NCBI GenBank assembly: GCA_963782055.1
Contig: CAWAIF010000003.1
Span: 2,560,001 to 2,624,000 of the forward strand
Length of the DNA: 64,000 nucleotides
Reading direction: 5' to 3'
From: an uncultured delta proteobacterium
GTDB taxonomy: Bacteria > Myxococcota_A > Polyangia > Polyangiales > Polyangiaceae
Shown in pieces: positions 1 to 64,000 of the stretch. Position 1 is the stretch's first letter. The number at the start of each line of letters is the position of its first letter. A model generated the notes under the pieces. That model did not search any database, had not been told where the DNA came from, and saw nothing but the letters and a program-made list of their open reading frames with translations. The position numbers and the translations under genes are program-made.

Positions 1-8
1 TTCTCTCA

Positions 9-24
9 TGGCATGAGGCTCGCT
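9..24 (+). promoter_or_regulatory. Putative sigma-54 (-24/-12) promoter of the gsp operon
   Basis: TGGCATGAGGCTCGCT has exact GG-N10-GC spacing and resembles the TGGCACG-N4-TTGC consensus; GGAG at 37-40 precedes the ATG at 51. Confidence 0.5.
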
Positions 25-50
25 TTGTCCCCCTCCGGAGCTCCGTCCTG

Positions 51-1013
51 ATGGCCATCGACCAGTTTCTCAAGCGCCACTTCTGGCTGCCCACGCTGCT
101 GTTCACCGGCATGGCGTCCCTCTTCGGCGCCAAGGGCGTGGCCAACCTCGCGGGCGTGAGCCTGGGCGCCAGCGACAAGCAGCTCGCGCAGGGGCCGCTC
201 ATCATGAAGACCCCGCCTGTCTCCTCCGGCGGCAGCGAGAAGGCGCGGAGCGACGAGGCCATCCTCTCGCGCAACCCCTTCGACTCGCAGACCGGCCCGC
301 TCACGCCGCAGCCCGTCGACTCCGTGGGACTCACCCCGCCGGTGGACCTGAGCGATCCGGACAACGCGCCGGTGTGCGAGGGGGTGAAGGTCCTGGTCAT
401 CGCCGCCTCCTCCGACCCCGACTGGTCGCTCGCCGCGCTGCAGGCGCCGGGCGATCACACGAGCGTGTTGCGGCGCCGCGGGGGCGATTTCAACGGCAAG
501 CAGGTCAAGTACATCGGCTGGGACCGCGTGTGGTTCGTCAACAGCGGGCAGCTCTGCCAGGCGCAGATGTTCCAGCCCGACACGCCGCCCGCGACGCGCC
601 CGGTGACGAACATCCCGCCGCCCGTCGTGGCCACGCGCGGGGGCGCCGGCGCCGTGCCGCCGGACATCGCGAAGGGCATCCAGCGCGTGAGCGCCAACGA
701 GTTCAACGTCGACCGCGGCGTGGTGGACAAGATCCTGGAGAACCAGGCCGAGCTGATGAAGCAGGCGCGCATCGTGCCCGAGCAGGAGAACGGCAAGGTC
801 GTCGGCATCCGCCTCTTCGGCGTGCGCCCGGACACCCTGCTCGGCGTGCTCGGCATGGAGAACGGCGACCGCCTGCAGTCGATCAACGGCTTCGACATGA
901 CCAGCCCGGAGAAGGCGCTCGAGGCGTACGCGCGCCTGCGCACGGCGGACCACATGACCGTCCAGATCAACCGCCGCGGGTCCAACATGAACCTCGATTA
1001 CAACATCAAGTGA
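51..1013 (+). CDS. gspC: Type II secretion protein C with C-terminal PDZ domain
   Basis: N-terminal TM segment; C-terminal PDZ-like region (GIRLFGVRPDTLLGVLGMENGDRLQSINGFD); first gene of the gsp cluster. Confidence 0.85.
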   Translation: MAIDQFLKRHFWLPTLLFTGMASLFGAKGVANLAGVSLGASDKQLAQGPLIMKTPPVSSGGSEKARSDEAILSRNPFDSQTGPLTPQPVDSVGLTPPVDLSDPDNAPVCEGVKVLVIAASSDPDWSLAALQAPGDHTSVLRRRGGDFNGKQVKYIGWDRVWFVNSGQLCQAQMFQPDTPPATRPVTNIPPPVVATRGGAGAVPPDIAKGIQRVSANEFNVDRGVVDKILENQAELMKQARIVPEQENGKVVGIRLFGVRPDTLLGVLGMENGDRLQSINGFDMTSPEKALEAYARLRTADHMTVQINRRGSNMNLDYNIK

Positions 1014-1073
1014 ACCCCGTTTGAGCCCCAGCCCGAAGAAGAACCGATCGCCATGGCCGCCGAAGACTCACTC

Positions 1074-1277
1074 ATGAAGCAGACCCTGCGCACGACGCTC
1101 CTCATGCTCGTGCCGATGGCCCTATTTCTCGCCGTGCTCAGCGTCATCACGGTGGCGCTGCGCCCCGCCTCGAAGGGCGCGTCGCCCTCCGTGCAGGCCC
1201 GCTCACTGGGCGAGAACACCGCGGCCGGGCCGGCGACCGACAAACCTCGAACCGGCAAGCTCCCTGCCGAGATCTGA
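1074..1277 (+). CDS. Small single-TM hypothetical protein (alternative start at 1053)
   Basis: MKQTLRTTLLMLVPMALFLAVLSVITVAL hydrophobic segment; co-oriented between gspC and gspD. Confidence 0.5.
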   Translation: MKQTLRTTLLMLVPMALFLAVLSVITVALRPASKGASPSVQARSLGENTAAGPATDKPRTGKLPAEI

Positions 1278-1367
1278 TCGCGAGAACCCATGCCGATCGC
1301 ACAGCGTGACCGACGACCCTTCGCCCCGCGCGCACGCCGCACGCCGGGGGACGCTCCGCGCGCCACC

Positions 1368-3905
1368 ATGCGCGCGATCTCCGTCGCGGCGCTCGTGCTC
1401 GCGCTGCCGGGCATGGCGCTCGCGCAGCGGTCCTTCGCGCGGCCGGGCGTGGCCCTGGCCGGTGCCGCCCAGGGGCACGCGGCGGGCGCCGGACGCGCGC
1501 CCGTGCCCATGGGGGGCGCGGGGGCGAGCAACGCCGGCGGGGCCTCGGGCGGGGCGGCGGGCGGCGCCGCGGCGGGCGGGGCGGCCGGCGGGGCGAGCCC
1601 GAAAATCGGGCCCGGCGGCAAGGCGCTCGGCGACACCAGCGACCTCCCCCAGTTCGAGGACAGCAAGTCGCTCGAGTACGCGCCGCGCAGCCCCAACTAC
1701 AAGGTCTCCTTCTCGCTCGAGGACGCCGACCTCCCCGAGCTGGTGCGCGTCATCGGCCAGCTCACCGGCAAGCGCTTCATCTTCGGCGGCAAGGTGCGCA
1801 ACATCAAGGCGTCCATCTACTCGCCGCAGAAGGTGACCGTCGCGGAGGCCTACCAGGCCTTCCTCTCCATCCTTCAGACCAACGGCCTGACGGTGGTGCC
1901 GCACGGGCGCTTCCTCAAGATCGTGGAGACGGGCGGCATCGCGACCGAGGCGACGCCCACCTACGGCGAGGGTCAGGCCGCCCCGAGTGAGGACCGCTAC
2001 GTCACGCGCCTCTACCGGCTGCAGCACGCGAGCGCCGACGAGGTGTCCAACGTGCTCGGCCACTTCAAGTCGAAGGACGGCGACATCACCGTCGCGGGCG
2101 ATCTGCTCATCATCACCGACACCGGCTCCAACATCCGCCGCATGATGCAGATCATCGACGAGGTGGACGTCGGCGAGGCCGGCGACCAGATGTGGATCGA
2201 GCCCATTCACTACGCCTCGGCGGCCGACATCGCCGCGCGGATCAACGAGCTCTTCGACCTCAAGGGCGGCAGCAGCCGCAGCGCGCCGGTCCGCCGCGGC
2301 GGGAAGGTCGTGGCGGCCTCCGCCGCCGGCGGCGGCTCGCTCCACGTCACCAAGGTCGTCGCCGACGACCGCACCAACTCGGTGGTGATCGTGGCGACGC
2401 AGGAGGCGTACCTGCGCATCCTGGAGTTCATCAAGCGCATGGACGTCCCGCAGACCGGCGAGGGCGAGATCCACGTGCTGCCCCTGCAGCACGCCGACGC
2501 CGTCGAGCTGACCAAGACGCTCAACGACATCGTGGGGGGCGCCGCCGGCGGCAAGGGCGCGCCGCGCGCCGGCGGCAACGTCGCCGCCAACGAGCAGGTG
2601 TTCGAGGGGCCGATCAAGCTGAGCGCGGACAAGGCGACGAACTCCATCGTCGTCACCTCCTCCCTGCGCGACTACGCCTCGCTGCGCGCGGTGGTGGACC
2701 GCCTCGACCAGCCCCGCCGTCAGGTGTTCATCGAGGCGGTGATCATGGACCTCTCGGTCAACCGCACCGACACGCTCGGCGTCAACTTCCACGCGGGCGC
2801 CCTCTTCGACTCCGGCATCGGCAACGGTCAGACCCTCGCCTACGGCGGCCTGAACCCGCTCAACACCATCCTGCCGCCCGGTGCGGGCACCGACCCGTCC
2901 ATCCTGCAGGGCCTGGCCCTCGGCCTGCGCGGCCCGGGCATCCCCGGCACCGAGACCCTGCTCGGCACCGGGCAGACGGTCCCCGCCTTCGGCGTGATCA
3001 TCAGCGCGCTCGCGACGACGGGCGACGTGGACGTGCTCTCCACCCCGCACATCCTGGCGACCGACAACGAGAAGGCGGTGATCAACGTCGGCGAGAACGT
3101 GCCGCTGCAGCAGAACATCGGCGGCATCCCCAGCACGACCAGCGGGGCCAACTCGCAGGTGCCCTCCTTCGGCTTCGGCTTCGGCGCCTCGCCGCAGCGC
3201 CAGGACGTGGGCACCAAGATCGAGATCACCCCCCACCTCAACGAGTCCAACGAGGTGCGGCTCGACCTCAACGAGGAGATCAGCGAGGCGCGCGAGCCGC
3301 AGGGCCAGCTCGGCGTGGTGCCGATCACCAAGCGCACCGCGCAGACCAAGCTCATCGTGCGAGACCAGGAGACGGTGGTCATCGGTGGCCTGATGCGCAA
3401 TCGCCTCGCCCACTCGCAGCAGAAGATCCCCGTGCTCGGTGACATCCCCGTGCTCGGGGCGCTCTTCCGCAAGAGCACCAACGTCATGGAGAAGTCCAAC
3501 CTGGTGCTCGTGCTGACGCCCTACATCATCCGCGAGCAGTCGGACCTGCGGACCATCTTCGAGCGCAAGATGCAGGAGCGGCAGGAGTTCCTCGACCGCT
3601 ACTTCGTCTTCTCCGACGAGCTCGACTACCAGCCGCCGAAGGACTACTCGCGCACCAACGGCCTGCTCGAGGACATCCGCACGACCTTCATGGGGCTGGA
3701 GGAGCAGCAGCGGCTGGACGACCTGACCCGCCCCAAGGAGCTGCAGACGCACGCGCCGAGTGAGCCGCTCGACCTGCCCATGCACCGCGACGAGACCGGC
3801 GCCGGGGCGAACCCGGCCCCCGCGGCCGCCGGCGGCGCGCCGCCGCCCCCGGCGAACATCACCGTCACCCCGAAGGTCCGGCGCGTCCAGCGCATCGAGA
3901 GGTGA
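1368..3905 (+). CDS. gspD: Type II secretion secretin (frame is open from 1290)
   Basis: Signal peptide MRAISVAALVLALPGMALAQ; N0/N-repeat domains; secretin motifs QVFIEAVI, STPHILATDNEKA, KIPVLGDIPVLGALF. Confidence 0.95.
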   Translation: MRAISVAALVLALPGMALAQRSFARPGVALAGAAQGHAAGAGRAPVPMGGAGASNAGGASGGAAGGAAAGGAAGGASPKIGPGGKALGDTSDLPQFEDSKSLEYAPRSPNYKVSFSLEDADLPELVRVIGQLTGKRFIFGGKVRNIKASIYSPQKVTVAEAYQAFLSILQTNGLTVVPHGRFLKIVETGGIATEATPTYGEGQAAPSEDRYVTRLYRLQHASADEVSNVLGHFKSKDGDITVAGDLLIITDTGSNIRRMMQIIDEVDVGEAGDQMWIEPIHYASAADIAARINELFDLKGGSSRSAPVRRGGKVVAASAAGGGSLHVTKVVADDRTNSVVIVATQEAYLRILEFIKRMDVPQTGEGEIHVLPLQHADAVELTKTLNDIVGGAAGGKGAPRAGGNVAANEQVFEGPIKLSADKATNSIVVTSSLRDYASLRAVVDRLDQPRRQVFIEAVIMDLSVNRTDTLGVNFHAGALFDSGIGNGQTLAYGGLNPLNTILPPGAGTDPSILQGLALGLRGPGIPGTETLLGTGQTVPAFGVIISALATTGDVDVLSTPHILATDNEKAVINVGENVPLQQNIGGIPSTTSGANSQVPSFGFGFGASPQRQDVGTKIEITPHLNESNEVRLDLNEEISEAREPQGQLGVVPITKRTAQTKLIVRDQETVVIGGLMRNRLAHSQQKIPVLGDIPVLGALFRKSTNVMEKSNLVLVLTPYIIREQSDLRTIFERKMQERQEFLDRYFVFSDELDYQPPKDYSRTNGLLEDIRTTFMGLEEQQRLDDLTRPKELQTHAPSEPLDLPMHRDETGAGANPAPAAAGGAPPPPANITVTPKVRRVQRIER

Positions 3906-3906
3906 C

Positions 3907-5757
<1,851 letters not shown>

Positions 5758-5760
5758 CCC

Positions 5761-7197
5761 ATGGCGGTCTTCGAGTACCGCGGCCTGTTCGCTGCCACGG
5801 GCAAGCCGACGCACGGCTTCCGCGACGCGGACAACCCCAAGGCGCTGCGCGCGGCGCTCAAGCGCGAGGGGGTGCTGCTGACGAGCGCCGAGGAGGACAC
5901 CAAGGCGCGCGCGGGCGGGGCGCGCCGCTCGCTGGACGTCGCCGCCTTCTTCCAGCGGGTGAGCGTGGGCGACGTCGCGATGATGACGCGGCAGCTCGCC
6001 ACGCTCGTCGCCGCGGGCATCCCGCTGGTGGAGGCGGTCTCCGCGCTCACCGAGCAGGTGGAGAAGCCGGAGCTGCAGCGCGTGCTCACCCAGGTCCGCG
6101 ACCGCCTCAACGAGGGTCAGTCGCTGGCCAAGGCGCTCGAGCCGCACCCGCGCGTCTTCCCCAACCTGTACGTCAACATGGTCGCCGCGGGCGAGGCGTC
6201 CGGCACGCTGGAGCAGGTGCTCGAGCGGCTGAGCGACTTCATGGAGAACCAGGCCAAGCTGCGCAGCAAGGTGGGCGCGGCGCTCGCCTACCCGATCCTC
6301 ATGATGATCATCGGCACCGCCCTCATCAGCGTGATGATGATCGCCGTCGTGCCGAAGGTGACGAGCATCTTCGCCAGCCTGGACCGGGCGCTGCCCTGGT
6401 ACACCGCGCTGCTCATCCTCATCTCCAACGTCGTCAGCTCCAACCAGATGGTGGGCTTCGCGCTGACGGTCGCCACCATGTCCGTGGGCCGCAAGGCGAT
6501 GGCCTCCCCGCCCAAGAAGGAGCACGACCCCCGCGCGTCGAAGCAGGGCGCCTCGGGCGGGAACATCGTCTGGGTCACGGTCGCCGTCGTGCTCCTGCTG
6601 GTGATGGTGCTCGCCGGGTTCGCGGTGGAGTCCGTCGGCGCGTACTTCGTCGGCATCGGCCTCGGCCTCGTCGCCGGCCTGGCGGCGGCGCGCTTCGTCG
6701 CCTTCCTGAGCACCGAGGCGGGGCGCCTGTGGCGGGACACCTTCTTCCTGCGGCTCCCGCTCTTCGGCCCGCTGGTGCGGATGATCGCGGTGGCCCGCTT
6801 CTCGCGCACCCTCTCCACCCTGCTGCAGAGCGGCGTGCCCCTGCTCAAGGCGATGGACATCGTCAAGAACGTCCTGGACAACGCCAAGCTGGAGAGGGTC
6901 ATCGAGACCGCCATCGGGTCCATCCGCGAGGGCGAGTCCATCGCCGCGCCGCTCAAGCGCAGCGGGGACTTCCCCCCGATTGTCACCCACATGATCGCCG
7001 TCGGCGAGAAGAGCGGCCAGCTCGAGAACATGCTGGAGAACGTCGCGCGGGCCTACGACATGCAGGTGGACACCCGCGTGCAGGCGCTGACCAGCCTCCT
7101 CGAGCCGCTCATCATCGTCATGCTGGGCGGCGCGGTGGGCTTCATCGCCTTCTCCATCATGATGCCCCTCATCCAGATGAACGACTTCGTGCAGTGA
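5761..7197 (+). CDS. gspF: Type II secretion inner-membrane platform protein
   Basis: Two GspF repeats (RQLATLVAAGIPL, AGEASGTLEQVLERL; FSRTLSTLLQSGVPL, GEKSGQLENML). Confidence 0.93.
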   Translation: MAVFEYRGLFAATGKPTHGFRDADNPKALRAALKREGVLLTSAEEDTKARAGGARRSLDVAAFFQRVSVGDVAMMTRQLATLVAAGIPLVEAVSALTEQVEKPELQRVLTQVRDRLNEGQSLAKALEPHPRVFPNLYVNMVAAGEASGTLEQVLERLSDFMENQAKLRSKVGAALAYPILMMIIGTALISVMMIAVVPKVTSIFASLDRALPWYTALLILISNVVSSNQMVGFALTVATMSVGRKAMASPPKKEHDPRASKQGASGGNIVWVTVAVVLLLVMVLAGFAVESVGAYFVGIGLGLVAGLAAARFVAFLSTEAGRLWRDTFFLRLPLFGPLVRMIAVARFSRTLSTLLQSGVPLLKAMDIVKNVLDNAKLERVIETAIGSIREGESIAAPLKRSGDFPPIVTHMIAVGEKSGQLENMLENVARAYDMQVDTRVQALTSLLEPLIIVMLGGAVGFIAFSIMMPLIQMNDFVQ

Positions 7198-7204
7198 GAA
7201 CCCC

Positions 7205-7615
7205 ATGGCGCAGAGCAAGCGAAACCGAGCCGTCTTCTTCCCGTGGGAGAAGCGCCGTGGCCTGCTCGGCTTCTTCGGCCGGGCGCGGGCGGGCTGGCTC
7301 GCCTTCGGGGCGCTCGTGGTCCTCGGCGTCGTGCTGGTGCACCGCCGGGAAGAGCACGACGCCTCCGTCCGGGCGACCCGGGCGACCATCACCTACGCGC
7401 ACGAGCTGGTCATGGCCTACCGCGCGGACCACGATGGCGGGTGCCCCAAGAACCTCGCCGACGTGGTGGCGGCCGGCTACGCCCATGACGTGCCGGTGGA
7501 CGCCTGGGGTCGCCCGCTACGGCTCACCTGCCCGGGCGTCCGCGACCCCAAGGGCTTCGACATCTCGAGCGACGGCCCGGACGGAATTCCCGGCGGGCTC
7601 GATCGTGTGGAGTAA
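7205..7615 (+). CDS. GspG-like protein with an atypical N-terminus
   Basis: GspG-type C-terminal motifs PVDAWGRP and SDGPDG; one TM segment; no G|FTLxE site. Confidence 0.7.
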   Translation: MAQSKRNRAVFFPWEKRRGLLGFFGRARAGWLAFGALVVLGVVLVHRREEHDASVRATRATITYAHELVMAYRADHDGGCPKNLADVVAAGYAHDVPVDAWGRPLRLTCPGVRDPKGFDISSDGPDGIPGGLDRVE

Positions 7616-7651
7616 CGACGGACATCACGCTGTTCGACAGGAAGGACGAAC

Positions 7652-8086
7652 ATGAAATCGAACCACCGAGACTTTCGCACGATGGCCCTCATCCAGCGCC
7701 TCCGGCGCGCCCGCGAGCGCGGCGTGACGCTCGTCGAGATCCTCATCGTGCTCGCCATCGTCGGCCTCATCGCCGGCGGCATCGCCGTCTACGCCATCCC
7801 CAAGTTCATCCAGGCGCAGAAGGACAACACCAAGAACTCGGAGAAGGCGCTGCACGCCGTCGCCGAGGCGTGGCGCGCCAACCACGCCAACGATTGCCCG
7901 ACGGTGCAGCGGCTCAAGGAGGAGAAGGAGATCAGCGCCGCCTCCGACATCAACGACGCCTGGGGTCAGCCCTACAAGATCCAGTGCGACGACGAGGACA
8001 CCACCATCGTCAGCTTCGGGCCGGACAAGAAGGAAGGCACGCAGGACGACATCCGCTTCCCGGAGGCCACCGAGAAGACCGAATGA
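7652..8086 (+). CDS. gspG: Major pseudopilin
   Basis: Prepilin site RG|VTLVEILIV; DAWGQPY and SFGPDKKEGTQDDI motifs. Confidence 0.88.
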   Translation: MKSNHRDFRTMALIQRLRRARERGVTLVEILIVLAIVGLIAGGIAVYAIPKFIQAQKDNTKNSEKALHAVAEAWRANHANDCPTVQRLKEEKEISAASDINDAWGQPYKIQCDDEDTTIVSFGPDKKEGTQDDIRFPEATEKTE

Positions 8087-8856
8087 CCGGAGTCGCCCTC
8101 GCCCGCCCCCTGGACCTCCTCCACGCGCGCCGCCGCGCGGTGGCCCGCGTGCGCGCGGGGGGGCTCACCCTCGTCGAGATGCTGGTGGTGCTCGCCATCG
8201 TGGCGCTGCTCTTCGCCGGCGTGGTGATGGGCAGCGGGCAGCTCGCCGGGGCCAAGCTGAGCAAGGGCGTGACGACGCTCAACGGCCTCATCCGCGTGGC
8301 GTACGTGCGCGCGACGGTCACCGACAAGAGCCTGCGCATCGTCTTCGACCTGGACCACAGCACCTTCTGGCTGGAGGAGTCCGACCAACCGATGCTCGTC
8401 CAGGAGAAGGACGCGACGGGTACCGGAGGCGCCGACCCGATGACCGTCGCGGAGAAGGCGGCGATCGCCGAGGGCGATCGCATCATCAAGGGGCCGCAGG
8501 TGCCGCGTCCGCACTTCCACGCCGTGAAGCCCAGCCTGTACACGGCGGGCGACGAGAAGGGCACCGGTGTCGAGCGCTCGCTGCCCCGCGGCGTGACCTT
8601 CCGCCAGGTGGAGACGCCGCACGACGAGGCGGCGCGCACCAAGGGGCGCGCGTACCTGTACTTCTGGCCGGGCGGCATGACCGAGCGCGCGAGCATCGTG
8701 CTGCGCAAGGGCACGTCCACCGAGGACAACGACGCCATGACGCTGCTCGTCTCTCCGCTCACCGGCAAGGTGACGGTGAAGTCGGGGAGGGTGTCCTTGC
8801 CCACCATCAACGACGAGTCGGACCTCTCCGAGCGGGAGGACCACGGGACGCCATGA
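8083..8856 (+). CDS. gspH: Minor pseudopilin H
   Basis: GG|LTLVEMLVV; ATGA overlap with gspG; position in operon. Confidence 0.75.
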   Translation: MTGVALARPLDLLHARRRAVARVRAGGLTLVEMLVVLAIVALLFAGVVMGSGQLAGAKLSKGVTTLNGLIRVAYVRATVTDKSLRIVFDLDHSTFWLEESDQPMLVQEKDATGTGGADPMTVAEKAAIAEGDRIIKGPQVPRPHFHAVKPSLYTAGDEKGTGVERSLPRGVTFRQVETPHDEAARTKGRAYLYFWPGGMTERASIVLRKGTSTEDNDAMTLLVSPLTGKVTVKSGRVSLPTINDESDLSEREDHGTP

Positions 8857-9632
8857 GCACCCGTCTCCGCTCCGCTCGCCCGCGCGGCTTCTCGCTGCTG
8901 GAGGTCATGGTGGCCCTGGCCATCTTCGGCCTGATGATCTCCGGCATCCTGGCCGCGCAGGCCGGCCTCGCCGCCAGCAACAAGAAGGCGGCGAACATGG
9001 GCCAGGCGGTGAACCTGGCGCGCTGCCGCATGACCGAGGCGGAGGAGAAGCTCCTCAAGTTCGGCTACCCCGAGCTTGACGACATCGACGACGGCGCGCC
9101 CTGCTGCGACGGCATACAGTCCAGCACCTTCACCTGCGACACCAAGGTGGAGAAGATCATCCTGCCCGACCCGCCGGTGAGCACCTTCGGCGAGGACGGC
9201 GGCGCGTCTTCCCTCATCAACGCCTTCGGCCCCGACGCCGGGGCGGGCCCGGCGGGCAACGCCACGCTCAACTTCAACGGCGGCATCGGCAGCCTGGGCA
9301 GCGCCATCTCGCAGCAGACGGGCGGGCAGGGGGCGGCCGGCCTGGTGAACATGGCGATGGGCATGGTCTACCCGACGATGAAGCCCATGATGGAGTCCAG
9401 CATCCGGAAGGTCACCGTCACGGTGCACTGGAAGGAGGGGCCGAACCCGCAGACCTTCGATCTCGTCCAGTACGTCACCAACCCGCAGCGCGGCGGCTTC
9501 ATCTCCGGCGTGCCGTCCGCGGGCGGCGCCAACGGCGCGGCCGGCGCGACGGGCAACCCCGGCGGCTCCACCGGCACGCGCACCTCCGGCCCCGCCGCGG
9601 GTGGCATGAACGGCTTCGGGGGGCCGCGATGA
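8853..9632 (+). CDS. gspI: Minor pseudopilin I
   Basis: RG|FSLLEVMVAL; C-terminal IRKVTVTVHW; position in operon. Confidence 0.75.
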   Translation: MSTRLRSARPRGFSLLEVMVALAIFGLMISGILAAQAGLAASNKKAANMGQAVNLARCRMTEAEEKLLKFGYPELDDIDDGAPCCDGIQSSTFTCDTKVEKIILPDPPVSTFGEDGGASSLINAFGPDAGAGPAGNATLNFNGGIGSLGSAISQQTGGQGAAGLVNMAMGMVYPTMKPMMESSIRKVTVTVHWKEGPNPQTFDLVQYVTNPQRGGFISGVPSAGGANGAAGATGNPGGSTGTRTSGPAAGGMNGFGGPR

Positions 9633-10336
9633 GAACCGTGCAATCTGCACGCAAGTCGCGCGCGCGCGGCCTCACGCTGGTGGAGGTGCTCGTCGCCCTC
9701 GCGGTGCTCAGCATGATCGGCGTGCTCCTCTACGGCGCCTTCGACTCCATGGCCCGCGGCAAGAAGGCGGAGGCCATCCGCGGCGACCGCGCGCGGGAGG
9801 GGCGCGCCGCGGTGCTGCGCATCGCCCGCGATCTCTCCAGCGCGTTCCTCTCCGCCCACAACCCCAACAACATCGCCCTGCAGACGCGCGTCGTCGCCTT
9901 CATCGGGCAGAGCGCCTCCCCCTTCGACCGCGTGGACTTCTCCGGCTTCGCCCACCAGCGGCTGGTGCGCGACAGCAAGGAGTCGGACCAGGCGGAGGTC
10001 GGCTACTTCGTCGTGCCGGACCCCGACGTGGACGGCAAAAACGACCTGGTGCGCCGGGAGCAGACCCCCGCCGACATGGAGCCCAGGCGCGGCGGCGTGG
10101 TCAACGTCCTCTGCGAGGACGTGGAGAGCTTCGACCTGCACTACCTCGACCCGACGACGGGCCAGTGGCTGGAGACGTGGGACTCCACCCAGGTCACCGC
10201 GCAGCAGAACCGCCTGCCGCTGGAGGTGCGCATCACCCTCACCCTCGCGCACGTGCCCGCCGGTCTCGAGCCCACCTACATGACCAAGGTCATGCTCCCC
10301 ATCCAGCAACCCCTCTCCTTCGGGATCCCGCAATGA
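9629..10336 (+). CDS. gspJ: Minor pseudopilin J
   Basis: RG|LTLVEVLVAL; WDS...RLPLEVRITL C-terminus. Confidence 0.8.
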   Translation: MRTVQSARKSRARGLTLVEVLVALAVLSMIGVLLYGAFDSMARGKKAEAIRGDRAREGRAAVLRIARDLSSAFLSAHNPNNIALQTRVVAFIGQSASPFDRVDFSGFAHQRLVRDSKESDQAEVGYFVVPDPDVDGKNDLVRREQTPADMEPRRGGVVNVLCEDVESFDLHYLDPTTGQWLETWDSTQVTAQQNRLPLEVRITLTLAHVPAGLEPTYMTKVMLPIQQPLSFGIPQ

Positions 10337-11781
10337 AGAGGGCGCGCGAGCACGCGAAGCGGGACGCCACCTGGGAGAGCGCGCGCGAGCGCCGCGCCGC
10401 CCGGGTGAAGCGCGCGCGCAAGCGTCGGGCGAAGGAGCGCGGGATCGCCCTCATCATGGTGCTGGGCGCGCTCTCCATCCTCACCGTCATGCTCGCCGAG
10501 TTCCAGGCGGACACCAGCGCCACCCTCGCCAGCGCGATGGCCGACCGCGATGGCGTGCAGGCGGAGTACATCGCCCGCAGCGCCGTCAACCTCTCCCGCC
10601 TGCTCATCGCGATGGAGCCGACGATCCGCCAGAGCATCGCCCCGCTCTTCATGCTGATGAAGCGCGCGCCTCCGCAGCTCCCCCTCTGGAAGTTCGCCGA
10701 CCGCATCCTCGCCCCCTTCAACGACAAGGCCTCCACCGACGAGTTCGCCTCCAGCGTGGGGGTGGACTTCGGCACGGGCAAGAACCTGGGCATGCCCGGG
10801 GGCCGCTTCGAGCTGCAGATCGTCGACGAGGACGCCAAGATCAACGTCAACCTGGGCGCCTCCAACGACATCGCCCACATCCGCCTCGCCAAGGAGCTGA
10901 TGGGGCTGATGGCGCCGCTGCAGTACAACCCGCTCTTCGAGCAGCGCGACTCGCAGGGCCAGTACAACAACCGCCTCACGGTGTGCCAGTCCATCATCGA
11001 CTGGGCGGACATCGACGAGCAGGCGTTCTCCTGCGACATGAGCCAGAACGCGCCCGCCGGCAACGCGGTGGAGGACTCCTACTACCAGCTCCTGAAGAAG
11101 CCATACCGCCGCAAGAACGCGCCCTTCGACTCCCTCCAGGAGCTGCACATGGTGCGCGGGATCAGCGACGACTTCTGGTCCACCTTCGTCGACCCCGACC
11201 CGACCAACCCCGACAAGCGCGTGATGACGGTGTGGGGGCAGGGGAAGGTCAACGTCAACAGCGCCAACGCGCAGACGCTGCTGGGGGTGGTGTGCTCCGG
11301 CGCGCCCGACGCGGGCGTCTGCAACGACCCCAACCAGGCGAGCCTGTTCCTGATGGGCGTGACGATGGCGAGCGGCGTCACCATGGGCGCGCCGCTCTTC
11401 GGCAGCCCCAAGGACTTCATCGCCACGATGGAGGGGAAGGGGATGCTCGGCCCCATGCTCGTCAAGATGGGCATGACGCCCGTCAAGTTCCTCTCCGAGA
11501 GCGAGTTCGCCAAGACCATCACCACCGAGAGCAAGGTCTTCAGCATCTACGCCGTGGGCATCATCAAGGGCTACAAGCGGCAGACGCGCCTGAGGATCCA
11601 CGCGGTGGTGGACTTCCGGCAGGCGCCCGCCCTCGGCGGGGGTCTGTTCCCCCAGCAGAAGGGCGTGGGCCTCGGCCAGCCGCCGCAGCAGACCAGCAAC
11701 AACCTCACCAGCGATCAGTCCATCCAGGCCGCGCTCACGCCCAGCACCGGCGGCACCATCCTCTACTATCGTATCGAGTAA
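10333..11781 (+). CDS. gspK: Minor pseudopilin K
   Basis: RG|IALIMVL (no Glu5); DEDAKINVN, IIDWAD, FDSLQELHMVRG, VNVNSA motifs. Confidence 0.88.
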   Translation: MKRAREHAKRDATWESARERRAARVKRARKRRAKERGIALIMVLGALSILTVMLAEFQADTSATLASAMADRDGVQAEYIARSAVNLSRLLIAMEPTIRQSIAPLFMLMKRAPPQLPLWKFADRILAPFNDKASTDEFASSVGVDFGTGKNLGMPGGRFELQIVDEDAKINVNLGASNDIAHIRLAKELMGLMAPLQYNPLFEQRDSQGQYNNRLTVCQSIIDWADIDEQAFSCDMSQNAPAGNAVEDSYYQLLKKPYRRKNAPFDSLQELHMVRGISDDFWSTFVDPDPTNPDKRVMTVWGQGKVNVNSANAQTLLGVVCSGAPDAGVCNDPNQASLFLMGVTMASGVTMGAPLFGSPKDFIATMEGKGMLGPMLVKMGMTPVKFLSESEFAKTITTESKVFSIYAVGIIKGYKRQTRLRIHAVVDFRQAPALGGGLFPQQKGVGLGQPPQQTSNNLTSDQSIQAALTPSTGGTILYYRIE

Positions 11782-11809
11782 CCGGGTCCCGGACCCAGGA
11801 ACACGTCTC

Positions 11810-13342
11810 ATGCCGAAGTACGTCGGAATCGACATCGGAACCGCCAGCGTGAAGGTCGTCGTCGTCAAGTCGTCGTACCGCAAGCAGGAGGTGGAGGGGC
11901 TCGCCTCGGCGGAGATCACCGGGGACGTGCTGGTGGCGATCCGCGAGGCGACGCAGAAGGCGCTCGGCGGCGCCGGCGCGGGGGACGCGGTGGCCGCCGC
12001 GCTGCCCGGCACGCGCGCGGCGGTGCGCATCGTCTCCATCCCGGCGAGCGCGGAGCGGCAGCTCGCCGACGTGCTGCCCTTCGAGCTGGAGGCGCAGACG
12101 CCCTTCGACCTGGACGAGAGCGTGGTCGACTACCGCATCCTGGGCGGTGGCGCGCGTGGCGCGGGCGTGATGCATGCCGAGGAGGGCGCCCTCGCGGTGA
12201 TGGCGGTGGTCGCCAAGATCGAGGACGTGCGCGCGCGCATCGACCTGGTGCGCGACGCCGTCTCCGTCGAGCCAGAGCGCGTGGGCGTGGGCGGCTTCCC
12301 GCTGGCCAACCTGGCCCCCCTGGCGACCTCCCTCTCGGAGGAGGGCCCCGTCGCCCTGCTCGACCTCGGCACCCGCACAAGCGACCTGCTCGTCCTGCGC
12401 CGGGGGGAGACCGTCTTCTCGCGCACCCTGTCGCTGGGGACCGAGGGCCTGCCCGGCACCGCCGCGAAGCTGGCGCGGGAGGTGCGACTCTCCCTCTCCG
12501 CGCTGCAGGCGCAGGGCGTCGAGGCGCCCTTGCTCGTCTACCTCTGCGGCGGCGGCGCCTTCGTCTCCGGCGCGGAGTCCTTCCTCGCCGGCGAGCTGGA
12601 GCTGCCGGTCAAGCGCCTGCCGCAGCTCTCCGTCGATCTCGGCCCGCGCGCTGCCCCGGCGACGGACATGCCCCTGTATGCCAAGGCGCTCGGCCTGGCG
12701 ATGGGCCTGGCGACGCGCGGCCCCAGCTTCGATCTGCGCAAGGGCCCGCTCGTCTACGAGCGCGGCTTCGGCTGGCTCCGCGACAAGGTCCCGGTGCTCG
12801 TCGGCCTGGGGGCCGTCCTCGCCGTGAGCTTCATCTTCTCCTCGTGCACCGCCATCTACGCCGAATCGAAGGAGCGCTCCACGCTGGAGAGCGCCCTCGG
12901 GCAGGTGACGCAGGAGGTGCTCGGGGAGAAGACGACGAGCGCCACCCACGCCGAGGAGCTGCTCGCCCAGCAGGGCACCCCCGACGAGGACCCGCTCCCG
13001 CACGCCGACGCCTTCGACGTCATGGTGCGCCTCTCCGAGCATATCCCGCAGTCGATGACGCACGACATCGAGGAGCTGGACGTGCAGAAGGGCCACGTCA
13101 CGGTGCACGGCATCGTCGGGAGCATCCCCGACGCGCAGTCCATCGCGGAGTCGCTCTCCAAGAACGAGCCGTGCTTCGACGACGTGAAGATCACCCGCAC
13201 CAACCAGGTCGTCGGCGGGGACCGGCAGAAGTACGTGCTGGAGTTCGACCTCAAGTGCCCGGAAGATCAGCACGCGAAGAAGAAGAAGAAGAAGAGCTCG
13301 GCGGGGACGAGCAGCTCCGCCTCGGCCGGAGGGGGTAAGTGA
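11810..13342 (+). CDS. gspL: Type II secretion protein L (PilM/actin-like cytoplasmic domain, TM, periplasmic domain)
   Basis: GIDIGTASVKVV, LPFELEAQ, LDLGTRTS, YLCGGGA; TM segment; position in operon. Confidence 0.82.
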   Translation: MPKYVGIDIGTASVKVVVVKSSYRKQEVEGLASAEITGDVLVAIREATQKALGGAGAGDAVAAALPGTRAAVRIVSIPASAERQLADVLPFELEAQTPFDLDESVVDYRILGGGARGAGVMHAEEGALAVMAVVAKIEDVRARIDLVRDAVSVEPERVGVGGFPLANLAPLATSLSEEGPVALLDLGTRTSDLLVLRRGETVFSRTLSLGTEGLPGTAAKLAREVRLSLSALQAQGVEAPLLVYLCGGGAFVSGAESFLAGELELPVKRLPQLSVDLGPRAAPATDMPLYAKALGLAMGLATRGPSFDLRKGPLVYERGFGWLRDKVPVLVGLGAVLAVSFIFSSCTAIYAESKERSTLESALGQVTQEVLGEKTTSATHAEELLAQQGTPDEDPLPHADAFDVMVRLSEHIPQSMTHDIEELDVQKGHVTVHGIVGSIPDAQSIAESLSKNEPCFDDVKITRTNQVVGGDRQKYVLEFDLKCPEDQHAKKKKKKSSAGTSSSASAGGGK

Positions 13343-13926
13343 TGGCCGCCGCGATCTTCGAGCGCATGGGCCTCAACGCCCGCGAGCAGCGCCTCGCCCA
13401 GGTGCTGATCATCGTCTTCGGCGTGATGCTCTTCTTGGGCCTGCCGCTCGGCCTGGAGTCGTACGTGGCGAGCAAGCGCTCGAGCAACGACGAGCTCCGC
13501 CAGGCGCTGGAGGACGTGCAGACCGGGCGGGCCGCGGTGCGCGACCGCGAGGCCAAGAAGGAGGCGATCGCCATGCGCTACCAGAGCAAGGCGCCGGAGC
13601 TCGCCGGGTTCCTGGAGCAGGAGGCGCGCAAGCAGAAGCTGGAGGTGACCGACTCGGTCGACCGCCCGCCGGTGCCGCACGGCAAGCGCTACACCGAGCG
13701 CAGCACCATCATCCACCTGAAGAAGGCGGGGCTGCTCGCCATCAGTGAGTTCATGCAGTCCATCGAGCAGTCGGAGAGCCCCATCTCGATCAACCGGCTG
13801 AACATCCGCAAGCGCACCGGCGAGCCGGACTCGTACGACGTGGAGATGGGCGTCTCGGCGTACGACCGCGTGGAGAAGCCCGCCGCCGCGGCGTCCTCCG
13901 CCGCGCCGAAGGGGGGCAAGCCGTGA
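13339..13926 (+). CDS. gspM: Type II secretion protein M
   Basis: LNAREQRL followed by a TM segment; GTGA overlap with gspL; position in operon. Confidence 0.72.
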   Translation: MMAAAIFERMGLNAREQRLAQVLIIVFGVMLFLGLPLGLESYVASKRSSNDELRQALEDVQTGRAAVRDREAKKEAIAMRYQSKAPELAGFLEQEARKQKLEVTDSVDRPPVPHGKRYTERSTIIHLKKAGLLAISEFMQSIEQSESPISINRLNIRKRTGEPDSYDVEMGVSAYDRVEKPAAAASSAAPKGGKP

Positions 13927-14972
13927 CCGAGCAGATGAAGCGCTGGGCCAAGTGGGTCGGCTACCCGACCTTCTACCTGCTCTCCTTCGCGCTCTTTCTC
14001 TCGCTCGTCTTCCCGTACGACAAGCTGAAGGAGCGCATCGTCACCTCCTTCAACGCGCAGCAGAAGGCGGCGGGCGCGCAGCAGGAGCTCCACATCGACA
14101 CGATGGGCTGGTACTGGTTCACCGGCGTGCGCGCGAAGGGCATCCGCCTGGTGAGCGCCCCGCAGGAGCCGGGCAAGCCGCCGGCGGAGATCCACATCGA
14201 CGAGGCGCGCATCAAGATGGGCCTCTTCGCGTCGCTGGTCGGCAAGCGCGACGTCACCTTCCACCTGGACGCGCTGGGCGGCACCATCGACGGCGAGTAC
14301 CAGGAGAGCAAGGACGAGCGCGACGTCGACGTCACCCTGGATGGCGTGCACCTGGACCAGGTGGACGCGCTGAGCCAGGCGATCGGCCTGCCGGTGCAGG
14401 GGACCATCGCCGGGACCATCAAGCTGCAGATGCCGGAGGGCAAGGCCTCGAAGGGCAACGGCACGATCGACCTGGAGGGGACCGACGTGGCCATCGGCGA
14501 CGGCAAGGCGAAGCTGAAGGGCGCGCTGGAGATGCCCAAGCTCGTCGTCGGCGCGCTCACCTTCAACGCCGAGGCCAAGGACGGGGTGCTGAAGATCACC
14601 AAGTTCTCCGCGGGCGGAAAGGACCTGGAGCTCAACGGCGAGGGCAAGGTGCAGATGCGCGAGCTCGCCAACGAGAGCAGCCTGGACGTGAACCTCAAGT
14701 TCAAGATCAACGACGCGTTCCGGGGCAAGAGCGAGATCACCAAGAACCTGTTCGGCGCGCCCGGCTCGCCGAAGGGCGGCGACATCGAGCTGTTCGTTCC
14801 GGAGATGAAGCGGGCGAAGCGGCCGGACGGGTTCTACTCGTTCCAGGTGCGCGGGCTGCTGGGGCACCTGCAGTTCCAGCCGATGCCGAACTTCGTGGAG
14901 CCGGGAGGGGGCGGCGCGGCGGGGGCGGCGGGGAGGCCGCCGAGGATGGGGGCGACGCCCAGGTTCCCCTGA
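13923..14972 (+). CDS. gspN: Type II secretion protein N (deltaproteobacterial type)
   Basis: N-terminal TM ending FPYDKLKERI; beta-rich body; last gene of the operon. Confidence 0.75.
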   Translation: MTEQMKRWAKWVGYPTFYLLSFALFLSLVFPYDKLKERIVTSFNAQQKAAGAQQELHIDTMGWYWFTGVRAKGIRLVSAPQEPGKPPAEIHIDEARIKMGLFASLVGKRDVTFHLDALGGTIDGEYQESKDERDVDVTLDGVHLDQVDALSQAIGLPVQGTIAGTIKLQMPEGKASKGNGTIDLEGTDVAIGDGKAKLKGALEMPKLVVGALTFNAEAKDGVLKITKFSAGGKDLELNGEGKVQMRELANESSLDVNLKFKINDAFRGKSEITKNLFGAPGSPKGGDIELFVPEMKRAKRPDGFYSFQVRGLLGHLQFQPMPNFVEPGGGGAAGAAGRPPRMGATPRFP

Positions 14973-14996
14973 GGGAGGGGAAGGGGGGCCCCTCCT

Positions 14997-15146
14997 GGCG
15001 CCATGCTCGGGCTCGTGCTCGCCTTCTCGCGTGCCGCCCGTGTGTGCATGATGCAAGGATTCCGGCACGCGAGAAGGCTTGCGCGCGAGCCCTGCGCGTG
15101 GCGCCTCCTCCCCTCGGTGTCGCGCTCCGCGCGCCACACGGGGAGG
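14997..15146 (+). other. Gene-less structured element: long hairpin plus adjacent triloop hairpin
   Basis: Perfect 16-bp IR 15021-15036/15063-15078, extended by two 10-bp stems with TC/(T)TGC internal loops; second hairpin 15107-15146. Confidence 0.75.
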
Positions 15147-15175
15147 ATGGTGCGCGATCGGCCACGTGAGAGAAC

Positions 15176-15253
15176 GGGAAGGGGAAAGGGGACGGGGAAG
15201 GGGGACGGGGAAGGGGGACGGGGAAGGGGACGGGGGACGGGGAAGGAGAGGGG
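15176..15253 (+). repeat. Purine-rich GGGGAA/GGGGAC degenerate tandem tract
   Basis: Directly visible; many G4-G5 runs. Confidence 0.9.
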
Positions 15254-15292
15254 CTCTCGCTCGGGGGAGGGGATAGCGATGCACTCCCCACA

Positions 15293-15347
15293 CGCCCTCG
15301 TGCTCGCGCCCGCGCCCGCGCCCGCGCTCGCGCTCGCGCTCGCGCTC
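15293..15347 (+). repeat. (GCGCCC/GCGCTC)n hexamer tract
   Basis: Directly visible tandem hexamers. Confidence 0.9.
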
Positions 15348-15384
15348 CTCCGTTGGCGCGGAAGGTGAAGGGGGAAGGAGCGGG

Positions 15385-15590
15385 GAGGGGGCTGTCGCTC
15401 GGGGGGAGGGGATGGTCCCGCCGTGCTCGGAGCTGTCGAGGCCAGGCCGTGCTCGCCGTCCTCGGGCGCTTCGCGCCCTCCGGGCGGCTGCGCGCGGTGC
15501 GCGCTTCGCGCGCAGCCTCGACAGCTCCTGCGCGCGGCGGGTGTGGGCTTGGGCCCCCCGCGCGCGGTGCGCGGGGCGTTGCCGAGGAGC
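15385..15590 (+). ncRNA. Conserved structured leader 1 (RNA or ssDNA structure) upstream of four-helix-bundle gene 1
   Basis: Homologous to 16400-16655 on the minus strand; 14-bp stem 15429-15442/15515-15528 covaries with leader 2. Confidence 0.6.
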
Positions 15591-15595
15591 GCGTG

Positions 15596-15922
15596 ATGAA
15601 CCTTCGAATCTATCCCGTGGTGCTGGAGCTGGTGCGCGAGGTCGGGCCGCGGTTGCGGGAGCTCGGGCGGCACGATCCGGATCTCGCGCGGCAGTGCCGG
15701 CGGGCGCTGGCGAGCGTGCCGCTCAACGTCGCGGAGGGCGCGTACGCGCGCGGGCGAAACAAGCAGGCGCGCTACCACACCGCGCTGGGCTCGCTGCGCG
15801 AGACGCAGGCGTGCTTCGAGGTGGCGGCGGCGCTCGGCTACATGCCGGAGCTGGAGGCGGCGCTCGAGGCGCGCTTCCGGCACGTGCTGGGAACGCTGGT
15901 GCGGCTGGCGGGCGCGCACTGA
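15596..15922 (+). CDS. Four-helix-bundle protein (23S rRNA IVP / Avd-like family), 108 aa
   Basis: Signature LARQCRRALASVPLNVAEG...ALGSLRET...LGY; RBS GAGGAG at 15584-15589. Confidence 0.85.
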   Translation: MNLRIYPVVLELVREVGPRLRELGRHDPDLARQCRRALASVPLNVAEGAYARGRNKQARYHTALGSLRETQACFEVAAALGYMPELEAALEARFRHVLGTLVRLAGAH

Positions 15923-15939
15923 GGCCCGGCCGCAGGCCC

Positions 15940-15973
15940 GGCGGGCGCGATGTCCTGTCTCATCGCGCCCGCC
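15940..15973. terminator. GC-rich hairpin between the two convergent four-helix-bundle genes
   Basis: Perfect 13-bp IR GGCGGGCGCGATG/CATCGCGCCCGCC with 8-nt loop; no U-tract, so the terminator role is uncertain. Confidence 0.45.
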
Positions 15974-15985
15974 CGGTTCCGGCCA

Positions 15986-16071
15986 CGCGCTCGCGCCCGC
16001 GCTCGCCCTCGCGCTCGCCCCCGCGCCCGCCCTCGCGCTCGCGACCGCCCTCACGCCCCCGCCCCCGCGCC
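15986..16071 (+). repeat. (GCGCYC/GCCCYC)n degenerate hexamer tract
   Basis: Directly visible; abuts the stop codon of gene 2. Confidence 0.88.
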
Positions 16072-16395
16072 TCAGCGCGCGACCACGAGGCGGACCAGCG
16101 TGCCGAGCACGTGGTCCACGCGGTCCCGCAGCCCGGCCTCGAGCCCGGGCAAGTAGCCGAGCGCCGCGGCGACCTCGAAGCAGGCCAGCACCTCGCGCAG
16201 CGATCCCTGCGCGGTGTGATACCTCGCCGCGCGATTCCGCCCGCGCGAGTACATCCCCTCGGCCACGTTGAGCGGCGCGCTCGCCAGCGCCCGCCGGCAC
16301 TGGCGCGCGAGATTCGGATCATGCCGCTCGAGCTCCCGCACGAGAGGTGCCAGCGTCCGCACGAGCTCCAGCAACACAGGATAGATACGCAACAT
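16072..16395 (-). CDS. Four-helix-bundle protein (23S rRNA IVP / Avd-like family), 107 aa
   Basis: LARQCRRALASAPLNVAEG...QGSLREV...LGY; about 75% identical to 15596-15922 by manual alignment; RBS AAGGAG. Confidence 0.85.
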   Translation of the reverse strand: MLRIYPVLLELVRTLAPLVRELERHDPNLARQCRRALASAPLNVAEGMYSRGRNRAARYHTAQGSLREVLACFEVAAALGYLPGLEAGLRDRVDHVLGTLVRLVVAR

Positions 16396-16399
16396 CGTT

Positions 16400-16655
16400 C
16401 GACTCCTTGCATGCGCCCGCGCACCCTCGCGCGGGGGGCGAACGCCCAAGCCCGCCGCGCGCAGGAGTCGGCAAGGCTGCGCGCGGAGCGCGCACCGCGC
16501 GCAGCCGCCCGGAGCCGCGCGCAGGTCGCGCGCCGCGTCCATCGTTCACCGAGGCGCACGCGCGGCCGAGCACGGCGAGGACGGCGAGCACGGCCCGGCC
16601 TTGCCGACTCCGAGCACGGCGGGACGATGACCTCCCCCCCGAGCGAGCCCCCTCC
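16400..16655 (-). ncRNA. Conserved structured leader 2 upstream of four-helix-bundle gene 2
   Basis: Homologous to leader 1; 14-bp stem 16464-16477/16598-16611; carries an extra inner module. Confidence 0.6.
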
Positions 16656-16659
16656 TCTC

Positions 16660-16740
16660 CCGCCCGCGCCCGCGCCCGCGCTCGCCCCCGCGCTCGCCCC
16701 CGCGCCCGCGCCCGCACTCGCGCCCGCGCCCGCGCCCGCG
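16660..16740 (+). repeat. (GCGCCC/GCGCTC)n hexamer tract
   Basis: Directly visible. Confidence 0.9.
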
Positions 16741-16870
16741 GAGGGGAAAGGGAAAGGAGAAGGGGAAAGGGGAAAGGAGAAGGGGAAGGGGAAAGGAGAA
16801 GGGAGAAGGGAAAGGAGATGGGGAAAGGAGAAGGGGAAGGGAGAAGGGGAAGGGGAAGGGGGGAGGGGAA
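16741..16870 (+). repeat. Near-pure purine tract, (GGAGAA/GGGGAA)n
   Basis: About 130 nt with a single pyrimidine. Confidence 0.92.
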
Positions 16871-16977
16871 GCGTGCTTCGAGGTCGCTCCGGCGCTCGGC
16901 TTCATGCCGTGGCTGGGGGCTCGAGGCGCGCGCTCCCACCACATGCTCGAGGCGTCGCCCGGTCTGCCGGTGCTCAC
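16871..16977 (+). pseudogene. Degenerate 3' fragment of a third four-helix-bundle gene
   Basis: Translates ACFEVAPALGFMPWL... versus ACFEVAAALGYMPEL in gene 1; nucleotide similarity to 15809-15920. Confidence 0.75.
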
Positions 16978-17055
16978 GGATCGCTGTCCTGCACCGGGCT
17001 TCAACGACCCGCCGCACACCGTTAGCATGCGGACCTGCGAACTCTCGACCGGCCA

Positions 17056-17135
17056 CCCCTTCTCCGTCTCCCTTCTCCTTCTCCTTCTCCTTCTCCTTCT
17101 CCCTCCTCCTCCCCCTCCTGCCCCGCACTCCCCCC
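17056..17135 (+). repeat. Pyrimidine tract, (TTCTCC)n, complementary to the repeat unit of 16741-16870
   Basis: Directly visible; TTCTCC is the reverse complement of GGAGAA. Confidence 0.88.
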
Positions 17136-17924
17136 ATGCCCAAACCCAAACTCCTCGCCGCGGTCATCCACGCCCCCCCTCTCCCCGGCTCCCCCCGCGC
17201 CTGGACGATGCCGCGCGTCCTCGCGCAGGTCGCCCGCGACGCGTCGCTCCTCGCGCGCGCCGGCTTCGAACGCATCGTCGTCGAGAACTTCGGCGACGCG
17301 CCCTTCTTCGCCGCGCGCGTGCCGCCGGTCACCGTCGCCGCGCTCACCGCGTGCGTGCTGCAGGCGCGCGCCGCGGCGCCGGACGCGATGGTCGGCGTCA
17401 ACGTGCTGCGCAACGACGCCGAGGCCGCCATCTCCATCGCCGCGGTGACCGGCGCGTCCTTCGTCCGCGTCAACGTCCACGCCGGGGCGCGCGTCACCGA
17501 CCAGGGCGTCGTCCAGGGCCGCGCCGCCGAGACGATGCGCCTTCGCGCGTCGCTCGCCGCGCGAGCGGCGGTCTGGGCGGACGTGGACGTCAAGCACTCC
17601 GCCCCCCTCGGCGCTCGGCCGGTCGAGGACGAGGCGCGTGACGTCGCGCTGCGCGGCCTGGCCGACGCCGTCCTAGTCACCGGTAGCGGCACCGGGCGTG
17701 CGGTGGACCTGGGCAAGCTCGGCCGCGTGCGCGCCAGCCTGCCGCCGCGCACGCAGGTGCTCGCCGCCAGCGGCGCCACCGCCGCCTCGCTGCGCGACCT
17801 GCTCGCCGCGTGCGACGGCGTGGTCGTGGGGAGCGCCCTGAAGGTGGGCGGCAGGGCCGGGGCGCCCGTCGACCCAGCCCGCGCCCGCCGCTTCGTGGCC
17901 GCTTTCCGCCGCGCTGCGGGCTAG
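17136..17924 (+). CDS. BtpA/SgcQ family TIM-barrel protein
   Basis: IHAPPLPGSP, VENFGDAPF, GVNVLRND, ADVDVKHS, VTGSGTG motifs. Confidence 0.9.
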   Translation: MPKPKLLAAVIHAPPLPGSPRAWTMPRVLAQVARDASLLARAGFERIVVENFGDAPFFAARVPPVTVAALTACVLQARAAAPDAMVGVNVLRNDAEAAISIAAVTGASFVRVNVHAGARVTDQGVVQGRAAETMRLRASLAARAAVWADVDVKHSAPLGARPVEDEARDVALRGLADAVLVTGSGTGRAVDLGKLGRVRASLPPRTQVLAASGATAASLRDLLAACDGVVVGSALKVGGRAGAPVDPARARRFVAAFRRAAG

Positions 17925-17958
17925 GGCCGCCGGCCCCCGCTTCGGGTACACTCGGAGC

Positions 17959-18909
17959 GTGGGCCCACCTCTCGAGCCCGGCAGCAAACTGGGGCGCTAC
18001 GAGCTGCTCTGTCCCATCGCCCAGGGGGGCATGGCCTCGGTGTGGCTCGGCCGGCCGCGCGACGCGCACGGCGCCGAGCTGCTCGCGATCAAGACGATCC
18101 TGCCCCACTACGCGAGCGACCTCCGCTTCCAGCGCATGTTCCTGGACGAGGCGCGCATCGCCGCGGGCATCCACCACCCCAACGTGGCGCACATCCTGGA
18201 CGTGGGCGACGAGGACGGGGTGCTCTACCTCGTCATGGAGTGGGTGGACGGCGACTCCCTCGCCCGCCTCTTTCGCGCGTGCGAGCGCGCGGGCATCGCG
18301 ATGCCGGTGGGGCTCGCGTGTCGCGTGGTGGCCGACACCTGCGCGGGCCTCCACGCCGCCCACGAGCTGCGGGGCGTCGTCCACCACGACGTCTCTCCGC
18401 AGAACGTGCTCGTCAGCGTGCGCGGCGAGGCCAAGCTCATCGACTTCGGCCTGGCCGGCAAGACGATCGGCGAGCGGACGGTGAAGGGCAAGCTGCTGTA
18501 CATGGCGCCGGAGCAGGCGACGGGGCAGCCGGTGGACCGGCGCGCCGACCTCTGGTCGGTGGGCGCGATGCTCTACCACCTCATCGCGGGCTTTCCGCCC
18601 TTCGAGGGAGAGAGCCAGCGCGACACCTACCTGCGGCTCATCGGCGACGCCCCCCCGCCCCCGCTTCCCCCACACATCCCGCAGGAGGTGGCCGACGTCA
18701 TCGCCCTGGCGCTGGTCCGCGATCCCGCCGAGCGCGTCGCCAGCGCCGAGCACATGCGCCGCCTCATCGAGGATGCCATGACCGAGAGCGATCTGCGCGC
18801 CACGACCGAGGAGGTGGCGCGCTTCGTCCAGGAGCAGCTCGCCGACCGCGCGGAGGCACGTCGACGCGCGGTGGAGCTGGCGTTCGAGGCGGCCGCGCAG
18901 CGGGGCTGA
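17959..18909 (+). CDS. Cytoplasmic Ser/Thr (Hanks) protein kinase
   Basis: GGMASVW, AIK, FLDEARI, HHDVSPQN, DFG, YMAPE, DLWSVG. Confidence 0.9.
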   Translation: MGPPLEPGSKLGRYELLCPIAQGGMASVWLGRPRDAHGAELLAIKTILPHYASDLRFQRMFLDEARIAAGIHHPNVAHILDVGDEDGVLYLVMEWVDGDSLARLFRACERAGIAMPVGLACRVVADTCAGLHAAHELRGVVHHDVSPQNVLVSVRGEAKLIDFGLAGKTIGERTVKGKLLYMAPEQATGQPVDRRADLWSVGAMLYHLIAGFPPFEGESQRDTYLRLIGDAPPPPLPPHIPQEVADVIALALVRDPAERVASAEHMRRLIEDAMTESDLRATTEEVARFVQEQLADRAEARRRAVELAFEAAAQRG

Positions 18910-18918
18910 CCGGTTGCT

Positions 18919-19773
18919 TCAGCCCGCGGCGCGGGCGCGGCCTTGCTCCAGGATGCGCGCGATGTCCTCCGGGCCCAGTTGCCTGGCGCGCTCGCGCAGT
19001 CTGTCGAGGGCTGCCTGCGCGTCGGGGGAGGCCGCGGCGGTGGCGGGCGGTGGTGCCGGAGCCGGCGGTGGCTCCGGAGCGGAGGCCGGCGGCGCGGACG
19101 CTTCGGAGGCCGGCGGCGCGGCCACCGCGATCTCCGGCTCGCTCGGCGGCTCCGCCGGCAGCTCCCCGCTGGAGACGTCCAGCACGATGGGGATCGACGG
19201 ATCGGCGTCCGGCACCGAGATGGGCACGGAGTCTGGCCCAGCCAGCAGCTCCGACGCCGACACGATCTCCGGCGCGGAGGAGACCTCCGGCGCCGACGAG
19301 ATCTCCGCGGGCTCCGCCGACACCGGCTCGGGATCGGCCTCGCGCGCGGCCCGTGGCGGCAGCGGCGGCGGCTTGCCCTTCGCCGCCTCCGGCAAGGGCG
19401 GCGGCCTGGCGCTGGGCGCCGCGGCGCTGGGTGGCGGCGGCGCGCCCGACCGCCGCTCCTCCTTCATCGCCGCGGCGCGGTCGACGAGCGCCTTGGACTT
19501 GGAGTCCAGGCGGGTGAACCGGAGCGAGAGGCCCGGCTCGCTCCCGACGGCGGCCGCCTTGTAGCCGACCACGCGACCCTCGCCGCGCAGGATGGGCGTG
19601 CCGTCGGCCAGCGAGACCTCGAAGCGGAGCACCACGCCCTCCGGTCGCGACTGCGCGCCGACGAGGGTGACCCCGGTGCGCGAGAAGGTGTCCAGCTCGT
19701 GCGCCAGCAGCTCCTCCACCGTGGCGTAGGGGCGCGTGATGCGGATGGCGACCGGCGTGCGGACTGCGCTCAC
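18919..19773 (-). CDS. Hypothetical protein: myxobacterial PilZ-like N-domain plus Pro/Ala/Glu-rich tail
   Basis: LRFEVSLADGTPILRGEGRVV...GLSLRFTRLD pattern; GTG start preceded by TATTCT-N6. Confidence 0.6.
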   Translation of the reverse strand: MSAVRTPVAIRITRPYATVEELLAHELDTFSRTGVTLVGAQSRPEGVVLRFEVSLADGTPILRGEGRVVGYKAAAVGSEPGLSLRFTRLDSKSKALVDRAAAMKEERRSGAPPPPSAAAPSARPPPLPEAAKGKPPPLPPRAAREADPEPVSAEPAEISSAPEVSSAPEIVSASELLAGPDSVPISVPDADPSIPIVLDVSSGELPAEPPSEPEIAVAAPPASEASAPPASAPEPPPAPAPPPATAAASPDAQAALDRLRERARQLGPEDIARILEQGRARAAG

Positions 19774-19835
19774 GCTCCCAGAATAGACCGGCCGTACGGC
19801 GCGTGGACGGGGATTTTGGGTTACAAGTGGCGCCC

Positions 19836-21098
19836 ATGGCACGTGTCCTCGTCATCGGCTCGGGCGCCCGGGAGCACGCGCTGGTCCAGCGCTTCGCGCG
19901 GGAGGGGCACGAGGCGCTCGCCCTGCCCGGCAACGCGGGGACCGCCCGCGACGGGCGCAACCTCCCCGGCCGGGCGGATGACGTCCCGGGGATCGTCGCG
20001 GCGGCCACCCGGGAGAAGGCGGAGCTGGTGGTGGTGGGCCCGGAGGTGCCCCTCACCCTGGGCGTCGTGGACGCGCTGGCGGCCGCGGGTTTCCGCGCCT
20101 TCGGGCCCTCCCGCGCCGCCGCCCGCCTCGAGGCGTCCAAGGCCTTCATGAAGCAGTTCCTGAAGCGTCACAGGATCCCCACCGCCGACTTCCAGGTGTT
20201 CGACGACGCCGACGCCGCCGAGGCGCACGTGCGCGCCGCCGCGCGGCCGCTGGTGGTCAAGGCGGACGGCCTGGCGGCCGGCAAGGGAGTGGTGGTCGCG
20301 AGCTCCGCCGACGAGGCGCTCGCCGCTGTGCGATCGATGATGCGCGACGGCGCCTTCGGCGACGCCGGCAAGACGGTGGTGATCGAGGAGCTGTTGCCAG
20401 GGCAGGAGGCGAGCTTCCACGTCCTCTGCGACGGCGAGCGCGGGGTGGCGCTGGCGCCCGCGCAGGATCACAAGCGCGTCCTGGACGGCGACCGCGGCCC
20501 CAACACCGGCGGGATGGGGGCGTACGCGCCGGCGCCCGTGGTCACCGAGGCGGTGCGCGCCGCCGTCATGGACCGCGTCGTCACGCCCACCCTGCGCGGC
20601 ATGGCGGCGGAGGGCGCCCCCTTCCGCGGCGTGCTCTTCGTCGGCCTGATGATCGACGCCGGCGAGCCGCGGGTGCTGGAGTTCAACGTGCGCTTCGGCG
20701 ATCCGGAGACGTGCGTGCTGCTGCCGCTGGTGGACGGGAGCCTCTACGACCTGTTGTACTCTGCAACCACCGGACGTCTGCCCGCGGAGGTGCCGGTGCG
20801 CGCCGGCGCCGCGCTCTGCGTGGTGATGGCGGCGGAGGGCTATCCTGGCAAGCCCGCAACTGGCGACGGCATCGAGGGGCTGGACGCGCCGCTCGCCGAG
20901 GGGCAGTTCGTGCTGCACGCCGGGACGAAGGTGCGCGAGGACGGCGCCGTCGTGACGAGCGGTGGGCGCATCCTGACCGTGGGGGCGTCCGCGGCCACGC
21001 TCGCCGACGCGCGCCGTCTCGCGTACGAGGTGGTGGCGCGGATCCGCTGGCGCGGCGAGCACCACCGGAGCGACATCGGCTGGCGCGCGCTCGGGTGA
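19836..21098 (+). CDS. purD: Phosphoribosylamine--glycine ligase
   Basis: VLVIGSGAREHAL, VVKADGLAAGKGV, QDHKR...GPNTGGMGAY, EFNVRFGDPE. Confidence 0.96.
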   Translation: MARVLVIGSGAREHALVQRFAREGHEALALPGNAGTARDGRNLPGRADDVPGIVAAATREKAELVVVGPEVPLTLGVVDALAAAGFRAFGPSRAAARLEASKAFMKQFLKRHRIPTADFQVFDDADAAEAHVRAAARPLVVKADGLAAGKGVVVASSADEALAAVRSMMRDGAFGDAGKTVVIEELLPGQEASFHVLCDGERGVALAPAQDHKRVLDGDRGPNTGGMGAYAPAPVVTEAVRAAVMDRVVTPTLRGMAAEGAPFRGVLFVGLMIDAGEPRVLEFNVRFGDPETCVLLPLVDGSLYDLLYSATTGRLPAEVPVRAGAALCVVMAAEGYPGKPATGDGIEGLDAPLAEGQFVLHAGTKVREDGAVVTSGGRILTVGASAATLADARRLAYEVVARIRWRGEHHRSDIGWRALG

Positions 21099-21157
21099 CG
21101 GGCCTGACGCGGAGAGGGCTTCGCGGCGCGCTCGCTTCATGCTAGCGAGAGTCGTTG

Positions 21158-22489
21158 ATGGCCGAGATCGCCCCGCTCACGCCGCTCCGGTACGACCTGC
21201 CACGGCTGCCCGGTGGTCTGGCGCGCGTCGTGGCGCCTCCGTACGACGTGATCGACGCCTCGCAGCGCAAGGAACTCGCCGCGCGCGATCCGCACAACAT
21301 CGTGCGGCTGATCCTCCCGGAGGGGGAGGGTGACGCGAAGTACGCCGAGGCCGCGCGGCTCCTCGGCGCGTGGCAGGAGAGCGGCGTGCTCATCCGCGAC
21401 ACAGAGCCCGCCTTCTACCGCTACGACCAGACCTTCGTTCCCCCGGGCGGCGGTCCCGACCAGAAGGCCATCACCCGCCGCGGCTTCCTCGCGGCGGTCC
21501 GCCTGCACCCCTTCGCCGACCGGATCGTGCTCCCCCACGAGCGCACCCTCTCCGGCCCCAAGGAAGACCGGCTCAAGCTCTTCCGCGCCACCGGCACCAA
21601 CCTCAGCCCAGGGTTCATGCTCTACCGCGACCCGCGCCACCAGCTCGAAGCGCCGCTCGAGACGGGCCACGTGCTCACGCAGTTCTCCACGCCCGACGGC
21701 GTGCACCACGTCCTGGCGAAGGTCACCGCGCGCGACGCGGTCATCGCCATCGTGGACGGCGTGCGCAAGTCCTCCCTGCTCATCGCCGACGGCCACCACC
21801 GCTACGAGACGGCCCTCCACTACCGCGACGAGGTCTCCGCCCAGCACCCCGCCGCGCCGGAGCGCGCGGAGCACCGCTACTTCATGACCTTCCTCGTCAA
21901 CGGGGACGATCCCAACCTGGTCGTCTTCCCGACGCACCGCCACATCCACTCCCTGCCCGTCTTCTCCTACGACGAGATGCTCCAGCGGGTGGCGGACCTC
22001 TTCGACGTCCGCCCCCTGGCGCAGGGCGCCACCGCCGAGGTGGCCACGAAGGAGCTGGGCGAGGCGGGGCAGAAGCGACCGAGCTTCGCGGTCGCCGCCC
22101 CGGACGGCCGGGTGACCCTGCTCTCGCTGAAGGAGGGGGCCGATCTCGCCGGCCACGCCCTGCTGGGCGCCCGCCCGGAGGCCCTGCGCCGGACGGACGT
22201 CGCCCTCCTCCACGACGGCATCCTGGAGGCCGTGCTGGGGATCACCCGGGAGGCTCAGGCGGCCAAGGCCAACATCTACTACCCGCAGGACGCCCGCGCC
22301 GCCCTGGCCGAGCTGCGCGCCGGCAAGGGCCAGGTGCTCTTCTTGATGAACGCCACGCCCGTCACCCAGGTGCGCGACGTGGCCGAGGCAGGCGAGGTCA
22401 TGCCGCAGAAGTCCACCTTCTTCTATCCGAAGGTGCTGACCGGCCTCGCCGTGCACACGCTCGATCCCACCCGGGTCGTCCCCACGTGA
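21158..22489 (+). CDS. DUF1015 family protein
   Basis: APPYDVI, ILPHE-like VLPHERT, IADGHHRYETA, MPQKSTFFYPK. Confidence 0.88.
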   Translation: MAEIAPLTPLRYDLPRLPGGLARVVAPPYDVIDASQRKELAARDPHNIVRLILPEGEGDAKYAEAARLLGAWQESGVLIRDTEPAFYRYDQTFVPPGGGPDQKAITRRGFLAAVRLHPFADRIVLPHERTLSGPKEDRLKLFRATGTNLSPGFMLYRDPRHQLEAPLETGHVLTQFSTPDGVHHVLAKVTARDAVIAIVDGVRKSSLLIADGHHRYETALHYRDEVSAQHPAAPERAEHRYFMTFLVNGDDPNLVVFPTHRHIHSLPVFSYDEMLQRVADLFDVRPLAQGATAEVATKELGEAGQKRPSFAVAAPDGRVTLLSLKEGADLAGHALLGARPEALRRTDVALLHDGILEAVLGITREAQAAKANIYYPQDARAALAELRAGKGQVLFLMNATPVTQVRDVAEAGEVMPQKSTFFYPKVLTGLAVHTLDPTRVVPT

Positions 22490-22542
22490 ACGGCACCCTC
22501 GCCCTGCCCGAACGATGGGGGAGCCCGTCGCTCTTGGTGGGC

Positions 22543-22557
22543 TGGCGCGAAGCTTGC
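22543..22557 (+). promoter_or_regulatory. Putative sigma-54 promoter upstream of lon
   Basis: TGGCGCGAAGCTTGC: GG-N10-GC with TTGC; intergenic, about 135 nt upstream of the ATG. Confidence 0.55.
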
Positions 22558-22692
22558 CCAGTGTTTAGCTTCGCTCAGGTCAGGTCGCAGCAGACTGATA
22601 CGTGGCGAACAGAACCGAAGCTTTTCCCCCGGCAGCGTGCTCGTGCAACGCTCCCTGGGCCTGCCCGAACGGCCACGACGGAGAGGTAAGAC

Positions 22693-25101
22693 ATGTCCGA
22701 AAAGAAAGTGCCCCCGCGGGAAGAAGAGGTCGTGCAGTTCGGTGACGAGCTGCCCGTCCTCCCCATCCGGAACGCTGTGCTGTTCCCCGGGGCCGTGGCT
22801 CCGTTCGACGTGGGCCGGGAGAAGTCGGTCGCCCTCGTCGAAGACGTCGACAGCCTGCCGTCCCCGGTCATCGCCATCTTCGCCCAGAAGGACCCGTCCA
22901 CCGACGACCCGGGCATGGATGATCTGCACGTCGTCGGCTGCGCGGCCCGCGTCCTCAAGGCGCTCAAGCACAGCTCCGGCAACTACTCGCTCATCCTTCA
23001 GGGCCTGACGCGCATCCGCCTGGAGGACGTGAGCCAGAGCGCCCCGTACCTCAAGGCCAAGGTGCGCCGCCTGGAAGAGGCGGGCGTCGAGGACGACGAG
23101 GCCGAGGCCCTGAGCATGAGCCTGCGCGACATCGCCAAGCAGGTCATCCAGCTCATGCCCGAGCTCCCGCGCGAGGCGGGCTCCCTCATCGACTCCATCC
23201 AGGCGCCCGGCGCCCTGGCGGACCTGGTGGCCGCCAACCTGGACGCCCCGGTGGAGGAGAAGGCCGGCCTGCTCGAGACGGTGGACGTGAAGGAGCGCAT
23301 CCGCAAGGTGCTGCGCCTGCTCACCCGCCAGCTGGAGATCCTCAAGATGCGCGAGCGCATCAACTCCCAGATCAAGGAGGAGATGGGCAAAAACCAGCGC
23401 GAGTACGTCCTGCGGCAGCAGCTCAAGGCCATCAAGGAGGAGCTCGGCGAGGATGACGGCGACCAGGGCGACCTGGACGGCCTGGAGGATCGCATCGCCA
23501 AGGCCAACCTCCCCAACGAGGCGGAGACGGTCGCGAAGAAGCAGATCAAGCGCCTGCGCAACATGCAGGTGGGCTCGGCGGAGTACACCGTCGTGCGCAC
23601 CTACCTGGACTGGATCCTGGATCTGCCCTGGCACACCCAGACGCCGGACAACCTGGAGATCGCCGCGGTGCGCAAGGTCCTGGACGAGGACCACTACGGC
23701 CTGGAGAAGGTCAAGAAGCGCATCCTGGAGTACCTGGCCGTCCGCAAGCTGAAGAAGGACAAGAAGGGTCCCATCCTCTGTCTGATCGGCCCGCCCGGCG
23801 TCGGCAAGACGTCGCTCGGCCGGAGCATCGCGCGGTCGCTGGGGCGCAAGTTCCACCGCATCTCCCTCGGTGGCGTGCACGACGAGGCGGCCATCCGTGG
23901 CCACCGGCGCACCTACGTGGGCGCGCTCCCCGGCCAGATCATCCAGGGCATGAAGAAGGTGGGCACCATCAACCCCGTCTTCATGCTCGACGAGGTCGAC
24001 AAGATCGGCCACGACTTCCGCGGCGATCCCGCGGCCGCCCTGCTGGAGGTGCTCGACCCGGAGCAGAACTTCAGCTTCGCCGACCACTACCTGGAGATCC
24101 CGTACGATCTCTCCAACGTCATGTTCGTCGCCACGGCGAACATCGCCGACCCCATCCCCGCCCCCCTGCGCGACCGCATGGAGATCCTGGAGATCCCCGG
24201 CTACACGCGCAACGAGAAGCTCGCCATCGCGCGGCAGCACCTCATCCCCAAGCAGATCGAGGAGCACGGCATCGCGAAGGACCAGCTCGTCATCGCAGAC
24301 GAGGCGGTGGACACCATCATCGACTACTACACGCGAGAGGCCGGCGTCCGCACGCTGGAGCGGCAGATCGCCAGCGTCATCCGCGGCGTCGCCGTCAAGA
24401 TCGCCGAGGGCGACAACTCCCCCCGCAAGATCGAGACGGAGGACCAGATCCGCGAGTTCCTCGGGCCGCAGCGCTTCACCTCCGAGGTCGCCGAGCGCAC
24501 CGAGGAGCCCGGCGTCGCCACAGGCCTCGCCTGGACGAGCGTCGGCGGCGAGATCCTCTTCATCGAGGCGACCCGCATGTTCGGCTCCGGCAAGCTGCAG
24601 CTCACCGGGCAGCTCGGGGACGTGATGAAGGAGTCCGCTCAGGCCGCCCTCTCCTACGTGCGCACCAACGCCGAGCGCCTCGGCATCGCGCGCGACTTCC
24701 TGGAGAAGAGCGACATCCACATCCACATCCCGGCGGGCGCCATGCCCAAGGACGGCCCCTCCGCCGGCGTGACGATGTTCACCGCGCTCGTCTCGATGCT
24801 CACCGGCATCCGCATCCGCCACGACGTGGCGATGACCGGCGAGATCACCCTGCGTGGCCGCGTGCTGCCCATCGGCGGTCTCAAGGAGAAGGTGCTCGCC
24901 GCGCACCGCGCGGGCATCAAGCGGGTCATCGTGCCCGAGCGCAACAAGGCCGACCTCGACGAGGTCCCGGCCGAGGTGAAAAACGACCTGGAGTTCGTCT
25001 TCGTCGCCAAGATGGAGCAGGTGCTCGAGGCCGCGCTGGAGGAGATGCCGAAGCCGCGTCCGGAGGAGAAGAAGGAAGCGGCCCCCCCTCCCACCAACTA
25101 G
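22693..25101 (+). CDS. lon: ATP-dependent Lon protease
   Basis: Lon N-domain, GPPGVGKTS, DEVDK, protease motifs PKDGPSAG and GGLKEK. Confidence 0.97.
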   Translation: MSEKKVPPREEEVVQFGDELPVLPIRNAVLFPGAVAPFDVGREKSVALVEDVDSLPSPVIAIFAQKDPSTDDPGMDDLHVVGCAARVLKALKHSSGNYSLILQGLTRIRLEDVSQSAPYLKAKVRRLEEAGVEDDEAEALSMSLRDIAKQVIQLMPELPREAGSLIDSIQAPGALADLVAANLDAPVEEKAGLLETVDVKERIRKVLRLLTRQLEILKMRERINSQIKEEMGKNQREYVLRQQLKAIKEELGEDDGDQGDLDGLEDRIAKANLPNEAETVAKKQIKRLRNMQVGSAEYTVVRTYLDWILDLPWHTQTPDNLEIAAVRKVLDEDHYGLEKVKKRILEYLAVRKLKKDKKGPILCLIGPPGVGKTSLGRSIARSLGRKFHRISLGGVHDEAAIRGHRRTYVGALPGQIIQGMKKVGTINPVFMLDEVDKIGHDFRGDPAAALLEVLDPEQNFSFADHYLEIPYDLSNVMFVATANIADPIPAPLRDRMEILEIPGYTRNEKLAIARQHLIPKQIEEHGIAKDQLVIADEAVDTIIDYYTREAGVRTLERQIASVIRGVAVKIAEGDNSPRKIETEDQIREFLGPQRFTSEVAERTEEPGVATGLAWTSVGGEILFIEATRMFGSGKLQLTGQLGDVMKESAQAALSYVRTNAERLGIARDFLEKSDIHIHIPAGAMPKDGPSAGVTMFTALVSMLTGIRIRHDVAMTGEITLRGRVLPIGGLKEKVLAAHRAGIKRVIVPERNKADLDEVPAEVKNDLEFVFVAKMEQVLEAALEEMPKPRPEEKKEAAPPPTN

Positions 25102-25137
25102 CGCGGGAGAAGAGGGGTGGGTTGTGGCGTGGGGCCA

Positions 25138-26643
25138 TCATCTTGTGCGGCGGCGGATGACGCTGTGCGAGTAGCCGTACGAGAAGTAGACGACCAGGCC
25201 GATCGCCAGCCACACGACGAGCCTGAGCCAGTTGGAGAGCTCCAGGCCGGCGATGAGCGCCACGCACGCCAGCGCCGAGAGGATGGGCGTGACGGGGAAG
25301 AAGGGGACCTTGAAGGGCCGCAGGCGGTTGGGGTAGCGCAGGCGCAGGACGATCACGCCCAGCGAGACCAGGATGAAGGCGAAGAGGGTGCCGATGTTGG
25401 TGAGGCCGATCGCCTGGTCCGGGGTGAGCACCGAGCACCCGATCGCCACGACCAGCCCGGTGAGCCACGTGGAGACGTGCGGGGTCTGGAAGCGCGGGTG
25501 GATGCGGCTGAAGACCTGAGGCAGCAGGCCGTCGCGCGCCATGACCATGAAGATGCGCGTCTGGCCGAGCTGGAAGACGAGGAGCACCGCCGTCATCGCG
25601 ACCACGGCCCCGAAGCCGAAGATGGTCGCGAAGTTCTGGTAGCCCATGTACTCCATGGCCTTCGCGAGCGGGTCGTTGGTCGTCATCTGACTCATCGGGA
25701 CGACGCCGGTGAGCACCGCCGCCGTGAGGATGTAGAGCACCGTGCAGACCACGAGCGAGGCGATGAGGCCGCGCGGCATGTCGCGCTGCGGGTTCTTGCA
25801 CTCCTCGCCCGCCGTGGAGACCGCGTCGAAGCCGATGTAGCTGAAGAAGCCGAGCGCCGCGCCCTGCCAGATGCCCTTGAAGCCGTTGGGCGCGAAGGGG
25901 TGCCAGTGCGTCTCGCCGCGGTGCAGGATGGTGCGGAAGCCCAGGGCGATGAAGATGCCCACCAGCGTCAGCTTGAGGATGACCATGACGGCGTTGACGC
26001 GCGCGCTCTCCCGGATGCCGACGAAGAGCAGCACCGTGAGGAGCATGGTGATGCCGAAGGCCGGCAAGTTGAAGGCGACGACGTGACCGGCCACGTGGGG
26101 GAACCACACGCCCGCGTTCTCCGGCGCGCGCGCCATCGCGGTCGCCGTCTGCACGTCCTTGGTGAGCCACAGCGGGAGCTGCCAGCCGAGCAGGCCGTGG
26201 AGGAAGGTCTGGAAGTAGTCGCCCCAGCTCTGCGCCACGTAGATGTTGCCGATCGCGTACTCGATGATGAGGTCCCAGCCGATGATCCACGCCACCAGCT
26301 CGCCGAAGGCCGCGTAGGAGTAGGAGTACGCGCTGCCGGAGACCGGCACCATCGCCGCGACCTCCGCGTAACAGAGCGCCGCGAGGCCGCACGCGACGGC
26401 CGTCAGCACGTAGGAGATGATCACGGCGGGGCCGGCGCCGTGCATCATCAGGTGGCCTTCGGCGTCGAAGCGCCCGACAATCATCTCCTTGATGCTCGAG
26501 AAGAGGCCCGCGCCGATGATGGCGCCGATGCCCAGGAGGGTGAGGTCCAGCGCGGTCAAAGAGCGCCGCAGCCCGTGACCCTCGGGGGCGGGCTCACCGT
26601 CCTCCTCCACGTGCTTTCGAAGAAAGAGCGACCGGAAGTCCAT
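25138..26643 (-). CDS. APC-family amino acid permease
   Basis: GIGAIIGAG, GSAYSY, FFSYIGFDAVST; about 12 hydrophobic segments. Confidence 0.92.
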   Translation of the reverse strand: MDFRSLFLRKHVEEDGEPAPEGHGLRRSLTALDLTLLGIGAIIGAGLFSSIKEMIVGRFDAEGHLMMHGAGPAVIISYVLTAVACGLAALCYAEVAAMVPVSGSAYSYSYAAFGELVAWIIGWDLIIEYAIGNIYVAQSWGDYFQTFLHGLLGWQLPLWLTKDVQTATAMARAPENAGVWFPHVAGHVVAFNLPAFGITMLLTVLLFVGIRESARVNAVMVILKLTLVGIFIALGFRTILHRGETHWHPFAPNGFKGIWQGAALGFFSYIGFDAVSTAGEECKNPQRDMPRGLIASLVVCTVLYILTAAVLTGVVPMSQMTTNDPLAKAMEYMGYQNFATIFGFGAVVAMTAVLLVFQLGQTRIFMVMARDGLLPQVFSRIHPRFQTPHVSTWLTGLVVAIGCSVLTPDQAIGLTNIGTLFAFILVSLGVIVLRLRYPNRLRPFKVPFFPVTPILSALACVALIAGLELSNWLRLVVWLAIGLVVYFSYGYSHSVIRRRTR

Positions 26644-26684
26644 CGGATGGGCAGCATACCCGGCGTGCTAACCTCGCGTCCCCC

Positions 26685-27971
26685 ATGACGAAGCCGGTGC
26701 GTATCGGTCTCCTCGGGTGCGGTGTCGTCGGCGGCGGCGTGGTGCGCCTGCTCACCGACAACGCCCGCTATCTCGCCGAGCGCGTGGGCGCGCCGCTGGA
26801 GATCGCGCGCGTGCTGGTGCGCGATCCGGACAAGGAGCGCGTCCTCGAGCTGGACCGCGCGCTGGTCACCACCTTGCCGGAGGTGCTGCTCGACGACCCC
26901 GACATCGACGTGGTCGTCGAGACGATGGGCGGCCTGGACCCGGCGCGCGAGTACGTCGAGCGCGCCATCGAGAACAAGCGCGGCGTGGTGACGGCCAACA
27001 AGATGCTCCTCGCGATGCACGGCCCTGCGCTGGTGGACCGCGCGATCATGGCCGGCGTGGACATCGCCTTCGAGGCCTCGGTCGGCGGCGGCATCCCCAT
27101 CATCCGCACCCTGCGCGAGGCCTTCGCCAGCGACTGGGTGACCTCCCTCGCCGGCATCGTCAACGGGACGTGCAACTACGTGCTGTCCCGCATGCACGAG
27201 GACGGCCTGGACTTCGACGCCGCCGTGAAGGAGGCCCAGCGCCACGGCTACGCCGAGGCGGACCCCGAGCTGGACGTGGGCGGCCACGACGCCGCGCACA
27301 AGCTGGTCGTGCTGGCGATGCTCGCCTTCGGCGCGCGCGTGGACTCCGCCAGGGTACCGACGGAGGGCATCCGGGAGATCGAGCCGGTGGATCACCGGTT
27401 CGCCGCGCGCTTCGGCTACGCCATCAAGCACCTGGCGATAGGCCGCGACCGCGACGGGGAGGTGGAGCTCCGCGTGCACCCCGCGCTGGTGCGCAAGGAC
27501 ACGCCCCTGGCCAACGTGGGCGGCGTGCTCAACGCCATCGCGCTGGAGGGCCGCGCCCTGGGGCCGTGCCTGCTCTCCGGCCGCGGCGCCGGGGAGATGC
27601 CGACGGCCGTCAGCGTGGTGGCCGACGTGCTGGACGTGGCGCGCGCGCTGCGCAGCGGCGTGCCCGGCCTGATGACCCGCGGCATCCAGTTGCAGGCGCG
27701 CGCCGTGGCGCCCCTCGCCCGCGTCCGGACGCGCTACTACCTGCGCTTCACCGCGCACAATCACGCGGGCGTGCTCGCGCGCATCGCCGCGGCGCTCGGC
27801 GACGCGGGCGTCACCGTCGAGCAGATGGTCCAGGAGGAACGCGAGCCGGGCGTCGCGCAGATCGTGATGACCACCCACGAGGCCACCGAGAAGGACATGG
27901 ACGCCGCCCTCGCCGCGCTCGCGGGGCAGAGCTTCGTCGTGCGCCCGACGCGCCGCATCCGCATCCACTGA
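26685..27971 (+). CDS. hom: Homoserine dehydrogenase with C-terminal ACT domain
   Basis: GLLGCGVVGGG, VVTANK, FEASVGGGIP, GYAEADP. Confidence 0.95.
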   Translation: MTKPVRIGLLGCGVVGGGVVRLLTDNARYLAERVGAPLEIARVLVRDPDKERVLELDRALVTTLPEVLLDDPDIDVVVETMGGLDPAREYVERAIENKRGVVTANKMLLAMHGPALVDRAIMAGVDIAFEASVGGGIPIIRTLREAFASDWVTSLAGIVNGTCNYVLSRMHEDGLDFDAAVKEAQRHGYAEADPELDVGGHDAAHKLVVLAMLAFGARVDSARVPTEGIREIEPVDHRFAARFGYAIKHLAIGRDRDGEVELRVHPALVRKDTPLANVGGVLNAIALEGRALGPCLLSGRGAGEMPTAVSVVADVLDVARALRSGVPGLMTRGIQLQARAVAPLARVRTRYYLRFTAHNHAGVLARIAAALGDAGVTVEQMVQEEREPGVAQIVMTTHEATEKDMDAALAALAGQSFVVRPTRRIRIH

Positions 27972-28264
27972 CCGTCCACGGCGAGCGGCGCGCCGCGGTG
28001 CCGGCTCCGAGCGCGCTGGCGCCGGCTCCGGTCGTTCCGGAGCGGCTCGGCGTGGGTCTCGTAGAGCAGGCAAATCCCTCGCGGGTGACCTGCCACGCGC
28101 CCGCGCCCGGCCAGCGCTTCCACGGCCTCGTCGCGGCGCTCTCGCCGGTGCTCGACCCGCGAACATGGGACGTCGGCCGCGTCGTGACCTCGCCTTCGCA
28201 CGGACCGAGCTCCGGTGGCGCGTGGCGTAGACGTTCCTCGGCGACCCACCGTGGCGGCGCGCCC

Positions 28265-30511
28265 TCAGCTCCAGAGCTCGGCCACGCGTGCCGCCACCGC
28301 GGCGCGTGCCTCGGCGAAGCGCGGATCGTCGCGGATGCTCGCCAGCGCGGGGCACCGGTCCATCCAGAGCAGGTCGGTCTGCGGGATCCGCGTGAACGCC
28401 TCGACGTACGAGAGCGCGCGCTCCGGCTCGCCCAGGGCGGCGTACAGCTCCGCGCCAATCTCGTGCATCATGCAACGATGTCGCGGGGCGACGTCTGGCT
28501 GCACCGTCCAGGCCAGCATGTCGCCCGCCATCGGCGGCAGCTCGCCCTGGACGAAGGCGCGCATGAGCGCGGCGATGCCGTCCCACGCCGCGCCGGCACT
28601 CGCCTGCGTCACCACCTCGGCGATGCGCGCCGCGTCCTCACAATCCTCCAGCCAGATCGCCAGCCGGGAGTCCAGGACCGCGGTGGACAGCGGGCCGGCG
28701 CGCTCGCGTGCCCGCCGCAGGATCTGGCGGGCGGTGTCCACCTCCCCGAGCAGCGCCGCGACTCGCGCGCGCTGGAACGCGATCGTGATCTGCGTGGGGT
28801 CCAGCCGCTCCGCCAGGTCCAGTCGCCGCCGGCCCTCGGCGAGGTGCAGCGACTCGCAGAGGAGCTGGCCCAGCGTCTGGTGGGCCTCCGCGTAGTAGGG
28901 CGCCTGGCGAAGGCACTCCTCCTCCGCGCGCAGGAACGCTCCGAGCTCGCCCGACGCCAGCCGGATGAGGGCCACCACGTGGAGTGCGTCGGCGACGGCA
29001 GGGTCCGCCGCGAGGGCGCGGAGCGCGAGCTCCTCCGCGCGGGAGACCATCGCGGCGTCCCGCGCGCCCATCTGCGCCCAGGCCTCGATCAGCATGCGCG
29101 CGAGCAGGCCGCGCACGCGCGGATCGCCGGGCGCCCGGGCCTCGATGTCCTCGAGCAGCGTCATCCCGCGCCGGATGTCGGGCAGCGAGAATCGCGCGAA
29201 GGCCGCGCGCGCCTGCTCGTACGGCTCGCGCAGGGCGGGGTCGGCGGGGACCGGCACCCGCGCGGTGCGCGCCCGCACCGCCTCGAGCACGGCCTCCACC
29301 ACGCGGTCCTCCAGGTCCAGCGTGTCCGACGCGGCCGCGTCGACGTGCCCGGCCCACACCGGCGCCGCCTTGCGCGCCTCCACCAGCCTGAGCCGCGCGC
29401 GCACGCGTTCCTTCGAGGTGTGCAGCGAGCCCTGGACCGCCATGTCCGCGCTCGCGCCGCCCAGCAGAACCTGCCCCACGCGCGCCTCGGTGAGGCCGCC
29501 CTCGATGGCGCCCTCCAGCATCCGCGCGAGCGGCGCGGACGCCTGGTCGGCGGCGAGCTTCTCGACGGCCACGGTGCGCGGCTGCGCCCACGCGGTGAGC
29601 GACTCCTGCGAGAGCGAGGGCAGCTTCGGCCCCGTCCGACCTTCGCGCGGGGCGTTGCCGCGCAGCGCCTCCACGCGGTCCAGGACGGTCTGCGCGTCGG
29701 GGCGGTCCTCCCGCCGGCGCGCGAGCATGTCGTCGACGAGGCTCGCCACCGACTCCGGCAGCGCGGCGTCGACGTGACGCACGCTGGGTGGGTCCGCCGT
29801 GAGACGCTGCGCGGCGATCGCGATCGCCGAGTCGCCCTGGAACGGCAGGCCCCCGGTCAGCAGCTCGAAGAGCATGGTCCCGAGCGCGTAGACGTCGGTG
29901 CGCCCGTCCACCGCGCGGCTCTCCAGCTGCTCCGGCGCCATGTACGCCGGCGTCCCGACAATCGTCCCGGTGCGCAGCGCGTCGGCGACGCCGTCGGCCG
30001 CGCGCGCGATGCCGAAGTCGGTGATGACCACGCGGTCCTCCGAGAGCATCACGTTCTCCGGCTTGAGATCGCGGTGGACCACGCCCGCGCCGTGCGCGGC
30101 CGCCAGCCCGCGAGCGATCTCCGCCGCGAGCCGGAGGGTCTCAGGGAGCGACGCCCGGCTCCGGCCGAAGTGCGCGGCAAGGGACTGCCCCACGATGAGC
30201 TCCATCGTGAGGAATCGCAGTCCCTCGTGCACGCCGAGGTCGAAGGTGCGCGCCACGTTGCGGTGGGTGACCCGCCGGGCGAGCTTCACCTCCCGCAGGA
30301 AGCGCGAGAGGGCGGCGGGGTCGGTGGCCGCCTCGGCGTGCAGCACCTTGAGCGCCACGTCCTCGTCCAGTTCGCCGTCGTGGGCGCAGAAGACGGTGCC
30401 CATGCCGCCCTCGCCGAGCAAGGCGCGCAGCTCGTAGCGATCGGCGAGGACGGAGCCCAGCCCGAACGGGAGGGCCTGCGTCACGGCGAGCGCTGCGCGG
30501 GTATCGGTCAT
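28265..30511 (-). CDS. Ser/Thr protein kinase with C-terminal TolB-N-like/TPR region
   Basis: [31 protein letters not shown]; helical TPR-like tail. Confidence 0.9.
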
Positions 30512-30662
30512 CGCTCCGAGTGTACCCGCTGCCCAGGCTCTTCGGCGCGTCGCCGTGCAGGGCCGTCCCGAAGCAGGCCCTCGCCGCTGCGGCGTCCGGC
30601 CTGCAGGTGGAGGCTGCGCCTCCGGGACCGCCGCCGGCCAGGCCGTGCTATCGCATGTGTCC

Positions 30663-31475
30663 ATGGCAAGCGACGCACCGCTGGGGGTGTTCGACTCCGG
30701 GCTCGGCGGGCTCACCGTCGTGCGCGAGCTGCGCCGCGTGCTGCCCGCGGAGGACATCGTCTACCTCGGCGACACCGCGCGGGTGCCCTACGGCACGCGC
30801 GGGCCGGCCACGGTCGTCAAGTACGCCATGGGCTGCGCGCGCTACCTGGTGAAGCAGCGCGTGAAGGGCATCGTCATCGCGTGCAACACGGTGAGCGCCG
30901 TCGCGCCGGAGCGGCTGCGCGTCGAGCTGGATCTACCGGTCCTGCCCGTCATCGAGCCCGGGGCGCGCGCGGCCGTCGCCGCGACGCGCGCCGGTCGGGT
31001 GGGCGTGCTCGCCACCGCGGCGACGATCGCCTCGGGCGCCTACACCCGTGCCGTCGCCACCATGTCCACGCGGTGCGAGGTCGTCGGCCAGCCCGCGCCG
31101 CTGCTGGTGCCGCTCGCGGAGGAGGGGTGGACGGAAGGGGAGGTGCCGCGCCTCGCCGCGCGCCGCTACCTCGAGCCGCTCGCCCGCGCCAACGTGGACG
31201 TCATCGTGCTCGGCTGCACCCACTACCCGCTGCTGCGCGAGGTGATCGAGCACGAGGCACACGATCTCATGGGACCGGACGTGCGGATCGTCGACAGCGC
31301 GGCCGCGGTCGCCCAGGACGTCCACGCCTTCCTGCACGGCCGGGGTCTGGCGCGCGAGTCGACGGCGGCCGGGCGGCTCCACCTGGCGGTGACCGACATC
31401 CCCAAGACCTTCGCGGAGGTGGCGCGCCGCTTTTTGGGGCAGGACGCACGGGACGTGGAGCAGGTCGACCTCTAG
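30663..31475 (+). CDS. murI: Glutamate racemase
   Basis: GVFDSGLGGLTV, DTARVPYG, IACNT, LGCTHYP. Confidence 0.96.
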   Translation: MASDAPLGVFDSGLGGLTVVRELRRVLPAEDIVYLGDTARVPYGTRGPATVVKYAMGCARYLVKQRVKGIVIACNTVSAVAPERLRVELDLPVLPVIEPGARAAVAATRAGRVGVLATAATIASGAYTRAVATMSTRCEVVGQPAPLLVPLAEEGWTEGEVPRLAARRYLEPLARANVDVIVLGCTHYPLLREVIEHEAHDLMGPDVRIVDSAAAVAQDVHAFLHGRGLARESTAAGRLHLAVTDIPKTFAEVARRFLGQDARDVEQVDL

Positions 31476-32140
31476 CGCTGCGGCGATCGGTTCGGGACGT
31501 AGCGCACCGCGCCGTGCTCGCTCTCCACCAGATTGCCGCCCTTGCGCTCCACGCGGACCAGGCGCTGGTTGCCGTGGCGGTCGCCGCGGGGGGCCACGAG
31601 CACGCCACCCTCCGGCAGCGCATCGAGCCACTCCGACGGGATCTCGGCCACCGCGAAGGTGCACGTGATCCGGCTGGCGTCGCCCCAGAGCATGGGGCTC
31701 TCCACCGCGTCGGCGCAGAAGACGTGGACGTTGGGCAGGTCGGCGAGGAGCCGCTTCGCCGTCGCCGCGAGGTCCGCGTCGATCTCGAAGGTGCGCACGC
31801 TGCCGCGCGGGCCGACAATCGCCGCGGCGAGGGCCGCGCCGTAGCCGGTGCCGCTTCCCAGCTCCACCACGCGGTCGCCGGGTCGCAGGTCGAGCAGCCG
31901 GAAGCTGAGCAGGTAGGCGTGCGGCGCGCTGATGGTGGAGCGCCCGGCGTCGTCGAGCGGAAGCGGCCTGTCGAGGTGCGCGCTCGTGCGATCGGCGGGC
32001 CGCACGAAGTGCTCCCTCGGGACCGCCACGAAGGCGTCGAGGTGGCTGCGCTCGAAGGGGCCGAGGCGCTGGTCAATCTCCTGCGCCAGCCTGGCGCGAA
32101 GCTCGACCTGCCACGGATCGTCAGAAGCTCGCCTGGCCAT
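31472..32140 (-). CDS. pcm: Protein-L-isoaspartate O-methyltransferase family
   Basis: VPREHFV, STISAPH, VVELGSGTGY. Confidence 0.8.
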   Translation of the reverse strand: MARRASDDPWQVELRARLAQEIDQRLGPFERSHLDAFVAVPREHFVRPADRTSAHLDRPLPLDDAGRSTISAPHAYLLSFRLLDLRPGDRVVELGSGTGYGAALAAAIVGPRGSVRTFEIDADLAATAKRLLADLPNVHVFCADAVESPMLWGDASRITCTFAVAEIPSEWLDALPEGGVLVAPRGDRHGNQRLVRVERKGGNLVESEHGAVRYVPNRSPQR

Positions 32141-32876
32141 TGGCGCAGAAGTCCTCCGGAGCCTGCGCGTAGTGGCCCTGGGCGAAGGCCTCGAGCGTCG
32201 GCAGGTCAACGCAGGCGGCCGTGTACGTCCAACCCCAGGCGGACGCCGCCACGGGAGTGGGGATGAGCGGATCGGGCGTCAGGACGTAGCGGACGCGCAC
32301 GCCCGCCTCCGGATCGCAGAGCGGGTCGTCAGGGATGGATTGCATCGCCGCGCGAAGCCCCGCGACGAGCGAGTCGCAGGTCATCGCCCCGGCGTCCCCG
32401 CCGTCCTGCGCCGCGGCGTCTCCGGCGTCGCCGCCCTCCGGCGAGGCGTCGGGGGCGCCGGCGTCCAGCAGGTCGCAGTTGTAGAGCAGCACGACCGCGC
32501 CGTGCTCCAGGTCGTGGACGTAGTAGCGCCGGTCCACCGGGGTGGCGTACTCCTGGAACGCGGCCCAGACGGGGTAGTGCGGGCCGCTGGAGGGCGGGTT
32601 GGACCCGTACGTCACCGGCGTGCCGATCGGCACGTGCGGGCTGTCCTCGATCGTCGGCGACGCGATCGTCACGAGGCAGGACGCGTCGGGGTGCACCGGC
32701 GCGTCGAGGCGGGCGTCGCCGCCGGCGGCGTCGTTGCGGGGCGGATGGACGTCGGCGTCCGATTGAAGATTGGGAGGCGAGGTCGTGCCGCCGCACGCGC
32801 CGAACACCACGAGCGCCGGCGCGGCCGTCATCGCGGCGAAGAGAGCCGCCCGCGAGAGGTGAGCCGCCGGTCGCAC
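32121..32876 (-). CDS. DUF3105-domain lipoprotein
   Basis: FGAC lipobox; YGSNPPSSGPHY, VHDLEHGAVVLLYNC, ASAWG; GTG start preceded by TACACT-N7. Confidence 0.8.
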   Translation of the reverse strand: MRPAAHLSRAALFAAMTAAPALVVFGACGGTTSPPNLQSDADVHPPRNDAAGGDARLDAPVHPDASCLVTIASPTIEDSPHVPIGTPVTYGSNPPSSGPHYPVWAAFQEYATPVDRRYYVHDLEHGAVVLLYNCDLLDAGAPDASPEGGDAGDAAAQDGGDAGAMTCDSLVAGLRAAMQSIPDDPLCDPEAGVRVRYVLTPDPLIPTPVAASAWGWTYTAACVDLPTLEAFAQGHYAQAPEDFCANGQASF

Positions 32877-33048
32877 GCCGCGGAGTGTAGCGCAGGCGTC
32901 GCCGCTGCCGAAGCGCGGAGGTGGCCCGCCGCCGCAAGGGGACGCGTCGGGTCCGCACGCGCTGCACGTCGCAGACGCGCGGCGGCGCGCTCGCGCCTCT
33001 TCCTCCGCGCCGGCACGCGCGATGCAGCCCCCTCGCCAGGAGGTCGTC

Positions 33049-33561
33049 ATGTCTCGTACGCTCGTCGTCTACTACTCCCGCACCGGCACGACGGCTCGGG
33101 TCGCGGCACAGCTCGCCGCCCTTCTCGACGCCGACATCGACGTCATCACCGAGCGCCGGTCGCGGCGCGGCCTGCGCGGGTTCTTGCGCAGCGGACTGGA
33201 GGCGAGCACACAGCGCGCTCCGGTCCTGGGCGCGCCGCTTCGCAACCCCTCGGACTACGACATGGTGGTGGTCGGCTCGCCCACGTGGGCCGCGTCGGTG
33301 TGCAGCCCGGTTCGGGCGTACCTGAAGGCCTACGGGCCGCGCGTGGGCGCGGCCGCGTTCTTCTCGACGTGCGGCGGCCGAGGCGGGGAGCGTGCCCTCG
33401 CGCAGATGGAGAAGCTGTGGCGGAAGAAGCCGGCGGCCACGCTCGCGCTGGTGCAGGCGCAGGTGGACGTGGGCGACTGCGAGGACGCCCTGCGGTCCTT
33501 CGCCGACCAGGTCGCCTCCGCCGCGGCGCCTCGCGTCTCCGGGATCCCCCGCGCGGCCTGA
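33049..33561 (+). CDS. Flavodoxin family protein
   Basis: VVYYSRTGTT FMN-binding loop, VGSPTW, FSTCGG; RBS AGGAGG. Confidence 0.85.
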   Translation: MSRTLVVYYSRTGTTARVAAQLAALLDADIDVITERRSRRGLRGFLRSGLEASTQRAPVLGAPLRNPSDYDMVVVGSPTWAASVCSPVRAYLKAYGPRVGAAAFFSTCGGRGGERALAQMEKLWRKKPAATLALVQAQVDVGDCEDALRSFADQVASAAAPRVSGIPRAA

Positions 33562-33566
33562 GCCGT

Positions 33567-34499
33567 TCAGCCTTCCGGTTCGTGCCTGGCGTGCTGCCCG
33601 GGTGGCGCCGCCCTGGAGGCGGAGTCGCGGGTGCGCACGCCCTCCAGCTGCGCGTTGACCTCCGCGCCGAGCAGCACGGCCAGGCTGGTGAGGTACAGCC
33701 ACACGAGCAGCGTCGCGATCGCCGCCGCGCTGCCGTAAAAGAGCGCGTAGTGCCCGAGCGTCAGGGCGTACCGGCCGAAGGCCCACGAGACCACGAGCGT
33801 CGAGAGCACGGCCGTGAACGCGCCCGGCCACGCGCGGCGCACGACCCCGATGGGGTGCACGACGGCGAAGCGGTAGAGCAACGCCAGGCCCGCGGTGACC
33901 ACCGCGCCCAGCACGGTGAGCAGGCCCCAGCGCTCCCACACCGGGCGAGCGACGTGGAGACGCTCGGTGATGTCGCCCGGGAAGAGCCACCCGTCTATCG
34001 CCAGGCAGGCCCATAGTGTCAGGACCAGCGCGACCATCATCCCCAGCACCCAGCCGAGGGCGATGGCGCGTCGCGCCCACCAGGAGCGCCGCCTGGTGCC
34101 GAGCGCGAGCTCGAAGGTGCTGACGAGGCTCGCGGCGCCTGTGGACGCCAGGTAGAGGAAGCCTGCGATCGAGAGCGGCGCGACGGTGGCCGAGGTGCCG
34201 GCCAGCCGATCCAGCTCGTCGCGCACGATGTCGTGGGCGAACGGGGCGAGCTGCGAGAGCGGCCCGAGGAACGCCGACACCCCCTGCGCGCGCACGAAGT
34301 GGCCCAGCAGTGCGCCCATCATCACGAGCAGGGGGATGAAGCTCAGGAAGAAGTTGAAGGCCATGGCAGAGGCGGCCAGAAAGGCCGAGTGGTCGGAGAG
34401 CCCCTCCGCCAGGCGCAGCACGAACCCCAGCCTGGGGAGCTGCACCGCGGCGCGCCACCGCGTACGGACGAGCTCCCTCAGGCGTGCGGCCGCGACCAT
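33567..34499 (-). CDS. YihY/BrkB family membrane protein
   Basis: ASAMAFNFFLSFIP, WPGA, YGSAAAIATLLVWLY...LLGAEVNA. Confidence 0.9.
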   Translation of the reverse strand: MVAAARLRELVRTRWRAAVQLPRLGFVLRLAEGLSDHSAFLAASAMAFNFFLSFIPLLVMMGALLGHFVRAQGVSAFLGPLSQLAPFAHDIVRDELDRLAGTSATVAPLSIAGFLYLASTGAASLVSTFELALGTRRRSWWARRAIALGWVLGMMVALVLTLWACLAIDGWLFPGDITERLHVARPVWERWGLLTVLGAVVTAGLALLYRFAVVHPIGVVRRAWPGAFTAVLSTLVVSWAFGRYALTLGHYALFYGSAAAIATLLVWLYLTSLAVLLGAEVNAQLEGVRTRDSASRAAPPGQHARHEPEG

Positions 34500-34687
34500 C
34501 GCCAGAGGTCACCACGCGTGTCGCGCGGCGTCAAAGATGCCGAGCCAGGGAGCGCGGGACCTGCGCGTGGGGCGCGTGGAGGTGCACCTCCCACAAAAGA
34601 TCGCGCACCGCGTGCGCTCCCACGCAACTTCCGTCAGAGTGATCGGAGCGGCACGAGCGCAGATGCCGCGACGCCGCAGCAACCTCG

Positions 34688-35563
34688 ATGCCCGTATCGC
34701 GCACTACCCTCGCCGCCACCATCCTCGCCTCGTCCACGCTCTTCGCGTGCGGGCACGCGCCGCCGCCTCCGGCGACCGCGCAGGCCGTCCGCACCGCCAC
34801 ACGAAGCGTGCTCGCCGTGGCCACCCGGCACGACGACGGCAGCATGTCGCTGTGCAGCGGGACGCTGGTCGCCTCCAACCTGGTGCTCACCGCGCGGCAC
34901 TGCGTGTCCAACGCCTTCACCGCCACCCCGGCGTGCGACGCCCACGGCGCCTCGCACAACGGCGTCCACTTCGGCGCCGACGCGGACCCGGCGGACGTGG
35001 GCCTCTACGCAGGCCCGCACGTGGACGTGGGCGAGGACGCGCCGCTCGCCTTCGCGGCCAAGCTCATTCACCCGAGCACCACCATCCTCTGCGACGCCGA
35101 TGTCGCCTTCATCGTGCTCGACCGCCCCCTGCACAACGTGACCGTGCTGCCGATGCGACTGGAGCGCAGCATCGCGGAGGGCGAGTACGTGGTGCCCATC
35201 GGCTTCGGCGGCGGCACGACGGGGGACATCGGCACGCGGGTGGAGCGCGCGCCCAGCCAGGTGCTCGCGGTGGGCCCCGGCCGGGACGGCTCCACCGGCG
35301 CGGTGCTGGGCCCGCGCGAGTTCGAGGTGAACGAGCCGACGTGCAAGGGCGACTCCGGCGGCCCGGCGCTGGACGTCGCGACGGGCGAGGTGGTCGGCGT
35401 CGTCTCGCGCGGGCGGAGCTGCTGGACGGAGGGCAACCACGTCTACACCCGCGTGGACGCCTACGCGCGCCTGGCCAGGCAGGCCCTGCGGGCCGCGCGC
35501 GAGGAAGCGCAGGTCAAGGTCGCGTCGCGCACGACGTTCTACTCCGCGACCGCCTCCCCCTGA
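34688..35563 (+). CDS. Trypsin-like (S1) serine protease, lipoprotein
   Basis: LFAC lipobox; CSGTLV, LTARHC, DVA, CKGDSGGP. Confidence 0.9.
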   Translation: MPVSRTTLAATILASSTLFACGHAPPPPATAQAVRTATRSVLAVATRHDDGSMSLCSGTLVASNLVLTARHCVSNAFTATPACDAHGASHNGVHFGADADPADVGLYAGPHVDVGEDAPLAFAAKLIHPSTTILCDADVAFIVLDRPLHNVTVLPMRLERSIAEGEYVVPIGFGGGTTGDIGTRVERAPSQVLAVGPGRDGSTGAVLGPREFEVNEPTCKGDSGGPALDVATGEVVGVVSRGRSCWTEGNHVYTRVDAYARLARQALRAAREEAQVKVASRTTFYSATASP

Positions 35564-35584
35564 CCGCGGGCCGCGGAGGGCGCC

Positions 35585-36484
35585 TCACTTCTTCCCGGGC
35601 AAGGCGAGCCCGAGCTCCTTCATGACCTGCTGCAGGTCCTCCCACGCCTCCCGCTTGGCCTGCTGCTGCTGGGGGCTCGCCCGGAGCAGGTAGGACGGGT
35701 GGTAGGTGGGCATCAGCAGGGTCTTGCCGCGGAACAGCTTCCACTGCCCGCGCATCTTGGTGATGCCCATGCTGGTGCCGAGCAGGGAGCCGACGGCGGT
35801 GTTGCCCAGCGCGACGATCACCTTCGGCTGCACGTTGGCGAGCTGCTCGTGCAGGTACGGGATGCAGGTGCTCGTCTCCTCCGGCGTGGGGCGGCGGTTG
35901 CCAGGCGGCCGGCACTTGATGATGTTGCAGACGTAGACGTCCTTGTCTGGCGAGAGGCCCATCGCCTGGATCATCTTGTCCAGGAGCTGGCCGGCCCTGC
36001 CGACGAAGGGCACCCCCTGCGCGTCCTCGTCGGCGCCCGGCGCCTCGCCGATGAAGCAGAGCTTCGCCTCCGGGTTGCCGCGGGAGAAGACGGTGTTGGT
36101 GCGGGTCTTGGCGAGACCGCACCGGGTGCAGGAGGCGACGGCCTCGCGCAGCACGTCCAGCGAGCGCGGGGGCGGCGCGGGCGCGGCGGGCGCGATCGGG
36201 GCGGCGGCGCGCGCGGGCGCGGCCTCCGGAAACATCTCGGGGAGCACGACCGGCGCGGCCTGCGCGGCCAGCGCGGCGGGCGGGGGCGGAGCCGCGGGCG
36301 CGGGGGCCGTGACCGCAGCGGGGGCGTGGACAGCCGGGGCCGGGCCGGCCTCGCGAGGCGCCTTCGCCCGCCGAGCGCCGCGCGGAATCCCGGTGGAGCC
36401 GGAGTCCTGTTGCACCTCCAGGTACGCCCGCAGCGACGCGGCGATTCCTGCGAGCTCCTGGCGTGCGTCACTCACGTCGACCAT
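35585..36484 (-). CDS. Uracil-DNA glycosylase, family 4 (Fe-S)
   Basis: CTRCGL, IGEAPG, PFVGRAG, KCRPPGNR, TYHPSY. Confidence 0.93.
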   Translation of the reverse strand: MVDVSDARQELAGIAASLRAYLEVQQDSGSTGIPRGARRAKAPREAGPAPAVHAPAAVTAPAPAAPPPPAALAAQAAPVVLPEMFPEAAPARAAAPIAPAAPAPPPRSLDVLREAVASCTRCGLAKTRTNTVFSRGNPEAKLCFIGEAPGADEDAQGVPFVGRAGQLLDKMIQAMGLSPDKDVYVCNIIKCRPPGNRRPTPEETSTCIPYLHEQLANVQPKVIVALGNTAVGSLLGTSMGITKMRGQWKLFRGKTLLMPTYHPSYLLRASPQQQQAKREAWEDLQQVMKELGLALPGKK

Positions 36485-36530
36485 GGCAACGTCTTAGGCG
36501 CGCCGCGCCGCCCCCGCAACGCCCCCTCTT

Positions 36531-36585
36531 CCCCCCTCTCCCCTCGTAGGGAGAGAAGGCCGGGGGGGTGGGTGAGGGGGTGAGG
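36531..36585 (-). repeat. REP-like palindromic element, copy 1
   Basis: CTCTCCC...GGGAGAG hairpin plus GGGGTGAGG tail, directly after the gpx stop. Confidence 0.65.
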
Positions 36586-37275
36586 TCACTTCGCGAGGGC
36601 GGCCTCGATGTCGCCGGTCACCTGGGCCGAGTCCGGCTGGACGGGAGAGTCGTAGCGGGCGATGAGCTCGCCGTCGCGGCCCAGCAGGAACTTGTTGAAG
36701 TTCCACGTGATGTCCCCCGCGCCGCCCGGCTGCGCCTTGAGCCAGGTGTAGATGGGGTTCTCGTCCGGCGCGTTCACGTCGCTCTTGGTGAACATCGGAA
36801 AGGTGATGCCGTACTGCTGGGTGCAGAAGGTGCTGATGTCCTGATCGCTCCCGGGCTCCTGCCCGCCGAACTGGTTGCACGGGAAGCCCAGGATGGTGAA
36901 GCCCTGCGAAGCGTACTTCTCGTAGACGGCCTCCAGCGGCGTGTACTCGGGGGTGTAGCCGCACTTGGACGCCACGTTGACCACCAGGATGACGTCGCCA
37001 CGGAACTCGCACATCGAGACCACGCGGCTCTGCCCGAGGTCGGGCGAGGAGAGCTCGAAGAAGCTCCCCGGCGCGGCCGCCGGATCGCACGTGAACGCGG
37101 CGTCCGGCGCGCCGGCGTCGTAGCCGGGGTTGGAGGCGGCCGCGTCCTTGGTCTGCGCCGCGCCGGCGTCGTCACCGGCGGGCGGCGCTCCCCCCGGGTC
37201 GGGCGGCGTCGAGGAGGAACACGCGCTGGCGAGCGCGAGCAGGGAGCAGAGGGCGAGCGCGGAGACGAGCTTCAT
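36586..37275 (-). CDS. Glutathione peroxidase family lipoprotein
   Basis: LASAC lipobox; VNVASKCGYT, GFPCNQFGGQEPG, WNFNKFL. Confidence 0.93.
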   Translation of the reverse strand: MKLVSALALCSLLALASACSSSTPPDPGGAPPAGDDAGAAQTKDAAASNPGYDAGAPDAAFTCDPAAAPGSFFELSSPDLGQSRVVSMCEFRGDVILVVNVASKCGYTPEYTPLEAVYEKYASQGFTILGFPCNQFGGQEPGSDQDISTFCTQQYGITFPMFTKSDVNAPDENPIYTWLKAQPGGAGDITWNFNKFLLGRDGELIARYDSPVQPDSAQVTGDIEAALAK

Positions 37276-37348
37276 GACGGCACCTGCGTCCATCCTACGC
37301 CTCAGCCGCACCTCGCACAAACCCCGCAGGCCCACGGCCGCGTCACTC

Positions 37349-37393
37349 GCCCCCTCTCCCTCTCAGGGAGAGGGGGCTGGGGGGGGGGTGAGG
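37349..37393 (-). repeat. REP-like palindromic element, copy 2
   Basis: Perfect 13-bp IR GCCCCCTCTCCCT/AGGGAGAGGGGGC plus GGGGTGAGG tail, directly after the ALDH stop. Confidence 0.7.
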
Positions 37394-37394
37394 C

Positions 37395-38849
37395 TCACTT
37401 CCCGACGAGGAAGCGCATCGCGAAGTCGATCGCCTTGCCGTACGGCGGGCGGAGCAGGCCCGCGCTGTTGAGGCGCGCCTGGTAGAAGACGGGCTTCTTC
37501 TTGGTGAAGGTGTCGAAGCCCTCCCGCCCGTGGTACGCGCCCATCCCGCTCGGCCCGACGCCGCCGAAGGGCAGGTCGTCCTGGGCGAAGTGGAGCAGGC
37601 ACTCGTTGACCGAGACCCCGCCCGCGGTGGTGCTCTCCAGCACCCTGTCCACCGCGCCGTCGTCGTGGCTGAAGACGTACAGGGCGAGCGGGCGCGGGTG
37701 GTCGTTGACGTAGTCCAGCGCCTCTTCCAGCGAGGCGTAGCCCTTCACCGGCAGGACCGGCCCGAAGATCTCGTCCTCCATCACGGAGAGATCGTCGCCG
37801 GGGTCGATCACCAGGGTGGGGGCCATCTTGCGCGACTCGGCCGAGAGCTCCTCCTTCGCCGGGTTGAGCTCCACCACCTTCGCGCCCTTCTCCTTCGCCT
37901 CCTCCACGTAGTGCTTCAGCCTGTCGTAGTGGCGGGTGTTGACGATGCTCGTGTAGTCCGGGTTCTTCTCCAGCGTGGGCAGCATCTTGGCGAGGGCGGT
38001 CCGGCACTCCTCGACGAAGCGGTCCACCTGCTTCTTCGGCACGAGCACGTAGTCCGGCGCGATGCACGTCTGCCCGGCGTTGAAGATCTTGCCGTGCATG
38101 ATGCGCGTGGCCGCGACGTCCATCGGGAAGTCCTCGGCCACGATGGCCGGCGACTTGCCGCCGAGCTCCAGCGTGACGGGCACCAGGTTCTCCGCCGCCG
38201 CGCGCATCACCGCCTTGCCGACGCGAGTCGAGCCGGTGAAGAGGAGGTGGTCGAAGGGGAGGCTGGAGAAGGCGGCGCCCACGTCCGCGCCGCCCGTCAC
38301 CACCACGACCTCGTCGTCACCGAAGGTCTTGTTCACCAGCTTCGCCATGACCTCGGCCGTCTTCGGCGTGAGCTCGCTCGGCTTGATCATGGCGCGGTTG
38401 CCCGCGGCGAGCGCCCCGGCGAGCGGGGAGAGGGCGAGCTGCATCGGGTAGTTCCACGGGGAGATGATCCCGACGACGCCGAGCGGCTGCGGGATGAGCT
38501 CCGCGTGGGCGGGGGCGAAGAGCCAGCTCACCGGCCGTGGCTCGGTCTCCATCCACTCGTGCAGGTGGGCGATGCAGTGCTTGACCGCCGCCACCGTCAT
38601 GAAGATCTCGGCGGAGAGGGTCTCGTGCTTCGACCGGTTGCCGAAGTCCTCCGAGATGGCCTTGACGAAGTCTTCCTTGTGCTCGAGCACCGCGCGCTCG
38701 AGCTTCTCCAGACGCTCGATGCGCTTCTCGTAGCTGGGGGCGCCGCCCTTGCGCTGGGCGGCCTTCATCCGGGCGAGGATGCCCTCCAAATCCTCGGCGC
38801 GGGTGTGCTCGGGCTCGGCTTGCTCGGTGACGGCGGCTGCGGTGACCAT
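37395..38849 (-). CDS. Coniferyl-aldehyde dehydrogenase-like aldehyde dehydrogenase
   Basis: PWNYP, KPSE, FTGS, LELGGKSP, NAGQTCIAPDY, EIFGP, PFGGVGPSGMG. Confidence 0.92.
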   Translation of the reverse strand: MVTAAAVTEQAEPEHTRAEDLEGILARMKAAQRKGGAPSYEKRIERLEKLERAVLEHKEDFVKAISEDFGNRSKHETLSAEIFMTVAAVKHCIAHLHEWMETEPRPVSWLFAPAHAELIPQPLGVVGIISPWNYPMQLALSPLAGALAAGNRAMIKPSELTPKTAEVMAKLVNKTFGDDEVVVVTGGADVGAAFSSLPFDHLLFTGSTRVGKAVMRAAAENLVPVTLELGGKSPAIVAEDFPMDVAATRIMHGKIFNAGQTCIAPDYVLVPKKQVDRFVEECRTALAKMLPTLEKNPDYTSIVNTRHYDRLKHYVEEAKEKGAKVVELNPAKEELSAESRKMAPTLVIDPGDDLSVMEDEIFGPVLPVKGYASLEEALDYVNDHPRPLALYVFSHDDGAVDRVLESTTAGGVSVNECLLHFAQDDLPFGGVGPSGMGAYHGREGFDTFTKKKPVFYQARLNSAGLLRPPYGKAIDFAMRFLVGK

Positions 38850-38902
38850 GGCCGGAGCATAGCGACCGGGCCGGGGAGCGTCGACCGCACCAGGGTCGAT
38901 TT

Positions 38903-39322
38903 TCAGGGCTCGCCCAGGACCGTCACGGTGAGGGTGCGCCGGTGCGGGGCGCGGCGGTGCTCCCACAGGTAGATGGCCTGCCAGGTCCCCAGGGCCAGCC
39001 CGCCGCCCGTCACCGGGACCGTCTCGCCGGTGCGCGTGACCGTCGCCCGCAGGTGGGCGGGCATGTCGTCGGCGCCCTCGGCGTCGTGCTCGTAGCTCGC
39101 CTCCTCCGGCGCCAGCTTGCTCATCCAGCGATCCATGTCCCGCAGGACCGCGGGGTCGGCGTTCTCCTGGATGACGAGCGAGGCGCTGGTGTGCGCGCAG
39201 AAGACGTGACAGAGCCCGCGCGCCACCCCCGACTCCGCCACCGCGCGCCGCACCTGCTCGGTGACGTCGTGGAGGCGCTTGCCGCGCGTCTCCACGACGA
39301 AGGAGGTCTGAAAGGTTTGCAT
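38903..39322 (-). CDS. YjbQ/UPF0047 family protein
   Basis: HTSASLVIQENADP, HDAEGADDMPAH, LGTWQAIYLWEH. Confidence 0.92.
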   Translation of the reverse strand: MQTFQTSFVVETRGKRLHDVTEQVRRAVAESGVARGLCHVFCAHTSASLVIQENADPAVLRDMDRWMSKLAPEEASYEHDAEGADDMPAHLRATVTRTGETVPVTGGGLALGTWQAIYLWEHRRAPHRRTLTVTVLGEP

Positions 39323-40032
39323 CACGCAAATACCTCGCGGAGGAAGGCGCCCAGCCGCTCCACCACCGGCGGCGGGATCTCGTGACCGCCACGGAAGGAG
39401 AGGAAGGTGACGTCCAGTCCGGCCCGGGCGAGCTCGTCGTGCAGGCGCTCCGCGATGCCGAAGGGGAGCAGGGGATCCAGCGTGCCGTGGCTCTGGAGCA
39501 CGGGCAAGCCGCGGCGCGCGGGCATCCGGGGGATCCACTCCTTCTCGGCCAGCAGGGTGCCGGAGAGCACGACCAGCCCGGCGAGCGGGCGGGAGGTGTG
39601 CAGCGCGACGTCGGTGGAGAGCATGGCACCCTGCGAGAAGCCACCGAGCACCACGTGGCTCGGGTGCAGCCGAGCGTCGACCTCGTCGAGCATCGCGAGC
39701 ACCAGGGCGCGCGCCTCCGCCAGGCCCTCCGGCACGTCGCCGGTCAGATCACGCAGCTCGCCGGTCTGCATGGCGCGCTCCAGCCGGACCATGTCAATCA
39801 TCCACCACGCGCGCGAGTCCACGGGGCCCATCATCCCCAGGCTGAGCGGCGCGGCGGGGAAGACGAAGCGCGTCGTGCGCGGCACGTCGAGCACGCGGTG
39901 CAGGGAGACCAGATCCTCGCCAGGCGCGCCGAAGCCGTGGAGCAGCACCACCGCCGGGCCGTCCCCGCCGCCCTCCCGGTCCGGGCCGCCGGTCACCACG
40001 CACTCCAGGCCGCCGAGGGAGACGCTCTTCAT
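39322..40032 (-). CDS. Phospholipase/carboxylesterase (alpha/beta hydrolase)
   Basis: LLHGFGA, GGFSQGA, SHGTLDP, GGHEI. Confidence 0.9.
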   Translation of the reverse strand: MKSVSLGGLECVVTGGPDREGGGDGPAVVLLHGFGAPGEDLVSLHRVLDVPRTTRFVFPAAPLSLGMMGPVDSRAWWMIDMVRLERAMQTGELRDLTGDVPEGLAEARALVLAMLDEVDARLHPSHVVLGGFSQGAMLSTDVALHTSRPLAGLVVLSGTLLAEKEWIPRMPARRGLPVLQSHGTLDPLLPFGIAERLHDELARAGLDVTFLSFRGGHEIPPPVVERLGAFLREVFA

Positions 40033-40406
40033 CCGCCGTCCAGTACTGCGCCGGTGCAGGCGCTCGCGCACCCGGCGCCGCCGCACGTGTCGCAGGTCTG
40101 CTCGCACGTCTGGCGGCACTTCGACAGGTCCTGAGCGCACTGGTTCTTGCAGCCCTGGTTCGCGCAGGCGTCGACGCACGACGTGTGGGTCGTGACGCAG
40201 TCCGCGCCGCAGGCCGTCGCCGCGTCCAGGCAGTCCCGCCGGACGCACACCCCCGCCTCGCCGTCGGAGACGGCGGCGTCGGTGTCGCCGCCGTCGGTGT
40301 CGGATACGCCGCCGTCGACGTCGTGGAAGTCGCCGATGCCGGTCAGCAGGTTGCAGGCCGCGCAGGTGACGACGAGGAGGGACGCGAGCGCGAGGGGAAG
40401 CCGCAT
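40029..40406 (-). CDS. Small Cys-rich lipoprotein
   Basis: CAAC lipobox-like site, DGG/DAG linker, regularly spaced Cys in the C-terminal half. Confidence 0.7.
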   Translation of the reverse strand: MRLPLALASLLVVTCAACNLLTGIGDFHDVDGGVSDTDGGDTDAAVSDGEAGVCVRRDCLDAATACGADCVTTHTSCVDACANQGCKNQCAQDLSKCRQTCEQTCDTCGGAGCASACTGAVLDGG

Positions 40407-41377
40407 CAGAAGGAGCCCGAGAGCCCCAGGGTGCCCGGTCCGAGCCAGGGCTGCAACCGGACAGTCGCCTGCGCGGCGCGCTCGCGCTCCGGGACGCGGT
40501 GGGAGACCAGGAGCCCCACGATCCCGGCGACGAGGCCGGCGCCGCCGACCGCGAAGGCGATGGTGGAGATGGTGCCGAGCGCCTCCGACGCCTGGCGGTC
40601 ACCGTGCGCCGAGGGCGGGCAGAGGCCGTTGGGGCACTCGCCCTTCACCGTGTCGGCGGTGATGAACGCGGCCATGCCGGTGCCCGCGCCGACGAGCAGG
40701 CCCGCGCCCGCCACGCTGAAGCCGATGTAGACGAGCGGCCCGGGCACCAGGTGCCCCGTGCCCTCGCCGCGCACCGCCGGGTCGCGCTGGTCGAGCGTCA
40801 GGCTCACGGTGCGCTGCTCGCCGTCGCGCAGGTCCACCTCCGCGCGCCCCATCTTCCCCGCGGCGCGCGCCACCACCACGTGGTGTCCGGGGTCGAGCAT
40901 GCGCGGAGCGCCCGCGGCGGCGGGGGGGATGACCACGCCGTCGATGGTGAGCACCGGCGTCGCGGCGGGCGCCCCGCCGTACTCGACCTTGACGCTGGCG
41001 ATGCGCGCCCTGGCCTCCTCGGCCAGCCGGCCGGCCTCGTCTCGCGCCTGCTGCGCCTTGTCCGACTCGCCATCCTGGTGGGGCAGGTGGGAGGCGTCCA
41101 GGAGCGCCTCGCGTCCCTCCAGGATGTGCCCCATCCCGAGCAAGGTGCGACCCACCTCCAGCTCGGTGATGGGGGTGGGGACCAGGGCGAACGCCGCCTT
41201 GAAGTGGGTCAGCGCGCTGGGGAGGTCTCCCTTGGTGCGCAGGTCCAGCCCGCTCGAGAACTCCGCCTTCGCCGTCTCGACGTCGGCCGGGGTGGGGGGC
41301 GTGGCGCGGGCCGTGGAGGCGGCGAGGAGCAGCGCCGTGGCCATGATGAAGGCGTGGCGGCTACTGGATGACCACAT
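40406..41377 (-). CDS. Exported TPR-like/PEGA-like protein with C-terminal hydrophobic region
   Basis: Signal peptide, helical N-domain, PEGA-like LDPGHHVVVAR, CPNGLC loop, terminal LGLSGSF; start codon uncertain. Confidence 0.65.
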   Translation of the reverse strand: MWSSSSRHAFIMATALLLAASTARATPPTPADVETAKAEFSSGLDLRTKGDLPSALTHFKAAFALVPTPITELEVGRTLLGMGHILEGREALLDASHLPHQDGESDKAQQARDEAGRLAEEARARIASVKVEYGGAPAATPVLTIDGVVIPPAAAGAPRMLDPGHHVVVARAAGKMGRAEVDLRDGEQRTVSLTLDQRDPAVRGEGTGHLVPGPLVYIGFSVAGAGLLVGAGTGMAAFITADTVKGECPNGLCPPSAHGDRQASEALGTISTIAFAVGGAGLVAGIVGLLVSHRVPERERAAQATVRLQPWLGPGTLGLSGSF

Positions 41378-42998
41378 CGTGGATGGTCGCGGAGCCCTTC
41401 GGCCTCGCCGTGGAGTGCGTTCGCGGATGGTGCCCGGCCTTGTGGACATGCGGTCGGGTGGTGGCGGTCGTCGTGGCGGTGCTCGTCGCGGCCGGCGGCG
41501 CGGAGGCGCTCGGGGCTGCCGTGGCGGTCTTGGGCAGGGTGGCGCTCCTGTCGGCGCCGGTGGTGGCGGTGCTGGCGGCGGCCACCGAACCGGTGGCGGC
41601 GGCGGTGGTCTGCCCCGCCCCCGCGGCCGCCTGCGAGCCCTCCGCGGTGCCGTGGCTGCGCAGCATGACCGTGGCCAGGCCTACGGCCGTCGCCAGCGCC
41701 AGCAGGAGGCCGAGGGCCACGGCGCCCACTCGCCGCCGCCTGGACGGGGTGGGCGAGAGCTCCTCGTGCAGTGACGACGCGACCGGCACCGACGTGTCCA
41801 CGCGGCCCAGGCCCGACGGGACGGGGGGAGGGAGCGGGAGGGGGGGAGGGAGCGGGAGGGGCTCCTCGCGGGCGGGTGCCGGCGTCGGCCCCACGGCTGC
41901 CGCCTTGCCCCCGGACGCCTCGTCGGTCAGCGACGGCGACGACTCCTTCGGCCCGGCGACGGTGTCCTCGGCGACCAGCTCGCGCAGCCGCTCGCGCTCC
42001 GTCGCCGCGTCCACGGCGACGCCGATGATCCGCTTGCGCTCGGCGATGCGTTCCGCGGTGTGCTCGGCCGCGAAGGCGGCGATGTCGTCGTTGCCGGCGC
42101 GGACGCGGAGCTTGAGCATCGCGTCCTCGATCGCCACGCGCATCTCGGCGGCGGTGGCGAAGCGCTGGTCGGGATCGCGCGCGAGCGCCTTCACGATGAG
42201 CTTCTCCACGGCCGGGTGCGGCACCTGCGGCACCGATTTCACCTCGGCGCCGGTGATGAGGGCGTGCAGGCGCGCCACGTCGTTGGGGCCGTCGTACGGG
42301 GCCGTGCCGGAGAAGAGCTCGTGGGCGACGGCGCCGAGGGCGAAGATGTCGGCGCGGCGATCGATCTCCTTGCCGAGCGCCTGCTCCGGCGCCATGTACC
42401 GGCTCTTGCCCTTGGCGAAGCCAGCGCTGGTGTCCTCCCCGAGCCTGTCGCGCGCCTTGGCCACGCCGAAGTCGATGAGCTTGATCACCCCGTTGATCGG
42501 GATGAGCACGTTCTGGGGGGAGACGTCGCGGTGGATCACGCCGAGCAGGTGCCCGCTGCTGTCGCGCAGCTCGTGGGCGGCGTGCAGCCCGCTGGCCAGG
42601 TCCGCCAGCATGCGCAGCGCGATCGCCGTGGGGAACTTCAGGCCCTTGCGGTCGAGCGCGCGGCGGAGGCGGGAGAGTGGATCGCCGTCCACGTACTCCA
42701 TGACGAGGTAGAGGATGTCGCGCCACTCGCCGAGATCGAGGATCTTGGCCACGTGCGGGTGCTCGACACCGCTGGCGATGCGCGCCTCGTCCAGGAACAT
42801 GGTCTGGAAGCGCTTGTCGAGCGCGAACTCGGGCAGGATCGTCTTGATCGCGACGAGCTTCTGGAAGCCGTGCTTGCCCTTGAGCCGCGCGAGCCACACG
42901 TGGGCCATCCCCCCCCGCGCGATGGCGCAGAGCAGCTCGTACCGGTCCAGCACCAGGCCGGGCTCGAGCTGGATCGCGGCGGGTAGCTCACCGGACAT
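41361..42998 (-). CDS. Membrane Ser/Thr protein kinase
   Basis: GGMAHVW, AIK, HRDVSPQN, DFG, YMAPE; TM segment after RRRR; Ala/Thr-rich extracytoplasmic tail. Confidence 0.92.
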   Translation of the reverse strand: MSGELPAAIQLEPGLVLDRYELLCAIARGGMAHVWLARLKGKHGFQKLVAIKTILPEFALDKRFQTMFLDEARIASGVEHPHVAKILDLGEWRDILYLVMEYVDGDPLSRLRRALDRKGLKFPTAIALRMLADLASGLHAAHELRDSSGHLLGVIHRDVSPQNVLIPINGVIKLIDFGVAKARDRLGEDTSAGFAKGKSRYMAPEQALGKEIDRRADIFALGAVAHELFSGTAPYDGPNDVARLHALITGAEVKSVPQVPHPAVEKLIVKALARDPDQRFATAAEMRVAIEDAMLKLRVRAGNDDIAAFAAEHTAERIAERKRIIGVAVDAATERERLRELVAEDTVAGPKESSPSLTDEASGGKAAAVGPTPAPAREEPLPLPPPLPLPPPVPSGLGRVDTSVPVASSLHEELSPTPSRRRRVGAVALGLLLALATAVGLATVMLRSHGTAEGSQAAAGAGQTTAAATGSVAAASTATTGADRSATLPKTATAAPSASAPPAATSTATTTATTRPHVHKAGHHPRTHSTARPKGSATIHDVVIQ

Positions 42999-43116
42999 GA
43001 GCCACCATTATCGGTCCCCCGGCCACAAAAGGCGAGGCCCGGCTGATCCGGCACCCGGGCCTGGCCCACGCCGCGCGAAAGACCTGCGCCCAGAGGCGCG
43101 CCGGCGGCGCTACTGG

Positions 43117-44580
43117 TCAGTTGGGCGGGGGAGGGGGAGGGGGCTTGGAGTCGTCCTGCACGCAGGAGGAGAGGTCGAAGAAGAGGAACTCCAGCGCCGT
43201 CTCGTCGACGTGGTGCGGGTCGTTCGAGTTCTGCGCGTTGCAGAAGCCGGAGAAGGAGGACCCGGAGAGGTGCACGTCGGAGAAGACGGCGCGGCCGCAC
43301 TGCTTGTCCACCTGCGCGTTCACCGGCGCGTTGAAGCTGAGGTAGAGCGTGGAGTAGTCGCTCGTGGAGCCATCGTAGATCCAGCGCGTGGCCTTGCCCG
43401 TGGTCACCTTGTCGACGTCCTCCCGGATGTCGTAGAGGGCGAGCTGCCCGTAGGTGCCTCCCTGCACGTTCTGGATCCAGTCCGCCATCGACTTGCCCTT
43501 CGGGAAGGAGGTGTCGATGTAGTACGGCGGGGCGGAGTACTTGCCGCCGCCGTCACCGCGCCAGTCGGCCACGGCGTTGAAGTCGGCGGGGCCCTTGCAA
43601 CTGTTGTCGGGGAAGTAGCCCGCGCTGCACTGCGAGTTGTTGGCGAAGAAGTTGTAGTGGTAGTGCGTGCCGAAGAAGCGGCCGCCGTTGTTCAGGTACT
43701 GCTGCATGTTGGCGTACCCGGAGCCGCGGTCGTAGGTGTTGCACTCGCACGAGTTGAAGACGAGGTCGTACTTGTTCAGGTTCCCCGCGTTCTGCCAGAG
43801 GTCGGTGTAGGCGTTGCCCGGCGAGCCGGGGACCTGCTGGCCGTCGTCGTGGCCGCGGAAGATCTGCACGCGGCCCGTACCGTTCGGCCCGCCGGTGAAC
43901 TCCGAGTCGTCGATCCCGATGGTGTTGCGCAAGAAGCACTCGCCGTAGTCGCACCCCGTCGTCAGCGCGATGCGCGGGATGTTGTCGTCCGGGGAGGTCT
44001 CCTTCTGCTTGCGCGGCAGGCGCATGAAGTCCTCCTTCGTGGAGTCCTTCACCACCTTCTTGGTGTTGTAGACGTTGTCTGTGCACTGCTTGACCTCGGG
44101 CAGGATCAGGTGGCGGCGCCACTTGCCGAGCTGCAGCACGAGGGGGATGTCGGTCCCGACGGGGACGTCCTTGATCTGGAAGTAGCCGGTCGCGTCCGTC
44201 GTCGCCGAGGCGATGGGAGAGCCGGAGGCCGGCGCCTGGCACTGGGTGCACTTCGGTCCGGAGTCGATGGGCGAGAGCGGGGCGTTGGGGACGTAGACGT
44301 AGACGTTGTAGAGCGGGCGCACGCCGCCCGGGTCGTAGACGATGCCGGAGATGGTGGTCGACGCGCCGCCGCCGCAGGTGACCTTCTGGCACTCCAGGTT
44401 CACGCACGGGTGCGCGCCGTCGGTGTCGGCGTCTCCGCCGAAGGGATTGCCGCCGTCGGCGCCGAAGGGGTTGCCGCCGTCGGCGCCGTTGTTGTTGAAG
44501 CCGCTGTTGTTGTTCGACCCGCAGGCCGCGGCGACGACGAGCGCGGCCGCGGCGAGCACGAGGGGGGAAAAGGAACGCAT
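43117..44580 (-). CDS. Cys-rich lipoprotein with carboxypeptidase-regulatory-like domain (paralog A)
   Basis: AAAC lipobox; TISGIVYDP...LYNVYVYVP, LVLQLGKWRR; long identical blocks shared with the neighbour. Confidence 0.75.
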   Translation of the reverse strand: MRSFSPLVLAAAALVVAAACGSNNNSGFNNNGADGGNPFGADGGNPFGGDADTDGAHPCVNLECQKVTCGGGASTTISGIVYDPGGVRPLYNVYVYVPNAPLSPIDSGPKCTQCQAPASGSPIASATTDATGYFQIKDVPVGTDIPLVLQLGKWRRHLILPEVKQCTDNVYNTKKVVKDSTKEDFMRLPRKQKETSPDDNIPRIALTTGCDYGECFLRNTIGIDDSEFTGGPNGTGRVQIFRGHDDGQQVPGSPGNAYTDLWQNAGNLNKYDLVFNSCECNTYDRGSGYANMQQYLNNGGRFFGTHYHYNFFANNSQCSAGYFPDNSCKGPADFNAVADWRGDGGGKYSAPPYYIDTSFPKGKSMADWIQNVQGGTYGQLALYDIREDVDKVTTGKATRWIYDGSTSDYSTLYLSFNAPVNAQVDKQCGRAVFSDVHLSGSSFSGFCNAQNSNDPHHVDETALEFLFFDLSSCVQDDSKPPPPPPPN

Positions 44581-44604
44581 CGTCGACCTCTCAGGCACGT
44601 CTTC

Positions 44605-46110
44605 TCAGTTGGGCGGCGGCGGCGGCGGCGGCTTGGAGTCGTCCTGCACGCACGACGAGAGGTCGAAGAAGAGGAACTCCAGCGCGGTCTCGTCGACGTG
44701 GTGTCCGTCGTTCGGGTTCGTCGCGTTGCAGAAGCCGGAGAAGGAGGACCCGGAGAGGTGCACGTCGGAGAAGACGGCGCGGCCGCACTGCTTGTCCACC
44801 TGGCTGTTCACCGGCGCGTTCCAGCTCAGGTAGAAGGTCTGGTAGGGGCCCTTGAAGGGGGTGGATCCGGAGTAGATCCACGGCGTCGCCTTGCCCTGCG
44901 TGACCATCGCCACGTCGTCGCGGATGTCATAGAGCTTGAGCTGCCCGTAGGGGGTGTTGTCGCCGACGGCCTTGTTGATGTTGTCCAGCCAGTCGGCCAT
45001 CGCCTTGCCCTTGGGGAAGGGGTTCTGCTGGGTGCCGGTGTAGATGTAATAGGGCGAGGACTGGTAGCCGCCGCCCAGCCACTGCGCGACGCTCGCCATG
45101 TCGCTCGGGCCCTTGCAGGTGTTGTCGTAGACGCACTGCGCCTGGCTGGCGAAGAAGTTGTAGTGGTAGTGCGTGCCGAAGAAGCGACCGCCGTTGTCCA
45201 GGTAGTCCTTCATGTTGGCGTAGCCGGTGCCGCGGTCGTACGTCGTGCACTCGCACGAGTTGTAGACGATGTCGTACTTGTTCAGGTTCCCCTTGTTCTC
45301 CCAGAGGTCCGTGTAGGCGTTGCCGGGGGTGCCGGGGAGCTGCTGGCCATCGTCATGGCCGCGGAAGAGGTGCACGCGGCCGCTGCCGTTCGGTCCGGTG
45401 AACTCGGAGGCGTCGATGCCGATGGTGTTGCGCAAGAAGCACTCGCCGAAGTCACACCCGGTCGTCAGGGCGATCAGCGGGAGGCTGTCGTCGGGGGAGC
45501 TCTCCTTGTTCTTCTTCGGCAGGCGCATGAAGGTCTCGAGCGTGTTGTCCGAGAGCGACTTCTTGGTGTTGTAGGTGTTGTCGGTGCACTGCTTCACCTG
45601 CGGGAGGGTCAGGTGGCGGCGCCACTTGCCGAGCTGGAGCACCAGCGGGATGTTGGTCCCGACCGGCACGTCGGTGATCTGGAAGTGCCCCTTGGCGTCC
45701 GTCGTCGCGGAGACGAGCGGGGAGCCGGAGGCCGGCGCCTGGCACGCGGTGCACACCGGGCCGGTGGTGATCGCCGCGAGCGGCGCGTTGGGCACGTAGA
45801 CGTAGACGTTGTAGAGCGGCCGCTTGCCGCCCGGGTCGTAGACGTAGCCGGAGACGGTGGTGGCCGAGCCGCCGCCGCAGGAGACCTGCTGGCACTCCAG
45901 GCCGACGCACGGGTGCGCGCCGTCGGTGTCGCCCCCGTCGAAGTTCTGGAATGGATCGGCGTCGGGATCGGTCGTACCGGAGTCATCGTCCGGCGTGGAC
46001 GCGTCATCACCGAACTGCGACTGCGGCTGGGTGCCGCACCCCTGGACGAACCAGCCCGCCAAGGCGAGCCCCGACACGGCGCCCGCGAACAAGAAAGCCT
46101 TGAGCTTCAT
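44605..46110 (-). CDS. Cys-rich lipoprotein with carboxypeptidase-regulatory-like domain (paralog B)
   Basis: VQGC lipobox; RBS GGAGG; same architecture and C-terminus as paralog A. Confidence 0.75.
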   Translation of the reverse strand: MKLKAFLFAGAVSGLALAGWFVQGCGTQPQSQFGDDASTPDDDSGTTDPDADPFQNFDGGDTDGAHPCVGLECQQVSCGGGSATTVSGYVYDPGGKRPLYNVYVYVPNAPLAAITTGPVCTACQAPASGSPLVSATTDAKGHFQITDVPVGTNIPLVLQLGKWRRHLTLPQVKQCTDNTYNTKKSLSDNTLETFMRLPKKNKESSPDDSLPLIALTTGCDFGECFLRNTIGIDASEFTGPNGSGRVHLFRGHDDGQQLPGTPGNAYTDLWENKGNLNKYDIVYNSCECTTYDRGTGYANMKDYLDNGGRFFGTHYHYNFFASQAQCVYDNTCKGPSDMASVAQWLGGGYQSSPYYIYTGTQQNPFPKGKAMADWLDNINKAVGDNTPYGQLKLYDIRDDVAMVTQGKATPWIYSGSTPFKGPYQTFYLSWNAPVNSQVDKQCGRAVFSDVHLSGSSFSGFCNATNPNDGHHVDETALEFLFFDLSSCVQDDSKPPPPPPPN

Positions 46111-46255
46111 TTGCTGCCTCCCGCGCCGATTGTGACGTGGCGTCCGCACGACTTCAACCGCGCGAACGGGCGGGATGGAAGGTGAGTGCGACAGTGTAGG
46201 TGAAGGGAGGCCCGATGGTTTGACGTGACCGCCGGACCTCGGTAACCCAGTGACC

Positions 46256-47458
46256 ATGTCGCGCACGCGTCTGGCCGCGATCCTGACCGTGGCGGGGGCC
46301 GTCCTGGGGCTCGTCTTCGCCGCGTACTCCACCTACGACTACGCGCAGCACCTGGACCGTCAGGTCCACGGCGTGCACTGCAGCTTCATCCCCGGGGCCA
46401 GCGCGACGAGTCAGGACAACGCCTGCAAGACGGCGCTCTTCAGCCCCTTCTCCGCCGTCCTCCGGCAGAGCTTCTGGGGCGGGATCCCCATCGCCCTCTT
46501 CGCCGTCGGCACCTTCGCCTTCTTCGTCGGCTTCGGCCTGTACATGCTGCTCGCCGGGGAGCGGACGCCGCGCAGGGCGCTCCATTTCCTCGGCATCGTC
46601 GGGTTCGGTCCGTTCGTCGCCTCCGCCGTGATGGCCACCATCTCCGCGCTGGAGCTGCACACCTTCTGCAAGCTGTGTGTCGGCATCTACTTCAGCTCAA
46701 CGCTCGTCGCCGCGTCGGCGGTGATGGGGTGGCTGGTGCTGCGCGGCGAGAAGGACGTGAACGCCCGCCCGCCGGGCAAGCTCCCCGCGCTGCTCGGCTG
46801 GACGCTCGGGCTGGGCCTCGCCGCGCTCCTGCCCGCGGTGGCCTACGCCGGCAGCCTGCCCGACTACCGCCCCTACCTCACGAGCTGCGGCAAGCTGGCG
46901 GTGACGAAGGAGTCGCACGACGCCCTGCTCAAGATCCCCACCACCAACCCGAAGCGCGCGGTCACCCTCTTCGAGGACCCCCTCTGCCCGACGTGCAAGG
47001 CGTTCCACGAGCGGCTGGTCTACGACGGCGTCTTCGACCGGCTCGACGTGACGCTGGTGCTCTTCCCGCTGGACACCGAGTGCAACTGGATGCTCGACCG
47101 CAGCCTCCACCCCGGCGCGTGCGTGCTCAGCAAGGCGCTGCTCTGCGGCAAGGACCGCACGCGCGCGATGCTGGAGTGGTCCTTCGCCAACCAGGACGAT
47201 CTGCGCGACCTCGGCAAGTCCAGCCCCAAGGCGCTGGAGGACCGCATCGTCACGCAGTGGGGCGCCGACATGCGCTCGTGCATCGACTCGCCGGAGACGA
47301 AGGTGCGGCTGAACAGAAATTTGCATTACGCAAGCGACAACCACGTGCCGGTGTCCACCCCGCAGATGTACCTGGGGGATCGCCGCGTCTGCGACGAGGA
47401 CACCGACCTCGGGCTCAAGTACACCCTCAGCCAGCTCGCGCCGGAGGTGCTGCCATGA
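46256..47458 (+). CDS. VKOR-family membrane protein fused to a DsbA-like thioredoxin domain
   Basis: Loop Cys pair, TM helices, CKLC in the membrane domain; DPLCPTC and STP in the soluble domain. Confidence 0.8.
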   Translation: MSRTRLAAILTVAGAVLGLVFAAYSTYDYAQHLDRQVHGVHCSFIPGASATSQDNACKTALFSPFSAVLRQSFWGGIPIALFAVGTFAFFVGFGLYMLLAGERTPRRALHFLGIVGFGPFVASAVMATISALELHTFCKLCVGIYFSSTLVAASAVMGWLVLRGEKDVNARPPGKLPALLGWTLGLGLAALLPAVAYAGSLPDYRPYLTSCGKLAVTKESHDALLKIPTTNPKRAVTLFEDPLCPTCKAFHERLVYDGVFDRLDVTLVLFPLDTECNWMLDRSLHPGACVLSKALLCGKDRTRAMLEWSFANQDDLRDLGKSSPKALEDRIVTQWGADMRSCIDSPETKVRLNRNLHYASDNHVPVSTPQMYLGDRRVCDEDTDLGLKYTLSQLAPEVLP

Positions 47459-48213
47459 CCGATGAAGCGCAGGCGCGCCCGCAGCAGGACGGGGGCAAGC
47501 GGGAGCCGAAGGCCAAGCCCGGCCCGATACTCGTCGGCGCGCTGGTGGCGGCCGCCCTGGTGCTGGGGATGACCCTCGTCGTGCGCGGCATGGTCGACTC
47601 GGCGGCCTACCGGCTCGCGCACCCGGAGGCGGTGGCCGCCGAGGCGAAGGTCGCCGTGGCGGACAACACCGAGGCCGCGTACTGCACGCCGGAGTTCAAG
47701 CAGGTGCTCGACCGCGTGCTGCACTCCTGCGGCCTGGTCGGCAGCGAGAACCGGCGCGGCTGCCAGCCGGCGGACGTGAAGACGTTCGCCTCCATCAGCG
47801 ACGCCGACTTCAACGCCCTCTTCACCCCGCTGCGCGATCGCGGGGCTGTCATCATGTTCGACGACGGCAAGGACGACCTGGACGATGGCGCCAAGAAGCT
47901 GCTCGAGCAGAAGTGGCTGGACCGCCGCGGCGCTCGTTACTTCTTCGTCGTGGCGCGCGCGTCGAAGACGGGCACCGCCGACATGAACCGCGCGCTCTCC
48001 CACCGCCGCGCCAACTCGGTCATGCTGGACCTGCAGAGCCAGTACCACGACCCCGACCTGGACAAGCTGGTGGGCCTGCTGTGGCTGGGGAGCGAGTTCG
48101 CCCAGCTCAACAAGGACTACTGCGACTGGCCCAACTCCCGCCCGGGGAAGAAGTGCGACCCCGAGGCGGTCAACCGGAGCGCGTTCGTCTCATGGGTCGA
48201 CTGCCGCTTGTGA
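47455..48213 (+). CDS. Membrane-anchored Cys-containing protein with degenerate OmpA-C-like domain
   Basis: N-terminal TM; IMFDDGK...ARASKTG...NRALSHRRANSV resembles OmpA-like motifs; ATGA overlap with the upstream gene. Confidence 0.55.
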   Translation: MTDEAQARPQQDGGKREPKAKPGPILVGALVAAALVLGMTLVVRGMVDSAAYRLAHPEAVAAEAKVAVADNTEAAYCTPEFKQVLDRVLHSCGLVGSENRRGCQPADVKTFASISDADFNALFTPLRDRGAVIMFDDGKDDLDDGAKKLLEQKWLDRRGARYFFVVARASKTGTADMNRALSHRRANSVMLDLQSQYHDPDLDKLVGLLWLGSEFAQLNKDYCDWPNSRPGKKCDPEAVNRSAFVSWVDCRL

Positions 48214-48848
48214 TGATCGTCGGCGCGCTCGCGGCCTGCGCCGCGTGCGACGACAAGGGGCCGCCCCCGCCCGCCGCCTCCCGCAGCGAGCAGGTGGTGG
48301 CGAGCGGGAACATGCCCACCGCGGCGCCCAGCGTCGCCTCGGCGGCGCCGGTCGTCACGGCGCCCGCGGCCCCGCGCGTGCTCTGCGACAAGAGCGAGCG
48401 CACCCTCGCCAAGGTGGTGCCGGACTTCGTCGACCGCGCGGGACACGACAAGAAGGCACGCCTACCGCTCGACGACAAGCACCTCATCTGGATCAACTTC
48501 TTCGCCGCGTGGTGCGGCCCGTGCAAGGAGGAGATCCCGCGTATCCAGCGGTTCTCGCAGCGGCTGGTGAAGGACGGCGTGCCCGTGGAGGTCGCCTTCG
48601 TCTCCATCGACGACGACCTGCGGCAGCTCCAGGGCTTCTACGCCGCGCAGCCGGCGACGGGCGTCAAGTCGTCGTACTGGCTCCCCGACGGACCCACGCG
48701 CAACGGCTTCCTCTCGGCGCTCCGGATGAAGACCTCGCCGGAGCTGCCGGAGCACGTCATCGTGGACGGCAAGGGCGAGTCGAAGTGCTTCATCGACGGC
48801 GCCATCGAGGACAAGGACTACGCCGAGCTCCTCTCGGCGCTGAAGTAG
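48192..48848 (+). CDS. TlpA/ResA-like thiol:disulfide oxidoreductase, lipoprotein (alternative start at 48213)
   Basis: INFFAAWCGPCKEEIP, FVSID, LPEHVIVD; AAC lipobox. Confidence 0.85.
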   Translation: MGRLPLVMIVGALAACAACDDKGPPPPAASRSEQVVASGNMPTAAPSVASAAPVVTAPAAPRVLCDKSERTLAKVVPDFVDRAGHDKKARLPLDDKHLIWINFFAAWCGPCKEEIPRIQRFSQRLVKDGVPVEVAFVSIDDDLRQLQGFYAAQPATGVKSSYWLPDGPTRNGFLSALRMKTSPELPEHVIVDGKGESKCFIDGAIEDKDYAELLSALK

Positions 48849-48849
48849 C

Positions 48850-49485
48850 GTGCGCGCCGGGCCGGTGCTCGCCGTCGCGCTGGGCGTCGCGCTCGCCACC
48901 TCCGCGCGCGCCGGCGACTCCGGCCTCATCGCCCCCGACGTGCGCATGCCCTTCGCCGTCGGCTGGGCCTACAGCGGCGGGATGCGCTCGCCTGCCCTCG
49001 CCACCGCGCTCGTCGGGGAGGTGGACTTCTACCGCGTGCATCGCGGCCTGGACGTCGGCGTCGCGCTTTCCATCGACAGCCTCTCGCGGCCGGACGTCCA
49101 CGTCCCGGCCGGTACGCCCGGGCCCGGGGTGCTGGGCCTGCTCTTCGGCGGCGGCCTCTTCTGGAGGCCGGGTGGGGGGCTCGCCCTGGGGCTCGGCTCG
49201 GGCATCGGCCCTGTCTTCCGCGGGGACGACGTCGTGGGCCTCGCGCTCGCCACGCGGCTGCAGGTGTGGCCGCGCTACCTGGACGTGAAGGAGTCCACGC
49301 GCTGCGCCGAGGGCGGCCTCCTGACCTACGTGGCGGGTGCGCTGAGCCTGTGGAGCGAGGCGCGCGTGGACTTCAGCGATCAGAGCGGAGGGACGCTCGC
49401 CTTCGGCGGCGCGTTCGACGTCGCCCGCGGGATGATCCTGCCGCTCGTCGGGCTCGCCATGCACCAGGCGTGCAGCCGGGATTGA
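48850..49485 (+). CDS. Exported hypothetical protein, possibly beta-strand-rich
   Basis: Signal peptide ending ARA; alternating hydrophobic/Gly strands; starts 1 nt after the upstream stop. Confidence 0.55.
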   Translation: MRAGPVLAVALGVALATSARAGDSGLIAPDVRMPFAVGWAYSGGMRSPALATALVGEVDFYRVHRGLDVGVALSIDSLSRPDVHVPAGTPGPGVLGLLFGGGLFWRPGGGLALGLGSGIGPVFRGDDVVGLALATRLQVWPRYLDVKESTRCAEGGLLTYVAGALSLWSEARVDFSDQSGGTLAFGGAFDVARGMILPLVGLAMHQACSRD

Positions 49486-49495
49486 GCGGCGCCGC

Positions 49496-51019
49496 TCACC
49501 CCTGGCCCGCCGGCGAGAGGTCCACCGCGAGGCGCGTGCGGCCGACGATGATCTGGTCGCCGTGCTCGAGCGACTCCTCCGTCTTCACGCGGACGAAGAC
49601 GCCGGTGCGCGACTGCAGGTCCGTCAGCACGATGGAGCCCGCCTGCTCCTCGATGTAGCAGTGCTGATCGCTCACCAGCGGGTCGTTGGGGAAGACGAGG
49701 TCTCCCACGGCCGCGCCCACCTGGAGCGTCGTGCCGCGCGCCACGACGCACGCGCCGGGGGCGCCGCCCTCGAAGATCTGCACGACCCGGAAGGCGGAGG
49801 GCCACTTGGGCGAGGAGTAGAAGTACGTCGGCTCGGGGTCCGGCTCGTCGTCGGCGGTGGGGTTCTTCTCGATGCGCAGGAGCTGATCGCCCACGATGAA
49901 CTCGTCGCCGGGCTCCACCTCGACGGGGCGGCGCACGCGAAGGAAGACGCCGTTGCCGCCCTCGATGTCCTCCACCCAGAGGCCGTTGTTGCGCCACTTG
50001 AGCACGGCCTCGCTCGGGTGGCAGAAGTGCTCGCCGGGGAGGTCGATGCCGCCGCGCGCGCCGATGATCACCTCGTCGCCGCGGGGCTCGTAGACGCCGG
50101 GGCCGCCGGTGAGGCTGCGAAGGACGTGGACGCGGAAGCGGACGCGCGGCGGGCGCACCAGCGGCACGGCGTCGGGCTCCGGCGGGCGCACCAGCGGCAC
50201 CGGCTGCGCGGGGAGCGGCGGCGGCGGGCGGGGCGCGCTGGGGCGGGGCGCGGGCTGCGAGGCCGCCGGCGCCTGGGCGGCGGGCCTGGCCGCGGCCGGC
50301 GCGGGCTTCGCCTCGGCGGCGGGGGCCTGGGCGCCTGCGGCGGGGGCCTCCTGCGAGGCGGGGGGCGCCGCCTTCTTCTTGATGCGCTTGATGTCGACGT
50401 CCGGCGGCGCGGTGAGCACCTCCATCCCGCCGATCGCCTTGCCCTCGATGACGGGATCGAACTTGCCGTCGCGCAGGGCGATGATCATCTCCATCTGCTG
50501 GCCCTTCATCAGGCCGCGGACGTAGAGGGCGACGTCGCTGCGGGAGACCTGGTCGGCGTAGACGCGCTTGTGACTCTTGATGACACGCCCGCCGTCGGCG
50601 AACAGGTGCGTGATGATGTGCGGCTTGTTGAGGCCGGAGTCCTCGGTCTGGATGTGGTAGACGCGATCCTTGTACTTTACATTGTTGTTGAAGCCGACCT
50701 GCGCGCGGTTGAAGCTCGGCTGCGCCATCTCCCGCTCCAGGCGGGAGAGCTCGTCGGCGGTCCACTTCTGGATGGCGGCGTCCAGCTCCGAGCTCTCGCC
50801 GTCCAGCCCCTCCATCCGCGCGAAGGCGGCCTTCGCCAGGGGGGAGCCGGGGGCGATGCGCAGCGCGCCCGCGAGGAGCTTCTGCCCGTCCGCGTCGTTC
50901 GGGCCGCTCACCGCCCAGGCCGTCAGCATGGCGACGGCGTCATCGGTGCGGCCCTTGTCGACCAGCCACTTGGCGACCTTGCTGGCGGAGGCACGCGCTT
51001 GAGGAGCGCTCTGGGACAT
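49496..51019 (-). CDS. Protein with two FHA-like domains and a conserved-looking N-terminal region
   Basis: GNGVFLRV...GDEFIVGDQ and VSDQHC...TGVFVRV...GDQIIVG repeats; Pro/Ala linker. Confidence 0.8.
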   Translation of the reverse strand: MSQSAPQARASASKVAKWLVDKGRTDDAVAMLTAWAVSGPNDADGQKLLAGALRIAPGSPLAKAAFARMEGLDGESSELDAAIQKWTADELSRLEREMAQPSFNRAQVGFNNNVKYKDRVYHIQTEDSGLNKPHIITHLFADGGRVIKSHKRVYADQVSRSDVALYVRGLMKGQQMEMIIALRDGKFDPVIEGKAIGGMEVLTAPPDVDIKRIKKKAAPPASQEAPAAGAQAPAAEAKPAPAAARPAAQAPAASQPAPRPSAPRPPPPLPAQPVPLVRPPEPDAVPLVRPPRVRFRVHVLRSLTGGPGVYEPRGDEVIIGARGGIDLPGEHFCHPSEAVLKWRNNGLWVEDIEGGNGVFLRVRRPVEVEPGDEFIVGDQLLRIEKNPTADDEPDPEPTYFYSSPKWPSAFRVVQIFEGGAPGACVVARGTTLQVGAAVGDLVFPNDPLVSDQHCYIEEQAGSIVLTDLQSRTGVFVRVKTEESLEHGDQIIVGRTRLAVDLSPAGQG

Positions 51020-51080
51020 TGGCTCGATTGATCGTCGGGTTGCGGTCGAATGACAAGGGAAAGCCGCCGCCGGGCGGCTG

Positions 51081-51725
51081 TCAATACTTGAGGACGCTCT
51101 CCACCCGGACGGGGAGCAGGCGCTCCCGGCCGTTCAGGAAGGTGAGCTCCACCACGAAGGCGTGCGCCACGACGTAGCCGCCCTGGAGGCGGACGAGCTC
51201 TGCGGCGGCCCGGGCGGTCCCGCCCGTCGCGAGCAGGTCGTCCATCACGATGCACCGCGACTCCTCCGGGATGGAGTCCTTGTGCATCTGGAGCTCCGCC
51301 GTGGAGTACTCGGTGTCGTAGAGGACGGCGTCGGTCTCGGAGGGCAGCTTGCCCGGCTTGCGCGCGGGGACGAAGCTCGCGTTCAGCCGCGCCGCGAGCG
51401 CGCCCCCGAAGATGAAGCCGCGCGCCTCGACGCCGACCACCACGTCCACGTGCTCGCCGATGAAGCGCTCGGCGATGGCGTCGAGCACGACGTGGAAGGC
51501 GCGCGGGCTGGCGAGCAGGGGCGTGATGTCCTTGAAGAGGACTCCGGCGCGCGGGAAGTCGGGCACGTCGCGGATCTTGGACCGCGCGAACTCCAGAGAG
51601 TCCAGGGGCATCGAGACGAGCTGGCGCGGTGGGGTGCGCTTCACGGCGGCGCGCTTCGGCGCCTTGGGCGTGCGCATGGGGCGGCGGGCGGCGAGCGGCG
51701 GCCGCGTCTTCGGCTTGGAGGGCAT
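51081..51725 (-). CDS. apt: Adenine phosphoribosyltransferase (alternative start at 51611)
   Basis: PDFPRAGVLFKDITPLL, EARGFIFG, RKPGKLP, MDDLLATGGT. Confidence 0.95.
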   Translation of the reverse strand: MPSKPKTRPPLAARRPMRTPKAPKRAAVKRTPPRQLVSMPLDSLEFARSKIRDVPDFPRAGVLFKDITPLLASPRAFHVVLDAIAERFIGEHVDVVVGVEARGFIFGGALAARLNASFVPARKPGKLPSETDAVLYDTEYSTAELQMHKDSIPEESRCIVMDDLLATGGTARAAAELVRLQGGYVVAHAFVVELTFLNGRERLLPVRVESVLKY

Positions 51726-51861
51726 CGGAGGGCGATGCTACACGAACCGGCGCCCGAAGCCGACGCCGCAACGACGCGCGATCGGCCCCGGGCGGGCGGG
51801 GCCGTCCGGGTCCCACGCCGGGCGGACCGCGATGAGGCGGACGTGGTAGATCAGGCGCCCG

Positions 51862-52623
51862 ATGCGACCCCTCATCTTGCTGTCCAACGACGACGGTCAC
51901 GCCCGGCGAGGCATCCGCACCTTGCGCGCCGCCCTCATGGAGGCGTTCGAGGTGGTCATCGTCGCGCCGGAGGTGGAGCAGAGCGCGGCCAGCCACGCGT
52001 TGAGCCTGCACCGCCCACTGCGCGTGCGGCGCGTCGAGGAGGGCATCTTCGCGGTGGACGGTACCCCCGCCGACTGCGTCTACGTCGCCTTGCACCACGG
52101 GCGGCTGCTGCCGCGGCCGCCCGACCTCGTCGTGTCCGGCCTCAACCACGGCCTCAACCTGGGGCAGGACGTCTTCTACTCCGGGACGGTCGCGGCCGCG
52201 CGGGAAGGGGCGCTGCGGCGCATCCCGGCCATCGCCGCCAGCGCGCAGCAGGGGGTCGACCGCGAGGCCGCCGCGCGCGCGGTCACCAGGATGACGGCGG
52301 CGGCGCTCGCCGCGCACGACGCCGGCGCGCCACACGGGGAGCTGTTCAACGTGAACTTCCCGGCGAAGTGGCGCGGCGAGGTGCGCGTCACGCGCGTGGG
52401 CAACCGCCTCTACGAGGAGCTGCTCGACTTCCGCAAGGACCCGCGCGGCCGCGAGTACTTCTGGCTGGGCGGCGCCAGCGTGCGCCACGAGCCGGACCCC
52501 GGCACCGACACCGAGGCCCACGACGCGGGCGCGGCGTCCATCACGCCGCTGCGCCTGGAGCTGACGGCGGAGAAGCTGGCGCCGGTGGCCGAGGCGCTCG
52601 CCCAGGCGGCGAAGGGCAGCTGA
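51862..52623 (+). CDS. surE: 5'/3'-nucleotidase SurE
   Basis: LLSNDDG, GTPADCV, VVSGLNHGLN, YSGTVAAA. Confidence 0.95.
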   Translation: MRPLILLSNDDGHARRGIRTLRAALMEAFEVVIVAPEVEQSAASHALSLHRPLRVRRVEEGIFAVDGTPADCVYVALHHGRLLPRPPDLVVSGLNHGLNLGQDVFYSGTVAAAREGALRRIPAIAASAQQGVDREAAARAVTRMTAAALAAHDAGAPHGELFNVNFPAKWRGEVRVTRVGNRLYEELLDFRKDPRGREYFWLGGASVRHEPDPGTDTEAHDAGAASITPLRLELTAEKLAPVAEALAQAAKGS

Positions 52624-52625
52624 CG

Positions 52626-54671
52626 ATGGCCGAGCGCGAGTCGTTCACCTACGAGCTGCACGGCACGCGCGTCGCGGACCCCTACCGCTGGCTGGAGGAC
52701 GGCGAGTCGGAGGAGGTCCGGCGATGGACGGAGGAGCACAACGCGCGCGTCCTGGCGTACCTCCGGGCGGTCCCGGGCGTGGACGCCCTGCGCGCGCGCG
52801 TCGGCGCGCTGCTCCGCATCGGCTTCGCCTCGCCGCCGGCGGTGCGGCGGACCACGGGCGGGACGCTGCGCTACTTCCACGAGCGGCGGGAGGGCGCGCA
52901 GCTCCAGCCGGTGCTCTGCGTGCGCGAAGGCGAGGGCGGCGAGGACCGCGTGCTGCTGGACGCCAGCGCCCTCTCCACCGACGGCACGTCGGCGGTGGAC
53001 TGGTGGTACGTCTCGCCGTCGGGCGTGCGCGTGGCGTGGGGCCGCAGCGAGAGCGGCAGCGAGCAGAGCACCCTGCACGTGCGGGACGTGGCCACCGGCG
53101 AGGACTTGCCGGTGCGCATCCCCGGCACGCAGCACGGCGTGGTGGCGTGGCGCGACGACGACAGCTTCTTCTACGTCCGCTTCCCCGCCGCGGGCACGGT
53201 GCCTCCCGGCGAGGAGCAGTACGGCGGCAAGGTGTTCGAGCACGTGATCGGGCGCGACGCGGCCGAGGACGCCGTCGTCTTCGGCGAGGGTCTGGACAAG
53301 ACCGACCTGCCGCAGCCGCTGCTCGCCCCGGGTGGCCGGTGGCTTGTCGTCGTCGTCGCGCAGGGCTGGGGCAAGACCGAGGTCCACCTCTGCGATCTGC
53401 AGGCGCCGGCGCCCTCCTTCGTCGCGGTGGCGTCCGGGGAGGAGGCCATCTTCGAGGCCATCCCGTGCCGCGACCGCCTCTACCTCTTCACCAACTCCGG
53501 AGCGCCGCGCTACCGCCTCGTGGCGGTCGACTACGCGCGGCCGGAGCGCGCCGCGTGGGTGGAGATCCTCCCCGAGCAGCCGGACGTGCTGACGAGCGTC
53601 GCGGTGACGGAGACGGCGGTGGTCGCCTCCACCCTGCGCGACGCGGCCTCCAGCGTGCACGTCTTCGGGCTGGACGGCGCGCCGCGCGGGCAGGTGACGC
53701 TGCCGGCGATGGGCAGCGCGAGCGTCGTGTCCTCTCCGGAGGCGGGTACCGACGAGGCGTTCGCCGCGTTCGCCTCCTTCGCGTCGCCGCCGCAGGCGCT
53801 GCGGCTGGAGGTGGGGGCGTCCGGCGCGACGGCCCGCGTGTGGGACAGGGTGGCGGGCGCGGTGGACGAGCGCGCCATCCGCGTGGAGCGGCTCTTCGCC
53901 ACGTCGCGGGACGGGACCCGGGTGCCCATGTTCGTCCTCTCCCGCGCCGGCGATCCGCCCGGCCCCCGCCCGACGGTCCTGTACGGCTACGGCGGCTTCA
54001 ACGTGAACCAGACCCCCGCCTTCAGCTCGCGCGCGCTCGCCTTCGTGGAGCGCGGCGGGGTGTGGGCCTCGGCGGTGCTGCGCGGGGGTGGCGAGTACGG
54101 CGAGGAGTGGCACCGCGGCGGGATGCTGGATCGCAAGCAGAACGTCTTCGACGACTTCGTCGCCTGCGCCGAGCGGCTGATCGAGGGCGGCGTCACGACG
54201 CCGGAGCACCTGGGCATCCTGGGCGGCTCCAACGGCGGCCTGCTGGTGGCGGCGGCGCTCACCCAGCGGCCAGAGCTCTTTCGCGCCGCGGTGAGTCTGG
54301 TGCCGCTCACCGACATGCTCCGCTACCACCTCTTTCGTCTGGGGCGCTACTGGATCACCGAGTACGGGTCGCCGGAAGACGCGGCGGCGTTCCGCGTGCT
54401 GGAGGCCTACTCGCCCTACCATCACGTGCGCGCCGGCGTGCGCTACCCCGCCGTGCTGCTCGCCACCGCCGAGAGCGACTCACGCGTCGACCCGATGCAC
54501 GCGCGCAAGATGGCGGCGGCGCTGGAGGCCGCAGGCGGCGAGCGGCCCGTCCTGCTGCGCGTCGAGACGAAGGCAGGGCACGGGGCGGGAAAGCCGATCA
54601 GCAAGGTGGAGGAGCAGCTCGCGCTCGAGCTGGGATTTCTGGCGCGAGAGCTGGGCGTGCGGCTGAGCTGA
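52626..54671 (+). CDS. Prolyl oligopeptidase (S9A)
   Basis: DPYRWLED, YGYGGF, GGSNGGLL, DSRVDP, AGHG. Confidence 0.93.
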   Translation: MAERESFTYELHGTRVADPYRWLEDGESEEVRRWTEEHNARVLAYLRAVPGVDALRARVGALLRIGFASPPAVRRTTGGTLRYFHERREGAQLQPVLCVREGEGGEDRVLLDASALSTDGTSAVDWWYVSPSGVRVAWGRSESGSEQSTLHVRDVATGEDLPVRIPGTQHGVVAWRDDDSFFYVRFPAAGTVPPGEEQYGGKVFEHVIGRDAAEDAVVFGEGLDKTDLPQPLLAPGGRWLVVVVAQGWGKTEVHLCDLQAPAPSFVAVASGEEAIFEAIPCRDRLYLFTNSGAPRYRLVAVDYARPERAAWVEILPEQPDVLTSVAVTETAVVASTLRDAASSVHVFGLDGAPRGQVTLPAMGSASVVSSPEAGTDEAFAAFASFASPPQALRLEVGASGATARVWDRVAGAVDERAIRVERLFATSRDGTRVPMFVLSRAGDPPGPRPTVLYGYGGFNVNQTPAFSSRALAFVERGGVWASAVLRGGGEYGEEWHRGGMLDRKQNVFDDFVACAERLIEGGVTTPEHLGILGGSNGGLLVAAALTQRPELFRAAVSLVPLTDMLRYHLFRLGRYWITEYGSPEDAAAFRVLEAYSPYHHVRAGVRYPAVLLATAESDSRVDPMHARKMAAALEAAGGERPVLLRVETKAGHGAGKPISKVEEQLALELGFLARELGVRLS

Positions 54672-54902
54672 GCGCCGCGGCCGATTGGCCAGCGGAGGCG
54701 CGCGGTTCGGTGACGAGGGAAGATCTCCGCCGCCGCGTCGTAAGACCGCCTGGACTGGCGCTGTGGACCAGGGCGACCTGCCCACGCTTGACACCTAGTG
54801 GGAGAAACGGTCCCATGTCGCCCGCTTGGCTGTGCACCCGGGCACCGGGGAGGCTCGGGACGCTCGAGATTCTGGGAAAAAGGGAAGGGAAAGGAACACG
54901 CT

Positions 54903-55460
54903 ATGAAGATCGTTGGACGTCGTTCACGTTGGTTGGAGCTCGCGCAGGTTCTGGGAGCGCTCATGCTCGTCCTCGCGGCCCTGGTCGCGTGCAAGAAGGG
55001 CAGCTCGTCCTCCTCGAGCGGGAGCAGCAGCGCCCCGGCGAAGATCGGCGACACCGTCACGTTCGACGACTCGGAGTGGGTCGTCATCGAGGCGAAGGAC
55101 GTCGGCAAGACGGTGAAGAACAACAGCGAGTTCGCCGCTGACGACGAGAAGGAGAAGAAGACGGAGGGCCGCTTCATCCAGGTCCACTACAAGATCACCA
55201 ACAAGGGCAAGAAGGAGGAGATGCTCCTCGACCGTCCGAAGATCGTGGACGCCAAGGGCCGTGAGTTCGGTCCGATCGAGATGGAGAGCTTCTACGTGCC
55301 GGCGAAGTCCAAGACGATCGGCCTGGACACGCTGCAGCCGAGCATGCCGAAGGAGTACTGGACGGTCATCGAGGTCCCGCCGGACGCGAAGGGCCTCAAG
55401 TTGCAGGTCCACGGCTTCAGCCTGCTCAGCGACAAGAAGACCGTCGACCTCGCGCTCTGA
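54903..55460 (+). CDS. DUF4352-like lipoprotein
   Basis: LVAC lipobox; KIGDTV, IVDAKGREF, LQP...EVP pattern. Confidence 0.65.
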   Translation: MKIVGRRSRWLELAQVLGALMLVLAALVACKKGSSSSSSGSSSAPAKIGDTVTFDDSEWVVIEAKDVGKTVKNNSEFAADDEKEKKTEGRFIQVHYKITNKGKKEEMLLDRPKIVDAKGREFGPIEMESFYVPAKSKTIGLDTLQPSMPKEYWTVIEVPPDAKGLKLQVHGFSLLSDKKTVDLAL

Positions 55461-55483
55461 GCGACGACGCGTCTCGTGCGCTC

Positions 55484-55524
55484 CGGCCGCGTCGGGTTCT
55501 GCCCGGCGCGGCCGTCGCGCTTTT
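55484..55524. terminator. Hairpin between convergent genes, with a short T-run
   Basis: 13-bp stem CGGCCGCGTCGGG/CCCGGCGCGGCCG (one G-U pair), then TTTT at 55521. Confidence 0.45.
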
Positions 55525-55545
55525 GTGGCCGCGAGGTGGCGCCGC

Positions 55546-55803
55546 TCAGGCAGCCAGGGCGGGGGCCGGGCGACGCTTGCGACCGGCGTCGATGGAGGCC
55601 ACCGCCACGGCGAGGCCGACGAGCGTGAGGCGCGCCTCGTCGCCGCGGAGCAGCAGCAGGCCTGCGCGTTCCAGCCGGCCGAGGGCGGCGCGGAGGCGGC
55701 GCGGGGTGAGGGCGACGCGCGCGGCGAGGGCCGGCATGTCGGCGCGCCGGCGGTGACGGGAGCAACGGAGGATGGCCCGGAGAACGGTGAGGTCGGAGTG
55801 CAT
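55546..55803 (-). CDS. Small basic winged-helix-like protein, 85 aa
   Basis: LAARVAL...LRAALGRLERAGLL...RLTLVG pattern typical of wHTH proteins. Confidence 0.6.
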   Translation of the reverse strand: MHSDLTVLRAILRCSRHRRRADMPALAARVALTPRRLRAALGRLERAGLLLLRGDEARLTLVGLAVAVASIDAGRKRRPAPALAA

Positions 55804-55840
55804 GTTCAGTACATAGTTCAGGTACTGAACAGGCATCCAG
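55804..55840. promoter_or_regulatory. Operator-like cluster of GTTCAG/CTGAAC half-sites (putative LexA box)
   Basis: 9-bp IR GTTCAGTAC/GTACTGAAC; CTGAAC-N4-ATCCAG at 55825-55840; AT-rich island. Confidence 0.5.
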
Positions 55841-55970
55841 TTTGTGGCGTCGATTTCTCGCAAATCCTCGGGATCGTGGGCGAATGCCTCCGCCCTCGGG
55901 GTGACCGTCTCGATCGCGAGCATGCTAGCGGTCAGGCGAAGGGGCTTCGGGGTTGGGGGGCGTTCGGGGT

Positions 55971-58448
55971 ATGACCGCAGGCTCGGTGGCCGATCCCAAG
56001 GATGCCTATACGCGCGCACGCGACGCGCACCGCGCTTCGGCCGGAGCCCTCGGCGCGCGGTCGCGGTCCATCGGAACGGCCCGGCTGCTCGTCGCGGTGG
56101 CCGCGGTCGCGGTGATCGTGGCCATGACCTGGGGTCCGATCCCCCGCCTCGCCGGCTGGTCGCTCGAGGCGGGGCTGGTGGCCTTGTTCGTCGCGCTGGT
56201 GGTGCTGCACGCGCGCGTCGAGGCGCGCCGCGAGCGTGCCGAGCTGGCGGTCACCTTCCACGAGCGAGGCCTGGCGCGTCTGGCCGACGACGCGTGGCGC
56301 GCCCTACCCGATGCAGGCGCGATGCCCGACGGCTCGTCACCTGACGCGCACCCCTACGCCGGCGACCTGGACGTGCTCGGCAAGGCCTCCCTCTACAAGC
56401 TCGTCGCCGGCGCGCAGACGCCCTTCGGCGAGCGGACGCTGGCGACGTGGTTGCTCGCCGCGCACGCCCCGCCCTCCGCCGACGCGATCCGGGAGCGGCA
56501 GGCCGCGGTGCGCGAGCTGTCGGCCGACCTGTCCCTGCGCGAGCGCCTCTGGGTCCAGGGCGGCGCGCTCAAGAGCCGCGGCGTGCCGGACGTGGGCGGC
56601 TTCCTCTCGTGGGCAGAGTCCTCCGCCCAGCCTGCGGTCGGTCCGGTGGGGCTCGTCTTCGCGCGGGCGTGGCCCATCGTGACGCTGGCGGCGATGGTGG
56701 TCGGCCACGTGCTGCGCTGGCCGGCCGGGCTCTCCTTCGGGCCTTACGTGGTGGGCTTCGCGGCGGCCTTCGTGTGGCGCCGCTCCCTCGGGCCGGTCAT
56801 CGACGCCGTCGCGTCGCGGGAGGGGAGCGTCGCCGCCTTCGGCGAGATGCTCCGGACCGCGGAGGACGCCAGCTTCGAGGCGCCGCGGCTCAAGGAGGTG
56901 CACGCCGCGTGGAGGCGCGGTGGCACGACGGCGACGGCGGCGATGCGGTCGCTCGGCGCGGTGTGCTCCTTCCTGGAGGCGCAGTCCAACGAGGTGTTCC
57001 GCATCTTCCTGTCCCCCCTCTTCATGCTCGACGCGAACGCCGCCGTGGCGCTGGAGCGCTGGCGCGCGCGGCACGGACGCGACGTGCGGGGGTGGCTGGA
57101 GGCGCTGGGCGAGCTGGAGGCGCTGGAGAGCCTGTCTTCGCTGGCCTTCGACCAGCCGGACTACGCGTGGCCGGAGCTCGTCGAGGAGGCGTGCTTCGAG
57201 GCGGAGGCCCTGGCGCACCCGCTGCTCGCAGCCTCGCGGCGCGTGGCCAATGACGTGACCATCCCCGGGCCGGGCACCGCGCTGCTGGTCACCGGCTCCA
57301 ACATGAGCGGCAAATCGACCCTGCTGCGCGCCGTGGGGCTGGCGGCGGTGCTCGCGGTCGCCGGGGCCCCGGTCTGCGCGAAGCGCCTGCGCCTCGGCGC
57401 GGTGCGCGTCGCCACCAGCATGCGCACCAGCGACTCGCTCGCGGAGGGAACGTCGCGCTTCCTGGCCGAGGTGAAGCGGCTGCGGCTGGTGGTGGACATG
57501 GCGCACCGGGCGCCCGGCCTGCTCTTTCTGCTCGACGAGATCTTGCACGGCACCAACTCTCGCGAGCGCGTCCTCGGCGCCCGCGCGGTGCTGAGCGATC
57601 TGCTGGAGCACGGCGCGCTCGGCGCGATGTCCACCCACGACCTCGGGCTCGCCCACCTGGACGACGAGCACCCCGGGCGCGTCAGGAACGTGCACTTCCA
57701 GGAGCAGGTGGAGGGCGACACCATGACCTTCGACTACCGGCTGCGGGAGGGGGTCGTGCAGAGCTCCAACGCCCTGCGGCTCATGAAGATGGTCGGGCTG
57801 GACGTCCAGAATCTGAGCTCTGAGCCCGGCTCGGGCGAGCTCGGCAGTATCTGCAGTCATTGCGCGCGCGCGCATGTCGTGCACCGCGGATTCGGCGCCT
57901 CACGCGAAATTTCCGGCGAGGAGCGCGGGCACGGCGGTTGCGAGGCGTCGCGCCGTGCATCCGCTCGCTGCCCGTGTCGACAGCGCCCGCCCAAGTCGTT
58001 CATCGACGAGCTGCCTGCACTGTGGGGCGCGGCTGGGGGAGGGGGCCCGCGGCGCCTTCTGTTGCACCGGTTGCGAGGCGGTCCACGCGCTGCTCCGGAG
58101 CGAGGGGCTCGGCCGCTACTACGAGCTGCGCTCCGGCGGCGGTGTGCCGGTGGCGGCCGAGCGCGCGCGCGACCACGCCTGGCTCGAGGCGATCGAGGCG
58201 AAGCGCGCGGGCGACGCCGGCGCCACGGCGGGGCTCTCGCGCGTCGAGCTGGACATGCAGGGCCTGCACTGCAGCGCCTGCGTCTGGCTGGTGGGCGAGC
58301 TCTTTCACCGCGAGGCCGGCGCGGTGGACGTCATGGTGAACCCGGCGCTGGGGCGCGTGTCGCTCGCCGTGGAGCCGTCCTTCCCGCTGCGGCGCTTCGT
58401 GGAGCACGTGGAGTCCTTCGGCTACGTGCTGGGGCCGCGCACGCGTGA
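55971..58448 (+). CDS. Membrane-associated MutS-related ATPase (domain V only); recognisable homology ends near 57810
   Basis: TM segments; LAHPLL, TGSNMSGKST, LLDEILHGTNS, STHD, FDYRLREG, SSNALRLM. Confidence 0.85.
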   Translation: MTAGSVADPKDAYTRARDAHRASAGALGARSRSIGTARLLVAVAAVAVIVAMTWGPIPRLAGWSLEAGLVALFVALVVLHARVEARRERAELAVTFHERGLARLADDAWRALPDAGAMPDGSSPDAHPYAGDLDVLGKASLYKLVAGAQTPFGERTLATWLLAAHAPPSADAIRERQAAVRELSADLSLRERLWVQGGALKSRGVPDVGGFLSWAESSAQPAVGPVGLVFARAWPIVTLAAMVVGHVLRWPAGLSFGPYVVGFAAAFVWRRSLGPVIDAVASREGSVAAFGEMLRTAEDASFEAPRLKEVHAAWRRGGTTATAAMRSLGAVCSFLEAQSNEVFRIFLSPLFMLDANAAVALERWRARHGRDVRGWLEALGELEALESLSSLAFDQPDYAWPELVEEACFEAEALAHPLLAASRRVANDVTIPGPGTALLVTGSNMSGKSTLLRAVGLAAVLAVAGAPVCAKRLRLGAVRVATSMRTSDSLAEGTSRFLAEVKRLRLVVDMAHRAPGLLFLLDEILHGTNSRERVLGARAVLSDLLEHGALGAMSTHDLGLAHLDDEHPGRVRNVHFQEQVEGDTMTFDYRLREGVVQSSNALRLMKMVGLDVQNLSSEPGSGELGSICSHCARAHVVHRGFGASREISGEERGHGGCEASRRASARCPCRQRPPKSFIDELPALWGAAGGGGPRRLLLHRLRGGPRAAPERGARPLLRAALRRRCAGGGRARARPRLARGDRGEARGRRRRHGGALARRAGHAGPALQRLRLAGGRALSPRGRRGGRHGEPGAGARVARRGAVLPAAALRGARGVLRLRAGAAHA

Positions 58449-60339
58449 CGGCCGTTCGCAGGCGCGTGGCCTGCTCACGCGGCTGGGCGTCTCGGTGGCG
58501 CTCTCGCTGAACGCGATGATCTTCGCCATCGCCGGCTACGCCGGCCTGGCGACCGGGCCGCTGCACCGCCTCTTCGGGGCGCTGAACCTCGGCCTCGCCA
58601 CCGGGGTGGTGCTGGTGGGCGGGACCGTCTTCTTCCGCGCGGCGTGGCAGGGGCTTCGCCGCCGCGCGCTGCACCTGGACCTGCCCATCGCGCTCGGGAT
58701 CGCCGCCTCGTACGCCGGGTCGGTGCACGCGTGGGCGACCGGCGGCGCGCCGTACTTCGATACGGTGTGCGTCTTCGTCACGCTGATGCTCGCCGGTCGC
58801 TTCCTGCGCCAGCGCGTGCTGGAGAAGAACCGGCGCATGCTGCTGGAGGGCGCGGACGCGAGCGGCCTGCTCACCCGCCGGGTGGGCGAGGGCGGCTCGC
58901 CCGAGCTCGTGCCGTGCACGCGTGTGCGCGAGGGCGACAGGCTCTGGATCGGCCCGGGGGACCTCCTGCCGGTCGACGGGCGCGTGGAGGAGGAGGCGAG
59001 CTTCTCGCTCGACTGGATCAGCGGCGAGAGCGCGCCGCGCCGCTACGAGGCCGGCGCCGCCGCGCCCGCCGGCGCGTTCAACACCGGGAGCTCTGCCGTC
59101 GTGGTGCGGGCGGAGACCGACTTCGAGTCGTCGCCCCTCGTGGACATCCTGCGCACGCCGGTGCGGGGCGTCGACGACGCGCGCGGGCAGCCGCCGCTCT
59201 GGCAGCGCTTCGCGTCGGTCTACGTCGTCGGCGTCCTGGCGCTGGCGCTCGGCGGCTTCGCCGCGTGGCTCCACCTCTCGCACGACCTGCACAGGGCGAT
59301 CGGCGTCGCCACGGCGGTGCTGGTGGTGACGTGCCCGTGCGCCTTCGGCATCGCCACGCCGCTCGGGTACGAGGTGGTGCAGGCCGAGCTGCGCCGCCGC
59401 GGGCTCTTCGTGCGCTCCGCGGGGTTTCTGGACCGCGCGGCTCGCGTCACGCGGGTGGCGTTCGACAAGACGGGTACGCTGACCACGGGGTCCCTCGACT
59501 TGCAGGACGCAAGCGTCCTGGACGGACTGGACGCGCGGGACGCGTCGGTGCTCGGCGCGCTCGCCGCCGCGACGGCGCACCCCAAGAGCGCCGCGGTCCA
59601 CGGCGAGCTGGCGCGGAGGGGTGTGGCGCCGGCGCCCGTGCGCGCGGCGGAGGTGGCGGGCCGTGGGGTGGAGGTCATGGTGGACGGCGCGCGCTACCGC
59701 CTGGGCGAGCCGGCTTGGGTCGCGCCCGACGCCGCGGGCGACATCGCCTTCGGCCGCGACGGGCGGGCCCTGGTGTCGCTCGCGACGCAGGAGACGCTGC
59801 GTCCCGACGCGCGCGCGGAGGTCGCCAAGCTGGGCGAGGCGGGCCTGGACGTCTGGATCCTCAGCGGCGACGAGCCGGCGCGCGTGCGCGCCGTCGCGCG
59901 GGAGGTCGGCGTGCCGGAGTCGCGGGCGCTCGGCGGTCTTTCGGCGGACGACAAGGCCGCGTGGCTGCGCGCGAACGACCGCGGCGACACGCTGATGGTC
60001 GGCGACGGCATCAACGACCTGCGCGCGGTCGCGCTGGCGACGTGCTCCGGGACGCCCGCGGTGGACCGGCCGTTCGTCGCCGCCCGCTCCGACTTCTACT
60101 TCACCACCCCCGGGCTCGCGCCCATCCGCGCGTCCGTCCGCGCCGGCCGCCAGCTCGGCCGCGTGGTGCGCCGCAACCTCGCCGTCGCCCTCACTTACAA
60201 CGCCGCCGCCGTCGGCGTTGCCCTCGCCGGCCTGATGACGCCGCTCTTCTGCGCCGTCCTCATGCCCGCGAGCTCCCTCTCCACCATCTTCGCGACGGTC
60301 GTGTCGCTCTCAGCAAGGAGTCGTGCATGGAGGTCATAG
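57874..60339 (+). CDS. ccoI: CcoI/FixI-type heavy-metal (Cu) P1B ATPase; start codon uncertain
   Basis: CLHC/FCCTGC N-domain, HCSAC, CPC, DKTGTLT, GDGIND; upstream of the cco genes. Confidence 0.88.
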   Translation: MSCTADSAPHAKFPARSAGTAVARRRAVHPLAARVDSARPSRSSTSCLHCGARLGEGARGAFCCTGCEAVHALLRSEGLGRYYELRSGGGVPVAAERARDHAWLEAIEAKRAGDAGATAGLSRVELDMQGLHCSACVWLVGELFHREAGAVDVMVNPALGRVSLAVEPSFPLRRFVEHVESFGYVLGPRTRDGRSQARGLLTRLGVSVALSLNAMIFAIAGYAGLATGPLHRLFGALNLGLATGVVLVGGTVFFRAAWQGLRRRALHLDLPIALGIAASYAGSVHAWATGGAPYFDTVCVFVTLMLAGRFLRQRVLEKNRRMLLEGADASGLLTRRVGEGGSPELVPCTRVREGDRLWIGPGDLLPVDGRVEEEASFSLDWISGESAPRRYEAGAAAPAGAFNTGSSAVVVRAETDFESSPLVDILRTPVRGVDDARGQPPLWQRFASVYVVGVLALALGGFAAWLHLSHDLHRAIGVATAVLVVTCPCAFGIATPLGYEVVQAELRRRGLFVRSAGFLDRAARVTRVAFDKTGTLTTGSLDLQDASVLDGLDARDASVLGALAAATAHPKSAAVHGELARRGVAPAPVRAAEVAGRGVEVMVDGARYRLGEPAWVAPDAAGDIAFGRDGRALVSLATQETLRPDARAEVAKLGEAGLDVWILSGDEPARVRAVAREVGVPESRALGGLSADDKAAWLRANDRGDTLMVGDGINDLRAVALATCSGTPAVDRPFVAARSDFYFTTPGLAPIRASVRAGRQLGRVVRRNLAVALTYNAAAVGVALAGLMTPLFCAVLMPASSLSTIFATVVSLSARSRAWRS

Positions 60340-60485
60340 CGCTTCAGGTGTTCGTGAGTCTGGTGCTGGTCGCCGGGTCGGTGATGCTCTTCTGGTTCTC
60401 CAGCCGCAAGCACACCTTCGAGCACGCCGACCGCCTGGCCCTGCTGCCGATCGAGGACGACACCACGACGGAGCCGTCCCGATGA
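60327..60485 (+). CDS. ccoS: cbb3 oxidase maturation protein
   Basis: 52 aa, MEVIALQVFVSLVLV TM segment then FEHADRLALLPIED; RBS AAGGAG. Confidence 0.75.
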   Translation: MEVIALQVFVSLVLVAGSVMLFWFSSRKHTFEHADRLALLPIEDDTTTEPSR

Positions 60486-62857
60486 GCGCTCCCGACATCG
60501 CCTCCGCGCCGCTTCAGAACGGCCGCGTCGACGAGGGGCAGGAGGACGGCGTCCTCGAGAAGAAGACCATCGTCTACAACGACGACCTGGCGCGGAAGTT
60601 CGTCCTCGCGTCGGTGGTCTGGGGCCTCGTCGGCATGCTGGTCGGCGTCGTCATCGCCCTGCAGCTCGCCTGGTGGCCGGCGAACGTCCACCCGATGCTC
60701 AGCTTCGGGCGGCTCCGGCCGCTGCACACCAACGCGGTGATCTTCGCCTTCGTCGGCAACATGATCTTCGCCGGCGTCTACTACTCGACGCAGCGCCTGG
60801 TGAAGGCGCGCGCCGCCTCCGATCTGCTCGGCAAGATCCACTTCTGGGGCTGGCAGGCGATCATCGTCTCCGCCGCCATCACGCTGCCGCTCGGCTACAC
60901 GCAGGCCAAGGAGTACGCCGAGCTGGAGTGGCCCATCGACATCGCCATCGCGGTGATCTGGGTCATCTTCGCGATCAACTTCTTCTGGACGCTCGCGCGG
61001 CGCGTGGAGAAGCACCTCTACGTCGCCATCTGGTTCTACATCGCCTCCATCGTCACGGTGGCGGTGCTGCACGTGGTCAACAGCCTCGCGCTGCCGGTCT
61101 TCGCGCTCAAGAGCTACTCCATCTACGGCGGCGCGAAGGACGCGCTGGTGCAGTGGTGGTACGGGCACAACGCCGTCGCCTTCGTGCTCACGACGCCGAT
61201 CCTCGGCATCATGTACTACTTCTTGCCCAAGTCGGTGGGCCGGCCGGTCTACAGCTACCGGCTCTCCATCATCCACTTCTGGGCGCTCATCTTCATCTAC
61301 ATCTGGGCGGGCCCGCACCACCTGCTCAACACCGCGCTGCCGCAGTGGGCGCAGACGCTCGGGATGATCTTCAGCATCATGCTCTGGGCGCCGAGCTGGG
61401 GCGGCATGCTCAACGGCCTGCTCACCCTGCGCGGGGCGTGGGACAAGCTGCGGACCGACCCGGTGGTCAAGTTCTTCGCCGCGGGCGTCACCTTCTACGG
61501 CATGGCCACCTTCGAGGGGCCGCTGCTCTCCATCCGCAGCGTCAACGGCCTGGCGCACTACACCGACTGGATCATCGGCCACGTCCACAGCGGCGCGCTC
61601 GGCTGGAACGGGTTCATGGCGGCGGGCATGTTCTACTGGATGGTGCCGCGCCTTTACGGCACCAAGCTGCACTCCCGCAAGCTCGCCGACTTCCACTTCT
61701 ACATCGGCACCTTCGGCATCCTGCTCTACGTCGTCGCGATGTGGGTGAGCGGGATCACCCAGGGCCTGATGTGGCGGCAGCTCAACCCCGACGGCTCGCT
61801 CGCGTACCCCAACTTCGTCGAGACGCTGCTGGCCATCAAGCCGATGTACTGGATGCGCCTCGTCGGCGGGTCGATGTACCTGCTCGGCTTCCTCTTGATG
61901 GCCTACAACCTGCTGCGCACCGCGCGCTCCGGCGCGCCGGTGGACGGCAAGGTGACGGTCGCCGTCCCGGTCCCCGACGAGGAGTCGCGCGTGCCGTGGA
62001 CGCAGGTCCTCTTCGGCAAGCCGGTCATCCTGGTCACCGTGGTGGTCGGGCTGGTGGGCACCGTGGCGGTCGTCAACGCGGTGGCGACGGTCACCATGCT
62101 GACGCTCGCCGCGGTGGTGGCCATCGCCGGCACCGTGGCGCTGCAGCTCACGCGCGACGGCGGCAAGCCGACCTGGCACCGCATGGTGGAGGGGCGCGCG
62201 CTCATCTTCACCGTGCTCGCGCTGGTGGCGGTGCTCGTCGGCGGGCTGGCGGAGCTCATCCCGGTGGTGGTGGTGCAGACGCCCATCGCCGCGCAGGGGC
62301 AGCGCCCGTACCGCCCGCTGGAGCTGGAGGGACGCGACGTCTACATCCGCGAGGGGTGCTTCAACTGCCACTCGCAGCAGATCCGCTCCTTCGACTTCGA
62401 GGCCAAACGCTACGGCCCCATCTCCAGGCTGGCCGACTCGCAGTACGACCACCCCTTCCTCTGGGGCAGCAAGCGCACCGGACCGGATCTCGCGCGGGAG
62501 GGCGGGAAGTACCCCGACTCCTGGCACTACGAGCACCTGCGCGACCCGCGGTCCATCTCGCCGGGGTCCAACATGCCGCCGTACCGGCACTTCGTGAACG
62601 GGCGCGTGGACCTCTCGCGCACCGCGACCAAGGTGCGGGCGATGCAGACGCTGGGCGTGCCCTACACCCAGAAGGACATCGACGGCGCGGTGGCCGACGC
62701 CAGGGCGCAGCAGACCCAGATCGCCGGGTCGCTCGCGACGCAGGGGATCCACGTGGACCCCGACGCCGACATGGTCGCGATCATCGCGTACCTCCAGTCG
62801 CTCGGCGTGTCGAGCAAGCAACCCCAACCCGGCGGCGCGGTCGCCGCGAGCCCGTGA
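60482..62857 (+). CDS. ccoN: Fused cbb3-type cytochrome c oxidase subunits I/II (CcoN-CcoO)
   Basis: FGRLRPLHTN, QWWYGHN, WAGPHH, IGHVHSG; CcoO part EGCFNCHSQ, WGSKRTGPDL. Confidence 0.95.
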   Translation: MSAPDIASAPLQNGRVDEGQEDGVLEKKTIVYNDDLARKFVLASVVWGLVGMLVGVVIALQLAWWPANVHPMLSFGRLRPLHTNAVIFAFVGNMIFAGVYYSTQRLVKARAASDLLGKIHFWGWQAIIVSAAITLPLGYTQAKEYAELEWPIDIAIAVIWVIFAINFFWTLARRVEKHLYVAIWFYIASIVTVAVLHVVNSLALPVFALKSYSIYGGAKDALVQWWYGHNAVAFVLTTPILGIMYYFLPKSVGRPVYSYRLSIIHFWALIFIYIWAGPHHLLNTALPQWAQTLGMIFSIMLWAPSWGGMLNGLLTLRGAWDKLRTDPVVKFFAAGVTFYGMATFEGPLLSIRSVNGLAHYTDWIIGHVHSGALGWNGFMAAGMFYWMVPRLYGTKLHSRKLADFHFYIGTFGILLYVVAMWVSGITQGLMWRQLNPDGSLAYPNFVETLLAIKPMYWMRLVGGSMYLLGFLLMAYNLLRTARSGAPVDGKVTVAVPVPDEESRVPWTQVLFGKPVILVTVVVGLVGTVAVVNAVATVTMLTLAAVVAIAGTVALQLTRDGGKPTWHRMVEGRALIFTVLALVAVLVGGLAELIPVVVVQTPIAAQGQRPYRPLELEGRDVYIREGCFNCHSQQIRSFDFEAKRYGPISRLADSQYDHPFLWGSKRTGPDLAREGGKYPDSWHYEHLRDPRSISPGSNMPPYRHFVNGRVDLSRTATKVRAMQTLGVPYTQKDIDGAVADARAQQTQIAGSLATQGIHVDPDADMVAIIAYLQSLGVSSKQPQPGGAVAASP

Positions 62858-62870
62858 GAGGAGGCGCGCC

Positions 62871-63047
62871 ATGCTGGAGCTCTTTCGCGACCTGATGATC
62901 CACAGCGAGCTGCTCGCGTTGCCGCTCGTCGCCCTCTTCCTCTTCATCGCCGTCTTCGCAGGGATCGTGGTGCGGGTGATGCGGCAGCCCCCATCGCACT
63001 ACGCCGCCCAGGAAGCCCTGCCGCTCGGGGAGGATCGCCATGAGTGA
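62871..63047 (+). CDS. ccoQ: CcoQ-like small subunit, 58 aa
   Basis: Single TM then YAAQEALPL; lies between ccoNO and ccoP; RBS GAGGAGG; absent from the ORF track because of its size. Confidence 0.7.
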   Translation: MLELFRDLMIHSELLALPLVALFLFIAVFAGIVVRVMRQPPSHYAAQEALPLGEDRHE

Positions 63048-63660
63048 CGACAAGCGCCCGGAGCAAGACACGGAGAAGAGCTGGCCGCCGGTCGAGGCGC
63101 AGGGCCAGCAGGATCGGGTGATCCACGAGTACGACGGCATCGAGGAGTACGACAACGACCTGCCGCGCTGGTGGCTGTACACGCTCTACGGGGCCGTCGT
63201 CTTCGCGTGCGTCTACTGGCTCGGCTACCACACCTTCAAGTCCGCCGACCTCCCCGACGCGGCGTACGAGCACCAGCTCGCCGCCGAGCGCGCGAAGGAG
63301 GCCGAGCGCATCAAGTCGCAGGGCGTGGTCACCCCGGCGGCGCTCGTGCTGCTGTCGAAGGACGACGCCACCGTCAAGAAGGGCAAGGAGGTCTTCACGC
63401 AGAACTGCGTGGCGTGCCACCGCGCCGACGCCGGCGGCAACATCGGTCCCAACCTCACCGACGACACCTGGATCCACGGCGGCAAGCCGGACGAGATCTA
63501 CAAGACCGTCACCGAGGGCGTCGCCGCGAAGGGCATGCCCACCTGGGGGCCGCAGCTCGGGCAGGAGCGCGTGGAGTCGGTGGTGGCGTACGTGCTCACG
63601 CTCCGGAACACCAACGTCGCGGGGGGCAAGGCGCCGCAGGGCGACATCGTGGTGAAGTAG
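63040..63660 (+). CDS. ccoP: cbb3 oxidase subunit III (mono-heme)
   Basis: HEYDGIEEYDNDLPRWW, CVACH, GPNLTD, GMPTW. Confidence 0.92.
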   Translation: MSDDKRPEQDTEKSWPPVEAQGQQDRVIHEYDGIEEYDNDLPRWWLYTLYGAVVFACVYWLGYHTFKSADLPDAAYEHQLAAERAKEAERIKSQGVVTPAALVLLSKDDATVKKGKEVFTQNCVACHRADAGGNIGPNLTDDTWIHGGKPDEIYKTVTEGVAAKGMPTWGPQLGQERVESVVAYVLTLRNTNVAGGKAPQGDIVVK

Positions 63661-64000
63661 ATGGCCGAGCCTCGCCGACTGCCGCTCTTGCCGCCGCAGG
63701 TCCTGAAGGGGTCGCTGCAGTCGGACGGGTCACGTGAGTTCGTCCACACCGCCGACGTGCGCGGGCGGTTCACCACCGCCCGTCGCGTCGTCTTCGCCCT
63801 GCTCATCGCCTTGTGGATCGCGCTGCCCTGGCTGAAGGTGCGCGGCAACCCCGCCGTCTTCCTGGACGTCGATCAGCGCCGCTTCTACCTCTTCGGGGCG
63901 ACCTTCAACGCGCAGGACACCTACCTGCTCTTCTTCGTGCTCACCGGCGTCGGCTTCTCCCTCGTCTACGTGACCGCGCTGCTCGGCCGCGTGTGGTGCG
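63661..64000 (+). CDS. ccoG: Cytochrome c oxidase accessory protein, truncated by the window edge
   Basis: Manual translation: VRGRF...LPWL...FLDVDQRRFYLFG...GRVWC. Confidence 0.85.
   Translation, partial: MAEPRRLPLLPPQVLKGSLQSDGSREFVHTADVRGRFTTARRVVFALLIALWIALPWLKVRGNPAVFLDVDQRRFYLFGATFNAQDTYLLFFVLTGVGFSLVYVTALLGRVWC

What the first reader, a model, noticed from the sequence alone, without database searches (positions are those of the whole stretch)
15417..16625. Leaders show compensatory covariation and a nested, repeated internal-loop motif
Seen: the leader 1 stem GGAGCTGTCGAGGC/GCCTCGACAGCTCC (15429-15442/15515-15528) and the leader 2 stem GGAGTCGGCAAGGC/GCCTTGCCGACTCC (16464-16477/16598-16611) are both perfect 14-bp duplexes. 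They differ at four positions, all compensated. The module GCCGTGC-TC-G...C-TGC-GCGCGGY is nested twice in leader 1 and three times in leader 2, where the extra copy replaces a short hairpin. Inference: the structure is under selection and presents tandem identical sites, as expected for binding by an oligomeric protein such as the downstream product. It matches no riboswitch or ncRNA family I recognise.
Basis: partly seen in the sequence, partly recalled or inferred. Interest (0 to 1): 0.82.

Follow-up and report, generated by a model that had tools for sequence, protein, structure and literature searches.

The report
Fold-back DNA promoter on multicopy cassette
The two folded stretches in front of these small genes are real and conserved, but they look like promoters that work only when the DNA is single-stranded rather than RNA leaders, and they sit on a gene cassette of unknown function copied about 18 times around this chromosome.

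Summary
In detail: both 14-bp stems, four compensated differences, nested modules, no Rfam hit. Covariation survives a tree-aware test on 54 distinct leaders. The RNA and protein-platform reading fits worse than a DNA one. The fold is built for the gene's template strand: 64 of 68 polar triloops read GNA there. On that strand one arm reads TTGAC-N16-nAnnnT (A 98%, T 93%). The -12 position is paired with covariation (45 of 54), -11 never is (0 of 54), and a further stem closes the bubble. This is the geometry of a pre-melted sigma70 promoter, as in Frpo-type single-stranded-DNA promoters of plasmid leading regions. Each leader precedes an Avd-like four-helix-bundle gene (PF05635). The unit occurs 18 times in this genome, always behind hexamer arrays, here as a convergent pair missing between gspN and btpA in 4 of 4 congeners. 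The same core lies beside IS and ICE genes in distant bacteria, some without PF05635. Extra nested modules are absent from 34 of 42 relatives' leaders. Promoter activity, the source of single-stranded DNA and the protein's role are untested. The scan noted similar cassettes and this reading on other DNA.

The parts
15397..15561 (-). Leader 1 fold-back, read on the template (-) strand: closing stem, unpaired -11..-1 bubble, spacer stem with a GA/GCA internal loop, 14-bp stem holding -35, and a distal three-way junction with two more modules and two GAA triloops
15412..15417 (-). Predicted -10 element of leader 1 (GACCAT); -12 at 15417 pairs with 15541
   Evidence: promoter role inferred
15434..15439 (-). 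Predicted -35 element of leader 1 (TCGACA), 16-nt spacer; predicted start near 15553 on the + strand
   Evidence: start site inferred from geometry
15596..15922 (+). Four-helix-bundle gene 1 (108 aa, PF05635/TIGR02436, Avd-like fold); Shine-Dalgarno-like GAGGAG at 15584-15589
15923..16071 (.). Spacer between the convergent genes: short hairpin, then a GCGCCC-type hexamer array
16072..16395 (-). Four-helix-bundle gene 2 (107 aa, 77% identical to gene 1)
16430..16645 (+). Leader 2 fold-back; its template strand is +
16601..16606 (+). Predicted -35 element of leader 2 (TTGCCG)
16623..16628 (+). Predicted -10 element of leader 2 (GACGAT); predicted start near 16439 on the - strand
   Evidence: start site inferred
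15168..15352 (.). Hexamer tandem arrays upstream of leader 1 (GGGGAA/GGGGAC type, then GCGCCC/GCGCTC type)
16647..16867 (.). Hexamer tandem arrays upstream of leader 2
16871..16931 (+). Remnant of a third four-helix-bundle gene (82% identical to 15809-15874)
14975..15156 (+). A second, REP-like palindromic repeat (47 copies in the genome) built with the same internal-loop module but without the -35 stem
14973..17135 (.). Whole stretch between gspN (13923-14972) and btpA (17136-17924); absent in 4 of 4 same-genus genomes that carry both genes

Best explanation
Each leader is a fold-back single-stranded-DNA promoter for the housekeeping (sigma70-type) RNA polymerase. When the gene's template strand is single-stranded it folds on itself. 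Its 3' arm supplies the non-template -35 (duplex) and -10 (paired at -12, single-stranded from -11), its 5' arm is the template, and a further stem closes the bubble. Transcription starts about 43 nt before the ATG and yields an mRNA that lacks the hairpin. GNA mini-hairpins and GA/GNA internal loops stabilise the fold on that strand only. In duplex DNA the coding strand has a -35 but no -10, so the gene should be off. The unit (hexamer array + leader + Avd-like gene) is a multicopy, patchily distributed cassette, and a convergent pair lets one gene fire whichever strand is exposed. SHOWN: covariation, strand polarity, promoter-like consensus and junction position, copy number, absence at this site in congeners. 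INFERRED: polymerase use, start site, silence in duplex DNA, role of the modules, purpose of the pair, source of the single strand (uptake through ComEC, conjugation, a transposition intermediate or replication gaps), and function of the protein.
For: Template-strand logo of 54 leaders: TTGAC at positions 3-7, then 16 nt, A 98% at -11 and T 93% at -7; the same columns of the coding 3' arm have A 4% and T 4%. -12 is Watson-Crick in 45 of 54 with three pair types, -11 in 0 of 54. In 108 pattern-first hits, mostly not beside this gene: A 78%, T 75%, -12 paired in 83 of 108, -11 in 12 of 108. Triloops read TNC 64 times and GNA 4 times on the coding strand, background 93:80; pattern hits 83:1. Mismatches are A.C 27 vs G.T 13 on the coding strand. 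The closing stem is stronger than shuffled flanks in 50 of 54 and than cross-locus flanks in 41 of 54. Plasmid F upstream of its antirestriction gene has the same layout, and klcA hairpins are class 2 ssDNA promoters with mapped starts in pESBL (PMC12672017). RNAP binds fork junctions paired to -12 and reads -11A and -7T (PMC3753650). GCGNAGC hairpins are very stable as DNA, and the RNA analogue tested was much weaker (PMC13037366).
Against: No transcript or binding data. Nearest-neighbour energies do not favour the template strand (DNA -60.4 coding vs -57.1 template; -79.6 vs -78.4). The invariant T.G column (47 of 54; T.T in 7) would be a wobble in RNA and a mismatch on the template strand. 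In duplex form the same bases make a complete outward-facing promoter. In a Tn4371-like ICE that outward direction is the one that reads the transglycosylase-relaxase genes, whereas the fold-back transcript would be antisense to the neighbours. This genome's -35 (TCGACA, TTGCCG, TTGCGG) and -12 (G) are off-consensus. The cassette is chromosomal, with no identified route to single-strandedness, and no Y1 transposase was found. No alignable sequence homology to the F hairpin.
Confidence: 0.62

Rival explanations
1. The -35/-10 is an ordinary duplex promoter facing away from the gene, or the fold is a priming signal for complementary-strand synthesis, and it does not supply the gene's mRNA.
For: TTGAC-N16-nAnnnT is contiguous on one strand. 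In the ICE context it points into the transglycosylase-relaxase operon. Most pattern hits have no recognisable sense gene downstream. ssDNA promoters are proposed to prime replication too (PMC12672017).
Against: A duplex promoter needs no covarying -12 pair, no strictly unpaired -11, no closing stem and no one-strand GNA loops. In this genome 17 of 17 structural matches are these leaders, each 56-62 nt ahead of the conserved LRIY codons with a ribosome-binding site between.
Confidence: 0.16
2. Structured RNA leader whose repeated internal loops are bound by the oligomeric four-helix-bundle protein for autoregulation.
For: Stable RNA fold. The product is basic (pI about 10 without its first residues), shares the Avd fold and is modelled as a homo-oligomer (score 0.56, best control 0.01). 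In some relatives the closing stem would cover the ribosome-binding site in a read-through RNA.
Against: One GNRA and no UUCG tetraloop on the coding strand in 54 leaders. Inner modules are absent in 34 of 42 relatives' leaders and 3 of 18 own leaders. The core occurs in genomes with no PF05635 match (4 of 5). It does not explain the -10 element.
Confidence: 0.1
3. The fold is a REP-like or attC-like single-stranded recombination end recognised by a trans-acting recombinase, and the promoter-like bases are incidental.
For: Leaders sit at the outer ends of convergent pairs like inverted ends. The module is shared with a 47-copy REP-like repeat that precedes 8 of 13 DUF559 genes examined. The core lies beside mobile-element genes in 44 of 111 loci.
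Against: No Y1/RAYT transposase in this 97%-complete genome. No sharp conserved boundary or target duplication was seen. The conserved unpaired bases match the sigma70 -11 and -7 positions at the right distance from TTGAC.
Confidence: 0.12

Closest known systems
Class 2 single-stranded-DNA promoters upstream of klcA and ardA in pESBL and F (PMC12672017), and class 1 Frpo/ssi (PMC9849209, PMC11541004)
   Same: Long fold-back upstream of a gene. In the F region examined, the -35/-10 lie on the 3' arm of the template strand, the -10 is in an internal loop, the stem is closed by CAAGGG/CCCTTG and TNC loops lie inside.
   Different: No alignable homology. Shorter core with a GA/GNA module in a 16/17-nt spacer. 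Chromosomal and multicopy, flanked by hexamer arrays, not in a plasmid leading region. The cargo is an Avd-like gene. The published -10/-35 assignment (Supplementary Fig. S3) was not seen.
PF05635/TIGR02436 four-helix-bundle proteins: 23S rRNA intervening-sequence ORFs, Xcc0516 (2GSC), BT_0352 (2RLD), DGR Avd (4DWL)
   Same: Family match above cut-off; fold TM 0.76-0.80 to 2GSC/2RLD and about 0.7 to Avd; relation to Avd noted in PMC10053308.
   Different: Not in an rRNA gene (no Rfam rRNA match in the window) and not beside a reverse transcriptase here; dispersed in 18 leader-bearing copies.
REP/BIME/REPIN repeats (recalled, not tested against a library)
   Same: Dispersed intergenic palindromes, inverted pairs, conserved mismatches.
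   Different: Carries its own gene and a promoter-like consensus; no Y1 transposase found.
Phage N4 early hairpin promoters and G4/RSF1010 priming hairpins (PMC13037366)
   Same: C-GNA-G mini-hairpins on single-stranded DNA at transcription or priming sites.
   Different: Those are read by phage vRNAP or primase; here the consensus is sigma70-like.

Membership tests
Frpo/ssi-type ssDNA promoters | Large stem-loop directly upstream of the gene | tested here: met
Frpo/ssi-type ssDNA promoters | -35/-10 reconstituted on the folded template strand, not on the coding strand | tested here: met
   same layout in F
Frpo/ssi-type ssDNA promoters | Sequence homology to class 2 promoter of F | tested here: not met
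   classes 1 and 3 were not aligned
Frpo/ssi-type ssDNA promoters | Location in the leading region of a conjugative element, on the transferred strand | tested here: not met
   Window copy lies between gspN and btpA. In one ICE the polarity appears opposite to that expected (oriT position recalled, not tested)
Frpo/ssi-type ssDNA promoters | Transcription from ssDNA and not from dsDNA | not testable with these tools
   no RNA holder listed
Rfam riboswitch or ncRNA | Covariance-model score above gathering threshold | tested here: not met
   (20 loci)
PF05635/TIGR02436 four-helix-bundle protein (gene product) | HMM score above cut-off and four-helix fold | tested here: met
23S rRNA intervening sequence | Inserted in a 23S rRNA gene | tested here: not met
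REP/RAYT system | Cognate Y1 tyrosine transposase in the genome | tested here: not met
   (genome 97% complete)
Diversity-generating retroelement | Reverse transcriptase with template and variable repeats beside the Avd gene | tested here: inconclusive
   Only the immediate flanking genes were scanned: none; no genome-wide search was run

The most novel reading that the evidence does not exclude
These cassettes are a widespread class of minimal selfish elements whose only gene is switched on by single-strandedness itself. A compact family of fold-back promoters, shared with IS and ICE non-coding regions across phyla, fires when the DNA enters a cell or is peeled off the chromosome; convergent twins guarantee expression from either strand; and the Avd-like ring protein then acts on single-stranded nucleic acid to promote the cassette's own capture or spread. 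That would give the large orphan PF05635 family a trigger and extend ssDNA promoters from plasmid leading regions to chromosomes.
Probability: 0.25. Interest if true: 0.86.

Novelty: new variant of a known kind. Interest (0 to 1): 0.68.

Why it matters
Characterised single-stranded-DNA promoters for host RNA polymerase come from a few enterobacterial plasmids. A short, alignable family with a -12/-11 junction that evolution keeps in place would be a directly testable model of how such promoters are built. It would also say when PF05635 genes, solved structurally in 2006-2007 but without a known role, are expressed. The searches run here found no paper linking the two; the library lacks most subscription journals.

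Tried and rejected
Rfam: no hit. Pfam on the longest downstream ORF of 97 pattern hits named 14; in GC-rich DNA this picked many shadow frames, so contexts were redone by clustering. A first context count (39 of 113) missed known cases and was replaced. Bridge/seekRNA reading for IS110-adjacent copies: set aside because the variable bubble carries the same -11A/-7T and loop polarity; no target-matching test was run. UUCG tetraloop register: the stems give TTC triloops. Alignment to the F hairpin: no homology. GC skew is too weak to test orientation to replication. Folding energy does not separate the strands. Paper searches without a relevant result. Two ORFs flagged broken are full length (filter artefact) and were left out of the dN/dS.

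Full report
Observation. The two stems, their four compensated differences and the nested modules are in the sequence as stated. Rfam has no match in the window. Each leader precedes a gene of 108 or 107 codons, and the two genes converge (15596-15922 +, 16395-16072 -). Both match PF05635 and TIGR02436 above cut-off. The model has four helices (pLDDT 90) and is closest to Xcc0516 and BT_0352, then to DGR Avd (none reached E<=0.001). Four copies modelled together scored 0.56 against a best control of 0.01 (runs 0.56, 0.63, 0.20; contacts agree at least 80%; partner pLDDT at least 79; the mark was reached by 21 of 30 solved pairs and 0 of 23 single chains). Like complexes are solved, so this shows likeness only.

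A multicopy cassette. The genome holds 18 complete leaders of this type, each followed by this gene, and 19 PF05635 matches in all. Thirteen of the 18 ORFs are full length; among the 11 that passed my filter the median dN/dS is 0.27. All 18 leaders have a hexamer tandem array within 400 bp upstream, against 0.6% of random positions. One copy elsewhere is 99% identical to gene 1 with its leader. In 4 of 4 same-genus genomes that have btpA, gspN abuts it, so 14973-17135 is extra DNA here; those genomes are only about 60% identical in protein, so junctions could not be mapped. The protein matches 72 of 151 genomes of the order (own included), with 0 to 31 or more hits each. Among 45 relative loci, adjacent pairs were convergent 13 times, tandem 3 times and divergent once (at least one locus is counted twice, and many contigs are short). 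Named pattern hits with this gene include Myxococcales and Nannocystaceae records; that this organism is a myxobacterium is my inference.

Covariation. Of 80 upstream regions (18 own, 62 from relatives), 64 had the core; 54 were distinct (12 own, 42 from 35 relative loci). Stem columns held 1053 Watson-Crick cells of 1134, inflated by the admission rule. On a tree of the downstream proteins, partner columns changed on the same branch 149 times, against a mean of 47 and a maximum of 91 for re-paired columns. Template switching between arms can also make compensated changes, but the internal loop, the T.G/T.T column and the bubble stay unpaired throughout, which points to selection.

Which strand. 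Triloops on the coding strand read TNC 64 times and GNA 4 times; random genome windows give 93:80. One GNRA and no UUCG tetraloop was found. The module reads GNA opposite GA on the template strand. Mismatches are A.C 27 and G.T 13 on the coding strand. GCGNAGC is an unusually stable DNA hairpin, found at ssDNA priming sites and N4 promoters, and the RNA analogue tested was much weaker (PMC13037366, passages). Against: folding energies slightly favour the coding strand, and the T.G column would suit RNA.

Promoter geometry. The reverse complement of the 5' arm reads TTGAC, 16 nt, then nAnnnT with A in 98% and T in 93%; the coding 3' arm has TTGAC but 4% and 4% in those columns. The -12 position pairs across the fold in 45 of 54 (CG 23, GC 12, AT 10) and -11 in 0 of 54; neither column was used to choose the leaders. 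A further stem closes the bubble (mean -13.6 kcal/mol against -9.4 shuffled and -9.9 cross-locus), and free DNA folding of both window templates gives this bubble. RNA polymerase binds fork junctions paired to -12 and reads -11A and -7T on the free strand (PMC3753650, passages). The predicted starts, near 15553 and 16439, leave about 43 nt with the ribosome-binding site and exclude the hairpin from the mRNA. The module in the spacer gives 16 nt on one strand and 17 on the other; that it tunes spacing is inference.

Comparison with known ssDNA promoters. Frpo folds to rebuild -10 and -35 and drives early genes from transferred ssDNA (PMC9849209 and PMC11541004, passages). PMC12672017 (passages and section 17; its supplementary figure with the structures was not seen and may bear on the exact assignment) defines class 2 promoters before klcA and ardA, with mapped starts in pESBL and homologues in F. 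In F, upstream of the gene annotated antirestriction protein (which I take to be klcA), the template strand reads TTGCAT-N15-TAAGAT on the 3' arm with the -10 in an internal loop. The layout is the same; the sequence is not alignable. So this works like an Frpo-type promoter but is not a member of a described class.

Beyond this gene. They come from Alphaproteobacteria, Acidobacteriota, Actinomycetota and others, and show the same -10, junction and loop polarity; the pattern fixed part of the -35 but not the -10. Of 111 loci, 44 lie beside mobile-element genes (IS110 16, IS3-like 9, ICE 7, IS21 6, IS256 4, resolvase 2, and 3 that I read as a transposase without a Pfam hit), 6 precede this gene and 61 are unclassified. 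Four of five such alphaproteobacterial genomes have no PF05635 match (completeness not given). In a Tn4371-like ICE the outward duplex reading, not the fold-back one, points into the transfer genes. This is the strongest result against the best explanation.

Inner modules number 0 to 3 in this genome and are absent from 34 of 42 relatives' leaders. The module also builds a 47-copy repeat without the gene, one copy at 14975-15156. It is a shared structural brick rather than a gene-specific operator; binding by the protein is untested.

Open. The source of single-stranded DNA is unknown: ComEC is present, a Y1 transposase was not found. There is no expression evidence. The protein's role and the origin of the hexamer arrays are unexplained. 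Other papers seen: PMC10053308 and PMC5524665 (passages), PMC12288879 (abstract and outline); the rest as search listings only. Earlier scan notes report similar cassettes and, once, this promoter reading; my note of the idea preceded that look-up, and such notes are not independent support.

Verdict. A real, conserved structure; most likely a fold-back ssDNA promoter (0.62) on a multicopy Avd-like cassette; a new variant of a known kind; interest 0.68.

Noticed in passing
window 14975-15156 and 46 other sites: REP-like 175-bp palindrome with the same module; it lies on the same strand within 450 bp upstream of 8 of 13 DUF559 genes examined, which carry their own conserved long inverted repeat overlapping the gene start. 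Looks like a parallel cassette.
   Followed up: partly
L200 10030-10110; L202: The core lies in the 3' non-coding region of IS110-family elements, where bridge/seekRNAs are expected; it could drive transcription across the junction of a single-stranded circle (untested).
   Followed up: partly
L199 10001-10153: The core overlaps the annotated start of the lytic transglycosylase gene upstream of the DUF3363 relaxase in a Tn4371-like ICE; the annotated start may be too far upstream.
   Followed up: partly
G000:C3:3700690-3700926, C3:2533501-2533737, C2:146950-147162: A second, divergent four-helix-bundle subfamily pairs convergently with this one; similar partner genes in relatives have a different upstream hairpin.
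   Followed up: no
window 16770-16828 and 17057-17115: Purine and pyrimidine hexamer arrays form an inverted repeat enclosing a remnant of a third gene copy.
   Followed up: no
G000:C3:5208584-5212900: One cassette copy is split by an insertion of about 4 kb whose end reads like a group II intron (my reading; not scanned).
   Followed up: no
G000:C3:6974707-6975964: Direct duplication of leader and gene at 742-bp spacing, with identical proteins.
   Followed up: no
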